Shown piece by piece: positions 1-64,000 of a DNA stretch of 64,000 nt. This stretch comes from an uncultured virus (IMG/VR IMGVR_UViG_3300028597_000015). Its lineage: Duplodnaviria; Heunggongvirae; Uroviricota; Caudoviricetes. The notes beneath the pieces were generated by a model. It was not told the DNA's origin. It ran no database searches and saw only the letters and a list, made by a program, of their open reading frames with translations. Where the stretch lies: the IMG/VR virus record IMGVR_UViG_3300028597_000015. The stretch is one strand, 5' to 3'. Made by a program: the position numbers and the translations under genes. How positions within the stretch are numbered: the first letter of the stretch is position 1; each line of letters begins with the position of its first letter.

Positions 1-113
1 CGGGTGGGAGGCCGCTCGCAGTCCGGAGCGATGGAATGGCCACCTAAATCGGGGAAATCGAACGCGCGTCCGGCCCTTTTGGGCCAGGCGCAGGCAGGAA
101 TGGAGGCGGCCGA

Positions 114-533
114 ATGACCACCCTGAATGACGGAATTGCCGCCCTGAATGCGGGCGGGAAATGGCTTTGGGACGGCGTTTCCGAGAAATTCGACCTGGAC
201 GACGCACAAAAGGCGCAATTGCTGGAAGCATGCCGGGCAAAAGACCGTTGCGACCAGCTCGATGAATTGCTCCGCGGCCACATTTCCGTGTGGTGCGAAA
301 TGGACGTGCTCGGCACTGAATTCGAATTAGTCGTGGACAAGGCGCTGGATAAAGCGAATGCGTCGGCCACGATAATGAAGCAAATGCTGGCCGCAATGCG
401 CCTTCCCGACGATGTTTCCGGGAAACGGCCGACCTATCGCGGCGCCCGGGGCGCGGTTGCGCCGAAGGTGGCCGGCGGGGCGGCCAAGCCGATGTCGGCG
501 CTGGAAAAGGCGCGGCAGGCTCGCAGTGCCTGA
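114..533 (+). CDS. Probable terminase small subunit
   Basis: 139 aa with a GGAGG RBS. Helical body and basic C-terminus (RPTYRGARG...SALEKARQAR) resemble actinophage TerS. Lies upstream of terL. Confidence 0.6.
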   Translation: MTTLNDGIAALNAGGKWLWDGVSEKFDLDDAQKAQLLEACRAKDRCDQLDELLRGHISVWCEMDVLGTEFELVVDKALDKANASATIMKQMLAAMRLPDDVSGKRPTYRGARGAVAPKVAGGAAKPMSALEKARQARSA

Positions 534-720
534 TTACGCCCGGGGCGGCGTCATCCCGGGGAACGTGAAGCCGATCGACTGGCCGCTGGCGGCCGGCGAG
601 CACGTCATCACCGCCGCCGGAAAGGTGCTCCGTTTCGACGGCCAACGCCTGATCGACACCGGTGAACGGGTCGATTTCCGGGCGGCGCTGGAACGACTGA
701 ACGAAGGGTGGAAATCATGA
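526..720 (+). CDS. Hypothetical protein
   Basis: GTG start overlaps the terS stop region, and its stop is coupled to the next ATG (ATGA). Confidence 0.5.
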   Translation: MPDYARGGVIPGNVKPIDWPLAAGEHVITAAGKVLRFDGQRLIDTGERVDFRAALERLNEGWKS

Positions 721-881
721 TCCTCGGCGGTTCCCTGTTGGTGGTCGGGCTCGCCCTGATCATCGTGGCGTTGCTCGTGGCCAGCCTGAGCAATCTGCTC
801 TGGGTCGGCGTGGCGGTGGCCATTGTCGGCGGTGTGACCGTGGTGGTCGCCCTGGCCACCCGGGGCCGGGTCGACCGGTGA
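717..881 (+). CDS. Small membrane protein (two hydrophobic segments)
   Basis: 54 aa, MILGGSLLVVGLALIIVALLVASLSNLLWVGVAVAIVGGVTVVVALATRGRVDR, read by hand. ATGA coupling. Confidence 0.6.
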   Translation: MILGGSLLVVGLALIIVALLVASLSNLLWVGVAVAIVGGVTVVVALATRGRVDR

Positions 882-986
882 TTGGCCGGGGCGCGCTCGC
901 GGCCCTGTGATCCCGCCACATGCGCGCGCTTCAGACGGGTGGCCAATCGCGCCCCGGCGTTCCGGATTTTACGTCAGGAGGGCTCG

Positions 987-1178
987 GTGACCGATGAGGA
1001 CGGCGATCAGGTCGAAATGGCCCGGATCACCATCGTCAAGACGTTCGATGACCAGGCCGACGGCGGTATGGCGGTGACCACCACGTACAGCGAGAATCTG
1101 GCGCTGATCGACGCCCTGGGCATGCTCGCGTTCGCCACCCAGATGACCGTGCGGACCTATCTGGACGACGACGAGTAG
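987..1178 (+). CDS. Hypothetical protein
   Basis: AGGAGG RBS before GTG; phage-like codon usage. Confidence 0.6.
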
Positions 1179-1187
1179 GAGATCCCG

Positions 1188-1526
1188 ATGCCGCAATCGG
1201 TGGCGCTGAATATCTACCGGGGCGATTCGTTCGACTGGAAGTTCACGTTCTGGGCCAACACCCAGAAGACGGTCGCCTACGACCTGACCGGGGCGACCGC
1301 CGAGGCCCAGATCCGGCTGAAGCCGAACGACTCCATCCTGGCCTCCCTGGACTGCACGGTCACCCAGCCGAACACCATCGACGTCGCCCTGACCCACGAC
1401 GTCTGCGCGACCCTGCCGTCCGGCGGGGCGGTGTGGGACCTCCAGGTGACCTACCCCTCGGGGAGCGTGAAGACTCTGGTGGCCGGCGCGGTGACGGTGA
1501 CCCCCGACGTGACCGGCGAGTACTGA
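1188..1526 (+). CDS. Virion structural protein (BppU/LtfC-like beta domain)
   Basis: Pattern YRGDSF...[12 protein letters not shown]...WDLQVT...TLVAGAVTV is typical of fibre-attachment domains. AGGAG RBS. Confidence 0.6.
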
Positions 1527-4153
1527 TGACCGCGAGCATCGTGGTCGATGACGGCGGGCCGGTGTCGGTCGAGATCATCGAGGCCGGAGATCCGGTGGCG
1601 GTGGTGGTCAGCGACCGGTCCCCGGTGCCGACCGGCGTGGTGGTCACGGACTCCGCCCCGGTGTCGGTGACGGTGGATGGGCCGACCGCGATCAATGTCA
1701 TCGACGTCGGCCAGGGGCCGCAGGCGGTGATCGTCCGCGACGATCCGACGCCGGCCGTGATCGTGCTGGGCAGCGACGGGCTGCCGGGGCCACCCGGACC
1801 GCAGGGCGGCGACGGACCGGCCGGACCGAGCGGACCGCAGGGCAACGTCGGGCCGATGGGTGCGGACGGCCCGGCAGGACCGGCCGGAGTTGCCGGACCG
1901 GTGGGCGCCGACGGGCCGGCGGGTCCGCAGGGTCCGCTGGGTCCGCAGGGCAACACCGGACCGCAGGGCATCCCGGGAGTCCCGGGCGCCGACGGCCCCC
2001 AAGGGCCGCAGGGCGCGGATTCGACGGTGCCCGGCCCGTCTGGTCCGGCCGGGGCCGCCGGAGCGCAGGGGCCGAAGGGTGATCCTGGCGCGACCGGCTC
2101 CACCGGCCTCCAGGGGCCGCAGGGACCGCAGGGTGTTCCGGGTTCGACCGGCCCGCAGGGGCTGAAGGGCGACCCCGGCGACCCCGGCGCGACCGGCGCC
2201 ACCGGCGCCCAGGGACCGGCGGGCGCCACCGGCGCCACCGGCCCGCAGGGTCCGCAAGGGGTCCAGGGTCCGACCGGCTCCACCGGCAGCCAGGGGCCAG
2301 CGGGCGCCACCGGCGCGACCGGCCCGGGCGTGCCGGTCGGCGGCCTCGCCACTCAGGTGCTCAACAAGTCCACCACGACGGACTATGCCACCAGGTGGTC
2401 GACCGTCGACAAGACCTGGGTCGGCCTGGGCAACGTCGACAACACGTCGGATGTCACCAAGCCGATCTCGACATCGACCAAGGACTACATCAACTCGCGC
2501 GGTCCGAACCTGGTGACCAACGGGTCCGGCCTGCTGGGCAACAACACCAACTTCAGCGCGTCCTACGACTTCATCGCCAACGATCGGCCGATCGGCGCGG
2601 CGGGGTCGTTCCAGCCGAAGTCCAACGCGCCGGGCAGCGCGACCATCGATGAACTGATCGCGATCGACCCGGCCAAGTCCTACGACATGACCTTCGCCTA
2701 CCGGCAGACCGCCGGGGACGGCACCCGACGGTTCTACTCGTTCATCGCCGCGTACGACATCGACAAGCTGAGCATCCAGCCGTACTACTACATGGAGCAG
2801 GCCAACACCCGCACGACGCTCGCGGCCGACCTGAACCCGGGCGCCACGACGATCCAGCTCACCAGCGCGGCCAACTGGAACAACGCGGCCGGATCGCAGA
2901 CCTGGAACCGGTCGATCATCGCCTGGAACTACGTTGATGGGACCGGCTACACCTGGCCGCCGGGGACCTACTCCCGGAAGTACTACTCCGACATCTATGC
3001 GGACGGCGGGATCACCGGCAACGTGATCACCCTCCGGGCACCTTGGGCCGGACCGGCGATCCCGGCTGGCACAGCGGTGAGTAACGGGTCCTCCGGCGGC
3101 AGCTACATGTACGGCGTGTCAAACGCTCTCGGCCCGGCGCAGTGGACGAACTACGGGCCGTACCGGTACAGCGGTGTGCACACCGACAACTCGGTTTCGG
3201 CCACCACCGCCTTCCCGGCGGCGACGGCGTACGTGAAGGTCGGGTTCCTGCACAACTATCCGAACGGTGCGACCGACCCGACCGCGATCGCCCGGGTGGC
3301 CAACGTCAACCTGCTGTTGGTCGGCAGCGGCGAGCAGTGGATCGGCGCGGCCGGTCTGCCCGGCACGGCAACCGGTTTCATGGGCGACTGGTACCTGAAC
3401 ACCACCACCGGCGACGTGTACGAGAAGACGTCCGCCACCGCCTGGACCTGGCGGGTGCTGTTGTCCGGTCCGGCCGGTGCGGCGGGTGCGGCCGGGGCCA
3501 GGTGGTGGAATGCGGCCGGTGTTCCGGCGAACGGTACCGGTGTCGTCGGCGACTACTACCTGAATGCGACGACCGGTGATGTCTACACCAAGACCGGCAC
3601 GTCGACCTGGACGCTGAGCACCAACATCAAGGGCGCCACCGGTTCCCAGGGAATTCAGGGCGCCACCGGCGCCACCGGCTCCCAGGGCATTCAGGGCGCC
3701 ACCGGCGCCCAGGGCATTCAGGGCATTCAGGGACCACAAGGCATCCCGGGTCCGAATCCGTCCTTCGCCGGGGCACAGCTGACCAGCGCGGGCATCTCGA
3801 CGGGGCGCACAGGATGGGGGATCAGCCCCAACTCCGCCGATCCGTCCGGCAAGCTGACCATCGGGACCACCGGTATCTCGGTCGTCACCGGCGGCGTCGT
3901 CTTCGTCCAGTTCCAGCCGACCTTGAGCACCACAGGGTCCGTCGTCTTCGCCATCGTGCTCAACGACCCGAACACCGGTCAGGTCTGGGCGCAGTCCGTC
4001 TACACCCCGAGCGGACCGGGCACGAAGATTGCGGGCATGTGGGTGCTGGCCACCGGGTCGTCGCTGCATCCGGTGTTCCTCAGCTCATCGTCCGGGTCGA
4101 CCTGTTCCGGCGGGTACTTCGAGATGGTCTATCTTGGCCCCCGGGCCATTTAG
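1526..4153 (+). CDS. Collagen-like tail/head fibre protein
   Basis: Long Gly-X-Y tracts (about 1780-2330 and 3625-3755), a [10 protein letters not shown] motif, a carbohydrate-binding-like central domain and two GD(W/Y)YLNxTTGDVY repeats. TGATG coupling at 1526. Confidence 0.85.
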
Positions 4154-4168
4154 AAGGAACGGAAAAAC

Positions 4169-4423
4169 ATGTCGTACTGGGACATCTCGGAGATGTCGCG
4201 CAATACGAGCCTGACCAACCGGTTGCAGGCCGCCGCCGCACAGGAGCTGCCCGGCGATCCGTACGAATGGGTCAAGAGCAACGTCCTTCGGTTGGCTGCC
4301 CAGCCGGGGTGGGCGGATGCGTGGGCATATGCCGTCGCCGGTGGCAACCCGGACCCCGGGCGGGACCCGGCCGTGATCACCGACGGCATGATCCTGTCGG
4401 CGGTCCAGGCCATCGGGGCGTGA
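4169..4423 (+). CDS. Small fibre-associated protein
   Basis: 84 aa; ITDGMILSAVQA C-terminal motif; follows the fibre gene. Confidence 0.7.
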   Translation: MSYWDISEMSRNTSLTNRLQAAAAQELPGDPYEWVKSNVLRLAAQPGWADAWAYAVAGGNPDPGRDPAVITDGMILSAVQAIGA

Positions 4424-4438
4424 CGTAATGGGGGAGGC

Positions 4439-4729
4439 ATGACCTATCTGGATCAGGCGAACCTGGCCGACGACACCGTATTCCGCCGCCGGCTGTCGGC
4501 GGCGCTGGTCAGCGAGTCGGTTCTGAAGTCCGGCGATTTCGTCGCCGATTCCGTCCTCCGGAGTCCGACGAACGGCGCGAACATGTTCATGCCGTTGATC
4601 GCCGCCGCTCCGGGGTTCGGCGGTGCCTATGCGGCGGGTGGCCAGGAGTCGATCAACGACAACCAGATCCTGGCCGCGATGCAAGCCAACTGGGCGCGGG
4701 TGACCGCTCTGTACGAGCCGTCGCCCTGA
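4439..4729 (+). CDS. Small fibre-associated protein (probable paralog of 4169..4423)
   Basis: 96 aa; INDNQILAAMQA motif resembles the previous gene; GGAGG RBS. Confidence 0.7.
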   Translation: MTYLDQANLADDTVFRRRLSAALVSESVLKSGDFVADSVLRSPTNGANMFMPLIAAAPGFGGAYAAGGQESINDNQILAAMQANWARVTALYEPSP

Positions 4730-4757
4730 CATCGGTTGACCCAGGGGGTGATTCGTC

Positions 4758-6350
4758 ATGCCCTGGGCCGGACCACTGTTCGACGGCCATGTCTGCTCGG
4801 TCGGCTACGAGGTCGTGGACGCCATCGAGGCGTTCATGTGCCACGGTGAGGGCGACGTACAGGGCCAGAACGCCGAGGTCGACTCGGAGATGCGCGACCA
4901 CATCGTGGAGTGCTACCGGATCGATCCGCACAACGGCCGGCGGATCTATAACGAGGCGGTGCTCAGCCGACCGAAGGGCCGGGCCAAGAGCGAGATCGCC
5001 GCCTGGGTCGCGGTGGCCGAGGCGTTCCTGCCCTGCCGGTTCGACGGGTGGAACGCGGACGGTCAGCCGGTCGCCCGGCCGGTGCGCTCGCCGCTGATCA
5101 AGTGCCTGGCGACCGAGGAGAAACAGGTCGGGAACACGTTCAAGACGGTGGCCTACATCGCCGGGGACTGGGGCCGGGACAACCACCCCGAGGTCTACGG
5201 CGGCTCCAGTGGCATCCGCAAGTACCAGAGCGCCACCGCGATCTACCTGGACCACGGCGGCGAGGTCCGGGCCTGTACCTCGGGTTCGGCCAGCAAGGAC
5301 GGCGGCCTGGAGACGCATGTCGTGGTGGACGAGAGCCACCTGTACGTGCTCCGCGAGCTGAAGGACATGTACGCCACCATCGCCCGGAACATGGGCAAGC
5401 GGTACGACGCCGACCCCTGGCTGCACCAGACCAGCACCGCCTACCGGCCGGGTGAGAACTCGGTGTTCGAAACCACTCTCACCATGTGGCGCAAGGGCGA
5501 GCTGGGCGACCAGGTTTTCATCAACCACCGCCAGGCCGACGGCCGGGTGAACATCCAGGACACCGCGCACACCAAGCGGCAACTGATCTACGTGTACGGC
5601 GCCGCCGCCGGCCGGATCGACATGGACCGCAAGATCCGCGACATGCGCGATCCGCGCATCTGTCCGGACGAGGCCACCGCCGCCCGGTATTTCCTCAACC
5701 GCCCGATGTCCGGCAAGGACGCCTGGATTCCCGATGCCATCGTGGAACGCCAGGTGCGGCGCGAGGAGGTCAAGCCGGGGGAGTGGATCTCGCTCGGATT
5801 CGACGGCTCGCTGTCCGACGACTCGACGGTCCTGATGGGCTGCCGGATGTCGGACGGCTACCTGTTCCCGATCGGGATCTGGGCGAAACCGCCCGGCCTG
5901 GAGGGCAACTGGTGGGAGGTCCCGCGCAACGACGTGCTGGCCACCATCCGCGAGGCGTTCTCCCGGTACCAGGTGGCCCGAGGCTACTTCGACCCGCACG
6001 AGTGGCGCAGTGACATCAACAACCTCCAGGACGAGTACGGCGAGCGGGTCATCCCGTGGGCCACCAGTCGGGACGTCGCCATGGGCGGCGCCCTGGACCG
6101 GCTGCGTTCCGATCTGATCAACGGCACGGCATGGCATTCCGGCGACAAGGTGGTCATGGAACACCTGCGGAACACCTACGTGCGCGTGAAAGGCCCCCTG
6201 CGCCTGGTGCGCAAGGAACACCCCGGCTCCGATCGCAAGATCGACTCCACGGTCGCCATGGCGCTGGGTTACGAGGCCCGCGCCGATGCGATCACGGCCG
6301 GGTGGACCCCCGAGCCCGAGGACCGCCGGGTCATCATCTTCCGACGGTAG
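4758..6350 (+). CDS. terL: Terminase large subunit
   Basis: Walker A-like SRPKGRAKS, Walker B VVVDESH, nuclease motifs LGFDGS...DSTVL and KIDSTVA. Confidence 0.95.
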   Translation: MPWAGPLFDGHVCSVGYEVVDAIEAFMCHGEGDVQGQNAEVDSEMRDHIVECYRIDPHNGRRIYNEAVLSRPKGRAKSEIAAWVAVAEAFLPCRFDGWNADGQPVARPVRSPLIKCLATEEKQVGNTFKTVAYIAGDWGRDNHPEVYGGSSGIRKYQSATAIYLDHGGEVRACTSGSASKDGGLETHVVVDESHLYVLRELKDMYATIARNMGKRYDADPWLHQTSTAYRPGENSVFETTLTMWRKGELGDQVFINHRQADGRVNIQDTAHTKRQLIYVYGAAAGRIDMDRKIRDMRDPRICPDEATAARYFLNRPMSGKDAWIPDAIVERQVRREEVKPGEWISLGFDGSLSDDSTVLMGCRMSDGYLFPIGIWAKPPGLEGNWWEVPRNDVLATIREAFSRYQVARGYFDPHEWRSDINNLQDEYGERVIPWATSRDVAMGGALDRLRSDLINGTAWHSGDKVVMEHLRNTYVRVKGPLRLVRKEHPGSDRKIDSTVAMALGYEARADAITAGWTPEPEDRRVIIFRR

Positions 6351-6359
6351 GAGGACTGG

Positions 6360-7847
6360 GTGTTGGACCGCCTGGACACCGACAACGCCGCGCTGATCCA
6401 GAAGTTGGAAATCCAACTCGATCGTGCGCAGACCCTGATCGACAAGTACGAGGCGTATTACGAGGGCGAACAGCGGCTGGAGCAGTTGGGCCTGGCCATC
6501 CCGCCGGAACTCCGGCGGTTCGTGGTCATCGTCAACTGGCCCCGGGTGGCCGTCGATGCCGTGGAGGAACGTCTGGAGCGCACCGGATTCCAGCTTCCCG
6601 GTCAGCGGGCGGCGGACCCCGGCCTGTGGGATCTGTGGCTGTACAACGGGTTGGACGAACTGGCCGTGATGGGCGACCGCGACGCGCTGAAGCTGGCGCG
6701 CAGCTACCGCATCATCGGGTCGAACGACGACGATGAGGAGTTCCCACGAATCACCATCGAGTCGCCGCGCGAGGTCACCGTCCTACGAGATCCGAAGACG
6801 CTGGATGTGGTCGCCGCCCTGAAGCGGTACGACGTCGAGAACGGTCGGGCCACCAGTGCCACCCTGTACCTGCCCGACGAGACGATCTGGCTGGACGGTC
6901 AGCGCGGCGGCTGGGAGGTCGTCGAGCGTGACCGGCACGGGATGGACGCGGTTCCCGTGGTCCCGCAGGTCAATCGCCCACGGATCGGCATTCCCAAGGA
7001 CGGTCGACCGCTGGGCACGTCCGAGATGGTCGACGTCATCCCGGTCACGGATGCGGCGGCGCGGAACCTGACCAACGCGCAGGTCGCCCAGGAGACCCAC
7101 GCCGTCCCGCAGCGGGCGGTCAGCGGGGCCAAGGCGTCCGACTTCGTGGACACTGAGGGGAACATGCTCCCGGTCTGGGAGACCTACTTCGGGGCTGTCT
7201 GGGCGCTGACCAACGAGAACGCCAAGCCGTTCCAGTTCGCCGCGTCCGACATGGTCAACTTCGAGCGGATGCAGGACATGTACGCCCGGCAGGCCAGCGC
7301 GATGAGCGCGACCCCGCCGAACTACTTCGGCCTGGCGGCGGACGACGCGGCCAGCGCCGACGCCATCCGGGCTCGGGATGCCCGGCTCAACCGCAAGTGC
7401 GAGCGGCGCATCCAGACCTTCAGCGGCGTCGACAAGCGGACCCTGTACATCGCCGAGCGCATCCGCACCGGCGACTGGAACAAGGACATCCTGCGGATGC
7501 GGTCCCTGTGGGACGACCCGAGCACGCCGACGTTCGCTCAGAAGGCGGACGCGGCCACCAAGCTCGCCGGGGGCAAGCCGATCATCCCGGTCGAGCAGGC
7601 CCGCCGGGATCTCGGCTACACGCCGCAGGAGATCGCCGACATGATCGAGATGGACAAGCGCGCCGCCTCGCTCGCCCTGGAGGCCATGCAGAAGGCCATG
7701 AGCCTGAACCAGGACCAGGGGGCGATCGATGACGGCACCGACAACTCCGGGCAGCTTGCTGACAAGCCCCCTGTCGTCCCCGGTCAGCCAGGAGCAGGCC
7801 GACCGGTTCCTCGCCGTGGCCGCCCTGGACCTGTGGGCCAGCAGTGA
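6360..7847 (+). CDS. Portal protein (SPP1 gp6-like)
   Basis: YYEGEQ, VNWPRVAVDAVEERL, PPNYFG...ASADAIRA motifs; follows terL. Confidence 0.93.
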   Translation: MLDRLDTDNAALIQKLEIQLDRAQTLIDKYEAYYEGEQRLEQLGLAIPPELRRFVVIVNWPRVAVDAVEERLERTGFQLPGQRAADPGLWDLWLYNGLDELAVMGDRDALKLARSYRIIGSNDDDEEFPRITIESPREVTVLRDPKTLDVVAALKRYDVENGRATSATLYLPDETIWLDGQRGGWEVVERDRHGMDAVPVVPQVNRPRIGIPKDGRPLGTSEMVDVIPVTDAAARNLTNAQVAQETHAVPQRAVSGAKASDFVDTEGNMLPVWETYFGAVWALTNENAKPFQFAASDMVNFERMQDMYARQASAMSATPPNYFGLAADDAASADAIRARDARLNRKCERRIQTFSGVDKRTLYIAERIRTGDWNKDILRMRSLWDDPSTPTFAQKADAATKLAGGKPIIPVEQARRDLGYTPQEIADMIEMDKRAASLALEAMQKAMSLNQDQGAIDDGTDNSGQLADKPPVVPGQPGAGRPVPRRGRPGPVGQQ

Positions 7848-8727
7848 GATAACGGCCCTGATGCTGGATCTGACGATCACCGATCTCCAGATTCAGTACG
7901 TCAGCGACGTGTTGCCAGCGGCCTGGGCGACACTGACCACCGCGCAGCGCCGAGCCGCCGGCATCGGCGCCGACTACGTCGATGCGGTGGGCGACGCCGA
8001 GGACATCCCTCCGGGTCCTCGGCTCAGCACCACCGCGCTGTCCGGTGTCGCCAGTGACGGCCGGGACCTGGAGTCCCTGCTGTTCCAGCCTCTGATCAAG
8101 ATGCTGGTCGAGGAAGCGGCGGGGTCGCCGTTCCCGGACGTCCTGGCGACCGGCCGGAACTCGATGAACCTGATCACCACCACCCAGATCCACGACGCCG
8201 CCCGGGTGGCCGAGGGCACCAAGATCGCCGCGAACAAACGCTGGAAGGGCTACGTCCGGATGGTGGAGCCGTCGGCGTGCTCGCGGTGCATCATCCTGGC
8301 CGGCCGCACGTACTCGTGGAACACCGGGTTCCTCCGGCATCCCCGCTGCCGGTGTACCCACATCCCGTCCAGCATCGCCCGGCCGGACTCAGCCAGCCCG
8401 CGCGAGCTGTTCGACCAGATGTCCCGGTCCGAACAGGACCGGGCATTCACCGCCGAGGGCGCCGAGGCCATCCGGCTGGGCGCCGACCCGGCGCGGGTGG
8501 TCAACGCCCGGGCCGGGATGAACACCACCCAGACCGCCTCCGGTCGACAGGTCAAACAGGCCATCGACTACCGGGGGCAGAAGGGCATCTACATCACCCG
8601 CGCGGGCACCGGCATCAAGCGCCAGCGCGGTGAGGTCCGGCTGATGCCGGAATCGATCCTGCGGTTCGCCGCCGGAAACCGGGATGAGGCCATCCGCCTA
8701 CTGCGGCTGCACGGCTACATCCTCTGA
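7729..8727 (+). CDS. MuF-like head morphogenesis / capsid maturation protein
   Basis: CSRCIILAGR...FLRHPRCRC motif, and RLMPESI...AIRLLRLHGYI C-terminus. Confidence 0.85.
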   Translation: MTAPTTPGSLLTSPLSSPVSQEQADRFLAVAALDLWASSEITALMLDLTITDLQIQYVSDVLPAAWATLTTAQRRAAGIGADYVDAVGDAEDIPPGPRLSTTALSGVASDGRDLESLLFQPLIKMLVEEAAGSPFPDVLATGRNSMNLITTTQIHDAARVAEGTKIAANKRWKGYVRMVEPSACSRCIILAGRTYSWNTGFLRHPRCRCTHIPSSIARPDSASPRELFDQMSRSEQDRAFTAEGAEAIRLGADPARVVNARAGMNTTQTASGRQVKQAIDYRGQKGIYITRAGTGIKRQRGEVRLMPESILRFAAGNRDEAIRLLRLHGYIL

Positions 8728-8741
8728 CGGGAGAGACTGAG

Positions 8742-9332
8742 TTGAAAGCCGCCGTAGCTGTTGTCGTCTACATCGCCGCCATCGTCGCGGCCAACGTGCT
8801 GACCCAGCGATTCGGACTGGTGCCCGTCGGGTTCGGCCTGGTGGCCACCGCCGGTACCTACGCCGCCGGGTTCGCCCTGCTGGCCCGGGATTTCGTGCAC
8901 CGGTACGCCGGGGTGTGGTGGGTGCTGGGCGGCATCGTCATCGGGATCGCCCTGTCCTGGTGGCTGGCGTCGCCGGCTCTCGCCCTGGCCAGCGCCGCCG
9001 CGTTCGGTATCGCCGAGCTGGCCGATCTCGGGGTGTTCGTGCTGGCCAGGCCGCGCGGGTTCATCACCGCCGCCGCCACGTCGAACGTGGTCAGCGCGCC
9101 GCTGGACACGGTGGTGTTCCTGGCCATCGCCGGCTTCCCGCTGACCTGGGACGTGATCGCCGGACAACTGGTCTGCAAGTTGCTCTGGGCGACCGCCGTT
9201 CCTCTGGCCGTCTACTGGGTGGTGTCGCGTGCGGTACTTCGCCAATCCGAGCACGGCCAAGATCCGCGCGGCGATGCAGGCGGGTCTGCTCGGGTGCATC
9301 ACCCAGCCCGGCCAGCGGAACCCGCTGCCTAG
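8742..9332 (+). CDS. VUT/YhhQ-family queuosine-precursor (preQ0/preQ1) transporter
   Basis: Multi-TM protein with IVAANV, AGT...LARD, ALASAAAF..AELAD and SNVVSAPLDTVVFL..AG motifs characteristic of the VUT family. Confidence 0.85.
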   Translation: MKAAVAVVVYIAAIVAANVLTQRFGLVPVGFGLVATAGTYAAGFALLARDFVHRYAGVWWVLGGIVIGIALSWWLASPALALASAAAFGIAELADLGVFVLARPRGFITAAATSNVVSAPLDTVVFLAIAGFPLTWDVIAGQLVCKLLWATAVPLAVYWVVSRAVLRQSEHGQDPRGDAGGSARVHHPARPAEPAA

Positions 9333-9825
9333 CGGGGTCCGGTACTGCTGCGACAACGGGGTGTTCGGTGCCTACCTCGGCGACGCGAAATGGTGGGAGT
9401 GGTTGTCGAGCCGCCCGGACAAGGACCGGTGCGAGTTCGCGGTCGCTCCCGACGTCGTCGGCGATGCGGCGGCCACCCTGGCTCGCTCTCGGCCGTGGTT
9501 GCCCCGCATCAGGTCGCTGGGCATCCCGGCGGCATTCGTCGCCCAGGACGGCCAGGAGAACCTGCCCGTCCCGTGGGGCGAGTTCGATGTCCTGTTCATC
9601 GGCGGCACCACCGAATTCAAGCTCGGGGTCGGCGCGCGGGCGCTGATCGGTGAGGCGGTGGTGCGCGGCATCCCCGTGCACATGGGCCGAGTCAACTCGC
9701 GCAAGCGATTGGCGTACGCCTTCACCGCCGGGTGCGCGTCGGTCGACGGCACCTACCTGAAGTTCGGGCCGGATCTGAACCTGCCCAAACTGCTCCGCTG
9801 GATTGACGAGATCCACGCGGCCTGA
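9229..9825 (+). CDS. TGT/DpdA-like transglycosylase (TIM barrel), putative deazaguanine-inserting enzyme
   Basis: Ordered motifs DNGVF, PDVVGD, AQDG, FIGG, VHMGR and SVDGT parallel the TGT-family DSGG, D, QGG, IGG, HLG and D motifs. Overlaps the VUT gene. Confidence 0.65.
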   Translation: MRYFANPSTAKIRAAMQAGLLGCITQPGQRNPLPSGVRYCCDNGVFGAYLGDAKWWEWLSSRPDKDRCEFAVAPDVVGDAAATLARSRPWLPRIRSLGIPAAFVAQDGQENLPVPWGEFDVLFIGGTTEFKLGVGARALIGEAVVRGIPVHMGRVNSRKRLAYAFTAGCASVDGTYLKFGPDLNLPKLLRWIDEIHAA

Positions 9826-9896
9826 CACCAACGCGGACGACCGGCGTTCAACTGGTCGGAGTGGCCGACGGGCCGAAAACGGTTGAAGGGAAACCC

Positions 9897-10592
9897 ATGT
9901 TCACGCACACCCACCCCGTGCTCATCGACCCCGCAAGCGGTGCACCCTTGCGGGCGATCGGATTCCGGCTTGACGGCCGACCGATCTGGCCCGTACTCGG
10001 GGCCGCCGAGGACGGCGGGGACACCGGTGGTACCGGTGACGGCGCGAATCAGGGCGGCGGCACCGGCGACGGTGGAGCCGAGAAGTCATTCACGCAGGCC
10101 GATGTCGACAAGCTCATCGGTCAGCGGCTGGCGCGCGAGACCAGCAAGTACGCCGACTACGACACGTACAGGCAATCGCACGTCGAACTGGAACAACTGA
10201 AGGCGGCGAACGCCTCCGAGTTGGACAAGGCGAAGCGCGAGGCGAAAGCCGAGGGCATCGCGGAAGTAACGACCAAGGTGAACGGCCGGCTGATCGCCTC
10301 CGAGGCGCGAGCCCTGGCCAGTGCCCTGGATTTCCACAACCCGGCCGACGTGGTCGGGCTGGTCGACCTGAGCACCATCCGGGTCAACAACGACGGGGAG
10401 GTCGACTCGGAGGCCATCAAGGCTCTGATCGCCGCCCTGGCCAAGGAACGGCCCTACCTCATCAAGGGACCCAAGGAAGATCCGAAGCCCGGCAAGCCGA
10501 AGCCGGATCACTCGCAGGGACCCCGAGGCGGCGGAACCGGCACGACGGCGGACCAATTCGCCGCCGCACTTACCCCCATTCTCTCCCCGTAA
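9897..10592 (+). CDS. Capsid scaffolding protein
   Basis: FTQADVDKLIGQRLARE, KYADYD and coiled coil; located before the MCP. ATG at 9897 has a GAAGGG RBS (GTG at 9861 is an alternative). Confidence 0.85.
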   Translation: MFTHTHPVLIDPASGAPLRAIGFRLDGRPIWPVLGAAEDGGDTGGTGDGANQGGGTGDGGAEKSFTQADVDKLIGQRLARETSKYADYDTYRQSHVELEQLKAANASELDKAKREAKAEGIAEVTTKVNGRLIASEARALASALDFHNPADVVGLVDLSTIRVNNDGEVDSEAIKALIAALAKERPYLIKGPKEDPKPGKPKPDHSQGPRGGGTGTTADQFAAALTPILSP

Positions 10593-10604
10593 AGGAGTTC
10601 CACC

Positions 10605-11501
10605 GTGGCTGGTGTGGATATCAACCGCACTACGACCGGCGTCATCCTGCCGAAGGAGGTTTCGACGGAGATCTGGACGAAGACGCTGAACGCGTCCGTC
10701 ATCCAGCAACTGTGCCGTCGGATCAACCTCCCCGGCGGCGGGATCGACGTCCCGATCATCACCGGCGATCCCACTGCTGACTGGGTCTCGGAGACCGCCG
10801 AGAAGCCGGTCTCCCGTTCGACCTTCGGCTCGAAGAACATCAAGGGTTACACCCTGGCCGTCATCGAGCCGTTTTCGAACCAGTTCCGGCGTGACCTGGG
10901 CGCGCTCTACAACGCCCTGGTCGATCGGCTCCCGCTGATCCTGGCGAAGAAATTCGACCAGACCGCACTGGGTTTCGCGGCGTCTCCCGGCTCCGGGTTC
11001 GACACCCTGGCCGCTGCGCCGACCGTCAGCATCGCCACCAACGTCTACGACGGGTTCCTGGCGGCGCTGTCCAGCGTGGCCACCAACGACGGCGACGTCA
11101 CCGCGTGGGCACTGTCCACCCAGGGCGAGATCCTGGCCCTGGGCAGCAAGGACACCACCGGTCGGCCCATCTTCATCGGCAACGTCACGACCGAGGGTTC
11201 CTTCGGCAACGTGCTGGCCCGGCCCGCCTACAAGGCCCCGGGCAGCTACAAGGCCGGCACCATCGGCGCGCCGGGCACCGCCTCCACCGTCGGCTTCGGC
11301 GGTGAGTGGCAGAGCGCCGTGTGGGGCTACGTCGAGGGGATCTCCATCGACGTGTCCGACCAGGCCACCCTGAACGACGGCGGTACCGCGCTGAACCTCT
11401 GGCAGCGCAACATGTTCGCCGTCCGGTGTGAGGTCGAGGTCGGCTTCGCCGTCCGCGACGTCAACCGCTTCGTTCGGATCACCGGCCCCATCCCGACCTG
11501 A
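10605..11501 (+). CDS. Major capsid protein (HK97 fold)
   Basis: ADWVSETAEKP and NLWQRNMFAVRCEVEVGF motifs; AAAGGAG RBS. Confidence 0.95.
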   Translation: MAGVDINRTTTGVILPKEVSTEIWTKTLNASVIQQLCRRINLPGGGIDVPIITGDPTADWVSETAEKPVSRSTFGSKNIKGYTLAVIEPFSNQFRRDLGALYNALVDRLPLILAKKFDQTALGFAASPGSGFDTLAAAPTVSIATNVYDGFLAALSSVATNDGDVTAWALSTQGEILALGSKDTTGRPIFIGNVTTEGSFGNVLARPAYKAPGSYKAGTIGAPGTASTVGFGGEWQSAVWGYVEGISIDVSDQATLNDGGTALNLWQRNMFAVRCEVEVGFAVRDVNRFVRITGPIPT

Positions 11502-11677
11502 TGGGTACGGAACTGGTGTCGCCCTTCGGCGCCGGGTCCGTGGTGGTTCCGGATGACCTGGTGGACAAGTACCGGGCCGAGGGCTGGTCGGTCGCGCAGG
11601 CACCGGATGAACCGGAGCCGCCGGCGGACAAGCCGAAGGCCCGGGCGACCAGGACCCCCGCAGCGCGCCGCAAGTAG
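11501..11677 (+). CDS. Small head-associated hypothetical protein
   Basis: 58 aa read by hand; TGATG-coupled to the MCP; basic Pro-rich tail. Confidence 0.6.
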   Translation: MGTELVSPFGAGSVVVPDDLVDKYRAEGWSVAQAPDEPEPPADKPKARATRTPAARRK

Positions 11678-11692
11678 CCGAAAGGGGCTGCC

Positions 11693-12157
11693 ATGGCTGT
11701 CATTCCGACGCCGTACTGCACGCCGGACGACGTAGCAGGGGTGTGGCGCCCGATCGCCGATCAGTCGGAACGCGACGTCATCACCAACCTGATCGCGGAT
11801 GCGTCGCAGATGTTGGCCGAGATCCCGATCGTGCAGACCAGGATCGCGGCCGACCTGTTGCCCGCGAGCACGTTGCGGACCGTGTGCAAGTACATGGTCC
11901 GCCGGGTGATGATCAACCCGCAGGGCCTGCGCCAGTTCGGTGTTTCCGCCGACGACGCGCAGCGCAACGGCACCTACGACAGTTCGATATCGACCGGCCG
12001 GTTGTACGTCACCGATGACGAGATGGCCCGGCTCGCCGGGCGTCCCGTGGTCGGGGTGGACAGCGGGGCCTTCTCGATCCGACCCTGGGCGGGGCTCGTC
12101 GCCGAACCGTACCCGCCGGACCCCTGGGTCCCCGAGTACTCGGCGCCGCTGCCGTGA
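11693..12157 (+). CDS. Head-to-tail adaptor
   Basis: YCTPDDVAGVWRP...MVRRVMINPQG...LYVTDDE, Gp19/Gp15/Gp42-like; synteny. Confidence 0.85.
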   Translation: MAVIPTPYCTPDDVAGVWRPIADQSERDVITNLIADASQMLAEIPIVQTRIAADLLPASTLRTVCKYMVRRVMINPQGLRQFGVSADDAQRNGTYDSSISTGRLYVTDDEMARLAGRPVVGVDSGAFSIRPWAGLVAEPYPPDPWVPEYSAPLP

Positions 12158-12579
12158 TCATCGAACCGGCCGACATGTTGATGCTCCGGGCCGATACCGA
12201 ATCCCGCATGCGGGACACCTGCCAGATCACCGTGCCGGTCGGCTCCAGCGGTCCGCTGGACCCCGACACCGGACTCCCGGTGGAAACACCGGGCACGGTG
12301 CTCTATATCGGCAGGTGCCGGTACCGGACGGCGGGCGGGGTGTCGGCATCCGCCACCCGGGAGGTCGGTGGGGATCACGCGTCCATCGCGTTCCCCACCC
12401 TGTCCATCCCGGTGGCGGCGCCGCGCATCCCCATCGGGGCGGTGGCGGTGATCACCGATGTGCCGCCGGACGACCCGGCCGGGCATCTCCGGCTCAACCT
12501 GCGGATGCGGGTGATCGGTCAGAACCTGGCGACAGATCTGACCGCCCAACGGATGGCGATTGAGGTGGTGGTCGGGTAA
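12154..12579 (+). CDS. Head-to-tail stopper (DUF6093-like)
   Basis: AxxESRMRDTCQI...LYIGRCR motif; synteny. Confidence 0.8.
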   Translation: MIIEPADMLMLRADTESRMRDTCQITVPVGSSGPLDPDTGLPVETPGTVLYIGRCRYRTAGGVSASATREVGGDHASIAFPTLSIPVAAPRIPIGAVAVITDVPPDDPAGHLRLNLRMRVIGQNLATDLTAQRMAIEVVVG

Positions 12580-13046
12580 TGGCGATCCCCGGCTGGGCGG
12601 GAAACACCGGATCGAGTACCGGCGTCCGCCGACCGGCACCCACGGTTCGGCAGGGGGCCAGCACCGGCATCGTGATCGATGCCTCGCAGGCCGAGGAGTA
12701 CCGGGCGATGATCGCGGCGCAGACGGCTCTGTTGCTGCCCGAGATCAACACCATCGTGGCCAGGTCCGGTGCGCAGGTGCGCCGGCTGGCCGCCCAGCGG
12801 GCGATCTACACCAAACACACCCGCTGGGCCGGGATGTCCTGGAAGTCATCGTTCACCACCAAGACGCGGCGGTACACCACCGGCGTCTCGGTGGTGATCG
12901 AGTCGCGCTCGCAACTGGGCACGATCCTGACCTACGGCGTGCCGAGCAAGCGGACCCGTCCGCATGACGCGCTCGGGGTCGCGATCGAGGAGACCACCCC
13001 GACGATCATGGCCGATCTCCAGGCCCTGCTGGCGAGACTCATATGA
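12579..13046 (+). CDS. Neck protein (HK97 gp10-like)
   Basis: LGTILTYG...TRPH motif; synteny between stopper and terminator. Confidence 0.6.
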   Translation: MAIPGWAGNTGSSTGVRRPAPTVRQGASTGIVIDASQAEEYRAMIAAQTALLLPEINTIVARSGAQVRRLAAQRAIYTKHTRWAGMSWKSSFTTKTRRYTTGVSVVIESRSQLGTILTYGVPSKRTRPHDALGVAIEETTPTIMADLQALLARLI

Positions 13047-13459
13047 ACACCGCCGATGTCATCCTGGCTGCGTTGCGGTCGGCCCTGCCGACGGACGTAG
13101 CGGTCTACGACGCGATGGTGCCGGGTAGTCCACCGGCGCGCTACGTGATCCTGTTCTGCGGCAACGGGCTGCGCGAATCGTCCTCCGTGCTGGGCACTTC
13201 CACCGATGTGACGCAGACCTTCCAGGTCACGTCGGTGACCAGCCGACCGGACACCGCGTCGACTCCGGCGCCGCTGACCCGGTGGCTACAGGCCAAGGTG
13301 CGGGAGTCGCTGACCGATCAACGGCTCACGGTCGACGGTCTGGTGTGCGGCCCCATCCGACACGTCCAGTCACTGCCTCCGGTGGTGGATGAGGACGTCA
13401 AGGATCGCCCAACGGTTTACGCCGTCGATCAATTCGAGTTCCAGGCCGGTTGGCTCTAG
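13043..13459 (+). CDS. Tail terminator
   Basis: VYDAMVP...YVIL...YAVDQF; located before the major tail protein. Confidence 0.8.
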   Translation: MNTADVILAALRSALPTDVAVYDAMVPGSPPARYVILFCGNGLRESSSVLGTSTDVTQTFQVTSVTSRPDTASTPAPLTRWLQAKVRESLTDQRLTVDGLVCGPIRHVQSLPPVVDEDVKDRPTVYAVDQFEFQAGWL

Positions 13460-13471
13460 GAAAGGCAATAC

Positions 13472-13636
13472 ATGACCAAGAAGAAGAAGGCCGAGGGGAC
13501 CGGCGAATACGTGCCGCCCGGCTCGGTCGCGATCGAGACCGTGCTCGGCAACGAGGATTTCGTGCCGGACATTCCGGAGATCGTCACCTACCGCGACCTC
13601 GCGGTCGACCAGCCGGCCGTGCCGGCTTCCGAGTGA
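13472..13636 (+). CDS. Small hypothetical protein
   Basis: 54 aa (MTKKKKAEG...) read by hand; GAAAGG RBS. Confidence 0.55.
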   Translation: MTKKKKAEGTGEYVPPGSVAIETVLGNEDFVPDIPEIVTYRDLAVDQPAVPASE

Positions 13637-13650
13637 AGGGATAGTCGCAC

Positions 13651-14148
13651 ATGGCTCGCATGGTTGATCTTGCGGTCACGACCTACTGGTGGGTCGAGAC
13701 GATCGCAAACCCCCTGGCGCCGACGGCAACGGAAATCACGGCTGGGGAGAACATCTCCCAGTACCTGACGACCGCAACGACGTTCGGCGCGGACGACTCG
13801 GACACCGTGTCCGAGAAGGCCATCACGGAGACGGCACAGATCGATGTGCCGACCATCCAGAAGTACGCCGCGTCGTTGGAGTTCTTCCGGGACTTCACGG
13901 CGAATGCGCCGTCCGCCACGGACCTGTCGAACATCTTCCAGGGTGGGAACGAGCAGGGTTACCTGGTCCGCCGCATCGGCTACCCGTCCAGCACCGCCGT
14001 CGCGTCCACCCAGAGCGTGGAGATCGGCAAGTTCATCGCCGACGTCCCGAAGTACCGGGGCGGCGAAGGAAACGGGTTCGTCAAGGGCTCGGTGAAGATG
14101 CTCCAGCAGGGCTTCTACAAGGCGAACGTGGACGTCGCCGGTCCCTGA
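13651..14148 (+). CDS. Major tail protein
   Basis: WVETIANPLAPTATEI...GYLVRRIG is a typical actinophage tail tube signature. Confidence 0.9.
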   Translation: MARMVDLAVTTYWWVETIANPLAPTATEITAGENISQYLTTATTFGADDSDTVSEKAITETAQIDVPTIQKYAASLEFFRDFTANAPSATDLSNIFQGGNEQGYLVRRIGYPSSTAVASTQSVEIGKFIADVPKYRGGEGNGFVKGSVKMLQQGFYKANVDVAGP

Positions 14149-14164
14149 TCCATCCCCGGGGAGA

Positions 14165-14204
14165 ACAGGCCCTCCGTCGCTTATGCCGAGCCCGGAGGGC
14201 CTGT
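14165..14204 (+). terminator. Hairpin / possible terminator after the major tail gene
   Basis: 12-bp perfect inverted repeat ACAGGCCCTCCG / CGGAGGGCCTGT with a 16-nt loop; no U-tract. Confidence 0.5.
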
Positions 14205-14254
14205 CCCGTACCAGCAGTAGATACCACCCGCTCCAATTCTAAGGAATACGACAG

Positions 14255-14647
14255 ATGAGTGACATCACCCATTCCCGCCGGGCCACCGAGTTCATCGAGT
14301 ATCACGACGCCGCCGACGGCCGCCTGCCCGGCGAGGATCTGATCAAGGCGAGCATCCATGCCTCGCTGGCCAACGCGCGTGCCCTGCGCGAGATCGACAC
14401 CACCACCCGCCAGGTCCACCGGCTGACCGCCGACTCGATCGATGATCTCGCCCGGGATCTGGTCGGTTTGCTGCGGCCCGCGCCGATACTGGTCAAGCTG
14501 GAGGACGCGTGGGTGAATCCGCGTCATGTGATCAGCGTGTTCCCCCGGGGCGAGTCGGCGGCGGTCTCCCTGACCAGCGGCCTGGTAATGACCGTGCAGC
14601 GCGATGTCGACCTGGTGGCCGCCACCCTGCTCGGGGCGGTGTCCTGA
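14255..14647 (+). CDS. Hypothetical protein inserted in the tail module
   Basis: 130 aa; TGATG-coupled to the chaperone gene. Confidence 0.65.
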   Translation: MSDITHSRRATEFIEYHDAADGRLPGEDLIKASIHASLANARALREIDTTTRQVHRLTADSIDDLARDLVGLLRPAPILVKLEDAWVNPRHVISVFPRGESAAVSLTSGLVMTVQRDVDLVAATLLGAVS

Positions 14648-15336
14648 TGCCGGTCTCCCGCACCCGCCCCACCCGCAAGCGTCCGGCCGCGTCCCGGACC
14701 AAAGCCGTTGAGCCCGAGACTCCGGCCGATTTCGATTTCGACGCGTTCGTAGGCGGTTTCCGCCGACCCACCATCACGCGATACCTGTACCAGCGGGCCG
14801 ACCTGGTGCCCCGCCTGTCCGAGCTGGACGAGATCATCAGCGACCTGGAACGACGGGTCGACCGTATGCAGAGCGCCGACGAGACCGTCGAACGGTCGGT
14901 CACCGACGACGACCCGCTGACCCGGATGCAGGACCGGCTGAACCGGCTGATCACCGAGTTCAACGACATCGCCCAGGAATACGAGGAATCCAAGATCCCG
15001 TTCACCTTCCGGATTCCCGATCGGAAGACGGACACCCAGCGGACGCGATCGATGATGGAGTCCGACGGGGTGTTCAATCCGGACCCCCCGCCGATCGACA
15101 CGCCCGAGGGCGAGGAGTACGCGGACATCACGTCGATGTACTCGATCGCGGTCACCTGTACCTCCCACCCGATGAGTGTTCCGCAGTGGCGCGCCTTCCG
15201 GGAGACGGTCGGCGAGGCCGCGTGGATGACCCTGTTCATGGGTTGGCTGGAAGGGGTGAAGGCGGCGATGCCGTCGGTCCCTTTCTCGCAGAAGCCCTTA
15301 CCTACCCAAGAGCGGACGACGCCGTCGCCCGACTGA
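14647..15336 (+). CDS. Tail assembly chaperone (gpG-like)
   Basis: Upstream of the TMP; contains slippery site C CCT TTC at 15279-15285. Confidence 0.85.
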   Translation: MPVSRTRPTRKRPAASRTKAVEPETPADFDFDAFVGGFRRPTITRYLYQRADLVPRLSELDEIISDLERRVDRMQSADETVERSVTDDDPLTRMQDRLNRLITEFNDIAQEYEESKIPFTFRIPDRKTDTQRTRSMMESDGVFNPDPPPIDTPEGEEYADITSMYSIAVTCTSHPMSVPQWRAFRETVGEAAWMTLFMGWLEGVKAAMPSVPFSQKPLPTQERTTPSPD

Positions 15337-15656
15337 CGGCGGCCAAGGAATTCGGTGTCGCGCCGACCGTGATGTGGGGGCGGCATCGGCGCAAGCCGCA
15401 CCGGTACACCCGCAAGGACGTCGCCCTGGCGCTGGCCTTCCGGGCGTACCAGGCCCAGCTCTGCCCGGACTGCGGGCACTCGACGGTGCACTCGTTCAAC
15501 GATTTCAACGCCGGTGAGTACGTGCATAAGGACGACAAGTATTGCCTGGCTTGCGAAGTCCGCGAGAAGCACAGCGAGGACAAGCGCGAGCCGGGCCAGA
15601 AGCGTTACGTGGTGTGCCTTATCGGCACGGACGAAAAGAGCGACATCGAGCTGTAG
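15279..15656 (+). CDS. Tail assembly chaperone, -1 frameshift extension (gpGT-like)
   Basis: The -1 frame is open from the slippery site (PFLAEALTYPR...CPDCGH...CLAC) to TAG at 15656. Confidence 0.8.
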   Translation, partial: PFLAEALTYPRADDAVARLTAAKEFGVAPTVMWGRHRRKPHRYTRKDVALALAFRAYQAQLCPDCGHSTVHSFNDFNAGEYVHKDDKYCLACEVREKHSEDKREPGQKRYVVCLIGTDEKSDIEL

Positions 15657-15681
15657 ATGACAACCGGGGTGGTGGCAGAAC

Positions 15682-18600
15682 ATGGTCGATCGTCAGGTAC
15701 GGATCATCATCTCGGCGGACGTGGCCGGGGCCATCGCGGGGTTCCGCCAGGTGCAGGGCGGTCTGGGCGGGGTGGCCGACGCCGCGAACCAGGCGCAGGG
15801 GGCCACCGGCGGCTGGATGGACAACCTGCGCAAGGGTGCGGTGATCGCCGGCTTGACCACCGGCCTGCTCGGCATCGGGGCGGCGATCCGGTCCGTGGTC
15901 AACATGGGCATCGAGTTCGAACGTGCGCTGAACGTCTGGGGTGTCGTCACCCTGGCGAGCACCACCCAGATGCAGAAGTTCTCGGCCGTGGCCAAGGAAC
16001 TCGGCAACGACGTGCGCATCCCCGGTGCCACCGCCGCCACCGCCGCCCAGGCCATGCTGGCTCTGGCCAAGGGTGGACTGACGGCGCAGCAGTCCCTGGA
16101 GGCGGCGCGGGGCACCCTGATCCTGGCGGCCGCCGCCCAGGTGGACGGCGCCCGGGCCGCCGAGATCCAGGCCAGCGCCCTGAACACCTTCGGTCTGGCG
16201 GCGGACCAGGCCGGGCACGTCGCGGACGTGCTGGCCAACGTGTCGAACGCGGCCACCGGCGACATCGATGATTTCGCCCTGGCCCTGCGGCAGACCGGCA
16301 CGGTGGCCAACGCCGCCGGCTGGTCGCTGGAGGAGACCACCACCACCCTGGGCCTGATGGCCAAGGCGGGCCTGACCGGGTCGGACGCCGGTACCTCGCT
16401 GAAGACGGCGCTGATCCAGCTACTGAACCCGACGGCCAAGCAAACCGAGGCCACCCGCAAGCTCGGCATCGAGACGGTCAACGCGAACGGCGAGATCATC
16501 TCGGCGAAGGAACTGACCGAGGATCTGGCCAAGGCCAAGCGCCGGTACTCGGAGGCCGAGTTCGCCGCCCTCACCGCGCAGGCCCTGGGCCAGGACGCCG
16601 TCCGGACCGGCCTGGTGATCTCGCTGGCCGGGGCCAAGGGATTCGACACCATGGCCGAGGCGATCATGCGGGAGGACGGCGCCGCGCGGCTGGCGGCGGC
16701 CAACGCCGATGGCCTGGGCGGTTCCTTCGAGGCGTTCAAGAACTCGGTGTCCACCGCCGCGTTCACCCTGTTCGAAGAACTGTCCCCGGCGCTCCAGTCC
16801 GTCACCGATTTCACCGTCGGTGTGGTGCAGGTGATCGGTTCGTTCATCGGCATTCTCGGCGGTCTGCCCGGTCCGCTGGACTCCATCGCTCTCGCCATGC
16901 TCGGCGTGCTGATCATGGGCAAGCCGCTGAACATGATGTGGGCGGCGATGAGGACCGCCATCCTGGCCCAGATCCCGGCGCTCGCCACGGCCGGCGCATC
17001 GATGAACATCTTCACGTTGATCATGCGGGGCACGGCGGCGGCGGCGATCGGCCTGGGCGCGGCGCTGAAGTCGGTGTTCCTGTCGAACCCGATCGGTCTC
17101 GCGATCATCGGCATCACCACGGCGATCTCGCTGTTCCAGTGGGCCACCGAGGAAGCCACTCCGGTGGTGAACGACTTCAGCGACGCCATCGACCAGCAGA
17201 CCGGCGCGATCAAGGACAACGCGGCGGCCCAGCTGGTCGAGAAGTTCTCCAAGGACGGCTCGCTGAACGCGGCGAAGAACGCCAAGATCACCCAGGAGGA
17301 GTACACGGCGGCGGTCCTGCTGGGCGGTGACGCCCTGACCGCCGTCAACGAGAAGCTTGTCGACAACGCCATCGCGTCGGCGAAAAGCGGTGGGACGTAC
17401 AACGATCTCGCGGCGGCGGCGGCCAAGGCCGGAATCTCCGTCGAGGAACTGGTCGCCAAGTTCCTGACCGGGACCGACACCGGCAGCATCTACACCAAGT
17501 CGATGCAGCGGCAGAAGGATGTCTACGAGGACATCAACAAGAAGGCGGCGGACTTCGGGGCCGAGCAGACCCGGGTCAAGGATGCGACCGAGGTCGCCGG
17601 TAACGTCATCGACTCGGTCGCCGGAAAGACCGACCGGTTCGGCAATGTCATCCAGGAGCAGGGCAGGGATCTGTCCGCCCTCGGCGAGAACTACGAGCAA
17701 CTGGACAAGGCCCTCCGGAAGTACCAGGACGAGCTGGGCTGGTCCAAGCTGCCGTTGCTCGGCCTGAAGAACATCGTCGATGACTACCGGCGGACCACCG
17801 ATGCGGCAACCCTTGCGCAGGAGGCGTTCTCGTACGCCCTGCTGTCCACGGGGGAACTGACCAAGGCCAAGGCCGAGCGAGCCAACGACGCCGCCATGCG
17901 CGGCGTCACCACCGCCGCGCGCAACCACCAGAAGGCGCTGCGGGATGTCGAGGAACGCGAGAAGGCGCTCCAGGATCTCCGGACGTACGGGCTCAACCAG
18001 GCCGGCGACATCGAGCACGCCCAGCGGAACGCCGCCGACGCGGCCAAGGAAGCCACCAAGGCGCAGACCGATCTGGAAAAGGCCAGGGCCAAGGCAACTC
18101 GGGATGAGGCCGACGCCATCGAGGCGTTGAACGAGGCCCGGGCCAAGGCCGACCAGGCGAACCGGGAGGCGGCCGACGCGCTGGCCAAGGCCCAGGCCGA
18201 CGCGCCGAAGGCTACATCCAGTGCCCAGGCGGATCTGGCCAAGGCGCAGGAGCAGGGCGCGCGGGCGGTCCGCGACGCGCAGGAGCGGCTGGTCAAGCTC
18301 CAGGGCGATCCGACGGCCACGGCGACCGACCTGCGGGATGCCACCGAGAAGCTGGCCGATGCCCAGCGGGACAGCCAGGAGGACATCGCCAAGGCGACCG
18401 AGAAGCTGGCCACCGCCCAGGAGGATGGCCAGAAGGCCATCGCCGATGCGCAGCAGAAGGTCAACGACACCCAGGCGTCCGGGGCGAAATCGGTTGAGGA
18501 CGCCCAGGACCGGGTCAAGACGGCGCAGGAGTCGGCGGCGGATTCGATCGCCAACGCGCTGGAGCGGCTGGAGCAGGCGAACCAGTCCCTGGCCGATGCG

Positions 18601-21600
18601 CAGACCCGGCTCCAGGAGGTCCAGGCCAACGGCGTCGCGTCGTCGGCCGACCTGGCGGCGGCGAACGATGCCCTGGCCGACGCGCATGCGAACGTGGCGG
18701 CGACGGCCGATGCCCAGTCGGATGCGGTCGAGCGGGCCGCCCAGAGCGCCCTGGACATGGCGGCGGCGGCGTACGCGGAGGCCACCGCGCAGGGCACGGC
18801 GGCCGACGGGGTGAAAAAGGGCACGGAGGAATGGGAACGCCAGCGGGCCAAGCTGGAGGAGACCCTTCGGCAGGCGGGCTACACCGACGACGAGATCAAG
18901 ATCCTGGTCGAGCGTCTCATGTCCACCCCGGACAAGGTCACGACCACCTTCGAGCAGATCGCCATCGATGACGCCATCGCGAAAGCCAAGCGGCTCAACG
19001 AGGAATACGAGAAGGCCAAGGCGAACCTGAAGGCGATCGCGCTCGGCAACCTGGTCATCAGCATGAAGCCGATGACCCAGGCCGAGGCGGACGCGGCCAA
19101 CGCCAACGCAGCGGCCCACGGCTACGCCACGACCGACTACGGCGCCCTGGGGCTGATCATCGGCGGCCCCCCGGCCAGCCCGTGGGGACAGGGCAACCCC
19201 TGGGCCGGTGCCGGCGGGCCGATCCCCAACCGGGCGGGTCGGGCCGACGGCGGGTTCATCTCCGGACCCGGCGGGTCCACCGAGGATGCCATCGCGGCGT
19301 TCCTGTCCAACGGCGAGTTCGTGGTGAATGCCAAGTCCACGGCCAAGTATCGGTGGCTGCTGGAGGCGATCAACAGCGGCGTCCGGGGGTTCGCCCTCGG
19401 TGGCGCGGTGCAGGCCAAGGTCGGCGCGGACGACGCGTTGGGCCGGGCCACCACGTTCGGCGTGGCCATGCAGGCGGGGGTCGCCTCCCCGTCGGCCGAG
19501 TCCACGGACAAGGCGTGGACGGACATCGCCGGAACCGTGGTCGACGCCTGGGAGGGCAAGATCGCCCCGGCGCTGACCGAGATGACCGACGCCACGGTCA
19601 ACGTCGGCGACCAGAACCAGAACCTGCTGGACGTCGGGGTCAAGCCGACCTGGGACCAGATCTCCCAGACCATCGGGATGAACTGGACCGACCGGGTCCG
19701 GCCGACCTACGACACCCTGAACCAGGGCAGCACGAACGTCGGCAGCACCATGGAGCGGCTGCGCGACCAGCAGGCCGTCCCGGCGTGGAACCAGATCTCC
19801 GGCAACATCGAGGATTCCTGGGGCCGGCGGATCGACCCGACGTTCGAACAACTGAACCAGGGCTCGGCGAATGTCGGATCGTCGCAGACCGGGCTGGCCC
19901 AGACGTCCGTGCTGGCCTGGCAGACCATCGGCAACGCGGTCCAGACGGTCTACACCCAGCAGATCGTCCCGGCCTGGTCCGGCACCCAGCAGTTCGTCCA
20001 GACCATGGGTGTGTTCTTCGGTGGGATCGCCGCCGGGATGACCCTGGCCAAGGAAACCGCGATCAAGGAAATCACCGAGATCAACACGGCCATCGACCTG
20101 TTCTTCAAGATGGTCGACACGCGGGTGCAGCTCGTGCAGATCCAGAACGCCGCCGCCCAGGTGGCGGTGGCCGGTCAGATGGCCGACGGCGGACCGATCA
20201 CCGCCGGCACCGGGCCGCGCTCGGACGACGTGCTGATCGCGGTGTCCAGGGGCGAGTACGTGATCAACGCCGCGTCCGCCGCCCGGCACCGCGAACTGCT
20301 GGACCGGATCAACACCGGCGGCGGTGGTTACGCCGACGGCGGGCTGGTCGGTCCGGCGATCGCCAGCCGGGTCGACCCGATGATGCAGGGCGGCACCCAC
20401 AAGGCCGTTGAGGCGGCCGTGGACCGCCTGTTGCAGTACATGCCGTCTCTCTACGCCGGAGCGGCCGGGCTGACGTTCAACGGCAATCTGACGGTCGGCG
20501 GGATCACGGTTCCGTTGCCCGACGGCGCCCGGGGCAAGTTCATGGAGGCGGTCGCCTCGCAGATGGGCACCCCGTACGTCTGGGGCGGCGCGAACCCTCC
20601 CGGGTTCGACTGCTCGGGCCTGATGTCCTGGGCGTTGACCCAGGCGGGGGTGGGCAAGGGTCGGCTGACCGCGTCGGCGTTCCATCACGGCTTCCCGCAC
20701 ATCGGAATGCCCGGGAAGCCCGGCGACATGGTCACCTTCGATACCGGTCGGCTGCCGGGCGATGCCGGTCACATCGGTGCCGTGCTGGACCCCGGCCGGG
20801 GTCTGATGATGCACACCGACGGCGCCGGTCCGGCCCGGGTGAGCGACTACTTCACCCGCGACGGCGGACCCCTGTCCGTCATCGATCCGGTCGGCGGTGC
20901 GCTGACGGTGACGCCGCCTCCGACCCAGGAGGCGGGTGATCCACCGACGGCCGGCTGGCTGGGCAAGGTGCTCGGCAAGATCAGGGCCGGCGGCACCGGC
21001 GGTACCGGGGCCGGAGCGGTCACGGTCGACGGCAGCACCTTCGGCAGCACCGCCTCCATGAACACGGTCGATCCGATCCAGGACTTCGGCCCGCGCAACA
21101 TGGAGCTGGGCAAACCGGAGTACGTCGGCCCGACCCCGCCCGGTGATCAGCGGGGCCGCTGGGCGGGGCTGTACACGTACGCGCTCCAGAAGATGGGCAT
21201 GTACAGCGAGCCGTCGCTGGCCAACATGATGGCGCAGATGGGCCTGGAGTCCAACGGAGATCCGTTGTCCTACAACGACTGGGACCGCAACTTCACCGCC
21301 GGACATCCGTCGAAATCTTTGCTCCAGACCATCCCGGGAACCTTCCGGGCGAACGCGGCACCGGGGTACTCCACGAACATCTGGGACCCGCTGTCGAATG
21401 CGTTCGCGGCGCTGAAGTACGTCAAGGGCAAGTACGGCGGGGTGTTCCCGTTGCACGCCTACGACGCCGGGGGCTATGTCCCCGAGGGATTGTCGGCGGT
21501 GTGGAACGGCACCGGGAAGCCGGAACCGGTGTTCAACCAACCGCAATGGGATGTGCTCGCCGCCAATGCGTTCGGCGGGGTGGGCGCGCCCAGCATCCAG

Positions 21601-21711
21601 GTGCACAACTACGTGGACATCAACGGCATGGTCGCCCGGACCGAGGTCATGGTTGACGGGCGGCTCGCCCAGGTGGCCCGCGTCCTGACGACGGCGAGGG
21701 CTCAGTCATGA
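15682..21711 (+). CDS. Tape measure protein with NlpC/P60 peptidase and SLT-like lytic transglycosylase domains
   Basis: 2009 aa. TP901-like N-terminal core (GSDAGTSLK) and Ala-rich coiled coils. PYVWGG...FDCSGL...GHIG marks NlpC/P60; ESNGDP...LLQTIPGTF...DPLSN marks SLT. Confidence 0.95.
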   Translation: MVDRQVRIIISADVAGAIAGFRQVQGGLGGVADAANQAQGATGGWMDNLRKGAVIAGLTTGLLGIGAAIRSVVNMGIEFERALNVWGVVTLASTTQMQKFSAVAKELGNDVRIPGATAATAAQAMLALAKGGLTAQQSLEAARGTLILAAAAQVDGARAAEIQASALNTFGLAADQAGHVADVLANVSNAATGDIDDFALALRQTGTVANAAGWSLEETTTTLGLMAKAGLTGSDAGTSLKTALIQLLNPTAKQTEATRKLGIETVNANGEIISAKELTEDLAKAKRRYSEAEFAALTAQALGQDAVRTGLVISLAGAKGFDTMAEAIMREDGAARLAAANADGLGGSFEAFKNSVSTAAFTLFEELSPALQSVTDFTVGVVQVIGSFIGILGGLPGPLDSIALAMLGVLIMGKPLNMMWAAMRTAILAQIPALATAGASMNIFTLIMRGTAAAAIGLGAALKSVFLSNPIGLAIIGITTAISLFQWATEEATPVVNDFSDAIDQQTGAIKDNAAAQLVEKFSKDGSLNAAKNAKITQEEYTAAVLLGGDALTAVNEKLVDNAIASAKSGGTYNDLAAAAAKAGISVEELVAKFLTGTDTGSIYTKSMQRQKDVYEDINKKAADFGAEQTRVKDATEVAGNVIDSVAGKTDRFGNVIQEQGRDLSALGENYEQLDKALRKYQDELGWSKLPLLGLKNIVDDYRRTTDAATLAQEAFSYALLSTGELTKAKAERANDAAMRGVTTAARNHQKALRDVEEREKALQDLRTYGLNQAGDIEHAQRNAADAAKEATKAQTDLEKARAKATRDEADAIEALNEARAKADQANREAADALAKAQADAPKATSSAQADLAKAQEQGARAVRDAQERLVKLQGDPTATATDLRDATEKLADAQRDSQEDIAKATEKLATAQEDGQKAIADAQQKVNDTQASGAKSVEDAQDRVKTAQESAADSIANALERLEQANQSLADAQTRLQEVQANGVASSADLAAANDALADAHANVAATADAQSDAVERAAQSALDMAAAAYAEATAQGTAADGVKKGTEEWERQRAKLEETLRQAGYTDDEIKILVERLMSTPDKVTTTFEQIAIDDAIAKAKRLNEEYEKAKANLKAIALGNLVISMKPMTQAEADAANANAAAHGYATTDYGALGLIIGGPPASPWGQGNPWAGAGGPIPNRAGRADGGFISGPGGSTEDAIAAFLSNGEFVVNAKSTAKYRWLLEAINSGVRGFALGGAVQAKVGADDALGRATTFGVAMQAGVASPSAESTDKAWTDIAGTVVDAWEGKIAPALTEMTDATVNVGDQNQNLLDVGVKPTWDQISQTIGMNWTDRVRPTYDTLNQGSTNVGSTMERLRDQQAVPAWNQISGNIEDSWGRRIDPTFEQLNQGSANVGSSQTGLAQTSVLAWQTIGNAVQTVYTQQIVPAWSGTQQFVQTMGVFFGGIAAGMTLAKETAIKEITEINTAIDLFFKMVDTRVQLVQIQNAAAQVAVAGQMADGGPITAGTGPRSDDVLIAVSRGEYVINAASAARHRELLDRINTGGGGYADGGLVGPAIASRVDPMMQGGTHKAVEAAVDRLLQYMPSLYAGAAGLTFNGNLTVGGITVPLPDGARGKFMEAVASQMGTPYVWGGANPPGFDCSGLMSWALTQAGVGKGRLTASAFHHGFPHIGMPGKPGDMVTFDTGRLPGDAGHIGAVLDPGRGLMMHTDGAGPARVSDYFTRDGGPLSVIDPVGGALTVTPPPTQEAGDPPTAGWLGKVLGKIRAGGTGGTGAGAVTVDGSTFGSTASMNTVDPIQDFGPRNMELGKPEYVGPTPPGDQRGRWAGLYTYALQKMGMYSEPSLANMMAQMGLESNGDPLSYNDWDRNFTAGHPSKSLLQTIPGTFRANAAPGYSTNIWDPLSNAFAALKYVKGKYGGVFPLHAYDAGGYVPEGLSAVWNGTGKPEPVFNQPQWDVLAANAFGGVGAPSIQVHNYVDINGMVARTEVMVDGRLAQVARVLTTARAQS

Positions 21712-22487
21712 CTCTGTTGACCGGTGCGACCTGGGCGTTCGGCAGTCCGCCGCGCATCCTGGTGGAGGCCGTGTCGGTGTCCCCGCCGATCGTCGGGCTG
21801 ATGAACGTGTACCGGGTGCATCCCGACGGCACCCGGTACCTGGTCATCACCAACGGAGTGGCCGTGTTGAACGGCGAGTGGTCCGGCTACGACTACCACC
21901 CGCCGTTCAACACGCCGCTGACCTACCAGGCCGAGGCCGGCGGCGTGGTCTCCCCGCTGTCGCCCACGGTCACCGTCAACTCCGACCAGGCGTGGCTGAT
22001 CCATCCGTCGGTGCCGGAACTCTCGATGCAGGTCGAGATCATGGCGCCGCAGAAGGAAATCAAACACGCCACGGTGGCGCAGCGGTTCGACGTGCTGAAC
22101 CGCAAGCTCCCGGTGATCGTCAACGACGGTCCGCGCGGCGGCGAGCAGGGCGAGTTCGTGGTCCGGGTGACCCGGCAGAACCGCACCCAGATCAAGGCCC
22201 TGCTGGCCGACGGCGGTCCGATCCTGCTGAACGGGCCATGGGGCGAACACGATCTCGGCTGGAAGTGGATTCAGCCGGACGACATCTCGATCGAGAACGT
22301 CGCCGGGAACGTGCAGTTCGCGACCCGGAACGTGACCATCCCGTTCATCGAGTGCGCCCAACCGGATGCGGACCTGGTGGCGCCGTGGAGCTACGCCGAC
22401 CTGCGGTCCGCGAACGCCAGCTACACCACGGTCAAGTCCGGGTTCGCCAACTACCTGAACACGCGACTGAAGATCCTGGGGGGCTGA
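21708..22487 (+). CDS. Minor tail protein (distal tail-like)
   Basis: ATGA-coupled after the TMP; DYHPPFNTPLTY and AWLIHPSVP motifs. Confidence 0.75.
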   Translation: MTLLTGATWAFGSPPRILVEAVSVSPPIVGLMNVYRVHPDGTRYLVITNGVAVLNGEWSGYDYHPPFNTPLTYQAEAGGVVSPLSPTVTVNSDQAWLIHPSVPELSMQVEIMAPQKEIKHATVAQRFDVLNRKLPVIVNDGPRGGEQGEFVVRVTRQNRTQIKALLADGGPILLNGPWGEHDLGWKWIQPDDISIENVAGNVQFATRNVTIPFIECAQPDADLVAPWSYADLRSANASYTTVKSGFANYLNTRLKILGG

Positions 22488-22490
22488 CCG

Positions 22491-23591
22491 ATGTGGCCAT
22501 TGCCCGCCGACGGGCGGTGGAATCCCGCTGCCTCTCATCAGTCCGTCAGCCGGGTCGACCTGTGGAGCAACGGCGACCTGGTGGCCACCGACGTGCCCTT
22601 CATCGACGGGTCGGTCACCGAGAAATGGGTGACCGGGATTCGCGGCACCATGAGTCTGAACGTGCCGCCGACCCCGCAGTGGCGGGCCTGGCTGATGCTG
22701 GACGCGATCGAGCTGACGCCCTACACGGGTATCCGCTTCGGCCCGGACACCGAGTACCTGGTGCCGCTCGGGGTGTTCCCGGTCCTGTTCCCCGGGATCG
22801 AGTTGCCCTCCAAGGCGATCACTCTCCAGATGGAGGACAACTACCAGTTCGTCGTGTCGGCGACGTTCCTCTACGCGATGATGTCCTACCCGGGCACCAT
22901 CCGGGACGTCGCCGCCCGACTGATCACCGACCTGGGCATCGGCGGCAAGCGGGTGCACCCGATCACGAAGAACTCGATCAACCTGCCGAACCTGTTGGCC
23001 ACCAACGTCACGTCCACCGTGACCTCGGTGCGGTGGGAGAAGTCCCGGCACGACACCATCGCCGCGCTGGTCCAGTCGATCGGCGCCGACGCGTACTTCA
23101 ACCGCTGGGGGCAACCCGAGCTGCGGGACCACAAGTCGCTGCCGGGGATCGACCTGTCCGACGGAGCGGCCGGCACGCTGGTCAGCGTCGGGTCGTCGGT
23201 CAGCTGGACCGACGTGATCAACTCGATCGCGGTCACGTCATCGAAGAACGACGTGACGTTCGACGCGGTGATCGAGACCATCACCGACACCAACCATCCC
23301 GCCCATGCGAGCAAGATCGGACCGCGTTTCGACGCCGTCTCGTCCTCGCAGGTGGCCGACGTCGCCCAGGCCCGGGCGATGGCGAAGACGGAGCTGGCCA
23401 AGCGGTCGGCCCCGGCCCGGGCCTGGACCGTGTCCTGCGTACCCGATCCGACCCGGATGCCCGGTGACGAGATGACCCTGACCACGCGCGATCACGGACC
23501 GGTCCGGGTGGTCGTCCAGGAGGTCACCCACCCGCTGGGCAAGGGCGTGCAACAGCTCAAGTTGGGGGCGGCGACCGTGGTGACGACATGA
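22491..23591 (+). CDS. Minor tail protein (baseplate hub, DUF5047-like)
   Basis: GSVT...IRGTMSL...LVPLGVF...PDPTRMPGD...HPLG motifs; synteny. Confidence 0.8.
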   Translation: MWPLPADGRWNPAASHQSVSRVDLWSNGDLVATDVPFIDGSVTEKWVTGIRGTMSLNVPPTPQWRAWLMLDAIELTPYTGIRFGPDTEYLVPLGVFPVLFPGIELPSKAITLQMEDNYQFVVSATFLYAMMSYPGTIRDVAARLITDLGIGGKRVHPITKNSINLPNLLATNVTSTVTSVRWEKSRHDTIAALVQSIGADAYFNRWGQPELRDHKSLPGIDLSDGAAGTLVSVGSSVSWTDVINSIAVTSSKNDVTFDAVIETITDTNHPAHASKIGPRFDAVSSSQVADVAQARAMAKTELAKRSAPARAWTVSCVPDPTRMPGDEMTLTTRDHGPVRVVVQEVTHPLGKGVQQLKLGAATVVTT

Positions 23592-23893
23592 CTACCCCCG
23601 GCGTGGACCAGTTGGTCACCGCGCTGGTATCGGCGACGACCAGGCCGGACCGTCCGCCGTTCGACGTCGGCGTGATCAGCAAGGTGTTTGTCGGCGGGTA
23701 TTTCGCGGTGCGGGTCACCGGCATCCTGCTGGACACCATCGAGATCGATGAATCGGGTTGCAGCCAGCCGTTTCTGGACTGGCTGAGAACCGCCGGGCTG
23801 GGCGCCGTCGGCCGGCGGGTCCTGGTGCTGTTCCCCAACCACCAACCGGTGATCGCCTTTGCGTTAGGAGCCCCAAGTGCCGCAGCTCAATAG
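23588..23893 (+). CDS. Minor tail protein
   Basis: AVGRRVLV OB-like motif; coupled starts. Confidence 0.6.
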   Translation: MTTPGVDQLVTALVSATTRPDRPPFDVGVISKVFVGGYFAVRVTGILLDTIEIDESGCSQPFLDWLRTAGLGAVGRRVLVLFPNHQPVIAFALGAPSAAAQ

Positions 23894-24422
23894 CTGGGAT
23901 CGGTCGACGTACCCGTCGCCCACCGACGACCCGGACATCCCGGACGACATCCGCATCGCCCTGCTGTCCATCTCCGGGCGAACCGTGCAGCATTTCGAGT
24001 CGATCGCGGCGCGCGACGCCGCGTTCGCCACCCTGACCAGCGCCGCGCAGAAGGACGGCGCCCTGGCGCATGTCACGAACGTCGGGCTGTTCTACTACTC
24101 GGTCGCCAAATCGGTCTGGCGCTACGTCAGCGCCAACGGCGAGTACTTCACCCAGGCGGGGGTGGCCGGGGTCAACCCGGACGGGAACGGGGTCGGCCGG
24201 ATCAACTTCCCGATCAAGTTCGGCGGCATCCCGACGGTCGTGGTCAACCAGGTTCACAAGCTGTTGAACTCGCCGCCCCGTCAGGTGGTCGGCATCGACA
24301 CCGCCACCTACCCGACCACCCCGTCGTACTTCCACGTTTCGTTCCAGCAGACCAACGGCGGTCCGTTCCCCTACTACACCGACGTCACCTGGATCGCCTA
24401 CGGTCCGCGCGGGGACGACTGA
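23877..24422 (+). CDS. Minor tail protein (H-type lectin-like C-terminus)
   Basis: FESIAARDAAF, INFPIKFGGIPTVVV and WIAYG motifs. Confidence 0.7.
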   Translation: MPQLNSWDRSTYPSPTDDPDIPDDIRIALLSISGRTVQHFESIAARDAAFATLTSAAQKDGALAHVTNVGLFYYSVAKSVWRYVSANGEYFTQAGVAGVNPDGNGVGRINFPIKFGGIPTVVVNQVHKLLNSPPRQVVGIDTATYPTTPSYFHVSFQQTNGGPFPYYTDVTWIAYGPRGDD

Positions 24423-25075
24423 TGGCCACCCTGGCGGGCCGGGGGCTGCCCGGCAAGGCGCGCGACCGGGGCATGCACGTCATCGAGCTGGCGGGCTGGG
24501 AGGGCCGGGGCGAGGGCGGCGCGTTCAACGTCCGGGGCATCCTGCTGCACCACGACGCGATGGGCCTGGGTTACGTCGACAGCAACCTGAGCAACAACCT
24601 CAACGTGCCGAAGTACATGAGCCAGCCCGGTAACTCGGGCTCGCAGGTGTGGATCGGCCGGGACACGTCGAACCAGATGTCGTTGGTGTTCCTGGCCTCC
24701 GGGTGCAAGTGGCACGCGGGCTCGGGCCGGGGGTTCCGGTCGATCCCGGGCGGGAACGGCAACGGCACCTGCATCGGGATCGAGACCGACCACACCATCG
24801 GCACCGGTTGGGACGCCGAGATCATGAAGTACATCGACCTGACCACCTGGTTGTTCTGCGACGAGTACGGCATCGATCCGGACCAGTGGCTGGCGGGGCA
24901 CCGCGAGTACGCACCCGACCGCAAGGTCGACCCGGAGGCGTTCGACCTGGACGCGTGGCGGGCACGGGCCAGGAGCCGAACCCCGTTCACCGGCGGCGGC
25001 AGCGTCACGCCACCGCCGGACAAGCCGACGCCGCCCGCCGGGTTCCTCCCGCGATTGATGCACTGGGGCACCTGA
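24422..25075 (+). CDS. Endolysin, N-acetylmuramoyl-L-alanine amidase (Amidase_2-like)
   Basis: Zn-amidase motifs ILLHHDA, WHAG, IGIE, AGHRE and RKVDP. Confidence 0.9.
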   Translation: MATLAGRGLPGKARDRGMHVIELAGWEGRGEGGAFNVRGILLHHDAMGLGYVDSNLSNNLNVPKYMSQPGNSGSQVWIGRDTSNQMSLVFLASGCKWHAGSGRGFRSIPGGNGNGTCIGIETDHTIGTGWDAEIMKYIDLTTWLFCDEYGIDPDQWLAGHREYAPDRKVDPEAFDLDAWRARARSRTPFTGGGSVTPPPDKPTPPAGFLPRLMHWGT

Positions 25076-25689
25076 TGGTCGCGCTGTCGGTCGTCCAGGA
25101 ACGCAATCTCCGGGCGGCGCTGGCGGTGACCGGTTCGCCGGCCGAGCGGGTCCGGCTGGCGTTCGCGATCTGGACCGAGTCCAAGGGCCTGATCTACGCG
25201 AACGACGGTCGGAACACGTCGAACTCGCCGGGATTCGGGACGCACCCGCAGTGGCCGGCGATCCTGCGCCGCTCGCTGGCCATCCAGCACAACGCGGTCG
25301 GGTCCAACGGTCGGTCGACCGGGATGCTCCAGCAGATCTCCGACGACGTCGGCGGCGGCTGGGGCGACATGGCCGGAACCATGGACCCGGCGACGTCCGC
25401 CCGGCGGTTCCTGGCCGCGCTGAAGGTCACCGACAACCCGGTCTACAGCGGCATCCTGCTGACCCCGAGCGGGTCCAAGCGGGTCGACATCCGGCTGTCC
25501 AGTCCGATCGCGGCCGACGTGCTGCGGGTCCAGCAACCGCTGGCCAGCGAAGCCGAGTCGAGCAACTACAACGCCGACCAGGTGCGCGTGGCCACCGAGA
25601 TCGTCGCCCTGCTGGGCGGCGCCGCACCGCCGACCGAATCAGCCGCCCCCACCTGGTGGGCATCGATCATGAACTGGAGCAGACCATGA
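25075..25689 (+). CDS. Second lysin component, lysozyme/transglycosylase-like domain
   Basis: TES...YAN...STGMLQQ...WG...TMDPATSARRF...VQQ resembles catalytic domains of actinophage lysin A. TGATG coupling. Confidence 0.7.
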   Translation: MVALSVVQERNLRAALAVTGSPAERVRLAFAIWTESKGLIYANDGRNTSNSPGFGTHPQWPAILRRSLAIQHNAVGSNGRSTGMLQQISDDVGGGWGDMAGTMDPATSARRFLAALKVTDNPVYSGILLTPSGSKRVDIRLSSPIAADVLRVQQPLASEAESSNYNADQVRVATEIVALLGGAAPPTESAAPTWWASIMNWSRP

Positions 25690-26267
25690 GTGACCAGCCC
25701 GGCAACACCGTCGTGCATTTCTTCTGGAACAACGGCTGGCGCTACGTCGCCTGGCTGCCCGGCCGGACCTACTTCAAGACGCGGGATACCGACCAGTACG
25801 TCGCGATCAAGGATCTGCTGGACAAGTCGAACGTGCCGTACTGGGAGCGCAACGGGTACGACGTCGATGCCGCGATCTACGGCGCCGAGGTCGACCCGGG
25901 CACGTTCGGCCCGGTGACCAGCCTGACCGGCGGTGTCTTCAGCCAGGCCCAGATGCTGGCCTGGATCGACTACCACGTCAACGTCAACATTCCCGCGCAG
26001 ATCCAGGCCCTGGCCGACCAGCGGGTGGTCAGCTCGGCCAACGGTGAGGCGTACACGATCCCGCAGATGCTGTCGTTCATCGACGCGCACGTCTACGTCG
26101 ACATCCCGGCCAAGCTGGACGCGCTGGCCGCCCAGATCGCCGCACTGGCCGAGGCACTGAAGGTCAAGGCGGAGCCGGGGGAGGTCACGTCGGCCGAGCT
26201 GCCCGCCCCCGAGCCGGCGGTCGTGATCAAGGACGTGGCCGTCACCCAGGCGCCGGTGACCGAATGA
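25686..26267 (+). CDS. Lysis-cassette protein with internal repeat (possible cell-wall-binding subunit)
   Basis: Repeat QMLAWIDYHVNVNIPAQIQALADQ / QMLSFIDAHVYVDIPAKLDALAAQ; lies between the lysins and the holin. Confidence 0.6.
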   Translation: MSDQPGNTVVHFFWNNGWRYVAWLPGRTYFKTRDTDQYVAIKDLLDKSNVPYWERNGYDVDAAIYGAEVDPGTFGPVTSLTGGVFSQAQMLAWIDYHVNVNIPAQIQALADQRVVSSANGEAYTIPQMLSFIDAHVYVDIPAKLDALAAQIAALAEALKVKAEPGEVTSAELPAPEPAVVIKDVAVTQAPVTE

Positions 26268-26656
26268 CCATCGACACTCCGCTGGGCCTGCTGATCTTCG
26301 TCGTGGTCGGTCTGGTGCTGCCGTTGCTGGTCGACCTGATCACCAAACGGATGGCCTCATCGGCGGTCAAGTCGATGGTGTTGCTGGCCCTTTCGCTGAT
26401 CACCGGCGCGTTGACCGAGTGGCTGGCGGCGCTGAACCAGGGCGTCGCGTTCGACTGGGTGTCCGCCGTGTACGGCGCCGCGATCTCGTTCGTGGTCGGC
26501 ACGGTGTCGTTCTTCGGGCTGACGGCACCGGTCGGGCTGTCCGGGTTCAACGGGTCGATCCAGAAACACCTGCCCGGCGGAATCGGCAGCACGGCGACCG
26601 TGGCCGAGGCGACGCTGGCCGACACCGAACCGACGACGGACGGGGAGAGTCCATGA
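26264..26656 (+). CDS. Holin
   Basis: About 3 TM segments; LVLPLLVDLITK...VKSMVLLALS actinophage holin pattern. Confidence 0.8.
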   Translation: MTIDTPLGLLIFVVVGLVLPLLVDLITKRMASSAVKSMVLLALSLITGALTEWLAALNQGVAFDWVSAVYGAAISFVVGTVSFFGLTAPVGLSGFNGSIQKHLPGGIGSTATVAEATLADTEPTTDGESP

Positions 26657-27576
26657 CGCAGGTACGGTTCCGCCCCAAGCGGGCGGACGGAACCACGGTC
26701 GACGGGGTGATCCTGACCGAGTCGACCATCGTCGCCGAACCCGACAAGCGGTCGGATCTACCGGCCGGCGAACTGATGCCGGTCGGCCTGGTCATCGAGG
26801 TCGCCGGGGTGGAGATCACCCGGACATTCCCGCCGAACGACCTGCCCTACTGGGTCTGGCGGTTCATCGAGCGGTACCCCGATGGCCAGGGCGGCACGGT
26901 CGAGCTGATCTCCTACCGCGACGTACCGGCGGTCGGCAGCGTGCTGGACTTCGAGGATCTGACGATCGTCGACCCGCAAACCCTGTCGCCGCTGGCCGAG
27001 CCGGAGGCGGCCTGGTGGACCGCGCTGAACAACGCGGTCATCGGCGGCGGGGGTGGCGGGTCGGTCACCGCCTCGCAGATCACCGACTCCACCGTGGTCG
27101 GCCGGGCGGTGATCACCGCCGGGACGGCGGCCGCCGCGCGCACCGCGATCAACGCGGCCAACCTCACGCACACGCACCCGATCGCCGACATCGCCGCGAC
27201 CGGCGCGCCCAGCGCGAGCACCTACCTGCGCGGCGACGGTTCGTGGCAGATCCCGGACGGGGCCGGCGGGGTGTCCTCGTGGGACGACCTGACCGACAAG
27301 CCAGCGGTTTTCCCGACCCAGGTGGCGCAGATCGTGGACGCCGAGGACGTCGGCAAGGCGGTCATGCTGGCGGTGGACGCGGCGACCGCCCGGACGGCGC
27401 TGGACGCCCTGGGCACCGACGACGCGGTGGACTACCCGAACCTGCCGCCGTCGGTCATCGGCGTGGCCTTCGGCGACATCTCGCGCCCCAACGCGAGCAT
27501 CGTGCTCTGGATCTCCGACACCATGCCGATCAACGCCACGTCCGGCGACGTCTGGCTCAACGGGCCGGATTCCTGA
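26653..27576 (+). CDS. Minor tail / fibre protein
   Basis: Repeats ASQITDSTVVGRAV..A..AAAARTAI, HTHPIADI, TYLRGDGSW and WDDLTDKP are fibre-shaft motifs. Confidence 0.75.
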   Translation: MTQVRFRPKRADGTTVDGVILTESTIVAEPDKRSDLPAGELMPVGLVIEVAGVEITRTFPPNDLPYWVWRFIERYPDGQGGTVELISYRDVPAVGSVLDFEDLTIVDPQTLSPLAEPEAAWWTALNNAVIGGGGGGSVTASQITDSTVVGRAVITAGTAAAARTAINAANLTHTHPIADIAATGAPSASTYLRGDGSWQIPDGAGGVSSWDDLTDKPAVFPTQVAQIVDAEDVGKAVMLAVDAATARTALDALGTDDAVDYPNLPPSVIGVAFGDISRPNASIVLWISDTMPINATSGDVWLNGPDS

Positions 27577-27713
27577 TGGCTGCCTGGATTCGCACTCTGA
27601 CCGGCTGGGTCCGCAAGGGCTCGCCGATGCTCGACGCACCCGACATCATCCCGCCGCCCACCAACCTCGGTGGCTATGGGCACACGCCCTACGGCCGGAA
27701 ATACGGACACTGA
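27576..27713 (+). CDS. Small protein with GYGxxPYG tail
   Basis: TGATG-coupled; 45 aa ending GGYGHTPYGRKYGH. Confidence 0.5.
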   Translation: MAAWIRTLTGWVRKGSPMLDAPDIIPPPTNLGGYGHTPYGRKYGH

Positions 27714-27725
27714 AGGGGATCTCGC

Positions 27726-28913
27726 ATGGCGCGACCCACCTGGCCGAAGGAAAACGACGACCCCTGGTTCCAGATTGCCGAGGCGGGCTGGGACGATATC
27801 TCGGACCGCGCGGATCTGGCCCTGGCCACCGCATCCGGGCAATCGGCCACGCCCGGAGTGGTCATCCTGGACAGCTTCGCCGGGTCGACCGACGATGCCA
27901 AGCTGACCAACGCGTTGAGCTACGCCGCCGCTCAGACGGTCAAGCCGCCGATCGCCTGGGGCAACCGCCGGTACGACCACACCCAGGGGAACCGACAGGT
28001 GTACTCCGGCATGAAGTTGGTCGGCCTGGGCGGGTACGGCGACCAACAGCGCGGGGCCAACTCCATCCCCAACGACATCCGCTACAACGGCACCGGCACC
28101 TGGTGGCAGTTCCCCTCGGGCCAGACGTTCGACGTGCAGTTCCAGGGACTGTCGTTCCAGGGCAACAGCAACGCCCAGTTCATCGCGTGCAATCCCGGGG
28201 TCGCCTGGATCTCGGTCTGGCGCGATCTCGGATTCAACTTGTGGAAGCACGTTTTCGGCAATCCCACCACCAAGTTCCTGCACACCGCGTGCAAGATCGG
28301 CATGGGATTCTTCAACGCCAACAACGGCTACAACACGTTCGGCACGTTCGGCGGGTCGGACTCGGAGTTCTTCACCGAGGGCGCGCTGATCGATTCGCCG
28401 CCGTCGACCATGACGGCGGGCGCGTACCACCTGATCTTCGACTACACCGAGAAGTCCGGTTGCGGGCCGATCTACATGACCGCCGAGCGGTCCTCGGGCA
28501 TCCGCATCCTGGGTGGCCAGACCACCACCGGGCTGGTGTTCAACGGGATGGGCCGGGTGGAGGGCCGCAACATCAACCAGCCCTGCGTCGGATCGAACAT
28601 CCGCATCGACGGGGCCGGCGTGACCCTGCGCGACTGGTGGGTCGCCTACGGCGGCACCGCGTTCAACACCAACGGCCACACGGGGGAGGGCGGCGTGATC
28701 ACCCAGACCGGCGGCGACGTGCTGTACGACGGGCTCTGGTACGACCGGGCCGCAGGGGTGGCGGAAACCGTGCCGTTCATCTACGTCTCGGGCGGCGTGG
28801 CGCGGGTGCGCAACATCCGCAAGGGCTACAAGGGCGGGTCCTGGACCGGCCTGCCCCGGGTCGATCAGGCCGGTGGCACGGTCGACGCCGACAACTCGGT
28901 CACGGTGATCTGA
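27726..28913 (+). CDS. Tailspike-like / beta-helix receptor-binding or depolymerase protein
   Basis: LDSFAGSTDDAKLTNAL resembles the start of pectate-lyase-like domains; Gly/Asn/aromatic-rich. Confidence 0.6.
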   Translation: MARPTWPKENDDPWFQIAEAGWDDISDRADLALATASGQSATPGVVILDSFAGSTDDAKLTNALSYAAAQTVKPPIAWGNRRYDHTQGNRQVYSGMKLVGLGGYGDQQRGANSIPNDIRYNGTGTWWQFPSGQTFDVQFQGLSFQGNSNAQFIACNPGVAWISVWRDLGFNLWKHVFGNPTTKFLHTACKIGMGFFNANNGYNTFGTFGGSDSEFFTEGALIDSPPSTMTAGAYHLIFDYTEKSGCGPIYMTAERSSGIRILGGQTTTGLVFNGMGRVEGRNINQPCVGSNIRIDGAGVTLRDWWVAYGGTAFNTNGHTGEGGVITQTGGDVLYDGLWYDRAAGVAETVPFIYVSGGVARVRNIRKGYKGGSWTGLPRVDQAGGTVDADNSVTVI

Positions 28914-28914
28914 C

Positions 28915-29976
28915 ATGGCGCCCCTGAGCACGATCGTCAACGGGGTCGGCAACGTCACCACCGCGAGCAGCGGTGCGGCGAACAACGTGTCCCTGGCCAA
29001 GCCGGCGAACGTGGTCGACGGCGACCTGCTGGTCGCGTTCGTCATGTTCCGGAACTCCGGTGGCACGGTGACCACGCCGTCGGGCTGGACCCAGCTCGGC
29101 CCGGCGAACACCACCAACGAAACCTTCAGCGCCTACTACAAGGCGGTGCCCAACGCGGCGGCGGAAACCGCCACCACCTACGCGTTCTCCACGTCCGCCG
29201 GGACCAGCCGGGCGGCCGGCGTGCTCGCCCGGGTGCCCGGCATCGACCTGACGTCCATCGCGGACGCGGCCGGGGCGCTGGCCGTCTACACCGGCACCAC
29301 GTCGGTGGTCCTGCCCGCCGTGACGGCGGTCAAGGATCTGACCCTGCTGATGGGATTCGCCATCAACAACACCACCACCGCCGCCAGCGCGTTCACCGCG
29401 CCGGGGACGATGACCGCCATCGGCACCGCCACCGGGGATGCCGGCGGCGGGGTGACGGCGACCGCCTGGGTCGGCGCGCAGATCCTGTCCGCCACCGGCA
29501 CCACCGGCACCCGGTCGCCCACCATGAGCCCGGCGGCCGGCAACTCCGGCGGGTTCATGGTGACCCTGTCCGGGATCAAGGCGGTGGTGCCCGCCGCGAC
29601 GGTGGTGCCCGACCAGGTGGTCAGCTCGGTCGGCTGGGCGGCCAACTCCGGGACGATCCTGGCGGCGGTCGGCGACGGCTCGGACACCACCTACGTGGAG
29701 TCCGGCATCCTGACCGGCACCGACCAGACGGTGCGGTTCGGCCTGCCCGCGCTGATCGATTCACCGGCCGGGGTGCGGCTGAAGCTGCGCTGCGCGCTGG
29801 ACGTCTCGGCCGTCACGGTGGTCACGGTGAACCTGTATCAGACGTCGACCCTGCTGAAGTCCTGGACGATCGCGCCGGATCTGCTGACCGACACCATCCT
29901 GACCGCGTCGGCCGCCGAGGTCGCCGGGGTGACCGACTGGTCCGCCCTGGAGATCGAGATCAAGGCGCACATCTGA
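28915..29976 (+). CDS. Minor tail protein
   Basis: KPANVVDGDLLVAFV...TPSGWT beta-sandwich motif; Thr/Ala-rich. Confidence 0.65.
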   Translation: MAPLSTIVNGVGNVTTASSGAANNVSLAKPANVVDGDLLVAFVMFRNSGGTVTTPSGWTQLGPANTTNETFSAYYKAVPNAAAETATTYAFSTSAGTSRAAGVLARVPGIDLTSIADAAGALAVYTGTTSVVLPAVTAVKDLTLLMGFAINNTTTAASAFTAPGTMTAIGTATGDAGGGVTATAWVGAQILSATGTTGTRSPTMSPAAGNSGGFMVTLSGIKAVVPAATVVPDQVVSSVGWAANSGTILAAVGDGSDTTYVESGILTGTDQTVRFGLPALIDSPAGVRLKLRCALDVSAVTVVTVNLYQTSTLLKSWTIAPDLLTDTILTASAAEVAGVTDWSALEIEIKAHI

Positions 29977-29977
29977 C

Positions 29978-30448
29978 ATGGCCAAGCTGCGGATCTATCA
30001 GGCCGAGGTCGCCGGGCAGCCCGGCAGCAGGGTCCGGGTCTACGAGGTCACGGTGCTGGTCGGCACCGACGCGCGTCCGCCGGCCCGGCTGCGGGTCGCC
30101 CTGGTGTCGCTCAGCGGGGTGCCCATCGTCCTGCCGGTGACATCCAACCAGACCGTGGAGTCGCAGGCCGTGGTGACGCTCTCAGCCACCATGGCGGGCA
30201 CGGTGACGGCCTGGTCGTGGACCCAGACGGCCGGACCGGCGGTGGTGTTGACCGGCACCGGGGACACCCGGACGTTCCCCGCCCCCGCCGACAAGGACGG
30301 GTTACTGCTCGCGTTCGCCGTGCGGGCCACCGTGGACGGCTACCAGTCCCCGCCGGTGACCGCGAATGTCGCCGTCCGACCGCATCAGTGGTGGACCTTC
30401 CGGGGTGGCGCCTGGCAGCCCTGCGCACCCATTCAGATCGTCGCATGA
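29978..30448 (+). CDS. Minor tail protein with PKD-like domain
   Basis: VTLSA...WSWTQTAGPAVVL...FPAP PKD/Ig signature. Confidence 0.65.
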   Translation: MAKLRIYQAEVAGQPGSRVRVYEVTVLVGTDARPPARLRVALVSLSGVPIVLPVTSNQTVESQAVVTLSATMAGTVTAWSWTQTAGPAVVLTGTGDTRTFPAPADKDGLLLAFAVRATVDGYQSPPVTANVAVRPHQWWTFRGGAWQPCAPIQIVA

Positions 30449-30460
30449 GAGGAATCGATC

Positions 30461-31420
30461 ATGTCTGACGTCCCTCCGGAGGTCGGCTACGGCAAGGTGG
30501 TCGGCCGGTTTGTGTCGTACATCGCGGACACCACCGACCAGGACGACGTGCCGAACGAGATCCCGTTGACCGGCACCGTCACCCTGACCCCGCTGACCGT
30601 GATCACCCGCTGGCCGACCACGGTGCCGCCCCGGCAGGCGATCAACCAGCAGGTCGTCGCCCAGGTCATCGACGGGGATCTGTGTGGCCCGCAGGGCACG
30701 CCCGGGGTGTGGGTGCTGGCTACCGACCAGCCCTCCGGGCAGCCGAACCTGGTGCAGTGGCGGGCCTCGTTCAAGCTGACCAACGTCCTGCGGCAGCCCG
30801 AGGACGTGACGTTCAACGTGCCGACCAACGGCAGCGTGGATCTGGCCATGGTTTTCGGGGTCGACGCGCAGTTGCCGGTCGTGACGGTGGTGTCCCACGA
30901 GGATGCGACGAACGCGGCAGCCAGTGCCGACGACGCGGCGGCGAGCGTGGTCACCGCGCAGGCCAGCGCCACGGCGGCGCAGAACAGCGCCACAGCGGCA
31001 TCGACCAGTGCGACCAACGCGGCGAACAGCGCCACCGGCGCAGGGACCAGCGCGACCGACGCGGCCGCCTCGGCGACCTCGGCGACCGCTTCGAAGAACG
31101 CGGCGGCGACCAGCGCGACCAACGCGCAGAACTCGGCGACCACGGCCGCCGGGTCGGTCACGGCGGCGCAGAACAGCGCCAGCGCGGCATCGACCAGCGC
31201 AACCAACGCCGCGAACAGTGCGACCGGCGCAGGGACCAGCGCGACCAACGCGGCGAACAGTGCGACCGGCGCAGGGACCAGCGCGACCAACGCGGCGAAC
31301 AGTGCGAGCGCGGCGGCGACCAGCGCATCCTCGGTGCCGAAATGGTGGCAGGGGACGCAGGCGCAGTACGACGCGATCCCGGTCAAGGACCCGCAGACCC
31401 TGTATGTGATCACGCCATGA
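30461..31420 (+). CDS. Minor tail fibre with Ala/Ser/Thr heptad stalk
   Basis: YGKVVGRF N-terminus, ATNAANS repeats and WQGTQAQYDAI..KDPQTLY C-terminus. Confidence 0.8.
   Translation: MSDVPPEVGYGKVVGRFVSYIADTTDQDDVPNEIPLTGTVTLTPLTVITRWPTTVPPRQAINQQVVAQVIDGDLCGPQGTPGVWVLATDQPSGQPNLVQWRASFKLTNVLRQPEDVTFNVPTNGSVDLAMVFGVDAQLPVVTVVSHEDATNAAASADDAAASVVTAQASATAAQNSATAASTSATNAANSATGAGTSATDAAASATSATASKNAAATSATNAQNSATTAAGSVTAAQNSASAASTSATNAANSATGAGTSATNAANSATGAGTSATNAANSASAAATSASSVPKWWQGTQAQYDAIPVKDPQTLYVITP
30985..31325 (+). repeat. Coding 21/42-bp tandem repeats (SATNAANSATGAGT)
   Basis: Near-identical 42-bp units GCGACCAACGCGGCGAACAGTGCGACCGGCGCAGGGACCAGC around 31200-31305, and a copy near 31010. 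Confidence 0.85.
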
Positions 31421-33258
31421 CGCTGCTCACCACGATCCCCGGGGCGCGGACCCCGGACGGCAAGCTGGTCCAGCGAATCATGCTGGGCGACAAGGAGATC
31501 GTGCGGTTCGGCAGCACGGTGCAGACCAACCTGGCCCTCAACCCGACCCCGGCCAGCCTTAACGGATGGACATCGAACAGCGGCACTCAATGGACGAACA
31601 CATACTCGGGCGGCGAGGTCTCGGCCGACCGGCTCGCGACGGCTCCGGCCGATTGGGCGGCGAGTCTGCTCTCGCACGGCGTACACACACCCGCTAATCC
31701 GGTGCTCGCGATCGGTTCGTGGTGGCAACGTTCGGTCGAGATATGGGTCGACGCGCCAGGTTCGGTCAAAGCGAGCATCGCGACCAACGCGTGGCGCGGT
31801 GGGCAGCCGCTCGCCGCCGGCCAGTGGACCCGGGTTGTCGAAAACTTCCAAGGTGATGGCATCGCTCGATACGTGTGCGCGATCGGCGTCACTATCCCCG
31901 GTGTCGGCACCGGTGTGCACGTCAAGTTCCGTCGGGGGCAGTTGGTCGAGTGCCCGTCCGGGGTGGAGCAACCCTATTTCGACGGCACGACCCCGGACAC
32001 GCTGCCGTTCCACGACTACGGCTGGACCGGCGCGGCGAACGCGAGCACGTCCATCGACACGCGGTGGATGCGGCGGATCGGGCAGCAGACGAACCTGATC
32101 CCGAATCCCGCGCCGGGGTCGGTCACCAACTGGCTGTCCAACGACGGCAACGTGTTCAAGCACACCTATGCCGGCGGCGAGATCTCGGTGGAGCGACTGG
32201 CCAAGCTGGGCGCCGCCCCCGACACGCTGGCCAGTTGGTACAACACGGGGCTGACCGTATCCAACCCGGTCCTCCCGGCGGGGACGAAATACCAACGGTC
32301 CATCGAGATCTGGGTGGACCTGCCGGGAGCCACGTTGGCGCAGGTCGGCGGCGCCGGGGCGTTCGTCGGGGGCCAGGCCCTACCGGCGAATCAGTGGACG
32401 CGGGTGGTCGAGCAGTTCACCGCCACCGGCGCGGCGACCGGTTGGATGGGTGCGAAGGTGAGCGTGCCCAACCTTCCGGCGGCCCGGATCAACCAGACTC
32501 CCGACCCCCGGGGCATGTCCCTGACCAGCAAGACGGCGTCGGCCACCACCTCACCCAACATGACCACTTCACTGCTCACCGGACTGACCGGCCATCCGGC
32601 GGGTTTCACCACCGCCTTCCGGGGCACGGTGGTCGCGGCCCAGCCAACCATCACTGCCTGGTACATCGGTCAGACGCTCGCGTCGGGCAACGCCCCGGCG
32701 GTGGGCCAGTGGACCACCGCCGGAGTATGGTTCCGCACCAACGTGGCCCGCCAGGTCCACATTCGCACGGTGAACGTGAACGGGAGCGCCAGCACCAACG
32801 GCACCGTGACGCTGGTTCAGGCCAACACCTGGACCTGGCTGTCCGTGGTCGGCCAGTACACGGCGGGGTCCACGTCGCTGTCGGTGATCATCGGCGTGGA
32901 CGACGGACCGCCGCCGCAGGCGGGGGACACCCAGGACTTCACCGGCCTGATCGTGGAGTACCTGGACGGGACCAAGCCAGCGGTGCCCGCTTCGGGCAGC
33001 TACTTCGATGGCGACACCCCGGACGACGCGGCCAACCTGGTCGACTACTCGTGGACCGGCACCGCTGGCGCCAGCACGTCGCAGCGTGCGGTCGGGCTCG
33101 GCATCCACGTCAAGCTGCGGCGGGCGATGCTGATCGAGAACCCGGGCGGGACGACCCTGCTGCATTTTGACGGCAGCACGCCGGGCAACGGGGAGCACAA
33201 CTTCGCCTGGACCGGCACGGCGCACGCCAGCACGTCGACCGACACCATGTTCGCCTAG
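31417..33258 (+). CDS. Receptor-binding / minor tail protein with three related carbohydrate-binding-like domains
   Basis: Repeats TNLxxNP...(Y/H)FDGxTP...WTGxAxASTS, three times. Confidence 0.8.
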   Translation: MTLLTTIPGARTPDGKLVQRIMLGDKEIVRFGSTVQTNLALNPTPASLNGWTSNSGTQWTNTYSGGEVSADRLATAPADWAASLLSHGVHTPANPVLAIGSWWQRSVEIWVDAPGSVKASIATNAWRGGQPLAAGQWTRVVENFQGDGIARYVCAIGVTIPGVGTGVHVKFRRGQLVECPSGVEQPYFDGTTPDTLPFHDYGWTGAANASTSIDTRWMRRIGQQTNLIPNPAPGSVTNWLSNDGNVFKHTYAGGEISVERLAKLGAAPDTLASWYNTGLTVSNPVLPAGTKYQRSIEIWVDLPGATLAQVGGAGAFVGGQALPANQWTRVVEQFTATGAATGWMGAKVSVPNLPAARINQTPDPRGMSLTSKTASATTSPNMTTSLLTGLTGHPAGFTTAFRGTVVAAQPTITAWYIGQTLASGNAPAVGQWTTAGVWFRTNVARQVHIRTVNVNGSASTNGTVTLVQANTWTWLSVVGQYTAGSTSLSVIIGVDDGPPPQAGDTQDFTGLIVEYLDGTKPAVPASGSYFDGDTPDDAANLVDYSWTGTAGASTSQRAVGLGIHVKLRRAMLIENPGGTTLLHFDGSTPGNGEHNFAWTGTAHASTSTDTMFA

Positions 33259-33281
33259 AATCGACGGCGGCTACCAACCGC

Positions 33282-33319
33282 AGAGCCCCCCATCGGCTTC
33301 GGCCGGTGGGGGGCTCTTT
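33282..33319. terminator. Intrinsic terminator between convergent operons
   Basis: 16-bp stem AGAGCCCCCCATCGGC / GCCGGTGGGGGGCTCT with a C(UUCG)G tetraloop and a short T-tract. Confidence 0.85.
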
Positions 33320-33348
33320 CGCGTCTGCGGTCAGTACCAGGCGGGCGG

Positions 33349-34170
33349 TCAGCGAATGTTCTCCTGGATCGTCTTCAGTCCGAGGTTCGCTCTGGCGGTG
33401 TGCGGGCCGTGGAGCGTCCGCTGCCCGCCTTCGATCTTCGGGCTCCGGTAGACGCAGGGCTCTTGCGGTTCGCTGCCGCATTCCGGGCATTTGACGCTCA
33501 GCGCGGCCCGCTGATAGGACTGCCCCGGGTAGAACTTGTCACCGATCTGAGTGCCAGCACCATGATTGCTCAACGCCTCGGTGTATCTGGCGTACGAGGT
33601 CGTAGTCCAGCGCAAGTTGGACAACGCGCTGTCGATCAAGAGTTCATTGGTCTTGATCAGGAGGGGGTGAGTCTCCTCGGAATCCGGCGGCGACCCGTAC
33701 TCACACAGGTCCCGGATGTCATTCCAGAACCGGCGGCGCGCCTCTCCCCATTTCTCGTGCAGTATGGCGACGATTCCCAGCCGCTCGGGTTCACAGCCGA
33801 GCATCCCGACGGCGATCGCCTGCGTCCTGTGGAACCCGCGTTCGTCGGCGTTCCAGTCGGGGGGCCATTCATACGTGCCTGAATCGATGGCGTCGAGCAT
33901 GCGCAACCCCTCCAGCTTCGCGTCGGATTCCTCGCGCAAGGTCGCTGCGGTTTTGGGCGGCACGGGCGGGGACGGCGGTTCCTTGCCGGAGGCAAGCCAT
34001 TCGTCAGCGATGGAGCGGGGCACGTAGGGCGTCCGTCCGACCGTGACCGTCGCGAGCGTCCCATTTTCAATCATCACGCCCGCTACCGCTACCGACACGT
34101 TCAGATGGCTTGCAACTCGGGATTTGCTCAGTAATTCGTCATGTTCGAAATCGACAACGAGTTTGCTCAT
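33349..34170 (-). CDS. HTH_17/excisionase-like N-terminus plus C-terminal Zn finger
   Basis: LLSKSRVASHLNVS...IENGTLATVTVGRTPYVPRSIADEWL, and CPECGSEPQEPC...HTAR. Confidence 0.7.
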   Translation of the reverse strand: MSKLVVDFEHDELLSKSRVASHLNVSVAVAGVMIENGTLATVTVGRTPYVPRSIADEWLASGKEPPSPPVPPKTAATLREESDAKLEGLRMLDAIDSGTYEWPPDWNADERGFHRTQAIAVGMLGCEPERLGIVAILHEKWGEARRRFWNDIRDLCEYGSPPDSEETHPLLIKTNELLIDSALSNLRWTTTSYARYTEALSNHGAGTQIGDKFYPGQSYQRAALSVKCPECGSEPQEPCVYRSPKIEGGQRTLHGPHTARANLGLKTIQENIR

Positions 34171-34190
34171 GATTATCTTCTCTCGGGTGT

Positions 34191-34484
34191 TTAGTACCAC
34201 GCCTGGCACTGTGCCGTCGGATGCTCGCCGAACAGCCGACCGCAGTCCCGGCAGGGATGGCCGTTCGGCCACGCCTGCCGGTCCTGGGCGATCAGGTCGG
34301 CGGCGGTGTCGCCGGTCAGGTTGAGCATCGCCAGCATCCGGGTTTCGTCCCGCAGGGTGATCGTCACGTCCTCGCCGCCGCCCTCGGGGAACAGGTTCTC
34401 GCCGATGACCTTGACGGCGGTGAGCAACAGGTGCTCGACCAGTGAGCGCGGCGCGGTGGTCTCGATCTCGACGCTGAACTGCAT
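34191..34484 (-). CDS. Hypothetical Zn-binding protein
   Basis: CRDCG...EHP...C C-terminus. Confidence 0.6.
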   Translation of the reverse strand: MQFSVEIETTAPRSLVEHLLLTAVKVIGENLFPEGGGEDVTITLRDETRMLAMLNLTGDTAADLIAQDRQAWPNGHPCRDCGRLFGEHPTAQCQAWY

Positions 34485-35266
34485 CAGTTCTTCCACTGGT
34501 CCATCAGGAAGTCCTCCCCGGCCCTGCGCATGGCGGTTTCCATCCGCTTCAGGTTCGCCGGTTCGGCGTAGTAGCGGGAGCCGATCACGCAGTCGTGCGC
34601 CCGGCCGATCATGGACATGGTGTAGAAGTCGGCCAGGGCGCGGACGTCAAGGCCCTCGGGCACCTTCCCCGGGTAGGCGCTCAGATCGAGCGGTTCGCGG
34701 GACATGATGTCGGACAGGACGTTCGGGACGGTCCCGGTCATCTCGACGCCGTCCTCGTTCTTCGGTCCGGCCTTCATCGGCGTGGCCACGAACGGCCCGC
34801 GTTCGTCGCAGTCGGCCGGGGTCAACCAGATGATCCGGCGGCGGGTGCGGCGGTAGGGCAGCAGGACCGTCCACACGCCGTCCGGGGTGGCAACCGTGAC
34901 GTTCAGCGAGTCCACGACGACCTTGCCACTGCCGTGTCGGTCGACGTAGTCCTGCATCTCGCCCGGCGCCCATTCGACGCCGGTGTCCGGGTTCTCGACG
35001 GTCAGCGCGTAGTAGGTGTCGAACGACAGGATCACCGCGTCGGCGTCCGCCCCCGTGCGCAGCTTGGTGGCGATGGCCAGCATCTCGTCGCGGTTGGCGT
35101 CGACGGTGACCTCGATGACGGAGACCAGTGCCTCGCCCTCGTGCCGCCAGGCGCTGACGTAGGTCGGGATGGCCGGTGCGTCCGACCGTTTCGCGACCAG
35201 CGCGTCCGCCGCGTCCCGGGCGTTCATCGCCATTTCCATGATCATGGTCTCGACGTTCACGCTCAT
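34484..35266 (-). CDS. Hypothetical protein
   Basis: 260-aa ORF (MSVNVETM...) with coupled starts and stops. Confidence 0.7.
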   Translation of the reverse strand: MSVNVETMIMEMAMNARDAADALVAKRSDAPAIPTYVSAWRHEGEALVSVIEVTVDANRDEMLAIATKLRTGADADAVILSFDTYYALTVENPDTGVEWAPGEMQDYVDRHGSGKVVVDSLNVTVATPDGVWTVLLPYRRTRRRIIWLTPADCDERGPFVATPMKAGPKNEDGVEMTGTVPNVLSDIMSREPLDLSAYPGKVPEGLDVRALADFYTMSMIGRAHDCVIGSRYYAEPANLKRMETAMRRAGEDFLMDQWKN

Positions 35267-35424
35267 GTCCAGCCGTCCGCGAGATCCCGGCGGGCGTTGT
35301 GCACCCATTGCACCGCGCGGCGCCCCTCGATGGTCGGGGCGGTGCACGGCTGGCCCGGCAGGGCATTGCAGGCGGGGCAGTGCACGTTCAGCGCGCCGAC
35401 CGCCTGATCGGGTTCGGTCGTCAT
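35263..35424 (-). CDS. Small Zn-finger protein
   Basis: MTTEPDQAVGALNVHCPACNALPGQPCTAPTIEGRRAVQWVHNARRDLADGWT, read by hand. Confidence 0.7.
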   Translation of the reverse strand: MTTEPDQAVGALNVHCPACNALPGQPCTAPTIEGRRAVQWVHNARRDLADGWT

Positions 35425-35600
35425 CGGTTGTCCTCTCCCAGGGTCGCCGTCTCGACGTCGGAGAAGTAGACGTCGCTACACGCCTCGGAGCACAGGGTCA
35501 TCTCCGGGTGGTTCAGGTCGAACCCCGGATCGTCGCCCTCGCCGATCGGTCGGCCGCAGACGACGCAGGGTTCGTCCAGGTTCATCGGGATGGTGGTCAT
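35421..35600 (-). CDS. Small Cys-rich protein
   Basis: CVVCG...LCSEAC (TRASH/zf-FCS-like), read by hand. Confidence 0.6.
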   Translation of the reverse strand: MTTIPMNLDEPCVVCGRPIGEGDDPGFDLNHPEMTLCSEACSDVYFSDVETATLGEDNR

Positions 35601-35764
35601 GTGGTGGTGTCCTCTCGGTGGGGCAGGTTGACGGGGATGCGGTCCATCCGCCGTCCGATCTCGACGTTCAGGCGACTGCGGGTCAGGTCGTCGGTGGTCT
35701 GCTCGCGCAGGGCCAGGAGTTCCTTGACGGTCATCCTGCGCAACGTGGCCAGCGGGGTGGGCAT
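35597..35764 (-). CDS. Hypothetical protein
   Basis: 55 aa (MPTPLATLRRMTVKELL...); coupled. Confidence 0.5.
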   Translation of the reverse strand: MPTPLATLRRMTVKELLALREQTTDDLTRSRLNVEIGRRMDRIPVNLPHREDTTT

Positions 35765-35997
35765 CAGGTGGTCACCGCCGTCGGGCGACCGCGTTCTTCG
35801 AGCACCGCGACCCGCACGGTGATCTTGGCCAGTTCCTCATGGACGCCCCGGATCTCATCCTCGATGCGGTCGAACCGGTCCTCGATCCGGTCCAGTCGCC
35901 GGTTGATCCAGACGAACATGGTGCCGATCAGGATGAGGAACGGGACCACGATGGTGAAAGCGGCGCCCATCAGGGCGATGGCGCTGACCTCGATCAT
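35764..35997 (-). CDS. Membrane-anchored coiled-coil protein
   Basis: N-terminal TM followed by RLDRIEDRFDRIEDEIRG. Confidence 0.65.
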   Translation of the reverse strand: MIEVSAIALMGAAFTIVVPFLILIGTMFVWINRRLDRIEDRFDRIEDEIRGVHEELAKITVRVAVLEERGRPTAVTT

Positions 35998-36200
35998 GAC
36001 GTCCGCCGCAGCATGTAGTAGCGGTTGTGGATGGAGGCGTACGAACGGGCCAGTCGACTGGCCAGGGCGCGGAAGTCCTTCGTACCGGCGCAGTCCCGGA
36101 CCAGCGAGTCCTCCCATTCCGTCCACATCTGGCGCTCATGGGGGCGGATGATGGCCTCGGCCCGCGAGTCGGCCTGCTGGTCGTGGTAGTCGCGGTTCAT
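35994..36200 (-). CDS. Small HTH (Myb-like) protein
   Basis: WTEWEDSLV...LASRLARSYASIHNR. Confidence 0.65.
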   Translation of the reverse strand: MNRDYHDQQADSRAEAIIRPHERQMWTEWEDSLVRDCAGTKDFRALASRLARSYASIHNRYYMLRRTS

Positions 36201-36421
36201 TCGTCATCCTCCACGTCGACCACGTCGATGTAGCCCCGGATCTCCTCCTGGAGCGCGGCGCCCGCCACGCCGGGACGGGTGAAGGTGCCGACGAACGTCT
36301 CGCCGATGAACGCGCCGTAGAGACCGTCGCGCATGATGACCTCGCCGACCACGCCGTCCACGGTCAGCGTCCAGCGCTGCGGACCGGCCGGGGTCAACTC
36401 GGGGTAGACGATCGCCTTCAT
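36197..36421 (-). CDS. Hypothetical protein
   Basis: MKAIVYPELTP...; ATGA coupled. Confidence 0.55.
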   Translation of the reverse strand: MKAIVYPELTPAGPQRWTLTVDGVVGEVIMRDGLYGAFIGETFVGTFTRPGVAGAALQEEIRGYIDVVDVEDDE

Positions 36422-36594
36422 GAGGACACCCGCCGACCGTTGCGGGCGGGCTTGACGTTGATGTACTCGGTCAGCAGGCGGTTGATGACGGAGGTCATCG
36501 TCTCGCCGGTGGCGTCGGCCCGTTCCTTGGCCTGGTCCCACAGGTCGTCGGGAACACGGAAACTCCGGTTCGGGGTTTTGGGCTGGTTCGGCAT
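36418..36594 (-). CDS. Ribbon-helix-helix (Arc-like) DNA-binding protein
   Basis: TPNRSFRVPDDLWDQAKERADATGETMTSVINRLLTEY is a classic RHH pattern. GAAGGA RBS. Confidence 0.85.
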   Translation of the reverse strand: MPNQPKTPNRSFRVPDDLWDQAKERADATGETMTSVINRLLTEYINVKPARNGRRVSS

Positions 36595-36614
36595 GGCGGT
36601 CCTTCCGGGTAGGT

Positions 36615-36651
36615 GGTGTCTTGCACCACCATGCCACAGGTGCAAGACACC
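36615..36651. promoter_or_regulatory. 13-bp inverted repeat, candidate operator upstream of the RHH gene
   Basis: GGTGTCTTGCACC-N11-GGTGCAAGACACC, perfect dyad. Confidence 0.65.
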
Positions 36652-37105
36652 CAGCAACCTATTCATCCTCTCGGGTGAGCCGGTAGACGCTTGCGTGGTC
36701 CAGCAGGTCGGCGAACCGCCGGGCCTCTTGCGCCGTGTCGAACATGGCCGAGCCGAGGACGTGCCAGGGTTTCGCGGGGGGCGTGCCCCCGGAGCGGATC
36801 ACCGCGAACAGGACCGTCGGCGGGTCCGGGATCATCTCGGTCACGACGCCTCCCGCAGCGGTCGGTGGGGGTTGAGTTCGTCGGCCGGGCGCGGGTGATT
36901 CTGCGGCGGTGACGGGCGACCGACGCGCGCCTGCACGTACTCGCCGATCACCGCCCGGTCCTGTTCCTCGCGCAGGGCCTGGAGCAACCATTCATCGGTC
37001 ACCACTGCGCCACCCGCTCCCGTGCCCGCTGGGTCTCCAGCCGCCACCAGGACCACGCCACCCACAGGATCACCGTGATCCCGACGGCGGCGAACAACCG
37101 CAAGA

Positions 37106-37654
37106 TCATTCCTTGTCCTTCCTGATCTGTTTGCGCACCGCCTCATCGATCGCCGCGTTCTCGATCTCCTGGGCCATGTCGATCTTGGCCTGGAGCGTCC
37201 GCAGGTGGATGCACAGTTCGTCGTGCCCCCGGGTCGCCTCGGCCTCGCTGGTCCACCGGAACGGATTGCCGATGTAGTCGCGTAGCTCGGGGTGCACGTG
37301 CGCGACCTTCGGCGAGTCCGGGTCGCTGATGTCCTGAAGCTGCATCGTCCGGTCCGAGCCCGGGAAGGTGATCTCATCGGGTTCGTCGTAGAACACCATC
37401 GACTCGAAAATCAACGGCGGACCGCTGTCGTCGTAGATGGCGATCCGGTGGTTGAACCCGAGCCACACCGTCGACACCCGGAACCGGCCGATGTAGGTCT
37501 GCGCCACCCGCTTGTACTCCGGATCGCGGATCAACTCGGCATAGCCGTCCATGGTGATCCGGTTGCCCTGCCGGTCGAAATAGCCGATGCCGTAGTCGTT
37601 CCAGGGGCCGGACTGCATCTCGCCGTCGCCGTCGTAGGTCGGTATGTCGGTCAT
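37106..37654 (-). CDS. Conserved phage hypothetical protein
   Basis: RVAQTYIG...VSTVWLGFNH...PLIFESMVF motif. Confidence 0.7.
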   Translation of the reverse strand: MTDIPTYDGDGEMQSGPWNDYGIGYFDRQGNRITMDGYAELIRDPEYKRVAQTYIGRFRVSTVWLGFNHRIAIYDDSGPPLIFESMVFYDEPDEITFPGSDRTMQLQDISDPDSPKVAHVHPELRDYIGNPFRWTSEAEATRGHDELCIHLRTLQAKIDMAQEIENAAIDEAVRKQIRKDKE

Positions 37655-37941
37655 CCTCGCCGCCTCTCCCGCGCTCGCGCCCGCGCCGGCAGGTCGGACC
37701 GGCCCAGCACCGCATACAGCCGGCGGAACTCCGGGTCCGCCATGATGCCCTTCAGTTCCTCCGGGGTGGCCCGGCGTAGCTGGAGGTCGTCGGTGTAGAG
37801 CCCGACCGCCAGGCAGTACACGCACAGCGACACGTTGCCGGGCTCCGGGTCGGCGTTCTCCGACCCGTACGCCTTGGTGTAGCCGTCGTTCTTCTCCCCG
37901 CAGACGGGGCAGCGCAGGCCCCACAGCCGCCCACTCACCAC
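37651..37941 (-). CDS. Zn-ribbon protein
   Basis: CPVCG...PEPGNVSLCVYC...LRRATPEE. Confidence 0.65.
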   Translation of the reverse strand: MVSGRLWGLRCPVCGEKNDGYTKAYGSENADPEPGNVSLCVYCLAVGLYTDDLQLRRATPEELKGIMADPEFRRLYAVLGRSDLPARARARERRRG

Positions 37942-38309
37942 AACTCCGGCGGTGGCGGGAGCGGCGGTCGACCGGCGCGGTCGTTCTCCACCTTCAGGTC
38001 CAGATACGTCTTGTAGAGCCGGGTCTCCAGTCGGGCCATCTCCTGCCGGTCGCGCCGGATGTGGAAGCCGACCCGCGCCATCAGGACGATGGAGGTCACC
38101 AGCAGGATCATCGTGACCACGTTGGTGGTCCGGGACAGTACCTCCACCCAGGGCCAGCGACCGACCAGGGCGATCACCGTGGCGGTGATCAGGACGAACA
38201 GGGCCACGGTCAGGATGGCCTGCAACGCCCTGATCCAGCGGGGCTGGATCGGCTCCATCCGGATGATCACCCGGACGTACTCGTGCTCGTGCTCGGGGTC
38301 GTCAGTCAT
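37935..38309 (-). CDS. Membrane protein (2 TM)
   Basis: Two hydrophobic stretches. Confidence 0.65.
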   Translation of the reverse strand: MTDDPEHEHEYVRVIIRMEPIQPRWIRALQAILTVALFVLITATVIALVGRWPWVEVLSRTTNVVTMILLVTSIVLMARVGFHIRRDRQEMARLETRLYKTYLDLKVENDRAGRPPLPPPPELW

Positions 38310-38635
38310 CGCTTCCTCTGCCTGACCGGAACGGCTTGGTGCGGGTTCGCCGACCAGGACGACGGGTGGGCATGCACGTACCCGGAGATGCCGTCGGTAT
38401 GCAGCCGGAGCCTGCTGTTGCACACGGCGCAGAAGTGGCCGCCGTCGTCCCGGTCGGGCTCCGGCGCGGACGTTCGTTTGCGGACAACGATCCTGCCTTC
38501 CTTGATCATCTTGGCGTGGGCGGTACAGCAATCGAAGCCGTCCACCCGGACCTTCGCCGGCAGCTTGCACCGCCAGCCGGACTTAGTAGTGATTTCGCAT
38601 CGAACTCCGACCGGTTGGACGAACGAATCCAACAT
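38306..38635 (-). CDS. Cys/His-rich Zn-binding protein
   Basis: CEITTKSGWRC...CCTAH, and CAVC...H. Confidence 0.6.
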   Translation of the reverse strand: MLDSFVQPVGVRCEITTKSGWRCKLPAKVRVDGFDCCTAHAKMIKEGRIVVRKRTSAPEPDRDDGGHFCAVCNSRLRLHTDGISGYVHAHPSSWSANPHQAVPVRQRKR

Positions 38636-38738
38636 TGCAGTTCTTCCGTTCCCTGCTCGCGCAGGATCACGGGCAGCAAGCAACCACGCCGGTACGTGTT
38701 TGGATGTCACCCACCTTAATTGTGTCCAGAATGGACAT

Positions 38739-38871
38739 GAGGCTGCCCCGGAGAGAATCGAGCAATGTGCCCAGCGGAATCTAGGGGGGATGATTCCGAG
38801 TCGAGCACATTCCACGGTCAGACGTCGGGGGGGGTTTAGCGTCCGACCGTTGATTTCTCCGAGGCAGCCTC
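38739..38871 (-). ncRNA. 6C-like structured RNA (two C-rich-loop hairpins inside a closing stem)
   Basis: Loops contain C8 (38827-38834) and C6 (38784-38789). Each of the three stems has a position that is G-U on the - strand but A-C on the + strand. Confidence 0.65.
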
Positions 38872-38908
38872 GGTCTATTCGGTGATGCCATCGGGCATCC
38901 GGCAATTA

Positions 38909-39445
38909 CTACGCCGGGCGACCCCCCTTCGCGGTGATAGCCCGGGCGGTGCGGAAGTTCGGCACATTGTCCAGGGCGTCGGCGAGCGGATCGTAGGCGT
39001 GGGCGGCGCGGCGGTGCGCCCCGCAGGATGTCGCGTGCTCGAACCCGCGTCCGCAGTCCGGGCAGATCAGCGGGGCCGGTGGCCGAGGCTGGTTGGCGTG
39101 CTGGGTCCAGACGTGGCCGATCAGGGACCCTTTGCCCAGGGACTCCCGACAGACCGGACAGTATTCACGTTCCGGTGACGGGCCGGGGTCGCGCTGCATC
39201 GGCACCGAGGCAAGCGGACGCGGTGCCGCCCGCTCCGGCTGGGCGGCGGACATCGAGTGCGCGGCGTTGATGATCATCATCATCGCGTGGTGGGTCTCGC
39301 AACAGTCGATGAGCTTGACCGGCGGGTTGGTGACCTCGCCCTCGGTCAACCCGAGGGACCAGGTAGTGGTTGCGGCGGTGCGGGTCTCATCGCTCAGCCA
39401 GCAGAACTCGCACCACTTCTGGATGATGACCTCACGCATGGGCAT
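38909..39445 (-). CDS. Protein with Lsr2-like N-terminus and two C2H2 zinc fingers
   Basis: CPVC..x..HVWTQH and CPDCGRGF...HRRAAH. The N-terminal beta pattern is only loosely Lsr2-like. Confidence 0.65.
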   Translation of the reverse strand: MPMREVIIQKWCEFCWLSDETRTAATTTWSLGLTEGEVTNPPVKLIDCCETHHAMMMIINAAHSMSAAQPERAAPRPLASVPMQRDPGPSPEREYCPVCRESLGKGSLIGHVWTQHANQPRPPAPLICPDCGRGFEHATSCGAHRRAAHAYDPLADALDNVPNFRTARAITAKGGRPA

Positions 39446-39893
39446 CCTCGGCAGTGTCGACGTTGATCTGGCGTAGGACACTCCGAAGTCGGATTCGGTC
39501 ACGAGCATCACCGTCCAATCGGCCAGACCCCGAGATGGTGTAGCCCTCGGGGTAGTCGTAGTGCACGCTCAGGATCGATCCGTGGTGGTTGACCGTCCTG
39601 ACCTTCAGGGTGCTGCACCGGTTGCACCGCAGGGTGGACGTGTAGGTGCGATCGGGATTGAGCTTGGCGCCGTAGGGCTTCCATGCGTGCATGTAGTCCC
39701 GGCACTGGATGAAGTTCTCCGGCATGTCCTTCAGCGCGGTCTCCAGATCGAACAGGAGCGGCTGTGGCGTGCTCGGGAGACCCTTCAGGTTCCGCCGGGT
39801 CCCGGACCCTCTGGCCGGTAGCACGGTGGCCTGCGGTGTCTTCCGCTTGGCTCTGGCCGGCGGCTTCGAGGTCGCCTTCGTAGATGTGGCCAT
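39432..39893 (-). CDS. Zn-binding phage protein
   Basis: CRDYMHAW...CNRCST...YDYPEGY; basic N-terminus. Confidence 0.7.
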   Translation of the reverse strand: MATSTKATSKPPARAKRKTPQATVLPARGSGTRRNLKGLPSTPQPLLFDLETALKDMPENFIQCRDYMHAWKPYGAKLNPDRTYTSTLRCNRCSTLKVRTVNHHGSILSVHYDYPEGYTISGSGRLDGDARDRIRLRSVLRQINVDTAEDAHA

Positions 39894-40303
39894 TGAGTGT
39901 GGTGTCCTCTCGTCAGGGGCCTCTGGCTAGGGCCGCCCATTCGGCTAGTGCATCGAGCGTAACGCCGTCAAGCCCTCGCTTGACGGGCGACGTGCCCATG
40001 ACCTGCGCCGATTCCCCGCATCCGGAGCCCCCCTTGCCTCTGTACATGAGAACTGGATGTGAAGGAACAGTACCGCTGTGCTGTGGCAGATTCGTACAAA
40101 CCCACCCGTTTAGCCGAAGATCAAGTGTCGCACTGACCGCATACATCCGAATGGCGTATGCCTCCAGTCAGATGTGGGAATGGAACCGGTACAGGCCGTG
40201 AGCGACACGCCGTACATACACCCGGCTGAACGCCGCGAGCGCATTCGCCCCCCGCGCCTGGCTAGGCCGACCGGTGTACAGGCCGGTCGTATGCTCTTGG
40301 CCC

Positions 40304-40606
40304 GTGGACACCTTCCAGCCCGTTTTCGACGTGAACGACATCTGCGAGATGTGCGAGGAACCCATCGACGCCGGGTCCCTGGCCGAGGCCCAGCCGATCG
40401 GCACGCCGGAGGGACGTCGGCTGGCCCACCGCGAGTGTCTGCTGCGGAACGTCCTCGGCGGCATCGGCCACCTGGAGGACCACAACCACTGGTGCAACGA
40501 GATGCACGACCCGGACGGTGGCCGGTCGTACCGGCAGTCCGCACTGGAGGTCGACGCCTGGGTGCACCGCCACGGGGTCAGCGCCGCCGCCGCGATCAAG
40601 CCGTGA
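40304..40606 (+). CDS. Zn-binding hypothetical protein
   Basis: CEMCEEPI...HRECLLRNVLGGIGH...SYRQSAL; start uncertain. Confidence 0.6.
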   Translation: MDTFQPVFDVNDICEMCEEPIDAGSLAEAQPIGTPEGRRLAHRECLLRNVLGGIGHLEDHNHWCNEMHDPDGGRSYRQSALEVDAWVHRHGVSAAAAIKP

Positions 40607-40613
40607 GGCCCTG

Positions 40614-41042
40614 ATGGATCTGGACGGCTACCTGGACGGCATCCACATCGGGGTCACCGCCACCCGCTGGACCGTGACGTCCCTCCAGCGCCACCGGGTG
40701 GGCGAGATCCTGGACAGCTACCACGACCATCCGGTGCGCCCGTGGCTGCACCACGGCGACTGCGTCGGCGGCGACGAGATCGTGCAGAGCATGGCCCGGG
40801 CGCGGGGCCTGCGGACCGTCGTCCACCCGCCGACCAACCCGAGGTTCCGGGCGTGGTGCACGGGCGACGTGATCCATGACCCGCTGCCGTACATGGACCG
40901 GAACCAGGAGATCGTGAACTCGGTGGAGCGGCTGATCGTGGTGCCGCAAGGGGCGGAGGCCGACTACCCGCGCTCGGGCACCTGGGCCACCTGGCGCCGC
41001 GCCGTGCGGGCCGGCGTGCCCTGTGATGTGGTGCTGCCATGA
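40614..41042 (+). CDS. SLOG/DprA-like nucleotide-binding protein
   Basis: IGVTATR, HHGDCVGGD, RNQEIV and RSGTWAT SLOG motifs. Confidence 0.75.
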   Translation: MDLDGYLDGIHIGVTATRWTVTSLQRHRVGEILDSYHDHPVRPWLHHGDCVGGDEIVQSMARARGLRTVVHPPTNPRFRAWCTGDVIHDPLPYMDRNQEIVNSVERLIVVPQGAEADYPRSGTWATWRRAVRAGVPCDVVLP

Positions 41043-41086
41043 CACCACGCCGCCGGACGCCGGCGCCCGCCGAGAGGACCAGGCCA

Positions 41087-42426
41087 ATGGCCAAGCCAGC
41101 CCGCACCACGATCGTCCAGACGTATCCGCTGCCCGGCGACGGCAAAGTGTCGCTGACCGTGCTGTCCGAGGGGCAGTTGACCGGGGAGGACTACCGGCTG
41201 CTCTCCGAGTGCGTGGAGACCGTGCAGCGGTTCGCCGAGGCGGTGCGCCAACGGTCCATCATCCGGGCGGTGCCGGACTTCGATGAGGACCCGACGGAGA
41301 TCACCATCGTGGACGCCGACGAGTGAGCGGGGCATGCGATCCGATGCGATAGGTCGGTACATCCCCCGGGATCAATCCCGGTGTTTCCGGGTCAAGGCCG
41401 ACGGGAAGAAATGCAGACGGTTCATCGTGCCCGGCAAGGACGCCTGCCCGGATCACCTGAAGAACAACGAACGGACCCCCGAGGACCAGGAGCAGATGAT
41501 GACCTACGTGATGGGCACGGTGCTGGTCGGCGGTCGCCGCCGGGAGTTGATGTCCTGCGAATGCGGCGCGTCGATGATCGCCGGTTTCGATCACACCTGT
41601 GATCCGCAGGACCGGGAGGCGGCGGGTGTCTGAACCCGCATTCATGCCCGAGCCGGTGAATGCGTGGGATTCGCCGCCGCCGCCCGAGCACTTCTACTGG
41701 GACCAGATCGATGACCGGGTGCTGGACAAGGCGGACGCCGTTATGTGGACCTGGACGGTCTACCACGGCACGATTGACGCACCGCCGGGGTGGTTCATCG
41801 TCCGGCCATTCCTGATCGGTCGTGGGGGCGATGAGCCGGTTCCGTACACCGGATATCTGGCGCGGACCCTGGAACAGGCCCGGGAGCCGCTGGAAATGAT
41901 GGGCCTGTGGCCGATGGCGCGTAATGATGAGGACCCGAAGGGGGTAATTGAAACGTGGGTGTGAATGACGACGGGGATGACCCGGCGCAGGGGATCGAGG
42001 CGGTCCGCACGGCGGCCCTGGATTCCGTGCGGCACCACCTGAGAATGTTCGACACGTCGATGGCGTACGAGGATCTGTGGGAGAACCATCCATTGCTCAT
42101 CGAACGGGAGGCCGAGCAGGCGCAGGATCTGGCCGCGTACGTGGCCAATCAGTTGCACGAGACATTGACCGAAGCGGCGGTCGTCATGTTTACCCAGAGG
42201 ATTCCCAATGATCAATCCCCATACCCAGGCCCCTGACCAGCGGTCCACCTGGACCCATTCGATCTGCCGACACTGCTGGAACGTCACGCACCCGGATCGC
42301 CCGACGCTGTTTCCCGGTATCCAGGGCGAACCGGATACGTGCTGCCGGTGTGGGATATGGACGACGTCCGGCATCTACGTCCGGGCCAATCCCGACGACT
42401 TCACGTTCTGCGTGCACTCGGCGTAG
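41087..42426 (+). CDS. Run of five small hypothetical genes (41087-41326, 41334-41633, 41626-41964, 41961-42236, 42208-42426)
   Basis: Closely packed or overlapping ORFs, several with CxxC motifs. Confidence 0.55.
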
Positions 42427-42629
42427 CGGTGCCGATGCTTGATCGGCGAGTTACGTCGTCTATGGAGGATGGGGCCTTGCGCCGGTGAGGGACGCGGCCC
42501 GGCGATCCGAGCCAAGGCCAGCCGCTGGCGTGCCCCGCCGCAGGGCCACTCTTGACGATCCGGCCAGGGCCGCGTCCCTAAGATCATCCGGAGCGTAGGC
42601 GCAGGTCAGGGGCTGGGCAAGGGCTCATT

Positions 42630-42689
42630 CCAAATGCAGTAGTTCACGGACGTGCGTGGACACGAACACTCGCCAACTGCTACATTTGG
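42630..42689. other. Candidate attP of the serine integrase
   Basis: Outer arms CCAAATGCAGTAGTT / AACTGCTACATTTGG (13/15 dyad) and inner CGTG-GA-CACG share one axis. Lies 3 bp before the int start. Confidence 0.6.
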
Positions 42690-42692
42690 CCC

Positions 42693-44333
42693 ATGACACC
42701 ACTGAAGCGCCGGCAGACCCGCCGTGACCAGGACAAACGAGCCCAGGCCGCCGCCCAGCAGGCCGAGTTGACCGCCGTTCGACCCCTCGTTCCGTTGACC
42801 GAGGCCAACCCAAAACGGCGGACCGCGATGTACCTGCGGATCTCCATGGACAGCGATCTGTTGGGCGAGGGCATCGACCGGCAGCACTTCGAGTCGTGGG
42901 AGAAGGCCGAGGCCGAGGGGCTGGACGTAGTGGCCCTGTTCATCGACAACGACACCAGTGCCAGCACCGGCGAGTACCGGCCGGGCTTCGAGGACATGAA
43001 GGCGCTCGTTGCCGCCGGTGGCGTGGACTTCATCCTGTCGTGGTCGCAGGACCGGTTATTACGCAAGCCACGGCAGATCGAGGACTTCATCGATATCGCT
43101 ACCGATCACCCGATCAAGATCTATCAGGCAATCGAGGAAGCGACCGATCTGACCACCGCGTCGGGGCGGAAGGCGGCACGCGACCGGGCCGTCCAGGCGT
43201 CCTTCGAGACCGAGCGGAAAGCCGAACGCCAGCGCGCGCAAAGTCGTCAGCGCGCCCGTAAAGGCGTGACCCCGGTAACCGAATGCTTCGGTTACGACAT
43301 CATTCGGGATGAGAAAGGCCAGCCGCAGGCGGTCATCAATGCGGATGAGGCCAAGGTGGTCCGCGAGGTATTCGAGTGGTACGTCTCCGGGCTCGGCACG
43401 CACACCATCGCCCAGATGCTGAATGAACGCGGGCTGGTCAACTTGTGGAACAACCCGTGGAATCCGACATCGGTGCGGACGATGCTCCGGAATCCGCGCT
43501 ACATTGGCGAGCGGTGGCTCCAGAATTACCGGCGCCGGACCGACGGGACCAAGATCAAGGAAGTGACCTACTACGCCGAGGGCACCTGGGAACCGATCTT
43601 CACCGGCGACGACGTCGAGACATTGTTTCGCGAGGCCAATCGGCAGATGAAAGCCCGGCGCAAGTCAACCGGCACCAACGGCACGTCCCGGAAATGGCTG
43701 GGCACCGGCTTGTACATGTGCGTCCAGTGTGGCGGCACGGTCTCGGCGGGGCACCGCCCCCGGAAGAACGGGAATGAGGTCACCTACGATTGTCGCCCGC
43801 ATACGCATGTGACCCGTCCGGCCGCGAATGTCGACCTGCACGTCCGGCGCGTTGTGGCGGCATACGTCGCCCGGTACGGCGTGGGCGAACTGATCGCAGA
43901 CAAGGCCAGCGCCGACCAGAGTGCTGCGCTGAAAGAGGCCGAGGCGAAGATTGTCCGCAAACTGAGCCGGGTGGAATCCGATTACGACGACGAGATCCTG
44001 ACCGGCCCGGAGTACCGCCGGAAGAAGGATGATCTGAAGGCGGAACTGGAGACGGTCAGAGCCGATATCGCGGCGCTGGGACATTCCTCGGTGCTGTCCA
44101 TGCTGAACGGTTCGGCCGACCCGGCAGCGTTGTTCCTGGAGGCGCCGCTGGCCCTCCAGGCGGCGATCATCCGAGATCTGGGCACGGTCACCCTGACCAA
44201 GGGCAAGCGCGGTCATCGCCCGGCAAACTATTGGCTGCGCCCGGGGCACAAGTTCTCCGACACCATCCTGTTCCACTGGCGCTCGGGCCGGGAGATGGAC
44301 ATGACCGAGTTCGACATCCCGCTGGACGAGTAG
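42693..44333 (+). CDS. int: Large serine integrase (phiRv1-type)
   Basis: YLRIS catalytic Ser, DNDTSASTG..RPGF, DRLLR, recombinase domain, CVQCG Zn ribbon and coiled coil. Confidence 0.95.
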   Translation: MTPLKRRQTRRDQDKRAQAAAQQAELTAVRPLVPLTEANPKRRTAMYLRISMDSDLLGEGIDRQHFESWEKAEAEGLDVVALFIDNDTSASTGEYRPGFEDMKALVAAGGVDFILSWSQDRLLRKPRQIEDFIDIATDHPIKIYQAIEEATDLTTASGRKAARDRAVQASFETERKAERQRAQSRQRARKGVTPVTECFGYDIIRDEKGQPQAVINADEAKVVREVFEWYVSGLGTHTIAQMLNERGLVNLWNNPWNPTSVRTMLRNPRYIGERWLQNYRRRTDGTKIKEVTYYAEGTWEPIFTGDDVETLFREANRQMKARRKSTGTNGTSRKWLGTGLYMCVQCGGTVSAGHRPRKNGNEVTYDCRPHTHVTRPAANVDLHVRRVVAAYVARYGVGELIADKASADQSAALKEAEAKIVRKLSRVESDYDDEILTGPEYRRKKDDLKAELETVRADIAALGHSSVLSMLNGSADPAALFLEAPLALQAAIIRDLGTVTLTKGKRGHRPANYWLRPGHKFSDTILFHWRSGREMDMTEFDIPLDE

Positions 44334-44359
44334 GAGGCCCGCATAGGCTGACCGACACG

Positions 44360-44396
44360 AAAGGCCCCCTGCCTCGGTGACTGGCAGGGGGCCTTT
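44360..44396. terminator. Bidirectional intrinsic terminator after int
   Basis: AAAGGCCCCCTGCC-N9-GGCAGGGGGCCTTT between convergent genes. Confidence 0.85.
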
Positions 44397-44416
44397 GTCG
44401 TACCCGGGTCAGGCGG

Positions 44417-44614
44417 TCACTCGGCGCACCCGCGCCGGGCGCAGGTCACTTCCCCGGGGCCGGTGTCGACGGCCTGCATGTCCCTGCCGTGCCACGGGCG
44501 GACCGGGGTCCCGCATGCCGGTAGGTGCTGCACGTTGGCTACGTGGTAGCGCAGACGGCTGTCCAGTCCGGGCTCGGCAGCCTCGCGGATCTGACAGCGG
44601 TTGGCGGTGATCAT
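44417..44614 (-). CDS. Small Cys/His protein
   Basis: YH...PACG...VTCARRGC; coupled to the upstream gene. Confidence 0.55.
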   Translation of the reverse strand: MITANRCQIREAAEPGLDSRLRYHVANVQHLPACGTPVRPWHGRDMQAVDTGPGEVTCARRGCAE

Positions 44615-45045
44615 GCGGAGACCCCTGCCGCCCGCTTCACGCCGTGCTCGTCGCCGATCCGCCTGCTCAGCAGGAGGGCCAGCGCCGTGGCCTCATCCTC
44701 GGGCAGCGCATCGATCAGCGTGGCGATCCGGTGCACCCGGGCCGACATGCCGGACTGGTCGCGGCCGTACCATTCCTGTTCGATCCACCGCATCACGATG
44801 GTCTCATCGACAAGCATCATCGCGGCCAGCCCCGGTACCGCATCCCTGGACGGTGCGGGGCGCCGACCACCTTGGCGGTACCGGTTCGGATCGGTGGACA
44901 GCAGCAGTTGGTTGAACCAAGGTCCGCTGTACGCCTTGCTGCTGCGTAGCCACATCTGGTCGAACGTGTAGCCGCGTTCGATCATGGTGACCAGACGGTG
45001 GCTCAACGGGCGGGTGAAACGGTTGATGTGCGGGTAGGGCCTCAT
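44611..45045 (-). CDS. Probable immunity repressor (XRE-like HTH)
   Basis: GYTFDQM...S.PWFNQL...PSRDAVPGLAAMMLVDETIV resembles actinophage repressors; near int. Confidence 0.55.
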   Translation of the reverse strand: MRPYPHINRFTRPLSHRLVTMIERGYTFDQMWLRSSKAYSGPWFNQLLLSTDPNRYRQGGRRPAPSRDAVPGLAAMMLVDETIVMRWIEQEWYGRDQSGMSARVHRIATLIDALPEDEATALALLLSRRIGDEHGVKRAAGVSA

Positions 45046-45131
45046 CGCGGTGTCCCTTCGGGTCGGTGTCCACCCGAGTCTTCCCGGCCGACCCGGCGAT
45101 GTGTCGTCGGTCAACGAGATGACGACACCGG

Positions 45132-45398
45132 TCACTCGTCGGTGGCGTAGGGCCAGGCCTCGGCCACCGCCGCCCGCTCCCGCACCGCCGCCTCCAGTTC
45201 CTCATCGGTGTGGGTGTCCAGGTGGTTCTGGATCGACTGGCGGCTGATGCAGAACAGGGCGACGTTCGGCGACACGGTCACCTTGATGTTGCTGTTCTCC
45301 GGCCGGAACATCCGGACGCCGGTGCCGATGGGCGAGTCACAGACCGGGCACCGGACCTGGACCACCAGGTCGGCGATCTTCAGCAGGTCGATGGTCAT
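45132..45398 (-). CDS. Zn-binding hypothetical protein
   Basis: CPVC...H..TH. Confidence 0.6.
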   Translation of the reverse strand: MTIDLLKIADLVVQVRCPVCDSPIGTGVRMFRPENSNIKVTVSPNVALFCISRQSIQNHLDTHTDEELEAAVRERAAVAEAWPYATDE

Positions 45399-45610
45399 GC
45401 CGGTCGGGACAACAGGGCCGCGATGGTGACCACCTGCTCGGCCGTCATCGGCGGTGCGGCATCGACCACCGATGCCGCGTCGTCGGAGATCCCGCGCAAC
45501 TCGATGTCCTCCGGTGATCCGGGTTCAACTCCCGGCGGGGTTTCCCCCCGGATCAACGCCAGGATGAACTGGGGATCGCGGGATCGTTCTTCGGTGATGT
45601 AGCCGGACAT
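45395..45610 (-). CDS. Candidate recombination directionality factor (phiRv1 Rv1584c-like)
   Basis: RSRDPQFILA...AAPPMTAEQ...AALLSRP matches the recalled pattern RSR..DPEFIAA...AAPPLTDEQR..LAELLRP. GGAGG RBS. Confidence 0.6.
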   Translation of the reverse strand: MSGYITEERSRDPQFILALIRGETPPGVEPGSPEDIELRGISDDAASVVDAAPPMTAEQVVTIAALLSRPA

Positions 45611-45653
45611 GGCGGGGCCTCCGAGGGGCACGTCGGATGGGCCGCGCCGCCCG

Positions 45654-45756
45654 CTGGCTTCCCCCGCCCGATGCGGGTTTGCGGTGCTGCGGTGTGTGGC
45701 TTTCGCGCAGAGGCCAAAGGACCCTAGCCGGGGGTCGGGAGTCGGGCTCGCTCCCG
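45654..45756 (-). ncRNA. Leader RNA element, left copy
   Basis: Three hairpins with loops CGAGCCCGA, CCGGCTA and CTCTGCGCGAAA, plus a conserved 3' segment. Confidence 0.65.
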
Positions 45757-45769
45757 TCGCTGGGTGGGA

Positions 45770-45799
45770 ACGGTAGTCACGAAACCGGGCACGGTGCAA
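45770..45799 (-). promoter_or_regulatory. Leftward SigA-type promoter
   Basis: TTGCAC-N18-TACCGT on the - strand, just upstream of the left RNA copy. Confidence 0.5.
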
Positions 45800-45867
45800 G
45801 GGCGATGTAAGATACGAATCCGTTCTCGTTGTGCCGCAGTATCTTTCAATCAATTTTCGCCGAGTGC

Positions 45868-45898
45868 TGGACAGCACCGGTGTCCATGGGGGTAACGT
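45868..45898 (+). promoter_or_regulatory. Rightward promoter candidate with overlapping dyad
   Basis: TGGACA...TAACGT (-10 TANNNT; spacer is a non-ideal 19 nt), with a TGGACA-N7-TGTCCA dyad. Confidence 0.4.
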
Positions 45899-45912
45899 CA
45901 CCGTCGACTTCG

Positions 45913-46016
45913 AGAGCGAGCCCGACTCTGGTCCCGGTCAGACCCTCACGGCCTCTGAGCGAAAGCCGTAGTACGTCACCAGTACCCCAAACGCGCATTC
46001 GGGCAGCGGAAGCCAG
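45913..46016 (+). ncRNA. Leader RNA element, right copy
   Basis: Loops CGAGCCCGA, CCGGTCA and CTCTGAGCGAAA, with different but complementary stems. Confidence 0.65.
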
Positions 46017-46157
46017 GGGACGGCGGTGGCAACCACATCCACCCGCGTAGGCGGGGCGGGCGTGCCGGTGCAGTTGTTCTGTACCGATCGCCCGTCCGGC
46101 AGGTCGACCCTGCGCGCGGTGGATGACCACCTGGTTGCTACCCCCATGGAGCCCCGC

Positions 46158-46454
46158 ATGAGCGACCCTTCCCCACCCCTCCGCCGGCACTGGGAGGACC
46201 ACCCCGACGCCGCCGCCGAGGCCGCCCGCCGTAGCTGGGCGAACACCCCCGACCGCACGGCGCGCACGGCGCCGGCCCGGGCCGCCCAACTGGCCCGCTA
46301 CCTCGATCAGGTCGACCCCGACCGGGTGTTGCCCGAGGACGAACGCGCCCGCCAGGTCGAACTGGCCCGTCGGGCGTGGTACGCGGCGATCGGTCGGCTC
46401 GGTGCCCGGGCCAATCGCGAGCGTCGGAACGGCAAGGCCGACCGTGCAGCCTGA
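46158..46454 (+). CDS. Basic protein typical of actinobacterial prophage-like elements
   Basis: SWANTPDRTARTAPAR...VDPDRVLP..ERAR motif. Confidence 0.75.
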   Translation: MSDPSPPLRRHWEDHPDAAAEAARRSWANTPDRTARTAPARAAQLARYLDQVDPDRVLPEDERARQVELARRAWYAAIGRLGARANRERRNGKADRAA

Positions 46455-46885
46455 CGAACCGGTGCGGCATCCGGGTGTACCCCGACCGCCACGTCGCCCG
46501 CAGCCACCGGATTCTCCGGTTCCCGTTCCGGTCGGCCGAGAATCCCTGTGGCATCCGGGGTATTGCGTAGGCATTAGCTCTCTCGGCCCAGCACAGCGGT
46601 GCGCCGACAGTGGTCACGCGGGGCTAAGCATCTGCCCCCGTTCGACCCCGTATGGCCAGGTCAGAGCACGTTTGGCGCTCTCTTTGCCGACCCGTGACCC
46701 CGCGACACGACGTCAATCGGGTGATCTTCCCCCGTTCGGTCAATCGTTACCTGGTCGCCTCGATAAGGTCATCCCGGAGTTCGGTGGCGCGGGGGCGACC
46801 GGTGAACACGACGGGTCGAGCAGACGGCCCAGAGCGGATGAACGATGGCGTTCAGCGTGGTTCCGACGACCCCGGCGGGTGCGCG

Positions 46886-47149
46886 GTGACCCTTCATTGG
46901 CACGACTTCGCACCCGCTGACGCGGTCGGTCTGGACCTGTCGGTCCGACTCGACATCACCGCCCCGGTCAATGAATCCGGCGAACGCTGTCCCTGGCCAT
47001 GGGACCCCCAACAACGCGTCGGGGCACCGATCGGCATGTACCACTGCCCGTATTGCGGGGCCATGGTCATCGCCGGCCTACCGCACGTCGACTATTCCGC
47101 CGGGCCGGACCAACCGCCCGCGTCGGACGTGGGGACGTTCGCCGACTAA
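46886..47149 (+). CDS. Zn-binding hypothetical protein
   Basis: CPWPW...GMYHCPYCGAMVIAGLPH. Confidence 0.65.
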   Translation: MTLHWHDFAPADAVGLDLSVRLDITAPVNESGERCPWPWDPQQRVGAPIGMYHCPYCGAMVIAGLPHVDYSAGPDQPPASDVGTFAD

Positions 47150-47179
47150 CCCCCTTAGCACTGCTGACTTTTCAATCTG

Positions 47180-47581
47180 ATGGAGCCAATTGTGGCTACC
47201 CCCATGCCTTTTCCCGAGTCGCCGCCCCGCGACTCGCCCCGTCCCGACGACCCGGCCGACCAGGAGGCCCTTGACCGAGCGATCAATGACTGGTGGGACC
47301 ACACCCTCACCATCGAGAAGGCCACCGAGGCAAGGGATGCGGCAGCGGCTGTCATTCTGGCGCTACTGCCTCCGGGCACGGTGCGCGGCTCTGTGTCGGT
47401 CGCGCGCGGCCGGCGTCGGTTCTCGCCGGAGCTGGCGGCGCGTGCACTGAGCGCGGCGCAGTTCGCGTCCATCTGCGAGTACGCGCCGTCCGTCCGGCTG
47501 GCCCGGGAGAAGCTGGACGGTGAGTTCCTGGACTCGCTGTACATCGACTCCGGCACGCCGTTCGTGCGGCGGGCGACATGA
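47180..47581 (+). CDS. Hypothetical protein
   Basis: ATGA-coupled to the next gene. Confidence 0.55.
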   Translation: MEPIVATPMPFPESPPRDSPRPDDPADQEALDRAINDWWDHTLTIEKATEARDAAAAVILALLPPGTVRGSVSVARGRRRFSPELAARALSAAQFASICEYAPSVRLAREKLDGEFLDSLYIDSGTPFVRRAT

Positions 47582-47928
47582 CCACCGTGCACCCCGGTTT
47601 CGGCCCGCCCAAGCCGTACACGGTGGCCGTGTACAGCCCCGACGGCAAGGTGCCGAAGGTGCTGCGGGACTGCCTGGGCCAGGACGTCGAGCTGATCCCG
47701 GTGGACCCGCCGAACTGGGACCACACCGACGTCTACGTCAGCACCGCCGGGCTGTCCTGGCAGGCCGAGAAGTCGGCCGGGGCCGAGGGCGCCACCGTCA
47801 TCGTGCTGCCCGAGGCCACCCGTTGGCTGCGTGACCGCATCCAGGCGTCGCCCCACCCGCTGCGGCTGTTCGTCGCCGCCCGTGTCGGGGACCGCCCCTC
47901 CCCGTACCTGACTAGGAGATCCGCATGA
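47578..47928 (+). CDS. Hypothetical protein
   Basis: Coupled ORF with phage-like codon usage. Confidence 0.6.
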   Translation: MTTVHPGFGPPKPYTVAVYSPDGKVPKVLRDCLGQDVELIPVDPPNWDHTDVYVSTAGLSWQAEKSAGAEGATVIVLPEATRWLRDRIQASPHPLRLFVAARVGDRPSPYLTRRSA

Positions 47929-48773
47929 CCGACCTGGTGGCCGATGTGTACGAGATACACGCGATCCCGCGACCGGTCGTGGCGACCTGCCTGGTCGACC
48001 TGACCCCGGAACTGGCCTTGCAGTACCTGGAGCACAACACCCACAACCGCCCGCTGCGGTGGCGCAAGGTGGAGGAATACGCGGCCGAGATGACCGCCGG
48101 CCGTTGGCAGCTCAACGGCGACGCGATCCGGTTCGACTGGAACGGCGTGATGCTGGACGGCCAGACCCGGTGTCACGCGGTGATCGCGTCCGGGGTCACC
48201 GTCCGGCTGATCGTGATCCGGGGGCTGGACCCGGCCTCGCAGATCACCATGGACGTCGGCAAACGCCGGGCGCCGCACGAGCAACTGGCGGTCGCCGACA
48301 TCGCGGCCGACGTGCTGATCGCCGCCGCGATCCGGGTGCTGATCAACATCAACGAGAACCGGCTGTGGGAGAACCAGGACGTCTCCACCGGTGAGATCGT
48401 CGCCTGGGCGCAGGCGAACCGCGAACGGGTGGAACGCATGCAGGAGCTGTACTCGTGGTCCCTGCGGCGAATCAGGGTGCGCCCCGCCCTGTCCACCGCG
48501 ATGGCGGTGCGGCTGTCCGAGATCGATGCGGACGCGGCCGAGGAGTTCTTCGGCAGCCTGGCCAGCGGCGTCAACCTGGACGACATATCCCCGATCTACG
48601 CCCTGCGCGAGCGGTTCGCGCGGCTGCGGGAGGCCGGGATGCGACTGCACGACCGCGAGTACATCGGCCTGTACACGCTCGCCTGGAACGCCTGGCGCGC
48701 CGGCCGCTCCCTGACCAAAGTCCAGCGCCCCAAGGGTGGCTGGACACCCGAGAACTTCCCGGAGCCGACATGA
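47925..48773 (+). CDS. ParB N-terminal-like domain protein
   Basis: TPELALQYL..N..NR...M..GRW..NGD.I......LDGQTR..AVI...MDVGKRR. Confidence 0.8.
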   Translation: MTDLVADVYEIHAIPRPVVATCLVDLTPELALQYLEHNTHNRPLRWRKVEEYAAEMTAGRWQLNGDAIRFDWNGVMLDGQTRCHAVIASGVTVRLIVIRGLDPASQITMDVGKRRAPHEQLAVADIAADVLIAAAIRVLININENRLWENQDVSTGEIVAWAQANRERVERMQELYSWSLRRIRVRPALSTAMAVRLSEIDADAAEEFFGSLASGVNLDDISPIYALRERFARLREAGMRLHDREYIGLYTLAWNAWRAGRSLTKVQRPKGGWTPENFPEPT

Positions 48774-49075
48774 CCATGATCGATCAGACCGGACCCATCG
48801 ACGGAGTGCTGGACCAGATGCGCGCCGAATCGGCGACGGTGGTGGACGCCGCCCCCTCGCACGACCCGGTGAACCACCCGGCGCACTACACCGGCCACCC
48901 GTCCGGCATCGAGTGCATCCAGGTCACCGAGTGGATGGACTTCCTGCTCGGCAACGCCACCAAGTACATCTGGCGCAGCGTCCACCGACCCGACATCACC
49001 GACCAGATCATCGACCTGGAGAAGGCCCGGTGGTACCTGGAGCGCAAGATCAATCAGCTCCAGGCGACGCCGTGA
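48770..49075 (+). CDS. DUF3310-family protein
   Basis: DPVNHPAHY...IECI...GNATKYIWR...DLEKARWYL. Confidence 0.85.
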   Translation: MTMIDQTGPIDGVLDQMRAESATVVDAAPSHDPVNHPAHYTGHPSGIECIQVTEWMDFLLGNATKYIWRSVHRPDITDQIIDLEKARWYLERKINQLQATP

Positions 49076-49326
49076 CCCGGACGGTCGTCGATGACGACCC
49101 GGTCTGCGAGTTCAGCGACCTGCCCAGGTCGATGTGCGCGCACTGCAAGGGGATCGCCGCCGGCACCCCCCGGCACGACGCGGTGCTGGTGAAGGCGTGG
49201 TTCACGGCCCGGTTCCCGGGGCGGTGCGCCAACTGCAACGCGATGTACAACCAGGACGAGATCATCGGCGTGACCGACGATCCCGACCTGCCCGGCAAGT
49301 ACGTGTGCCGGGAGTGTGCGTTGTGA
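49072..49326 (+). CDS. Zn-binding hypothetical protein
   Basis: CAHC...ARFPGRCANC...CREC. Confidence 0.7.
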   Translation: MTRTVVDDDPVCEFSDLPRSMCAHCKGIAAGTPRHDAVLVKAWFTARFPGRCANCNAMYNQDEIIGVTDDPDLPGKYVCRECAL

Positions 49327-50081
49327 CGGCGGTGGTCCCGGAGATCTACCGGCCGAAGCTGATCAGCCAGGATCTGCTGTACGTGATCGGCGACGCGTCG
49401 CGGAACGCACCGCGCTCGGCGCAGCGGCTGATCGGCCCGTCGGAGATGGACATGGCCTGCGCCTGGCGGATGCTGCATGCGCTGGCCCAGGACAAGCCGG
49501 ACCCGACCACCCAGCCGGTGCCCTGGCAGGCCACCATCGGCACCGCCGTGCACGCCTGGCTGGCCGACGCGTTCGAACGCTCATCGCTGAACGCAGCGGT
49601 CGCCCAGCCCCGGTTCCTGATCGAGCAGCGGGTGACCGTCGGGTCGATCGGCGGGGTCCAGATCTCCGGGTCCTGCGACCTGTTCGACATCGACGCGGCG
49701 ATGGTCATCGACTGGAAGATCGTCGGGTCGACGCGGCTGGCGCTGTACCGGCGCAAGGGTCCGGGGCGCCAGTACCGGTCCCAGATCCACCTGTACGCGC
49801 GGGGTCTGGTCAACGCCGGGCATCACGTCCGGTACGTGATGATCGCGTTCCTGCCCCGCAACGAGCCACTGAGCAAGGCGTGGTTCTGGTCCGAGCCGTA
49901 CGACGAAAGTGTTGCCCTCGCCGCTCTCTCGCGGGCCGAGGGGTTCTACAACCTGATTCAGCAGGTCGGCCTGCCGGCCGCCCTGTCCATGTACCCGCCG
50001 TGTGCGGACACCTGGTGCCCCTGGTGTCCGGCCAAGCCGTCATCGGTCGCCGACCTGATGGCCGAGAGGAAATCGAAATGA
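49323..50081 (+). CDS. Cas4/RecB-like PD-(D/E)XK exonuclease
   Basis: IGPSE...C, IGTAVH, GSCDL...IDWK, QIHLYARG and C..CPWC. Confidence 0.88.
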   Translation: MTAVVPEIYRPKLISQDLLYVIGDASRNAPRSAQRLIGPSEMDMACAWRMLHALAQDKPDPTTQPVPWQATIGTAVHAWLADAFERSSLNAAVAQPRFLIEQRVTVGSIGGVQISGSCDLFDIDAAMVIDWKIVGSTRLALYRRKGPGRQYRSQIHLYARGLVNAGHHVRYVMIAFLPRNEPLSKAWFWSEPYDESVALAALSRAEGFYNLIQQVGLPAALSMYPPCADTWCPWCPAKPSSVADLMAERKSK

Positions 50082-50926
50082 CCCAGCCCCACGCCGCTCC
50101 CGCCGCGCCCCCGGCCCCCCGGCCCACCCTGAAGCAACTGATCGCCGAGAGCGGGGCCGGCGGGAAGTACTTCCCGTTCGCCCGGATCGGCGACTCCATC
50201 GAGGGCAAGGTGCTGGACGTCAAGATCATCCAGGCCCGGGACTTCCGGACCAAGGAACTCCAGACCTGGGCGTCCGGCGACCCGATGTACAACGTGGTGG
50301 CGACGGTGCAGGGCCTGCCCGACCCGACCGACCCGGAGCACGACGGCGCCTGGTCGGCATACATCAAGTGGTGGGGCACCCAGCGGATGGCGTTGCAGCA
50401 GGCGCTGTCCCAGGCCGGGGTGGACGACATTGTGGTCGGCGGCTGGCTGAAGGCCACCTACGTGGCCGACGGCCCGGCGCAGGCGGGGATGAACCCGCCG
50501 AAGCTGATCGAGTTCGTCTACCGGCCCCCGGCGCAGGCGGCGGGGCTGGCCGGGCTGCCGAGCGGACCGGCGGCGCCGGTCGCGCCGCCGACCTACGCCG
50601 CCCCGCCGGTGACCCCGCCGTACCCGCAGGGCTACAACGGGATTCCGGTGCAGGGTCAGCCCGGGCTGTTCCCGCCCGGCCAGTCGGGCACCTACGGCGC
50701 GGCGGTGGTGCCGCAGGCTCCGGCTCCGACCCCGCCCGCGCCGCCCGCGCCGCCCGCTGCGGCGGCCCCGGCCGCTCCGGCGCCGACCTCGGCCGACCTG
50801 ACCGCGCAGTTCGCGATGATCCGGCAGGGCCTGGCCTCGGGCATGACCCCGGCCCAGATCACGCTGATGATCCCCGGTGTCGACATGGCCACCGTGCAGG
50901 CCATCGCAGCGGCTCCGGTGCAGTGA
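50078..50926 (+). CDS. Single-stranded DNA-binding protein (phage type) with Pro/Ala-rich tail
   Basis: F..IGDSIEGKV...QARDF......W..GDP...GG.L...Y....P...G.NPPK; follows the exonuclease. Confidence 0.7.
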   Translation: MTQPHAAPAAPPAPRPTLKQLIAESGAGGKYFPFARIGDSIEGKVLDVKIIQARDFRTKELQTWASGDPMYNVVATVQGLPDPTDPEHDGAWSAYIKWWGTQRMALQQALSQAGVDDIVVGGWLKATYVADGPAQAGMNPPKLIEFVYRPPAQAAGLAGLPSGPAAPVAPPTYAAPPVTPPYPQGYNGIPVQGQPGLFPPGQSGTYGAAVVPQAPAPTPPAPPAPPAAAAPAAPAPTSADLTAQFAMIRQGLASGMTPAQITLMIPGVDMATVQAIAAAPVQ

Positions 50927-51014
50927 TGGGGACCCGGGTGGCGGTGCGCCCGACGCACCGCCACGGCGGGTGGGACTGCCGTCTGCGCACCGCCTACCGC
51001 CGGTGGTGGTCCTG

Positions 51015-52091
51015 ATGGACCCGTTCATCAACGCCGAGACGGCGCCCGCGTTCGGCGCCATCGAATCGATCATGTCCGGGGCCTGGGACCGGTACCTCAT
51101 CCGGATCGACACCGCCGTCCGGGAGCGGATGCGGACCACCGCCTGGACCCAGCACGTCGTCTCCGGTTCCGGGGCCGGGCCGGACGCGGGGCGGACCCGG
51201 GCATGAGGACCGATCGAAGTCTGTTCTCGGCCCTGGCGCTGATCGCGGTCGGGCTGATCGGCATCGCCATCGTGCTGTTGCTGTCGTCCTGCGGGGCCTC
51301 GGCCGTCAAGGACCGGCCGGACTCGGCCGGCGGGAAGAACCCGGACGTGACCGCCGCCGCGACCAAGGTGACGGTCTACCTGAACGCGGACTCGGTGCCC
51401 AACGTGGCGCTGTTCTGCATCGGTGACATGCGGTTCGCGTCCACCCTGTCCGGCGGGGACTCGGGCAAGGACAAGTCCTCCGCCCTGCTCCGGCTGCCCG
51501 AGCAGGACGCGGTCTGCGGGGCGGCGCGATGACCGCCGACGTCGACACCACCCTGGCCCACGAGTTCATGGTCACCCGGCGCACGGTGGACGATCCCACC
51601 GCGTTCGACGCGGTGTTGCACGATGAGGTCCGGCTCTGGCACCGCAACGTGCGCCGACGGCTGTCCCTGGAGCCGGTGGAGCCGGCGACGGTGACCCTGT
51701 CCGCCGTCGACACGCCGACCTGGGACGGCCGGACGATCCTGGTCCGGGTGGCCATGTCGTTCCGGCCGGTGGCGACATGACCGCCGACCCGCTGTTCCCG
51801 ACCTCGGACGACCTGCCGAACTACGTGGTGGACATGTGGCCGTGCCTGCGGTGCGGGGGACTGGCCTGGGACCGGGAGCGGCACCGGGCCTGGCATGCGT
51901 CGGTGGACACCGCCGAGACGGCCGACCTGTCCCGACCGGTGCAATACCGGGCCAAGCTGGCGTTCCTCCAGAAGCCCAACCCGGCCAACCTGCAACGGTT
52001 CTCGCCGGGGTCGGCGATCCACATCAGCCGGAACAAGGACGGGTCGCTGGCCGAGGAGATCCTGCCACCGGGTTCGGAGATCCCGCCATGA
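51015..52091 (+). CDS. Four small genes (51015-51206, 51203-51532 lipoprotein-like, 51529-51780, 51777-52091)
   Basis: ATGA-coupled chain; 51203 has a hydrophobic leader and LSSC lipobox. Confidence 0.6.
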
Positions 52092-52595
52092 GCCCGACAC
52101 CGGAGCGGGTCAACGCGGTGCTGCGGATGTTCGCCCCCCTGGTGATCGGCACCGCCCTGTTGCTGTGGGGCGCCGTGCAGTCGAACGGGGCGGTGATCGC
52201 GATCGGCGCCGGCCTGCTCGGCGCGCCCGGGTTGACCGGCACGTTGGCCGCCCACCAGACCACCGAGACGCCGAAGGGAGCCGAGAGCCATGGCGGTTCA
52301 ACCGGTTCACCCAGGACGTAGGACGGCGGCCGTGCTGCTCAGCCTGAGCTACCTGATCCTGGTGCTGATCGTCGGGTTCGGCGCGTACTGGGTGCAGTAC
52401 CAGTTCGACAAGGCCGAGCATCAGCGGTGCGAACTGCTGGTCGTCCAGGTCCGGCTGGCCGAGGTCCAGGTGATCCTGCTGCGGGAGGGCACCCCGCCCC
52501 CGGCCCCCGCCGTCCGGGCGCAGATCGAGGACCAGATCACCGCCATGAAGGACCGTTTCGCGCAGTCCTGCCCCGACACCGCACTACCGCAGTAG
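52088..52595 (+). CDS. Two small membrane proteins (52088-52321, 52290-52595)
   Basis: Two-TM protein, followed by a TM plus coiled-coil protein with two Cys. Confidence 0.6.
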
Positions 52596-52611
52596 GAAAG
52601 GGGCGAACGTG

Positions 52612-54924
52612 ATGGCCGATCCGATCCAGCCGCAGGCGCCGTTCGCCGATAGTGCGGACAGCTACTGGAAGGCGGGGTGGCACTGCATCATCCCGATCAC
52701 CGGGAAGTGGCCGCCCGAGAGCGGCTGGACCGGCAACGCCGGCCCCGACCCGTCGTACGCCGACGTCCGCAGTTGGATGGAGGGCAAACAGGGGGTCCGG
52801 AACATCGCGATCCGGATGCCCGAGGGCTACATCGGGATCGACGTCGACAACTACGGCGGTAAGCTCGGGGCGCAGACCTGGGCGCAGGCGGTGGAGCGTT
52901 GGGGGCCACCGCCAGCGACCTGGATCTCGACCTCCCGGTCCGACGGGATCTCCGGCATCCGGATCTACCGGGTGCCGCCGGGGCTGGCCTGGCCGGGGCA
53001 GGTCGGGCCGGGCATCGAGTGCATCGTGCACAGCCACCGGTACGCGATGGTCTGGCCGTCCCTCCATCCGGAGGGCCGGATGTACCGGTGGGTCCAGCCC
53101 GACGGTGCGGTCAGCCTGAATGGCATCCCGGACCCGACGCAGATCCCGTACCTCCCGCCGACCTGGGTCATCGGGCTGATGCGCGGGCAGCACAACCCGG
53201 ACGACAAGGCCGACGTCGACCAGGGGGTCGCGGCCGAGTGGATCGAGGCCACCAACGCCCCCGGCGCGGCTCCCTGCGGGCCGCTGGTCATCGAACGGAA
53301 CCGGACCCTGGCGACCATGGCCGGCGGCGGTTCCCGGCACGAGGCGGCCCGGGACGGCGTGCTGGCCATGGTCCGGTCGGCCGACCAGGGACACGTCGGG
53401 CTGGCCACCGCGCTGGACCAGACCCGGTCCGATTTCCTGGCCCGGGTGTCCGAGGACCGCAGCGGGGCGGCGTCCGAGTGGTCGCGGATCGTGCAGGGGG
53501 CGATCGCCATCGTCACGGCGAACCCCTCGGAGCGGCGGCGCGACCCGTGCCTGCCGCCGGTGGCCAACGTGATGCAGTTCCTGGCCCCGGTGATCGCGGC
53601 CACCGACGGCGCGGCGGCCCAGGTGATCTCCCTGGACCCGGACGCCAACGCCGGGGCACCGGTGGTGGACCTGGCGGCGCCGCTGGGACCACCCCGGGCG
53701 GTCTCCTGGCCCTTCGGTGACGCGCTGGAGCTGATGGAGTCCATCGCGGCCGACGGCCCGCCGGTCGAGCTGCGGCGGTCCGACGGGGTCGCGCTGTTCT
53801 ACGCCGGGCGCATCAACGGAATCATCGGACCGAGCGAGAGCGGGAAAACCTGGATCGTGCTGGAGGCGGTGCGGCAGGCATTGGCGGCGGGCCGGCGGGT
53901 GGTCTATTTCGATTTCGAGGACACCGTGCGGGGCATTGTCGATCGGCTCACCGCCATGGGTGTAGACATGGCCGAGCGACGGGGGTTCTTCCGGTATTCC
54001 GGGGGCGACGACGCGCCGACGGCGGACGGTCTGATCGGGCTGGCCGAGGAACTGACCGAGTATGCACCGCATTTGATTGTTCTCGACGGGGTGAATGCGG
54101 CGATGACCATCATGGGATTGGATCTGACCGATAACAAGGACGCCACCACATTCGCCCAGCGGGTATTGGACCCGATGGCCACGTCGGGGGCGGCGGTGGT
54201 CTACGTCGACCATGTGCCGAAGAACGGATTGATCGAATCAAAGGGCGGCATCGGTGCCCAGGCCAAGCGGGCGATGACCACCGGCACCGCCCTGCGGGTC
54301 GACGTCATCGACCAGTTCTCCCGGGGGCACGCCGGTTCGCTGTCGGTGTTTGTGGATAAGGATCGGAATGGATTCGTCCGGGAACGCAGCGGTGAAGGAA
54401 AGAATGTGGGCACCGCCTATATCGAGCCGGAGGACGGTGGCCGGCGGGTGGCCGTGCGAATTGTGTACGACCCGGAATGGGAGGCGCAACCGTCCACGGA
54501 CGACCGGATCAAGATCGACATCTGTGCCTATCTGACCGAGCAGGAGGGCCAGGGACCGGTCAGCGCGCGGGCCGTGGAGACGGCGGTCCAGGGTCGGGCG
54601 ACGGCCATCCGGGAGGCCCTGAGATGGCTCCAGCAGCACGCATTTGTGCGGGACGAGGCCGGTGGACGCGGTCGGACGCGTCTGATCCTGCTCAAACCCT
54701 ATCTGACCAGCGGATTGGGGATAACTCCAAGTGCGTCCATGGAAAAGGACGCACTTGGACGCACCGGACGCGGTCCCACTCCGTCAAGTGCGTCCCGTGG
54801 GGTACACCCCGTAGGGGTACCCCATGGACGCATTTCGGCGGACCCAGAAGTTGATCATGAAAAACAACTGACCCTCGGCGACCCCGAGGGCGGTGATCCC
54901 GATGACCACCCGGCCGACGAGTGA
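52612..54924 (+). CDS. Bifunctional primase-polymerase fused to an AAA/RecA-like helicase
   Basis: NIAIRMP...IGIDVD...WPSLHP (Prim-Pol), GPSESGKT Walker A, VYFDFED, LIVLDG and VDHVPK. Confidence 0.9.
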   Translation: MADPIQPQAPFADSADSYWKAGWHCIIPITGKWPPESGWTGNAGPDPSYADVRSWMEGKQGVRNIAIRMPEGYIGIDVDNYGGKLGAQTWAQAVERWGPPPATWISTSRSDGISGIRIYRVPPGLAWPGQVGPGIECIVHSHRYAMVWPSLHPEGRMYRWVQPDGAVSLNGIPDPTQIPYLPPTWVIGLMRGQHNPDDKADVDQGVAAEWIEATNAPGAAPCGPLVIERNRTLATMAGGGSRHEAARDGVLAMVRSADQGHVGLATALDQTRSDFLARVSEDRSGAASEWSRIVQGAIAIVTANPSERRRDPCLPPVANVMQFLAPVIAATDGAAAQVISLDPDANAGAPVVDLAAPLGPPRAVSWPFGDALELMESIAADGPPVELRRSDGVALFYAGRINGIIGPSESGKTWIVLEAVRQALAAGRRVVYFDFEDTVRGIVDRLTAMGVDMAERRGFFRYSGGDDAPTADGLIGLAEELTEYAPHLIVLDGVNAAMTIMGLDLTDNKDATTFAQRVLDPMATSGAAVVYVDHVPKNGLIESKGGIGAQAKRAMTTGTALRVDVIDQFSRGHAGSLSVFVDKDRNGFVRERSGEGKNVGTAYIEPEDGGRRVAVRIVYDPEWEAQPSTDDRIKIDICAYLTEQEGQGPVSARAVETAVQGRATAIREALRWLQQHAFVRDEAGGRGRTRLILLKPYLTSGLGITPSASMEKDALGRTGRGPTPSSASRGVHPVGVPHGRISADPEVDHEKQLTLGDPEGGDPDDHPADE

Positions 54925-55384
54925 CCGGCGGTGGACGCCGGCCATCGAGGCCCGGCTGATCGCGCTGGGCCTGCTGGACGCGGGCACCGGGGCGACCCGG
55001 CGGGCCAGGGCGGTGCGCTGTGGCAATTGCCGTCGACCGGTCATTCTTGGATTGGATGCCGATTTCGGTTCCTGTGTCGCCGAATGTGACCCGGGTCCGC
55101 TGAGTCCGTACGGCGAGGCGTTGGCCCGGTTGGCTCGGCGGTGCACCTACAGCTTCCGATTCCTCGGCGGTCGATATCAATTGGACATCCGGGATCAATT
55201 CATTATCGCCGGTGAAGGCAAACACCCACGCCGATTCGCCGACGTACTGGTCAACCACCAATGCGATTCCGATCTGTTCTTTCCAATCCAGCCCAGCCAG
55301 TTGCCGGATCAATTCGGCTCGCGGTGGGGCAAGTGGCGGGACAAGGGGCCGGATAATCCGGCACTTGACACGCCTCCATTCTAG
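54902..55384 (+). CDS. Zn-binding hypothetical protein
   Basis: CGNC...GLD...D..PLS..GEALA...VLVNHQC...PPF. Confidence 0.7.
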   Translation: MTTRPTSDRRWTPAIEARLIALGLLDAGTGATRRARAVRCGNCRRPVILGLDADFGSCVAECDPGPLSPYGEALARLARRCTYSFRFLGGRYQLDIRDQFIIAGEGKHPRRFADVLVNHQCDSDLFFPIQPSQLPDQFGSRWGKWRDKGPDNPALDTPPF

Positions 55385-55393
55385 GAGGAAGAT

Positions 55394-55789
55394 GTGCCTC
55401 GAACACGGAGTCGGGCTTCGGCCAAGGCTGCGGGCTCACGATTCGAAACGGGAATTGCCGTGTATTTGGCCGGCAATCTCGATGATCGAATCGAACGGCG
55501 AGTCCGTAATGGGTCGAAAGACCGGGGCGATATCGCCAATATCCGATTGATTCCCGCATTAGGTGGCCATCGAGTCACCGCCGAATGCAAGGACGTCGCG
55601 AAAGTTTCCCTCGGTTCCTGGTATTCCGAGGCGGAAATCGAACGCCTCAATGACGGTGCCCTGCTGACCATGGTCATCCACAAACGCGTGCGTACGACCG
55701 ACCCCGGAAAGCAATGGGTCACGATGACCGTCGATGACCTGATCGCCCTGCTGATCGGGCGGCGCCCGGCCCGACCCGAGGCGGCGTGA
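55394..55789 (+). CDS. Holliday junction resolvase (PD-(D/E)XK)
   Basis: KAAGSRFE...DRGDI...ECK...EAEIER.N...HKR. Confidence 0.85.
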   Translation: MPRTRSRASAKAAGSRFETGIAVYLAGNLDDRIERRVRNGSKDRGDIANIRLIPALGGHRVTAECKDVAKVSLGSWYSEAEIERLNDGALLTMVIHKRVRTTDPGKQWVTMTVDDLIALLIGRRPARPEAA

Positions 55790-56034
55790 TGGCCATCATG
55801 CTGCCGCCGGACGATCCACGGCACGGGCTCAACGGATACAACAACCTGGACTGCCGCTGTCCGATCTGCCGCGCGGCCAACACCGAGTACCAGCGTGATC
55901 TCCGGCGGCGCAAGGCGAACACCCTGCCGCTCGGCGATCCCCGGCACGGAACGCTCAGCGGTTACACGAACTACAGGTGCCGGTGCGGCCAGTGCCGCGC
56001 GGCGCGCCGGGCGTACCGGCCGGTGTCGGCATGA
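55786..56034 (+). CDS. Small protein with two HG..GY.N..CRC..C repeats
   Basis: DPRHGxxxGYxNxxCRCxxC, twice. Confidence 0.75.
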   Translation: MMAIMLPPDDPRHGLNGYNNLDCRCPICRAANTEYQRDLRRRKANTLPLGDPRHGTLSGYTNYRCRCGQCRAARRAYRPVSA

Positions 56035-57395
56035 CCGAGATCGAGACGTTCCCGCTGTTCGACCTGCCCGCCCCCGGTTTCCCGCGTATCGGCTCGCTGT
56101 TCTCCGGCACCGGCGCCCTGGACCTGGGCGTCCGGGCGGCGCTGGGCGGCGAGACCGCCTGGTTCTGCGACAACGCGCCCACCGCGCAGGCCATCCTGGA
56201 CCACCACTGGCCGCAGATCCCCAACCTGGGCGACATCGCGGCGGTGGACTGGGGCGAGGTCGAGCCGGTCGACGTGCTGATCGGCGGGTTCCCCTGCACC
56301 GACGTGAGCGCGGCGGGCCGGCGGACGGGGTTGATCCGGCACACCGGCCGGACCCGCAGTGGACTGTGGTTCCACATGGCCGAGGCGATCCAGACCCTGC
56401 GCCCGGGCCTGGTTGTCATCGAGAACGTGAAGGGATTGCTCAATGCGCCAACAGATTTCGACCCTGCGGTACTCGCGTGTCCGTCATGCGTGGACGCAAC
56501 CGGATCGCCGAGTCTCGGGTTGCGGGCACTCGGCGCCGTACTCGGGGACTTGGCCGACATCGGGTATGACGCGGCGTGGCGTGTGGTCGCCGCTGGCCCC
56601 AAGCCCGGGAGCATGGTCCCTGACGTGGGTAGCTGCCACCGACGGGAGCGCGTCTTCGCCGTTGCCTGGCCTGCCGACACCGACGGCGCGGGACTGGCGC
56701 AGTGGTGCGAGCAATCTGCACGGCCGGCGGACCGAGCACAACTGGGGGGTGCAGGGCCGACCGCTGAACGAGGTCGTGCTGACCCTGATGCCGTCCAGCG
56801 GCCCGGGCCGACCGCCCTCCTCCCGACCCCCGAGTCCAGCGACTCCACCGGTGGCCGGGTAGCCACCGAGCTGGGCGGCCGGCGCCCGTCCGGCACCAAG
56901 CGGGCGGTCACCCTGGCCACCGCCGTGGCCCACCTGCTGCCCACCCCCGATGCCAAGATCAGCGCGAGCGGTCCGGACTACGCCCGGATGGGTCGACCGC
57001 GCAGCGGCGGCCACGACCTGGTGACCGCGCTGGCCCTGGAGTACCCGCACGACGCGCCCGCCGTGGACTGGGGCAAGTACGCGGTGGCGGTCCACCGGTG
57101 GGAGGCGCTGACCCGCCCGGCCCCGCCCCCCACGGCGGTGGGACCGCGTGGTGCGTACCGGCTCTCGCCGCTGTTCGTGGAGTGGATGATGGGCCTGCCG
57201 CCGGGCTGGGTGACCGACGCCGAGCTACCGGCCGACCGGGGGCCGGTCCGCCGGCAGCAACTGAAGGCGCTGGGCGACGGCGTGGTGCCGCAGCAGGTGG
57301 CGCTGGCCGTGCGCGGCCTGCTCGCCGACGTGCGGTCGGCGCTGGAGATACCACCCCCGATTTCCCCTGTTCGGGCTAAGCGAAGGGCGTCGTGA
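56031..57395 (+). CDS. DNA cytosine-C5 methyltransferase
   Basis: SLFSGTG (I), GGFPCTD (IV), IENV (VI), HRRERVF (VIII), EWMMG and LKALGDGVV (X). Confidence 0.9.
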   Translation: MTEIETFPLFDLPAPGFPRIGSLFSGTGALDLGVRAALGGETAWFCDNAPTAQAILDHHWPQIPNLGDIAAVDWGEVEPVDVLIGGFPCTDVSAAGRRTGLIRHTGRTRSGLWFHMAEAIQTLRPGLVVIENVKGLLNAPTDFDPAVLACPSCVDATGSPSLGLRALGAVLGDLADIGYDAAWRVVAAGPKPGSMVPDVGSCHRRERVFAVAWPADTDGAGLAQWCEQSARPADRAQLGGAGPTAERGRADPDAVQRPGPTALLPTPESSDSTGGRVATELGGRRPSGTKRAVTLATAVAHLLPTPDAKISASGPDYARMGRPRSGGHDLVTALALEYPHDAPAVDWGKYAVAVHRWEALTRPAPPPTAVGPRGAYRLSPLFVEWMMGLPPGWVTDAELPADRGPVRRQQLKALGDGVVPQQVALAVRGLLADVRSALEIPPPISPVRAKRRAS

Positions 57396-57504
57396 TGGGT
57401 AGGATTCACACGGTTCGGTCGGACGGCGAGTCCCTGGGTTTCCCCGGGCGTGGAGTGGTGTCCCACTCGCTCGCCCGACCGAACCTCATCACGGGACCGG
57501 TCCG

Positions 57505-57902
57505 ATGACCGCCGTCCAGATCCCCAAGAGCCCGCCGGGCTACACCCGGTTCACCTACGCCGGTGCTCGCATCCGACGCGAGGACGCGGCCCGGGCGATC
57601 TCCCGGATGTGGGAGTGCGCCGGTGGCGACCCCGACCAGACGCGTGAGATCGCCCAGGCCCTGTTCGCCCCCCTGGAACCGCCCCCTCGCCCCGTCCGGC
57701 ACCGTCCGGGCCGTCAGCGGCCATCTGAGAGGCACGAATGACCACACCCAGCGAGGACGACTACCAGGCCCGGGTCGTGCTGATCGAGCTGATGTGCCGG
57801 GCCGATCCGGACGAGACGATCCCGCTGGAGATGATCGTGCGGATGGCCCGGACGATCCTGGACGCCGGCTTCCACCGGCCGGAGCCGGAGGGCGACGGAT
57901 GA
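57505..57902 (+). CDS. Two small hypothetical genes (57505-57741, 57738-57902)
   Basis: ATGA-coupled ORFs. Confidence 0.5.
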
Positions 57903-58774
57903 CCGAGTGCCCGGCCTGCGCCCGGCGCAGCGACGACGGCCTGGTCTGCGTGCGCTGCGCCCGGTTCGCGGTGAACGACCTGGCGGCCATCGCCGGCCTG
58001 TGGCCCGACCTGGAGATCACGATGACCCGGCAGGCCAAGGTCGGCGGGGACGACAGCGGTCGGCATGCCCGCTCGGCCGTCGTGCCGCTGCCGTTCCACG
58101 AGGCGGCGGCGACCGTGGTCGGCGACGTCCGGCTGACGCTGGTCGCCTGGATGGGCGCGTTCGACCTGGGCGACACGGTGTCCACCACCAACCCCGCCCC
58201 CATTTGCCGGTGGCTGGTCGAGCGGATGAACCGCTGGCGCGGGCACCCGGAGGGGTACCGGTTCACCGACGAGATCGGCGACTGCGCCCGGCGGGTGGTG
58301 CGGGTGGTGGACGCCCCGCCGGTGACCATCTACCTGGGTACCTGCGAGGAGATCGCCGACGTCAGCACCGACGACCGGGGGTACGACCACGAGACCCTGT
58401 GTGGGACCGAGATGTACGCCCGGCCCAGCGATCTGACCCACGAGTGCCGGGTCTGCCATGTCGTCTACGACGTGCCCGCCCGGCGGGCCGAGATCATCCA
58501 CCGGTCGATGGCCAGCGCCGCCACGGTGAACGTGTGCACCAAGCTGTTGGCGGCGTTCGGCCTGCCGGTGACGGCGGACACCGTCCAGAACTGGGCACGG
58601 CCCAGGCGCAAGCGCAATCCCGAGACGGGCGTGATGGAAACCATTGCCCCGGCCCGTCTTTCCAGCGTCGGGAAGAATCACCTGGGTCAGAAGCTGTACC
58701 ACATCGGCGACGTCGAGACGCTGGCCCGGGAGATGATGGAGATCCGGGAGACCAAGCGGCGCAAGGGTGCCTGA
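57899..58774 (+). CDS. Zn-finger plus C-terminal HTH protein (possible late regulator)
   Basis: CPAC..CVRC, LGTC...CG..MY...CRVC and TVQNWAR...LYHIGDV; last gene of the operon. Confidence 0.7.
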   Translation: MTECPACARRSDDGLVCVRCARFAVNDLAAIAGLWPDLEITMTRQAKVGGDDSGRHARSAVVPLPFHEAAATVVGDVRLTLVAWMGAFDLGDTVSTTNPAPICRWLVERMNRWRGHPEGYRFTDEIGDCARRVVRVVDAPPVTIYLGTCEEIADVSTDDRGYDHETLCGTEMYARPSDLTHECRVCHVVYDVPARRAEIIHRSMASAATVNVCTKLLAAFGLPVTADTVQNWARPRRKRNPETGVMETIAPARLSSVGKNHLGQKLYHIGDVETLAREMMEIRETKRRKGA

Positions 58775-58863
58775 GACCCCCACCCCGGGGATGTTCCCGG
58801 TCGGATTCCGTGTAGCGCGCACACGCCGACGTTGATCCCCCGGGGTTGGGTTACCGCCCCTGA

Positions 58864-58970
58864 TTTCCCATGCCCGGCCCGGTTTCCCACGCCGCCCCCG
58901 GTTTCCCATACCGGGCCTCGTTTCCCATGCCGCCCCTCGTTTCCCACGTCGGACCGGCACCGTTTTCCCA
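58864..58970 (+). repeat. TTTCCCA-anchored 19-bp degenerate tandem repeat (6 copies)
   Basis: TTTCCCA starts at 58864, 58883, 58902, 58921, 58940 and 58964. Confidence 0.9.
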
Positions 58971-59209
58971 CGTCAGCCGGGGTCCTTTGCCCGCGTCGGG
59001 GGTGGATGTAGACTGCCGACACGTCGGCACTGCGGCGGGGGGAGCGAAAGCCCGCCGTGCGGCCAGCGCCCGCAACACCACGAACCCCTTGCCGCATGTT
59101 CCAGGCAGGGGGATTCGTGTGCATGGGGCCACGGCTCGGGCGGTCCTCGCCTTGGACCCAGGGGGGGCGGGTCCGTACAGGCTCATCGCCCGGGCCGGGC
59201 GGGGCCAAC

Positions 59210-59647
59210 CTACAGCACAACGGTGGCGCACTTCACCTGTGGGTTGGTGCCGGTGTTCCGGGTGCGGTCGACGGTGCCGATCGTCTGCCCGGTGTCCTGG
59301 TCGATGACCTCCATCCAGCAGTCGATCCAGCCCGTGCCGTTCAGCTCGGCCGTGACGGATGCCTGCTGGCCCTGGGGCACGGGCTCGCCGATCGGCTTGT
59401 CCATCGGCAGGGTGATGGTGCCCGTCCCGACTCCGTCCTGGGTGGTCATCACCACCTTCGCGGTGGCCGGTGCCTCGCCCGGCTGCGGGGTGGTCCGGCC
59501 GGTGGACGAGGCGACGTGGTACACCACCAGGCGGATGGCCGGGGACTCGACGCCGGTGGTGGCGGTGGTGTCCGTCGCGGTGGAGGTGCAGGCCGTGAGG
59601 CCGGTGACCAGGGTCGCCGCAGCGACCAGGGCGGTGAGCTTGCGCAT
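59210..59647 (-). CDS. Lipoprotein
   Basis: MRKLTALVAAATLVTGLTAC lipobox; Cys pair in the C-terminal domain. Confidence 0.75.
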   Translation of the reverse strand: MRKLTALVAAATLVTGLTACTSTATDTTATTGVESPAIRLVVYHVASSTGRTTPQPGEAPATAKVVMTTQDGVGTGTITLPMDKPIGEPVPQGQQASVTAELNGTGWIDCWMEVIDQDTGQTIGTVDRTRNTGTNPQVKCATVVL

Positions 59648-59961
59648 GTGTGTGGTGTCCTCTCGGGTCCGGATCGTCATCGACCCGGGCTCCATCAACG
59701 ATCCCGGTCGGTCCGTGCCGCTGCGAGCCCTGTCCGGGTGGCGGCGTTCGTCCGAACGGGTGAACTTGTCCATCCCCGCCGGACGGACGGGCGCGATTCG
59801 ACGTTCATTCGTCCGGCCCGCGCGGGCCGCGTATTCTTCGGTGGTGCGCCAAAAAATTTAATACACCAAATCGGCGAAACCCTCCCTCGGGGCGTGTGTC
59901 GTTTCGACCCCCTAGTTTGGCCTCTGAACAAACCCCTCGCCGGCCGGTCCCGGTGGGCCAT

Positions 59962-59977
59962 TCGAACGCCTGTTCGA
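59962..59977. promoter_or_regulatory. LexA (SOS) box
   Basis: TCGAAC-GCCT-GTTCGA is an exact match to the actinobacterial consensus TCGAAC-N4-GTTCGA. Confidence 0.7.
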
Positions 59978-60031
59978 CACCCAATGAACGTTTCAATCCG
60001 GGTCATTTCGCATTGCGAACTATCGGAGTAT

Positions 60032-60047
60032 TCGAATACTTGTTCGA
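60032..60047. promoter_or_regulatory. Second LexA-like box
   Basis: TCGAAT-ACTT-GTTCGA, one mismatch from consensus. Confidence 0.55.
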
Positions 60048-60134
60048 CCATTGAATTCGCGGCCGCCGCACGGCCAGGCCGGAAGATGATCATGAAAAAT
60101 GACCATTCCGCCGGCCTCCCATGATGATCTTGGT

Positions 60135-60207
60135 CGACCATTGTCGGGCAGGCTCGCGCCGTATTCAGTTGTCAATTCGCCCGACCATTTTTGGGCAGGC
60201 TCGCGCC
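60135..60207 (+). repeat. 26-bp direct repeat
   Basis: CGACCATTGTCGGGCAGGCTCGCGCC at 60135 and CGACCATTTTTGGGCAGGCTCGCGCC at 60182. Confidence 0.85.
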
Positions 60208-60374
60208 TACCTGAACAATGGTCGCCCGAAAATTCCGGGATGCGTCGATAGCGCCATCGGTCGACCATTGTTCGGCCGGTCCGGATGGCGCCATGGGTCA
60301 CGCGTGTTGGTGTCCTAGTAATCATGTAATCATGGCTTGTCAAGGGCAGCTACCGGGGCAGCTACCGCGCGGCA

Positions 60375-60421
60375 TGCCTTGCACCTAGTGATAGGGTGCA
60401 AGGCACACCACTACCGCGCGA
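60375..60421 (+). promoter_or_regulatory. Operator-like dyad plus conserved leader
   Basis: TGCCTTGCACC-N9-GGTGCAAGGCA; CACACCACTACCGCGCGA recurs at 62371-62388. Confidence 0.65.
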
Positions 60422-60442
60422 CCCATCCCGGGAGGATGCGAC

Positions 60443-61258
60443 ATGACGACTCACCACTACGTGACGCCAGACGGAACGCAATATCAGATATCGATCGATC
60501 GGGACGATGACGCCATGACTCCGCGCGATGCGGACAACGTGACGATCATGGTCACCCATGGTGGGAACATGATCAGTCCGGACCATGGCTACGTGAAAGA
60601 TTCCGAACTGCCGGATATTCCGAGTGAGTATGTCGGCGCGGGTCGCTACTCCGGTAATGTCGACATGCGACGCATCCGGAAATATGCGGCATTGTTCCTC
60701 CCGGATGTCATTGCGATCGTGGGTATCGATATCCGCCACGACTGGACGCCGACCCTGGCATTGTCCGATGACGATGAGGCAGACGGATTCATCGTCATCA
60801 CGCGCCGATCGTGGGATATGTGTATGGGTCCCGATACCGTCCCGACCATGGAACACTGCCGCGACATGATGCGGCAGGATATCGATGCCTATAACCGATA
60901 TGCGTCCGGTGAGTATGTGTCGTTCATTGTGGAACAGTTGACCGAATGGACACGCGCCGATACCGGTGAGACTCGCATGGAATGGGAGACGATCGAATCA
61001 TGCGGGTCAATCGATGATGAGGCCTACGCGTTGTCCGAAGCGGAATCATGTCTGCCGGAGGATGCGGTATCCAACGATATGGAATTAGAGTCGGACCCCG
61101 ACGATATCGATTCGCTCGATTGCGCGCGGGTCGGTTCGCATCATTCCGAAGATAGGGTGAGTGTCTATCATGGCACCATCGATCCCTACCGCATGTGTGG
61201 TTTCCACGCGTCGCAGGTCTCACCGGAATTCCTGGCGCGCGTTGCGGCAGGTGCGTGA
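60443..61258 (+). CDS. Acidic early hypothetical protein
   Basis: 271 aa, D/E-rich; GGAGG RBS; Y..Y..GE...F.VE...WETIESCG motif. Confidence 0.8.
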   Translation: MTTHHYVTPDGTQYQISIDRDDDAMTPRDADNVTIMVTHGGNMISPDHGYVKDSELPDIPSEYVGAGRYSGNVDMRRIRKYAALFLPDVIAIVGIDIRHDWTPTLALSDDDEADGFIVITRRSWDMCMGPDTVPTMEHCRDMMRQDIDAYNRYASGEYVSFIVEQLTEWTRADTGETRMEWETIESCGSIDDEAYALSEAESCLPEDAVSNDMELESDPDDIDSLDCARVGSHHSEDRVSVYHGTIDPYRMCGFHASQVSPEFLARVAAGA

Positions 61259-61260
61259 TC

Positions 61261-61800
61261 ATGTTGACTAACCACGTTTATGGTGACTGGAACCCTAGCG
61301 TGATCTACCGCGCCGAATCGTTCGCGCGCGAATGGAACGGATTCGCGGTACCGATCGTCACGCGGGAGACTCTGCGTAACATTGTCGCCGACTCACCCGA
61401 TTACTCGGTTGCGTTCGATTCCGACGGTATCGCGACAATTGATTACTCCGGCTCCGGATACGCGGTAATCACTCCGGACGCCAGGGGTCACTATGTGTGC
61501 GAATTCGGGTGGACATTCTACCGCGCCGACGATTCGGATGATGACTACATCCGCGCGTCAATCATCGATGCCATGCGGGTAGGTCTACAGGGTGAGGCAA
61601 TTCTAGGGATTGATATCCTCATCGATCGATTGCCAGCACTGGCCACGATGGCGCGCATGCTGCACTGGCAGGGACTTAACTACCGCGCGGCATGTGGCGC
61701 GGGTCGGAACGTACTCACTACCGGTGACGCAGGACAGGCAACGTGCGAGGCATGCCGCGCGGCATTCCGTCGGGAGTATGGCGCCGAACCGACGCCATAG
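61261..61800 (+). CDS. Early hypothetical protein
   Basis: WNGFAVP...GWTF, and C-terminal ACG...TCEAC. Confidence 0.75.
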   Translation: MLTNHVYGDWNPSVIYRAESFAREWNGFAVPIVTRETLRNIVADSPDYSVAFDSDGIATIDYSGSGYAVITPDARGHYVCEFGWTFYRADDSDDDYIRASIIDAMRVGLQGEAILGIDILIDRLPALATMARMLHWQGLNYRAACGAGRNVLTTGDAGQATCEACRAAFRREYGAEPTP

Positions 61801-61821
61801 CTCGACCCATCCGAACCGAAC

Positions 61822-61858
61822 CGACGGACCCGCTAGCGACCCGCTAGCGGGTCCGTCG
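61822..61858. terminator. 17-bp perfect hairpin
   Basis: CGACGGACCCGCTAGCG-ACC-CGCTAGCGGGTCCGTCG, downstream of the stop. Confidence 0.65.
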
Positions 61859-62409
61859 CGTATCCGGGGCAGGGTTACCCGCGCCGACGATTGCGCGCAT
61901 ACCCCTAAGGGGTACCGGAATCGGCCCGAATCGCTCTAGAGCGTCGAATGGGTGCAAGGCAGGGTGAGGACAGTCGGGCGGCATCCTGGCGTGCCTACGG
62001 ACCCGCTAGGCACCTTTACGGGGCATCCTGGCGTCATCCCATGGCGCCGATTGCGCCGAATGGGGCCGATTCGCGCCGAATCGGCCCGTCGGATGGGCGG
62101 AATGTCCGAATTTTTTCATGATCATTTGTAAACGATCATGGAATCGACTCGGTTGGCCTAGCAACCGAACCGACCATGATCACTACCGGTGACCGATGAC
62201 GCGTTATCGCAGGTACCGACGATGCGGCAGGGTCCGCCGGCACTTTTAGGTGACACTCGGCGGCCGCGCGCTCACTATGTGTGACGGACCTGGCCTGTCA
62301 CGCGCGGCCGCCGCTCGCACACATTCCGTAGTTTGTTGCAGGTGCCTTGCACCCATGGCACTATGGCGGACACACCACTACCGCGCGAACCGTCCGGGAG
62401 GACTACGCC

Positions 62410-62769
62410 ATGGAACTACCGCCACTACCTAGGTGCGATGCCCCGGGATGCCCTGGGCACCTAGGCAAATTTTCCGATTGCGTGACCGAAGCGCTTTACA
62501 CACTCACGCTCGATTCGGCCGACGAAACCACCGGTAACGCTATCGACTGGCACGCGCATTATTCCCTCATCATCCTGCCGGAATCGGAATCGGTCACCAT
62601 CGATGACGGTTCACCCGACGAGCGCGCGGTAATCGTTCCGTCCGGTAACTGGATTATCGAGTGTCTGTCATCCGGTCTGGTGACCGCGTGGCAATCCGAC
62701 GATTACGTTGCCGAATGGGATCGAATCGAATCGGCATACTCGGAATTTTTCGGCGAGGATGACGAATGA
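62410..62769 (+). CDS. Acidic early hypothetical protein
   Basis: GGAGG RBS; GKFSD...ADETTG...; acidic C-terminus. Confidence 0.75.
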   Translation: MELPPLPRCDAPGCPGHLGKFSDCVTEALYTLTLDSADETTGNAIDWHAHYSLIILPESESVTIDDGSPDERAVIVPSGNWIIECLSSGLVTAWQSDDYVAEWDRIESAYSEFFGEDDE

Positions 62770-62861
62770 CACCATCCGAAGCGCGCGCCATGCTTGCATG
62801 GTTGGCGCGGCTGGAATCTGAAACCTCCCGACCCGCTATCACCCGATAAGGACACAGAACA

Positions 62862-63329
62862 ATGAACGCACGTACCGCCATGGCTGCCGCAATCGCTGAG
62901 GTTTCCGAATGGAATGCCTATATGTTGGCATCGTCCGATCGCGCCGATTGTGCCTCACCCGATTCGCTCGAATCGGACGGGGCACGCATGTTGACCTTCG
63001 TCCGGGATGCCACGCTGGAAAGAATGGGTGATTGCGATGATCCGACGGATATCCGTCGGGTTATGGACGATGCTACTTACGAGATAGCGGATAGTGCCCC
63101 GTCGGTTTACACACATGCGGCATGGTCACAGTTTGTGGACCTAGGCGCATTCTATGAGGATATTACCGAGTATGGCGATATCGACGGCGAAAACATCACG
63201 CGCGACGTCGCTATGCGTGCGCTTTACATGATTGCCGATCGTCTCGCGCGTGCCATCGTCGAATATGTCGCGGACGCAATCGAATCGGCGGACGACGACG
63301 ACGACGACGACGATTCCGACGACAACTAA
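62862..63329 (+). CDS. Ocr-like (T7 gp0.3-like) DNA-mimic anti-restriction protein
   Basis: DDATYEIADSAPSVYTHAAWSQFVD parallels the recalled Ocr segment [22 protein letters not shown]. Very acidic, with a poly-Asp tail. Confidence 0.7.
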   Translation: MNARTAMAAAIAEVSEWNAYMLASSDRADCASPDSLESDGARMLTFVRDATLERMGDCDDPTDIRRVMDDATYEIADSAPSVYTHAAWSQFVDLGAFYEDITEYGDIDGENITRDVAMRALYMIADRLARAIVEYVADAIESADDDDDDDDSDDN

Positions 63330-63376
63330 CCCAACCATCCGACCATCCGACCCAACCAACCAAAAGGGGCACCATC

Positions 63377-64000
63377 ATGACTGATATCCGCTACGCCGAC
63401 CATGCCGTTACTCTGTTCTACGTCTCGCCCGACGCATTCCGCTATGGTGCGTTTGGGTGGCGCGATATGGAACCTGCCGATCGTCATTACTCCGATGTCA
63501 CCATCCCGGTATTGTTGGTCAACGATACTTCATACTCCGATTATTCCGGGAGTATGTATAACCGTTCTAACAATCGTGTCCTCATGGGTGACGGATGCCG
63601 CGTGTTGCGAGAGGTGACCGGTGACTATTCGTCAAGCGCGCTCGTGTTGACTCTGCCGCGTGCCGTGGTCCGTCGCTTGACCCGCGCGGGTCGCAATGCG
63701 TCGGCGCGCATGGCATGCGAGGCACTGGCGGACATGATCGATGCGGATACGTTGGATGACGCGCGTGCCATGGTGTGCGACGTAATCGCAGGTCTCGCCG
63801 ATTATCCCATCATCGATGAATCCGATTACTCGGAGCTGGAATCGGAATACATCTACAGTGACGAATCGTGGGAGACTGTCCGGGATGATATGGCGCTAGC
63901 GGTCGCGCGGGAGATTACCGGGGCGAATGGGCGCGATGCGTGGGAATTCGCAGGACTCATGAAGGATGATCCGACCGAATCGGCATCGTTCCGCGCGTGG
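63377..64000 (+). CDS. Acidic early protein (partial, runs off the window)
   Basis: Read by hand: MTDIRYADH...SDYSGS...LADYPIIDESDYSELESE...; no stop before 64000. Confidence 0.7.
   Translation, partial: MTDIRYADHAVTLFYVSPDAFRYGAFGWRDMEPADRHYSDVTIPVLLVNDTSYSDYSGSMYNRSNNRVLMGDGCRVLREVTGDYSSSALVLTLPRAVVRRLTRAGRNASARMACEALADMIDADTLDDARAMVCDVIAGLADYPIIDESDYSELESEYIYSDESWETVRDDMALAVAREITGANGRDAWEFAGLMKDDPTESASFRAW

Follow-up and report, generated by a model that had tools for sequence, protein, structure and literature searches.

EAR of Bacillus is a cis-acting processive antiterminator RNA. Early-gene regulation in actinophages is, to our knowledge, known almost wholly as the work of DNA-binding repressors. 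In the temperate phage HK022, according to the passages on put in PMC9378689, the PL and PR promoters are each followed by one of two RNAs that resemble each other, putL and putR, of ~70 nt with two long stem-loops. The put RNAs suppress terminators in cis without protein factors and bind the beta' zinc-binding domain of RNA polymerase. In lambda, the account of the nutL-N region in PMC5725501 places nutL ~200 bp ahead of N and describes the spacer between them as highly structured and acted on by RNase III; the nut site itself consists of a short single-stranded BoxA and one BoxB hairpin linked by a spacer (PMC2800207). In such systems a phage-encoded, arginine-rich antiterminator binds the hairpin. 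The leader RNA canT of Tn916, as presented in the sections of PMC11658703 devoted to it, is mobile-element-encoded, orientation-specific and proposed to carry polymerase through terminators. At the level of DNA, stoperators appear in the corresponding part of PMC9283540 as short asymmetric sites, many per mycobacteriophage genome. The locus analysed here lies in a window of 64,000 nt, by which we mean the whole stretch of DNA under study. Like HK022 putL/putR, it would place two related copies of a multi-helix RNA, whose function would depend on its fold, in the leaders of divergent early operons, with promoters that we infer here, and the element is probably a structured leader RNA.

An inverted pair of elements between two divergent operons

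The window has the appearance of a temperate, siphovirus-type phage genome of high GC content (67.5%), assembled from soil metagenomes. Its GC content drops to 58% in 60001-64000, compared with 64 to 73% elsewhere, and the low-GC part may be a different module or the phage edge. A 16-bp hairpin (33282-33317, 94% complementary, 4-nt loop), located 24 nt past the end of a long rightward structural ORF (33258) and before leftward genes ending at 34191, is likely the terminator in that gap. Two operons diverge from a gap of ~550 bp (45611-46157), which holds the twin element; the leftward one is only 1.2 kb long. The rightward block encodes a 98-aa phrog_2842 protein, a ParB-like protein, an exonuclease, a primase-polymerase/helicase and a C5 methyltransferase. 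For the 98-aa gene, the start at 46158 was favoured over a GTG at 46026 because the N-termini of its homologs are short. Its product carries 19 Arg and has a pI of 10.9, arginine richness being common in high-GC genomes, and in the protein atlas it fell only into unnamed Actinomycetota clusters.

On the leftward side, the label "RDF/repressor operon" given in the preliminary description has no basis, as the four proteins match no Pfam and no PHROG family; the 174-aa protein is an orphan whose search returned only itself. An Arc-like repressor homolog (phrog_6506, E = 1e-17) is encoded at 36418-36666 on the minus strand, some 9 kb away from the twin leaders. The leftward cluster to which it belongs also encodes several small DNA-binding proteins of zinc-finger or Myb-like type, and the immunity repressor may lie in this cluster rather than in the operon adjoining the element. 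Within the 71-aa leftward gene, 45488-45558 (+) holds a 47-bp imperfect palindrome (arms 45512-45534 and 45536-45558) that includes a perfect tRNA T-arm-like CCGGGTTCAACTCCCGG with an acceptor-like tail, and the tRNA-like mascRNA model of Rfam matches there with 24.8 bits (E = 0.016). This palindrome may represent an attP-type site or simply form a hairpin within the gene; a tRNA-derived attP was rejected, since aragorn calls no tRNA and the 22-nt pattern occurs in 0 of 401 Actinomycetota genomes.

Table 1. Coordinates of the divergent operons, the two copies of the element with their predicted helices, and the neighbouring features
Feature	Position	Strand	Detail
Large serine integrase	42693-44333	+	Family searches
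Leftward operon	45610->44417	-	Four small genes (71, 88, 174, 65 aa)
Leftward operon, first gene (71 aa)	45395..45610	-	ATG at 45610
Leader A, 13-bp hairpin	45611..45648	-	Covers RBS GGAGG 45622->45618; ends just before ATG 45610
Copy A	45651..45756 (5' end 45756)	-	Covariance model 127.5 bits
Copy A, H1	45756-45751/45741-45736	-	Loop CGAGCCCGA
Copy A, H2	45735-45732/45724-45721	-	Loop CCGGCTA
Copy A, H3	45716-45713/45700-45697	-	Loop CTCTGCGCGAAA
Copy A, H5	45684-45681/45654-45651	-	
Copy A, H4	45677-45675/45664-45662	-	Loop GCATCGGGCG
Central divergent promoter region (putative)	45757..45910	.	Sequence reading and composition; GC falls to 53%
Palindrome GCACGGTGC	45789-45797		Read from sequence
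Outward-facing TATCTT hexamers (alternative)	45814->45809; 45840-45845	-; +	35 to 50 nt further in
Palindrome TGGACA-N7-TGTCCA	45868-45886		Read from sequence
Copy B	45911..46019	+	Covariance model 130.9 bits
Copy B, H1 core	45913-45916/45926-45929	+	
Copy B, H2	45930-45933/45941-45944	+	Loop CCGGTCA
Copy B, H3	45948-45952/45965-45969	+	Loop CTCTGAGCGAAA
Copy B, H5	45985-45988/46016-46019	+	
Copy B, H4	45992-45994/46006-46008	+	Loop GCATTCGGGCA
Leader B, long imperfect hairpin	46022..46145	+	124 nt; ~49-bp stem; apex loop UUGUU 46074-46078
Rightward operon, first gene (98 aa)	46158..46454	+	phrog_2842 (unknown function); RBS GGAG 46148-46151
Rightward early/replication operon		+	~12.6 kb; starts with the 98-aa gene

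The back-to-back inverted repeat noticed in the preliminary description is present at the inter-operon gap, where its two copies flank a 154-bp AT-richer region (45757..45910). Over an alignment of 114 columns, 79 of the 105 ungapped columns are identical ("mean column identity" 85%). Identity amounts to 80/109 columns inside the element versus 29/53 upstream and 13/25 downstream, the flanks of the leaders being at the level of alignment noise. The repeat itself is beyond chance: the pattern GAGCCCGA-N20-45-CTCTGNGCGAAAGCC has exactly two matches in the window and none in 100 shuffles, and a covariance model run over the 64 kb finds the two copies alone (131 and 127 bits), with a next best score of 14.6. 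The copies are non-coding. A protein-coding duplication was rejected, since the frame shifts from one conserved block to the next through indels of 2, 4 and 1 nt, and the open frames across the copies have a GC3 of 0.58 to 0.67 (GC2 0.68 to 0.70), below the 0.78 to 0.97 of the neighbouring genes. Each copy is situated between the sole possible promoter region and the first gene of its operon. The twin element is genuine and unusual, and it seems to be unique.

In the centre, the -10-like hexamers that had been pointed out earlier, TACCGT (45775->45770, -) and TAACGT (45893-45898, +), are indeed found 14 to 15 nt upstream of the copies. The TATCTT hexamers, candidate alternative -10 elements for both promoters, lie within the inverted repeat TGTAAGATA/TATCTTTCA (45806-45848), and the central palindromes are candidate operators. 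Scans of 45300-46400 with a strict sigma-70 consensus and with a terminator consensus returned zero promoters and zero terminators, and the 12 terminators found downstream are no clear excess over the 6.4 +/- 2.9 expected. Both first genes have a Shine-Dalgarno sequence and neither has a TANNNT hexamer directly upstream, which suggests that the promoters lie in the 154-bp centre and that the copies are transcribed as leader sequence.

The conservation between the copies falls into blocks of 15, 9, 9 and 8 nt, and it is symmetrical about the dip in GC to 53%. Such a layout could also be expected of double-stranded binding sites, either for a phage regulator, as operators or roadblocks, or for a replication initiator, in which case large inverted repeats would flank an AT-richer unwinding region. 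Mycobacteriophage repressors halt elongation at sites in transcribed DNA, as related in the part of PMC9283540 on these sites. The blocks, however, are absent from the rest of the window when up to three mismatches are allowed, unlike stoperators, and a dispersed operator family was rejected on the ground that they occur in the two copies only. Moreover, the short palindromes of the central region make better operator candidates, and the GC skew has no clear switch here. We deem a DNA-level role unlikely.

Predicted fold of the two copies

Both copies are able to form the same five helices. Helices H1, H2 and H3, proposed in the preliminary description, were all recovered with the sequences that it quoted, and two nested 3' helices were added by means of RNAalifold and inspection, each with one compensatory pair: H5 reads CCGC/GCGG in copy A versus CCCC/GGGG in copy B, and H4 reads CCC/GGG versus CGC/GCG. 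In this 3' domain, H5 encloses AAA, H4 and GAAGCCA, and the AAA/GAAGCCA internal loop is conserved. In the MAFFT alignment, 97.5% of the cells of the 21 named pairs are able to pair and five pairs are changed on both sides, whereas sliding the partners by 1 to 3 columns reduces pairing to 35 to 46% with no compensatory pair. Moving one 2-nt gap brings H2 into register (ACCC/GGGT in A versus GGTC/GACC in B, three compensatory pairs), and RNAalifold on this gap-shifted alignment returns all five helices.

The motifs GCCCGA in loop 1 and TCGGGC in the 3' part, from which a pseudoknot had been suggested, are likewise present in both copies. As partners of a loop 1/loop 4 pseudoknot they are invariant, hence without covariation, and their pairing competes with local pairs predicted by RNAalifold. 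In either copy the two motifs also lie in inverted orientation at a distance of 75 to 79 bp, which would suit a DNA-level element as well. In addition, all stem pairs of the element are Watson-Crick and therefore give no information on which strand matters, the helices being equally possible as cruciforms. On the other hand, a protein site in DNA fails to explain segments that have diverged and yet are self-complementary, as in the two versions of H2.

How far the shared fold is supported depends on the null model, since the comparison concerns two sequences, paralogs in one genome, and the helices were picked after viewing both copies. With the structure fixed in advance, the probability of at least five compensatory pairs is 2.5e-5 and that of at most one broken pair is 0.0018. 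When helices are chosen post hoc, a neutral drift simulated from copy A reaches the observed six compensatory pairs in stacks of at least 4 bp in only 4/3000 cases, and the observed count in stacks of at least 3 bp in 152/3000; shuffling the columns does so in 77/2000 and 255/2000 cases, respectively, so that p spans 2.5e-5 to 0.13 across the null models. The alifold z score is -0.9 with the unedited MAFFT alignment (175/1000 shuffles as good) and -2.06 with the gap-shifted one (25/1000). Taken singly, the copies are no more stable than their shuffles (z +0.55 to +1.41), and the shared structure is not the MFE, at -25.9 versus -41.6 for copy A and -18.8 versus -32.0 for copy B. These two-sequence statistics are moderate and suggestive, and we regard the shared fold as likely.

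The same figures bear on another explanation of the pair, namely an inverted duplication of a promoter-proximal leader that drifts without specific function. Its helices would be hairpins that arose by chance at 68% GC and that template switching between the arms during replication keeps perfect. The copies fold no better than random GC-rich sequence, the nulls that allow for post hoc choice of helices give only marginal results, and no relative carrying the element was found in the searches described below. Template switching, in the portion of the work that we cite for it (bioRxiv 10.1101/2021.04.15.439925 / PMC8794818), can make and maintain hairpins with apparent compensatory changes. Drift would nevertheless not be expected to diverge so unevenly: differing columns number 5/39 in hairpin loops, 15/42 in stems and 15/33 in other unpaired positions, and the contrast between loops and everything else (30/75) is significant by Fisher's test (p = 0.003). 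Nor would it readily give seven both-side changes, as counted with the shifted gap, in five separate helices with a single broken pair, or the same order of element, hairpin, RBS and gene on both sides, and few neutral simulations (4/3000) match the statistic for stacks of at least 4 bp. We consider drift alone a doubtful account of the element.

Search for relatives

The preliminary description did not recognise the element as a described motif, and Rfam gave no match at the gathering threshold in the whole window. In 45400-46300, at E <= 10, the sole match overlapping a copy was a 12.4-bit hit to a vertebrate lncRNA model. The suggestion of a ribozyme-like fold found no support, with no known ribozyme family matched at E <= 10, and we rejected a known riboswitch or ribozyme on the absence of any such match even at that threshold. 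A word search of open-access papers did not find an actinophage leader RNA of this kind, which leaves its absence unproven.

When we inspected other sequences, blastn and megablast against phage records, as well as tblastn with the 142-aa and 71-aa neighbours, gave nothing or chance matches, and the ParB-like neighbour was matched by 89 records, all below 60% identity (best 40.6%). Among viral contigs (IMG/VR), one pattern search gave no match and another 14 loci, all unrelated coding DNA; further patterns gave 1 and 24 loci, with a best covariance model score of 14 bits. Pattern matches at 20 loci in genome contigs (one genome per prokaryote species) and at 65 loci in JGI metagenome contigs were also collected, and none of these 85 loci had more than one of three further motifs. 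The covariance model, which the preliminary description had envisaged running beyond the window, yielded nothing credible in 302 Actinomycetota genomes: it gave a single 28.6-bit match, inside a 648-aa ORF, in one set of 151 genomes, and none in 151 genomes of the family with the closest terminase (55% identity). The genome that holds this terminase lacks the early genes, and the nearest record in the collection, G001, does not cover 40-56 kb. The best score was 10.8 bits in L001 and four IMG/VR loci where the 98-aa gene has homologs. One viral contig (L103, 1600-1780) combines a homolog of the 98-aa gene with a classical divergent switch, built from repeats of the motif TTGACAG...TAGGCAC together with a repressor-like gene directed leftward and an HTH gene directed rightward, and has no twin leader element.

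We also inspected 24 sequencing runs, all of the DNA-type metagenome kind. Twelve soil runs contain at least 37% of the words sampled from the stretch, a share that reaches half or more in seven. Four runs with a lower share provided short pieces only, none of which spans 45811-45951, and no natural variants of the element were obtained from them; the three longest contigs are identical to the stretch bar a 1-nt deletion at 46074. This deletion, in the apex loop of the leader B hairpin, occurs in one contig of run X14 (depth 3.1) and, if real, argues against translation of 46026-46157.

Downstream hairpins, possible mechanisms and comparison with known systems

What is new here is the anatomy downstream of the element, with a long hairpin in the rightward leader (leader B) and an RBS-covering hairpin in the leftward one (leader A). 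The stretch 46016-46160 of leader B has an MFE of -90.2 kcal/mol (z -5.56), and none of 200 shuffles folds as well. Its fold comprises 53 pairs, 4 of them G-U, and because of these G-U pairs the sense strand is 12.5 kcal/mol better than the antisense, which reaches only -77.7. The hairpin stops 3 nt short of the GGAG that serves the 98-aa gene. Leader A is without a long hairpin, which appears as a gap of ~100 nt in the alignment, and its own hairpin (-25.9 kcal/mol, z -0.96) is not significant alone. The order element-hairpin-RBS-gene is kept on both arms.

In the MFE structure of leader B, the 3' strand of H5 (GGGG, 46016-46019) has a different partner, the CCCC at 46152-46155 that separates the RBS from the ATG. 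Such a pairing would be in keeping with a translation or attenuation switch, in which the element responds to a bound metabolite, phage protein or host protein and gates translation of the first gene in each operon, the 3' strand of H5 competing with a downstream hairpin that covers or abuts the RBS. The 13-bp hairpin over GGAGG in leader A is compatible with this arrangement, as are the conserved unpaired nucleotides of the hairpin loops and of the AAA/GAAGCCA internal loop. The presence of two copies also fits riboswitches, for which a genome normally has the same aptamer twice. However, the Rfam searches gave no riboswitch, the distance from element to RBS differs widely (~30 nt in A versus ~130 nt in B), the leader A hairpin neither is significant nor overlaps H5, and metabolite sensors are not usually found in one genome alone. 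We judge a switch of this type quite unlikely. As an alternative to antitermination, a twin ligand-sensing leader might couple both early operons to one host signal.

A duplex of ~49 bp is a classical RNase III-type substrate, which the duplex of leader B resembles, and given the hexamers TACCGT and TAACGT the element would start within ~5 to 15 nt of where the transcript probably begins. The leaders might act in processing and stability, with 5' hairpins that shield both early mRNAs from 5'-end-dependent decay and with RNase III cutting the leader B duplex, so that leader and first gene are uncoupled. Lambda provides a precedent in the action of RNase III on the structured nutL-N spacer, according to the same account of that region (PMC5725501). 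Protective hairpins, though, need neither conserved loops nor five helices, and leader A has no long duplex; of the mechanisms discussed here we find this one the least probable.

We prefer to read the element as a cis-acting structured leader RNA common to both early operons, to which, judging from its sequence and layout, we assign a probability of about 0.5. On this reading, the two copies would be transcribed as the 5' ends of both divergent early mRNAs, and each would fold into the same ~107-nt RNA with adjacent H1 and H2, then H3, a hairpin with a conserved 12-nt loop, and a 3' H5/H4 domain. The anatomy of both arms, in which the element comes first, with conserved loops and free stems, and is followed by a hairpin and the first gene, suggests one shared partner that acts after initiation: the conserved loops would be its recognition surface, and both early operons would be controlled together. 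The single most likely mechanism, and still a tentative one, is put/nut-like antitermination, ranked first because the layout resembles HK022 putL/putR and lambda nutL. The folded leader would then stay with the elongating RNA polymerase or recruit a factor to it, and the polymerase would pass the 46022-46145 hairpin and continue through the 12.6-kb operon. By analogy, and with similar reserve, the element may serve an actinobacterial phage as a processive antiterminator RNA, made from both divergent early promoters, with a fold unrelated to HK022 put, and working alone or with the arginine-rich product of the first gene. The leftward operon, at 1.2 kb, offers little reason for processive antitermination. 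Antitermination of the put/nut kind, the translation or attenuation switch and the processing module all fall within the general claim of a functional leader RNA, and it is to this claim that the even odds refer.

Should the element prove functional, a new RNA fold would act on both arms of a phage early switch once transcription has begun, and high-GC bacteria would gain a compact part with which to control read-through or gating. As a drifting duplication and no more, the pair would be a caution that two paralogs of 68% GC can show many chance "compensatory" pairs.

Among the systems described, mycobacteriophage stoperators share with the element the presence of conserved sites in transcribed DNA downstream of actinophage early promoters; unlike them, the element consists of two long copies. 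Both canT and EAR are single copies in Firmicutes, whereas here there are two. Compared with HK022 put, the element is longer (~106 to 109 nt), has five short helices and belongs to a phage whose host would be an actinobacterium-like high-GC organism rather than E. coli; by size and helix number it is not in the put family, put having been compared by its published description. It differs from nut in being a five-helix domain, no part of which shows the simple two-part layout of BoxA and BoxB. The 98-aa protein, unlike lambda N, is assigned to a family of unknown function and has homologs in four IMG/VR loci without the element. Leader B nonetheless follows the same order as lambda nutL/N, with a putative promoter, a conserved RNA element, a structured spacer and a small arginine-rich first gene.
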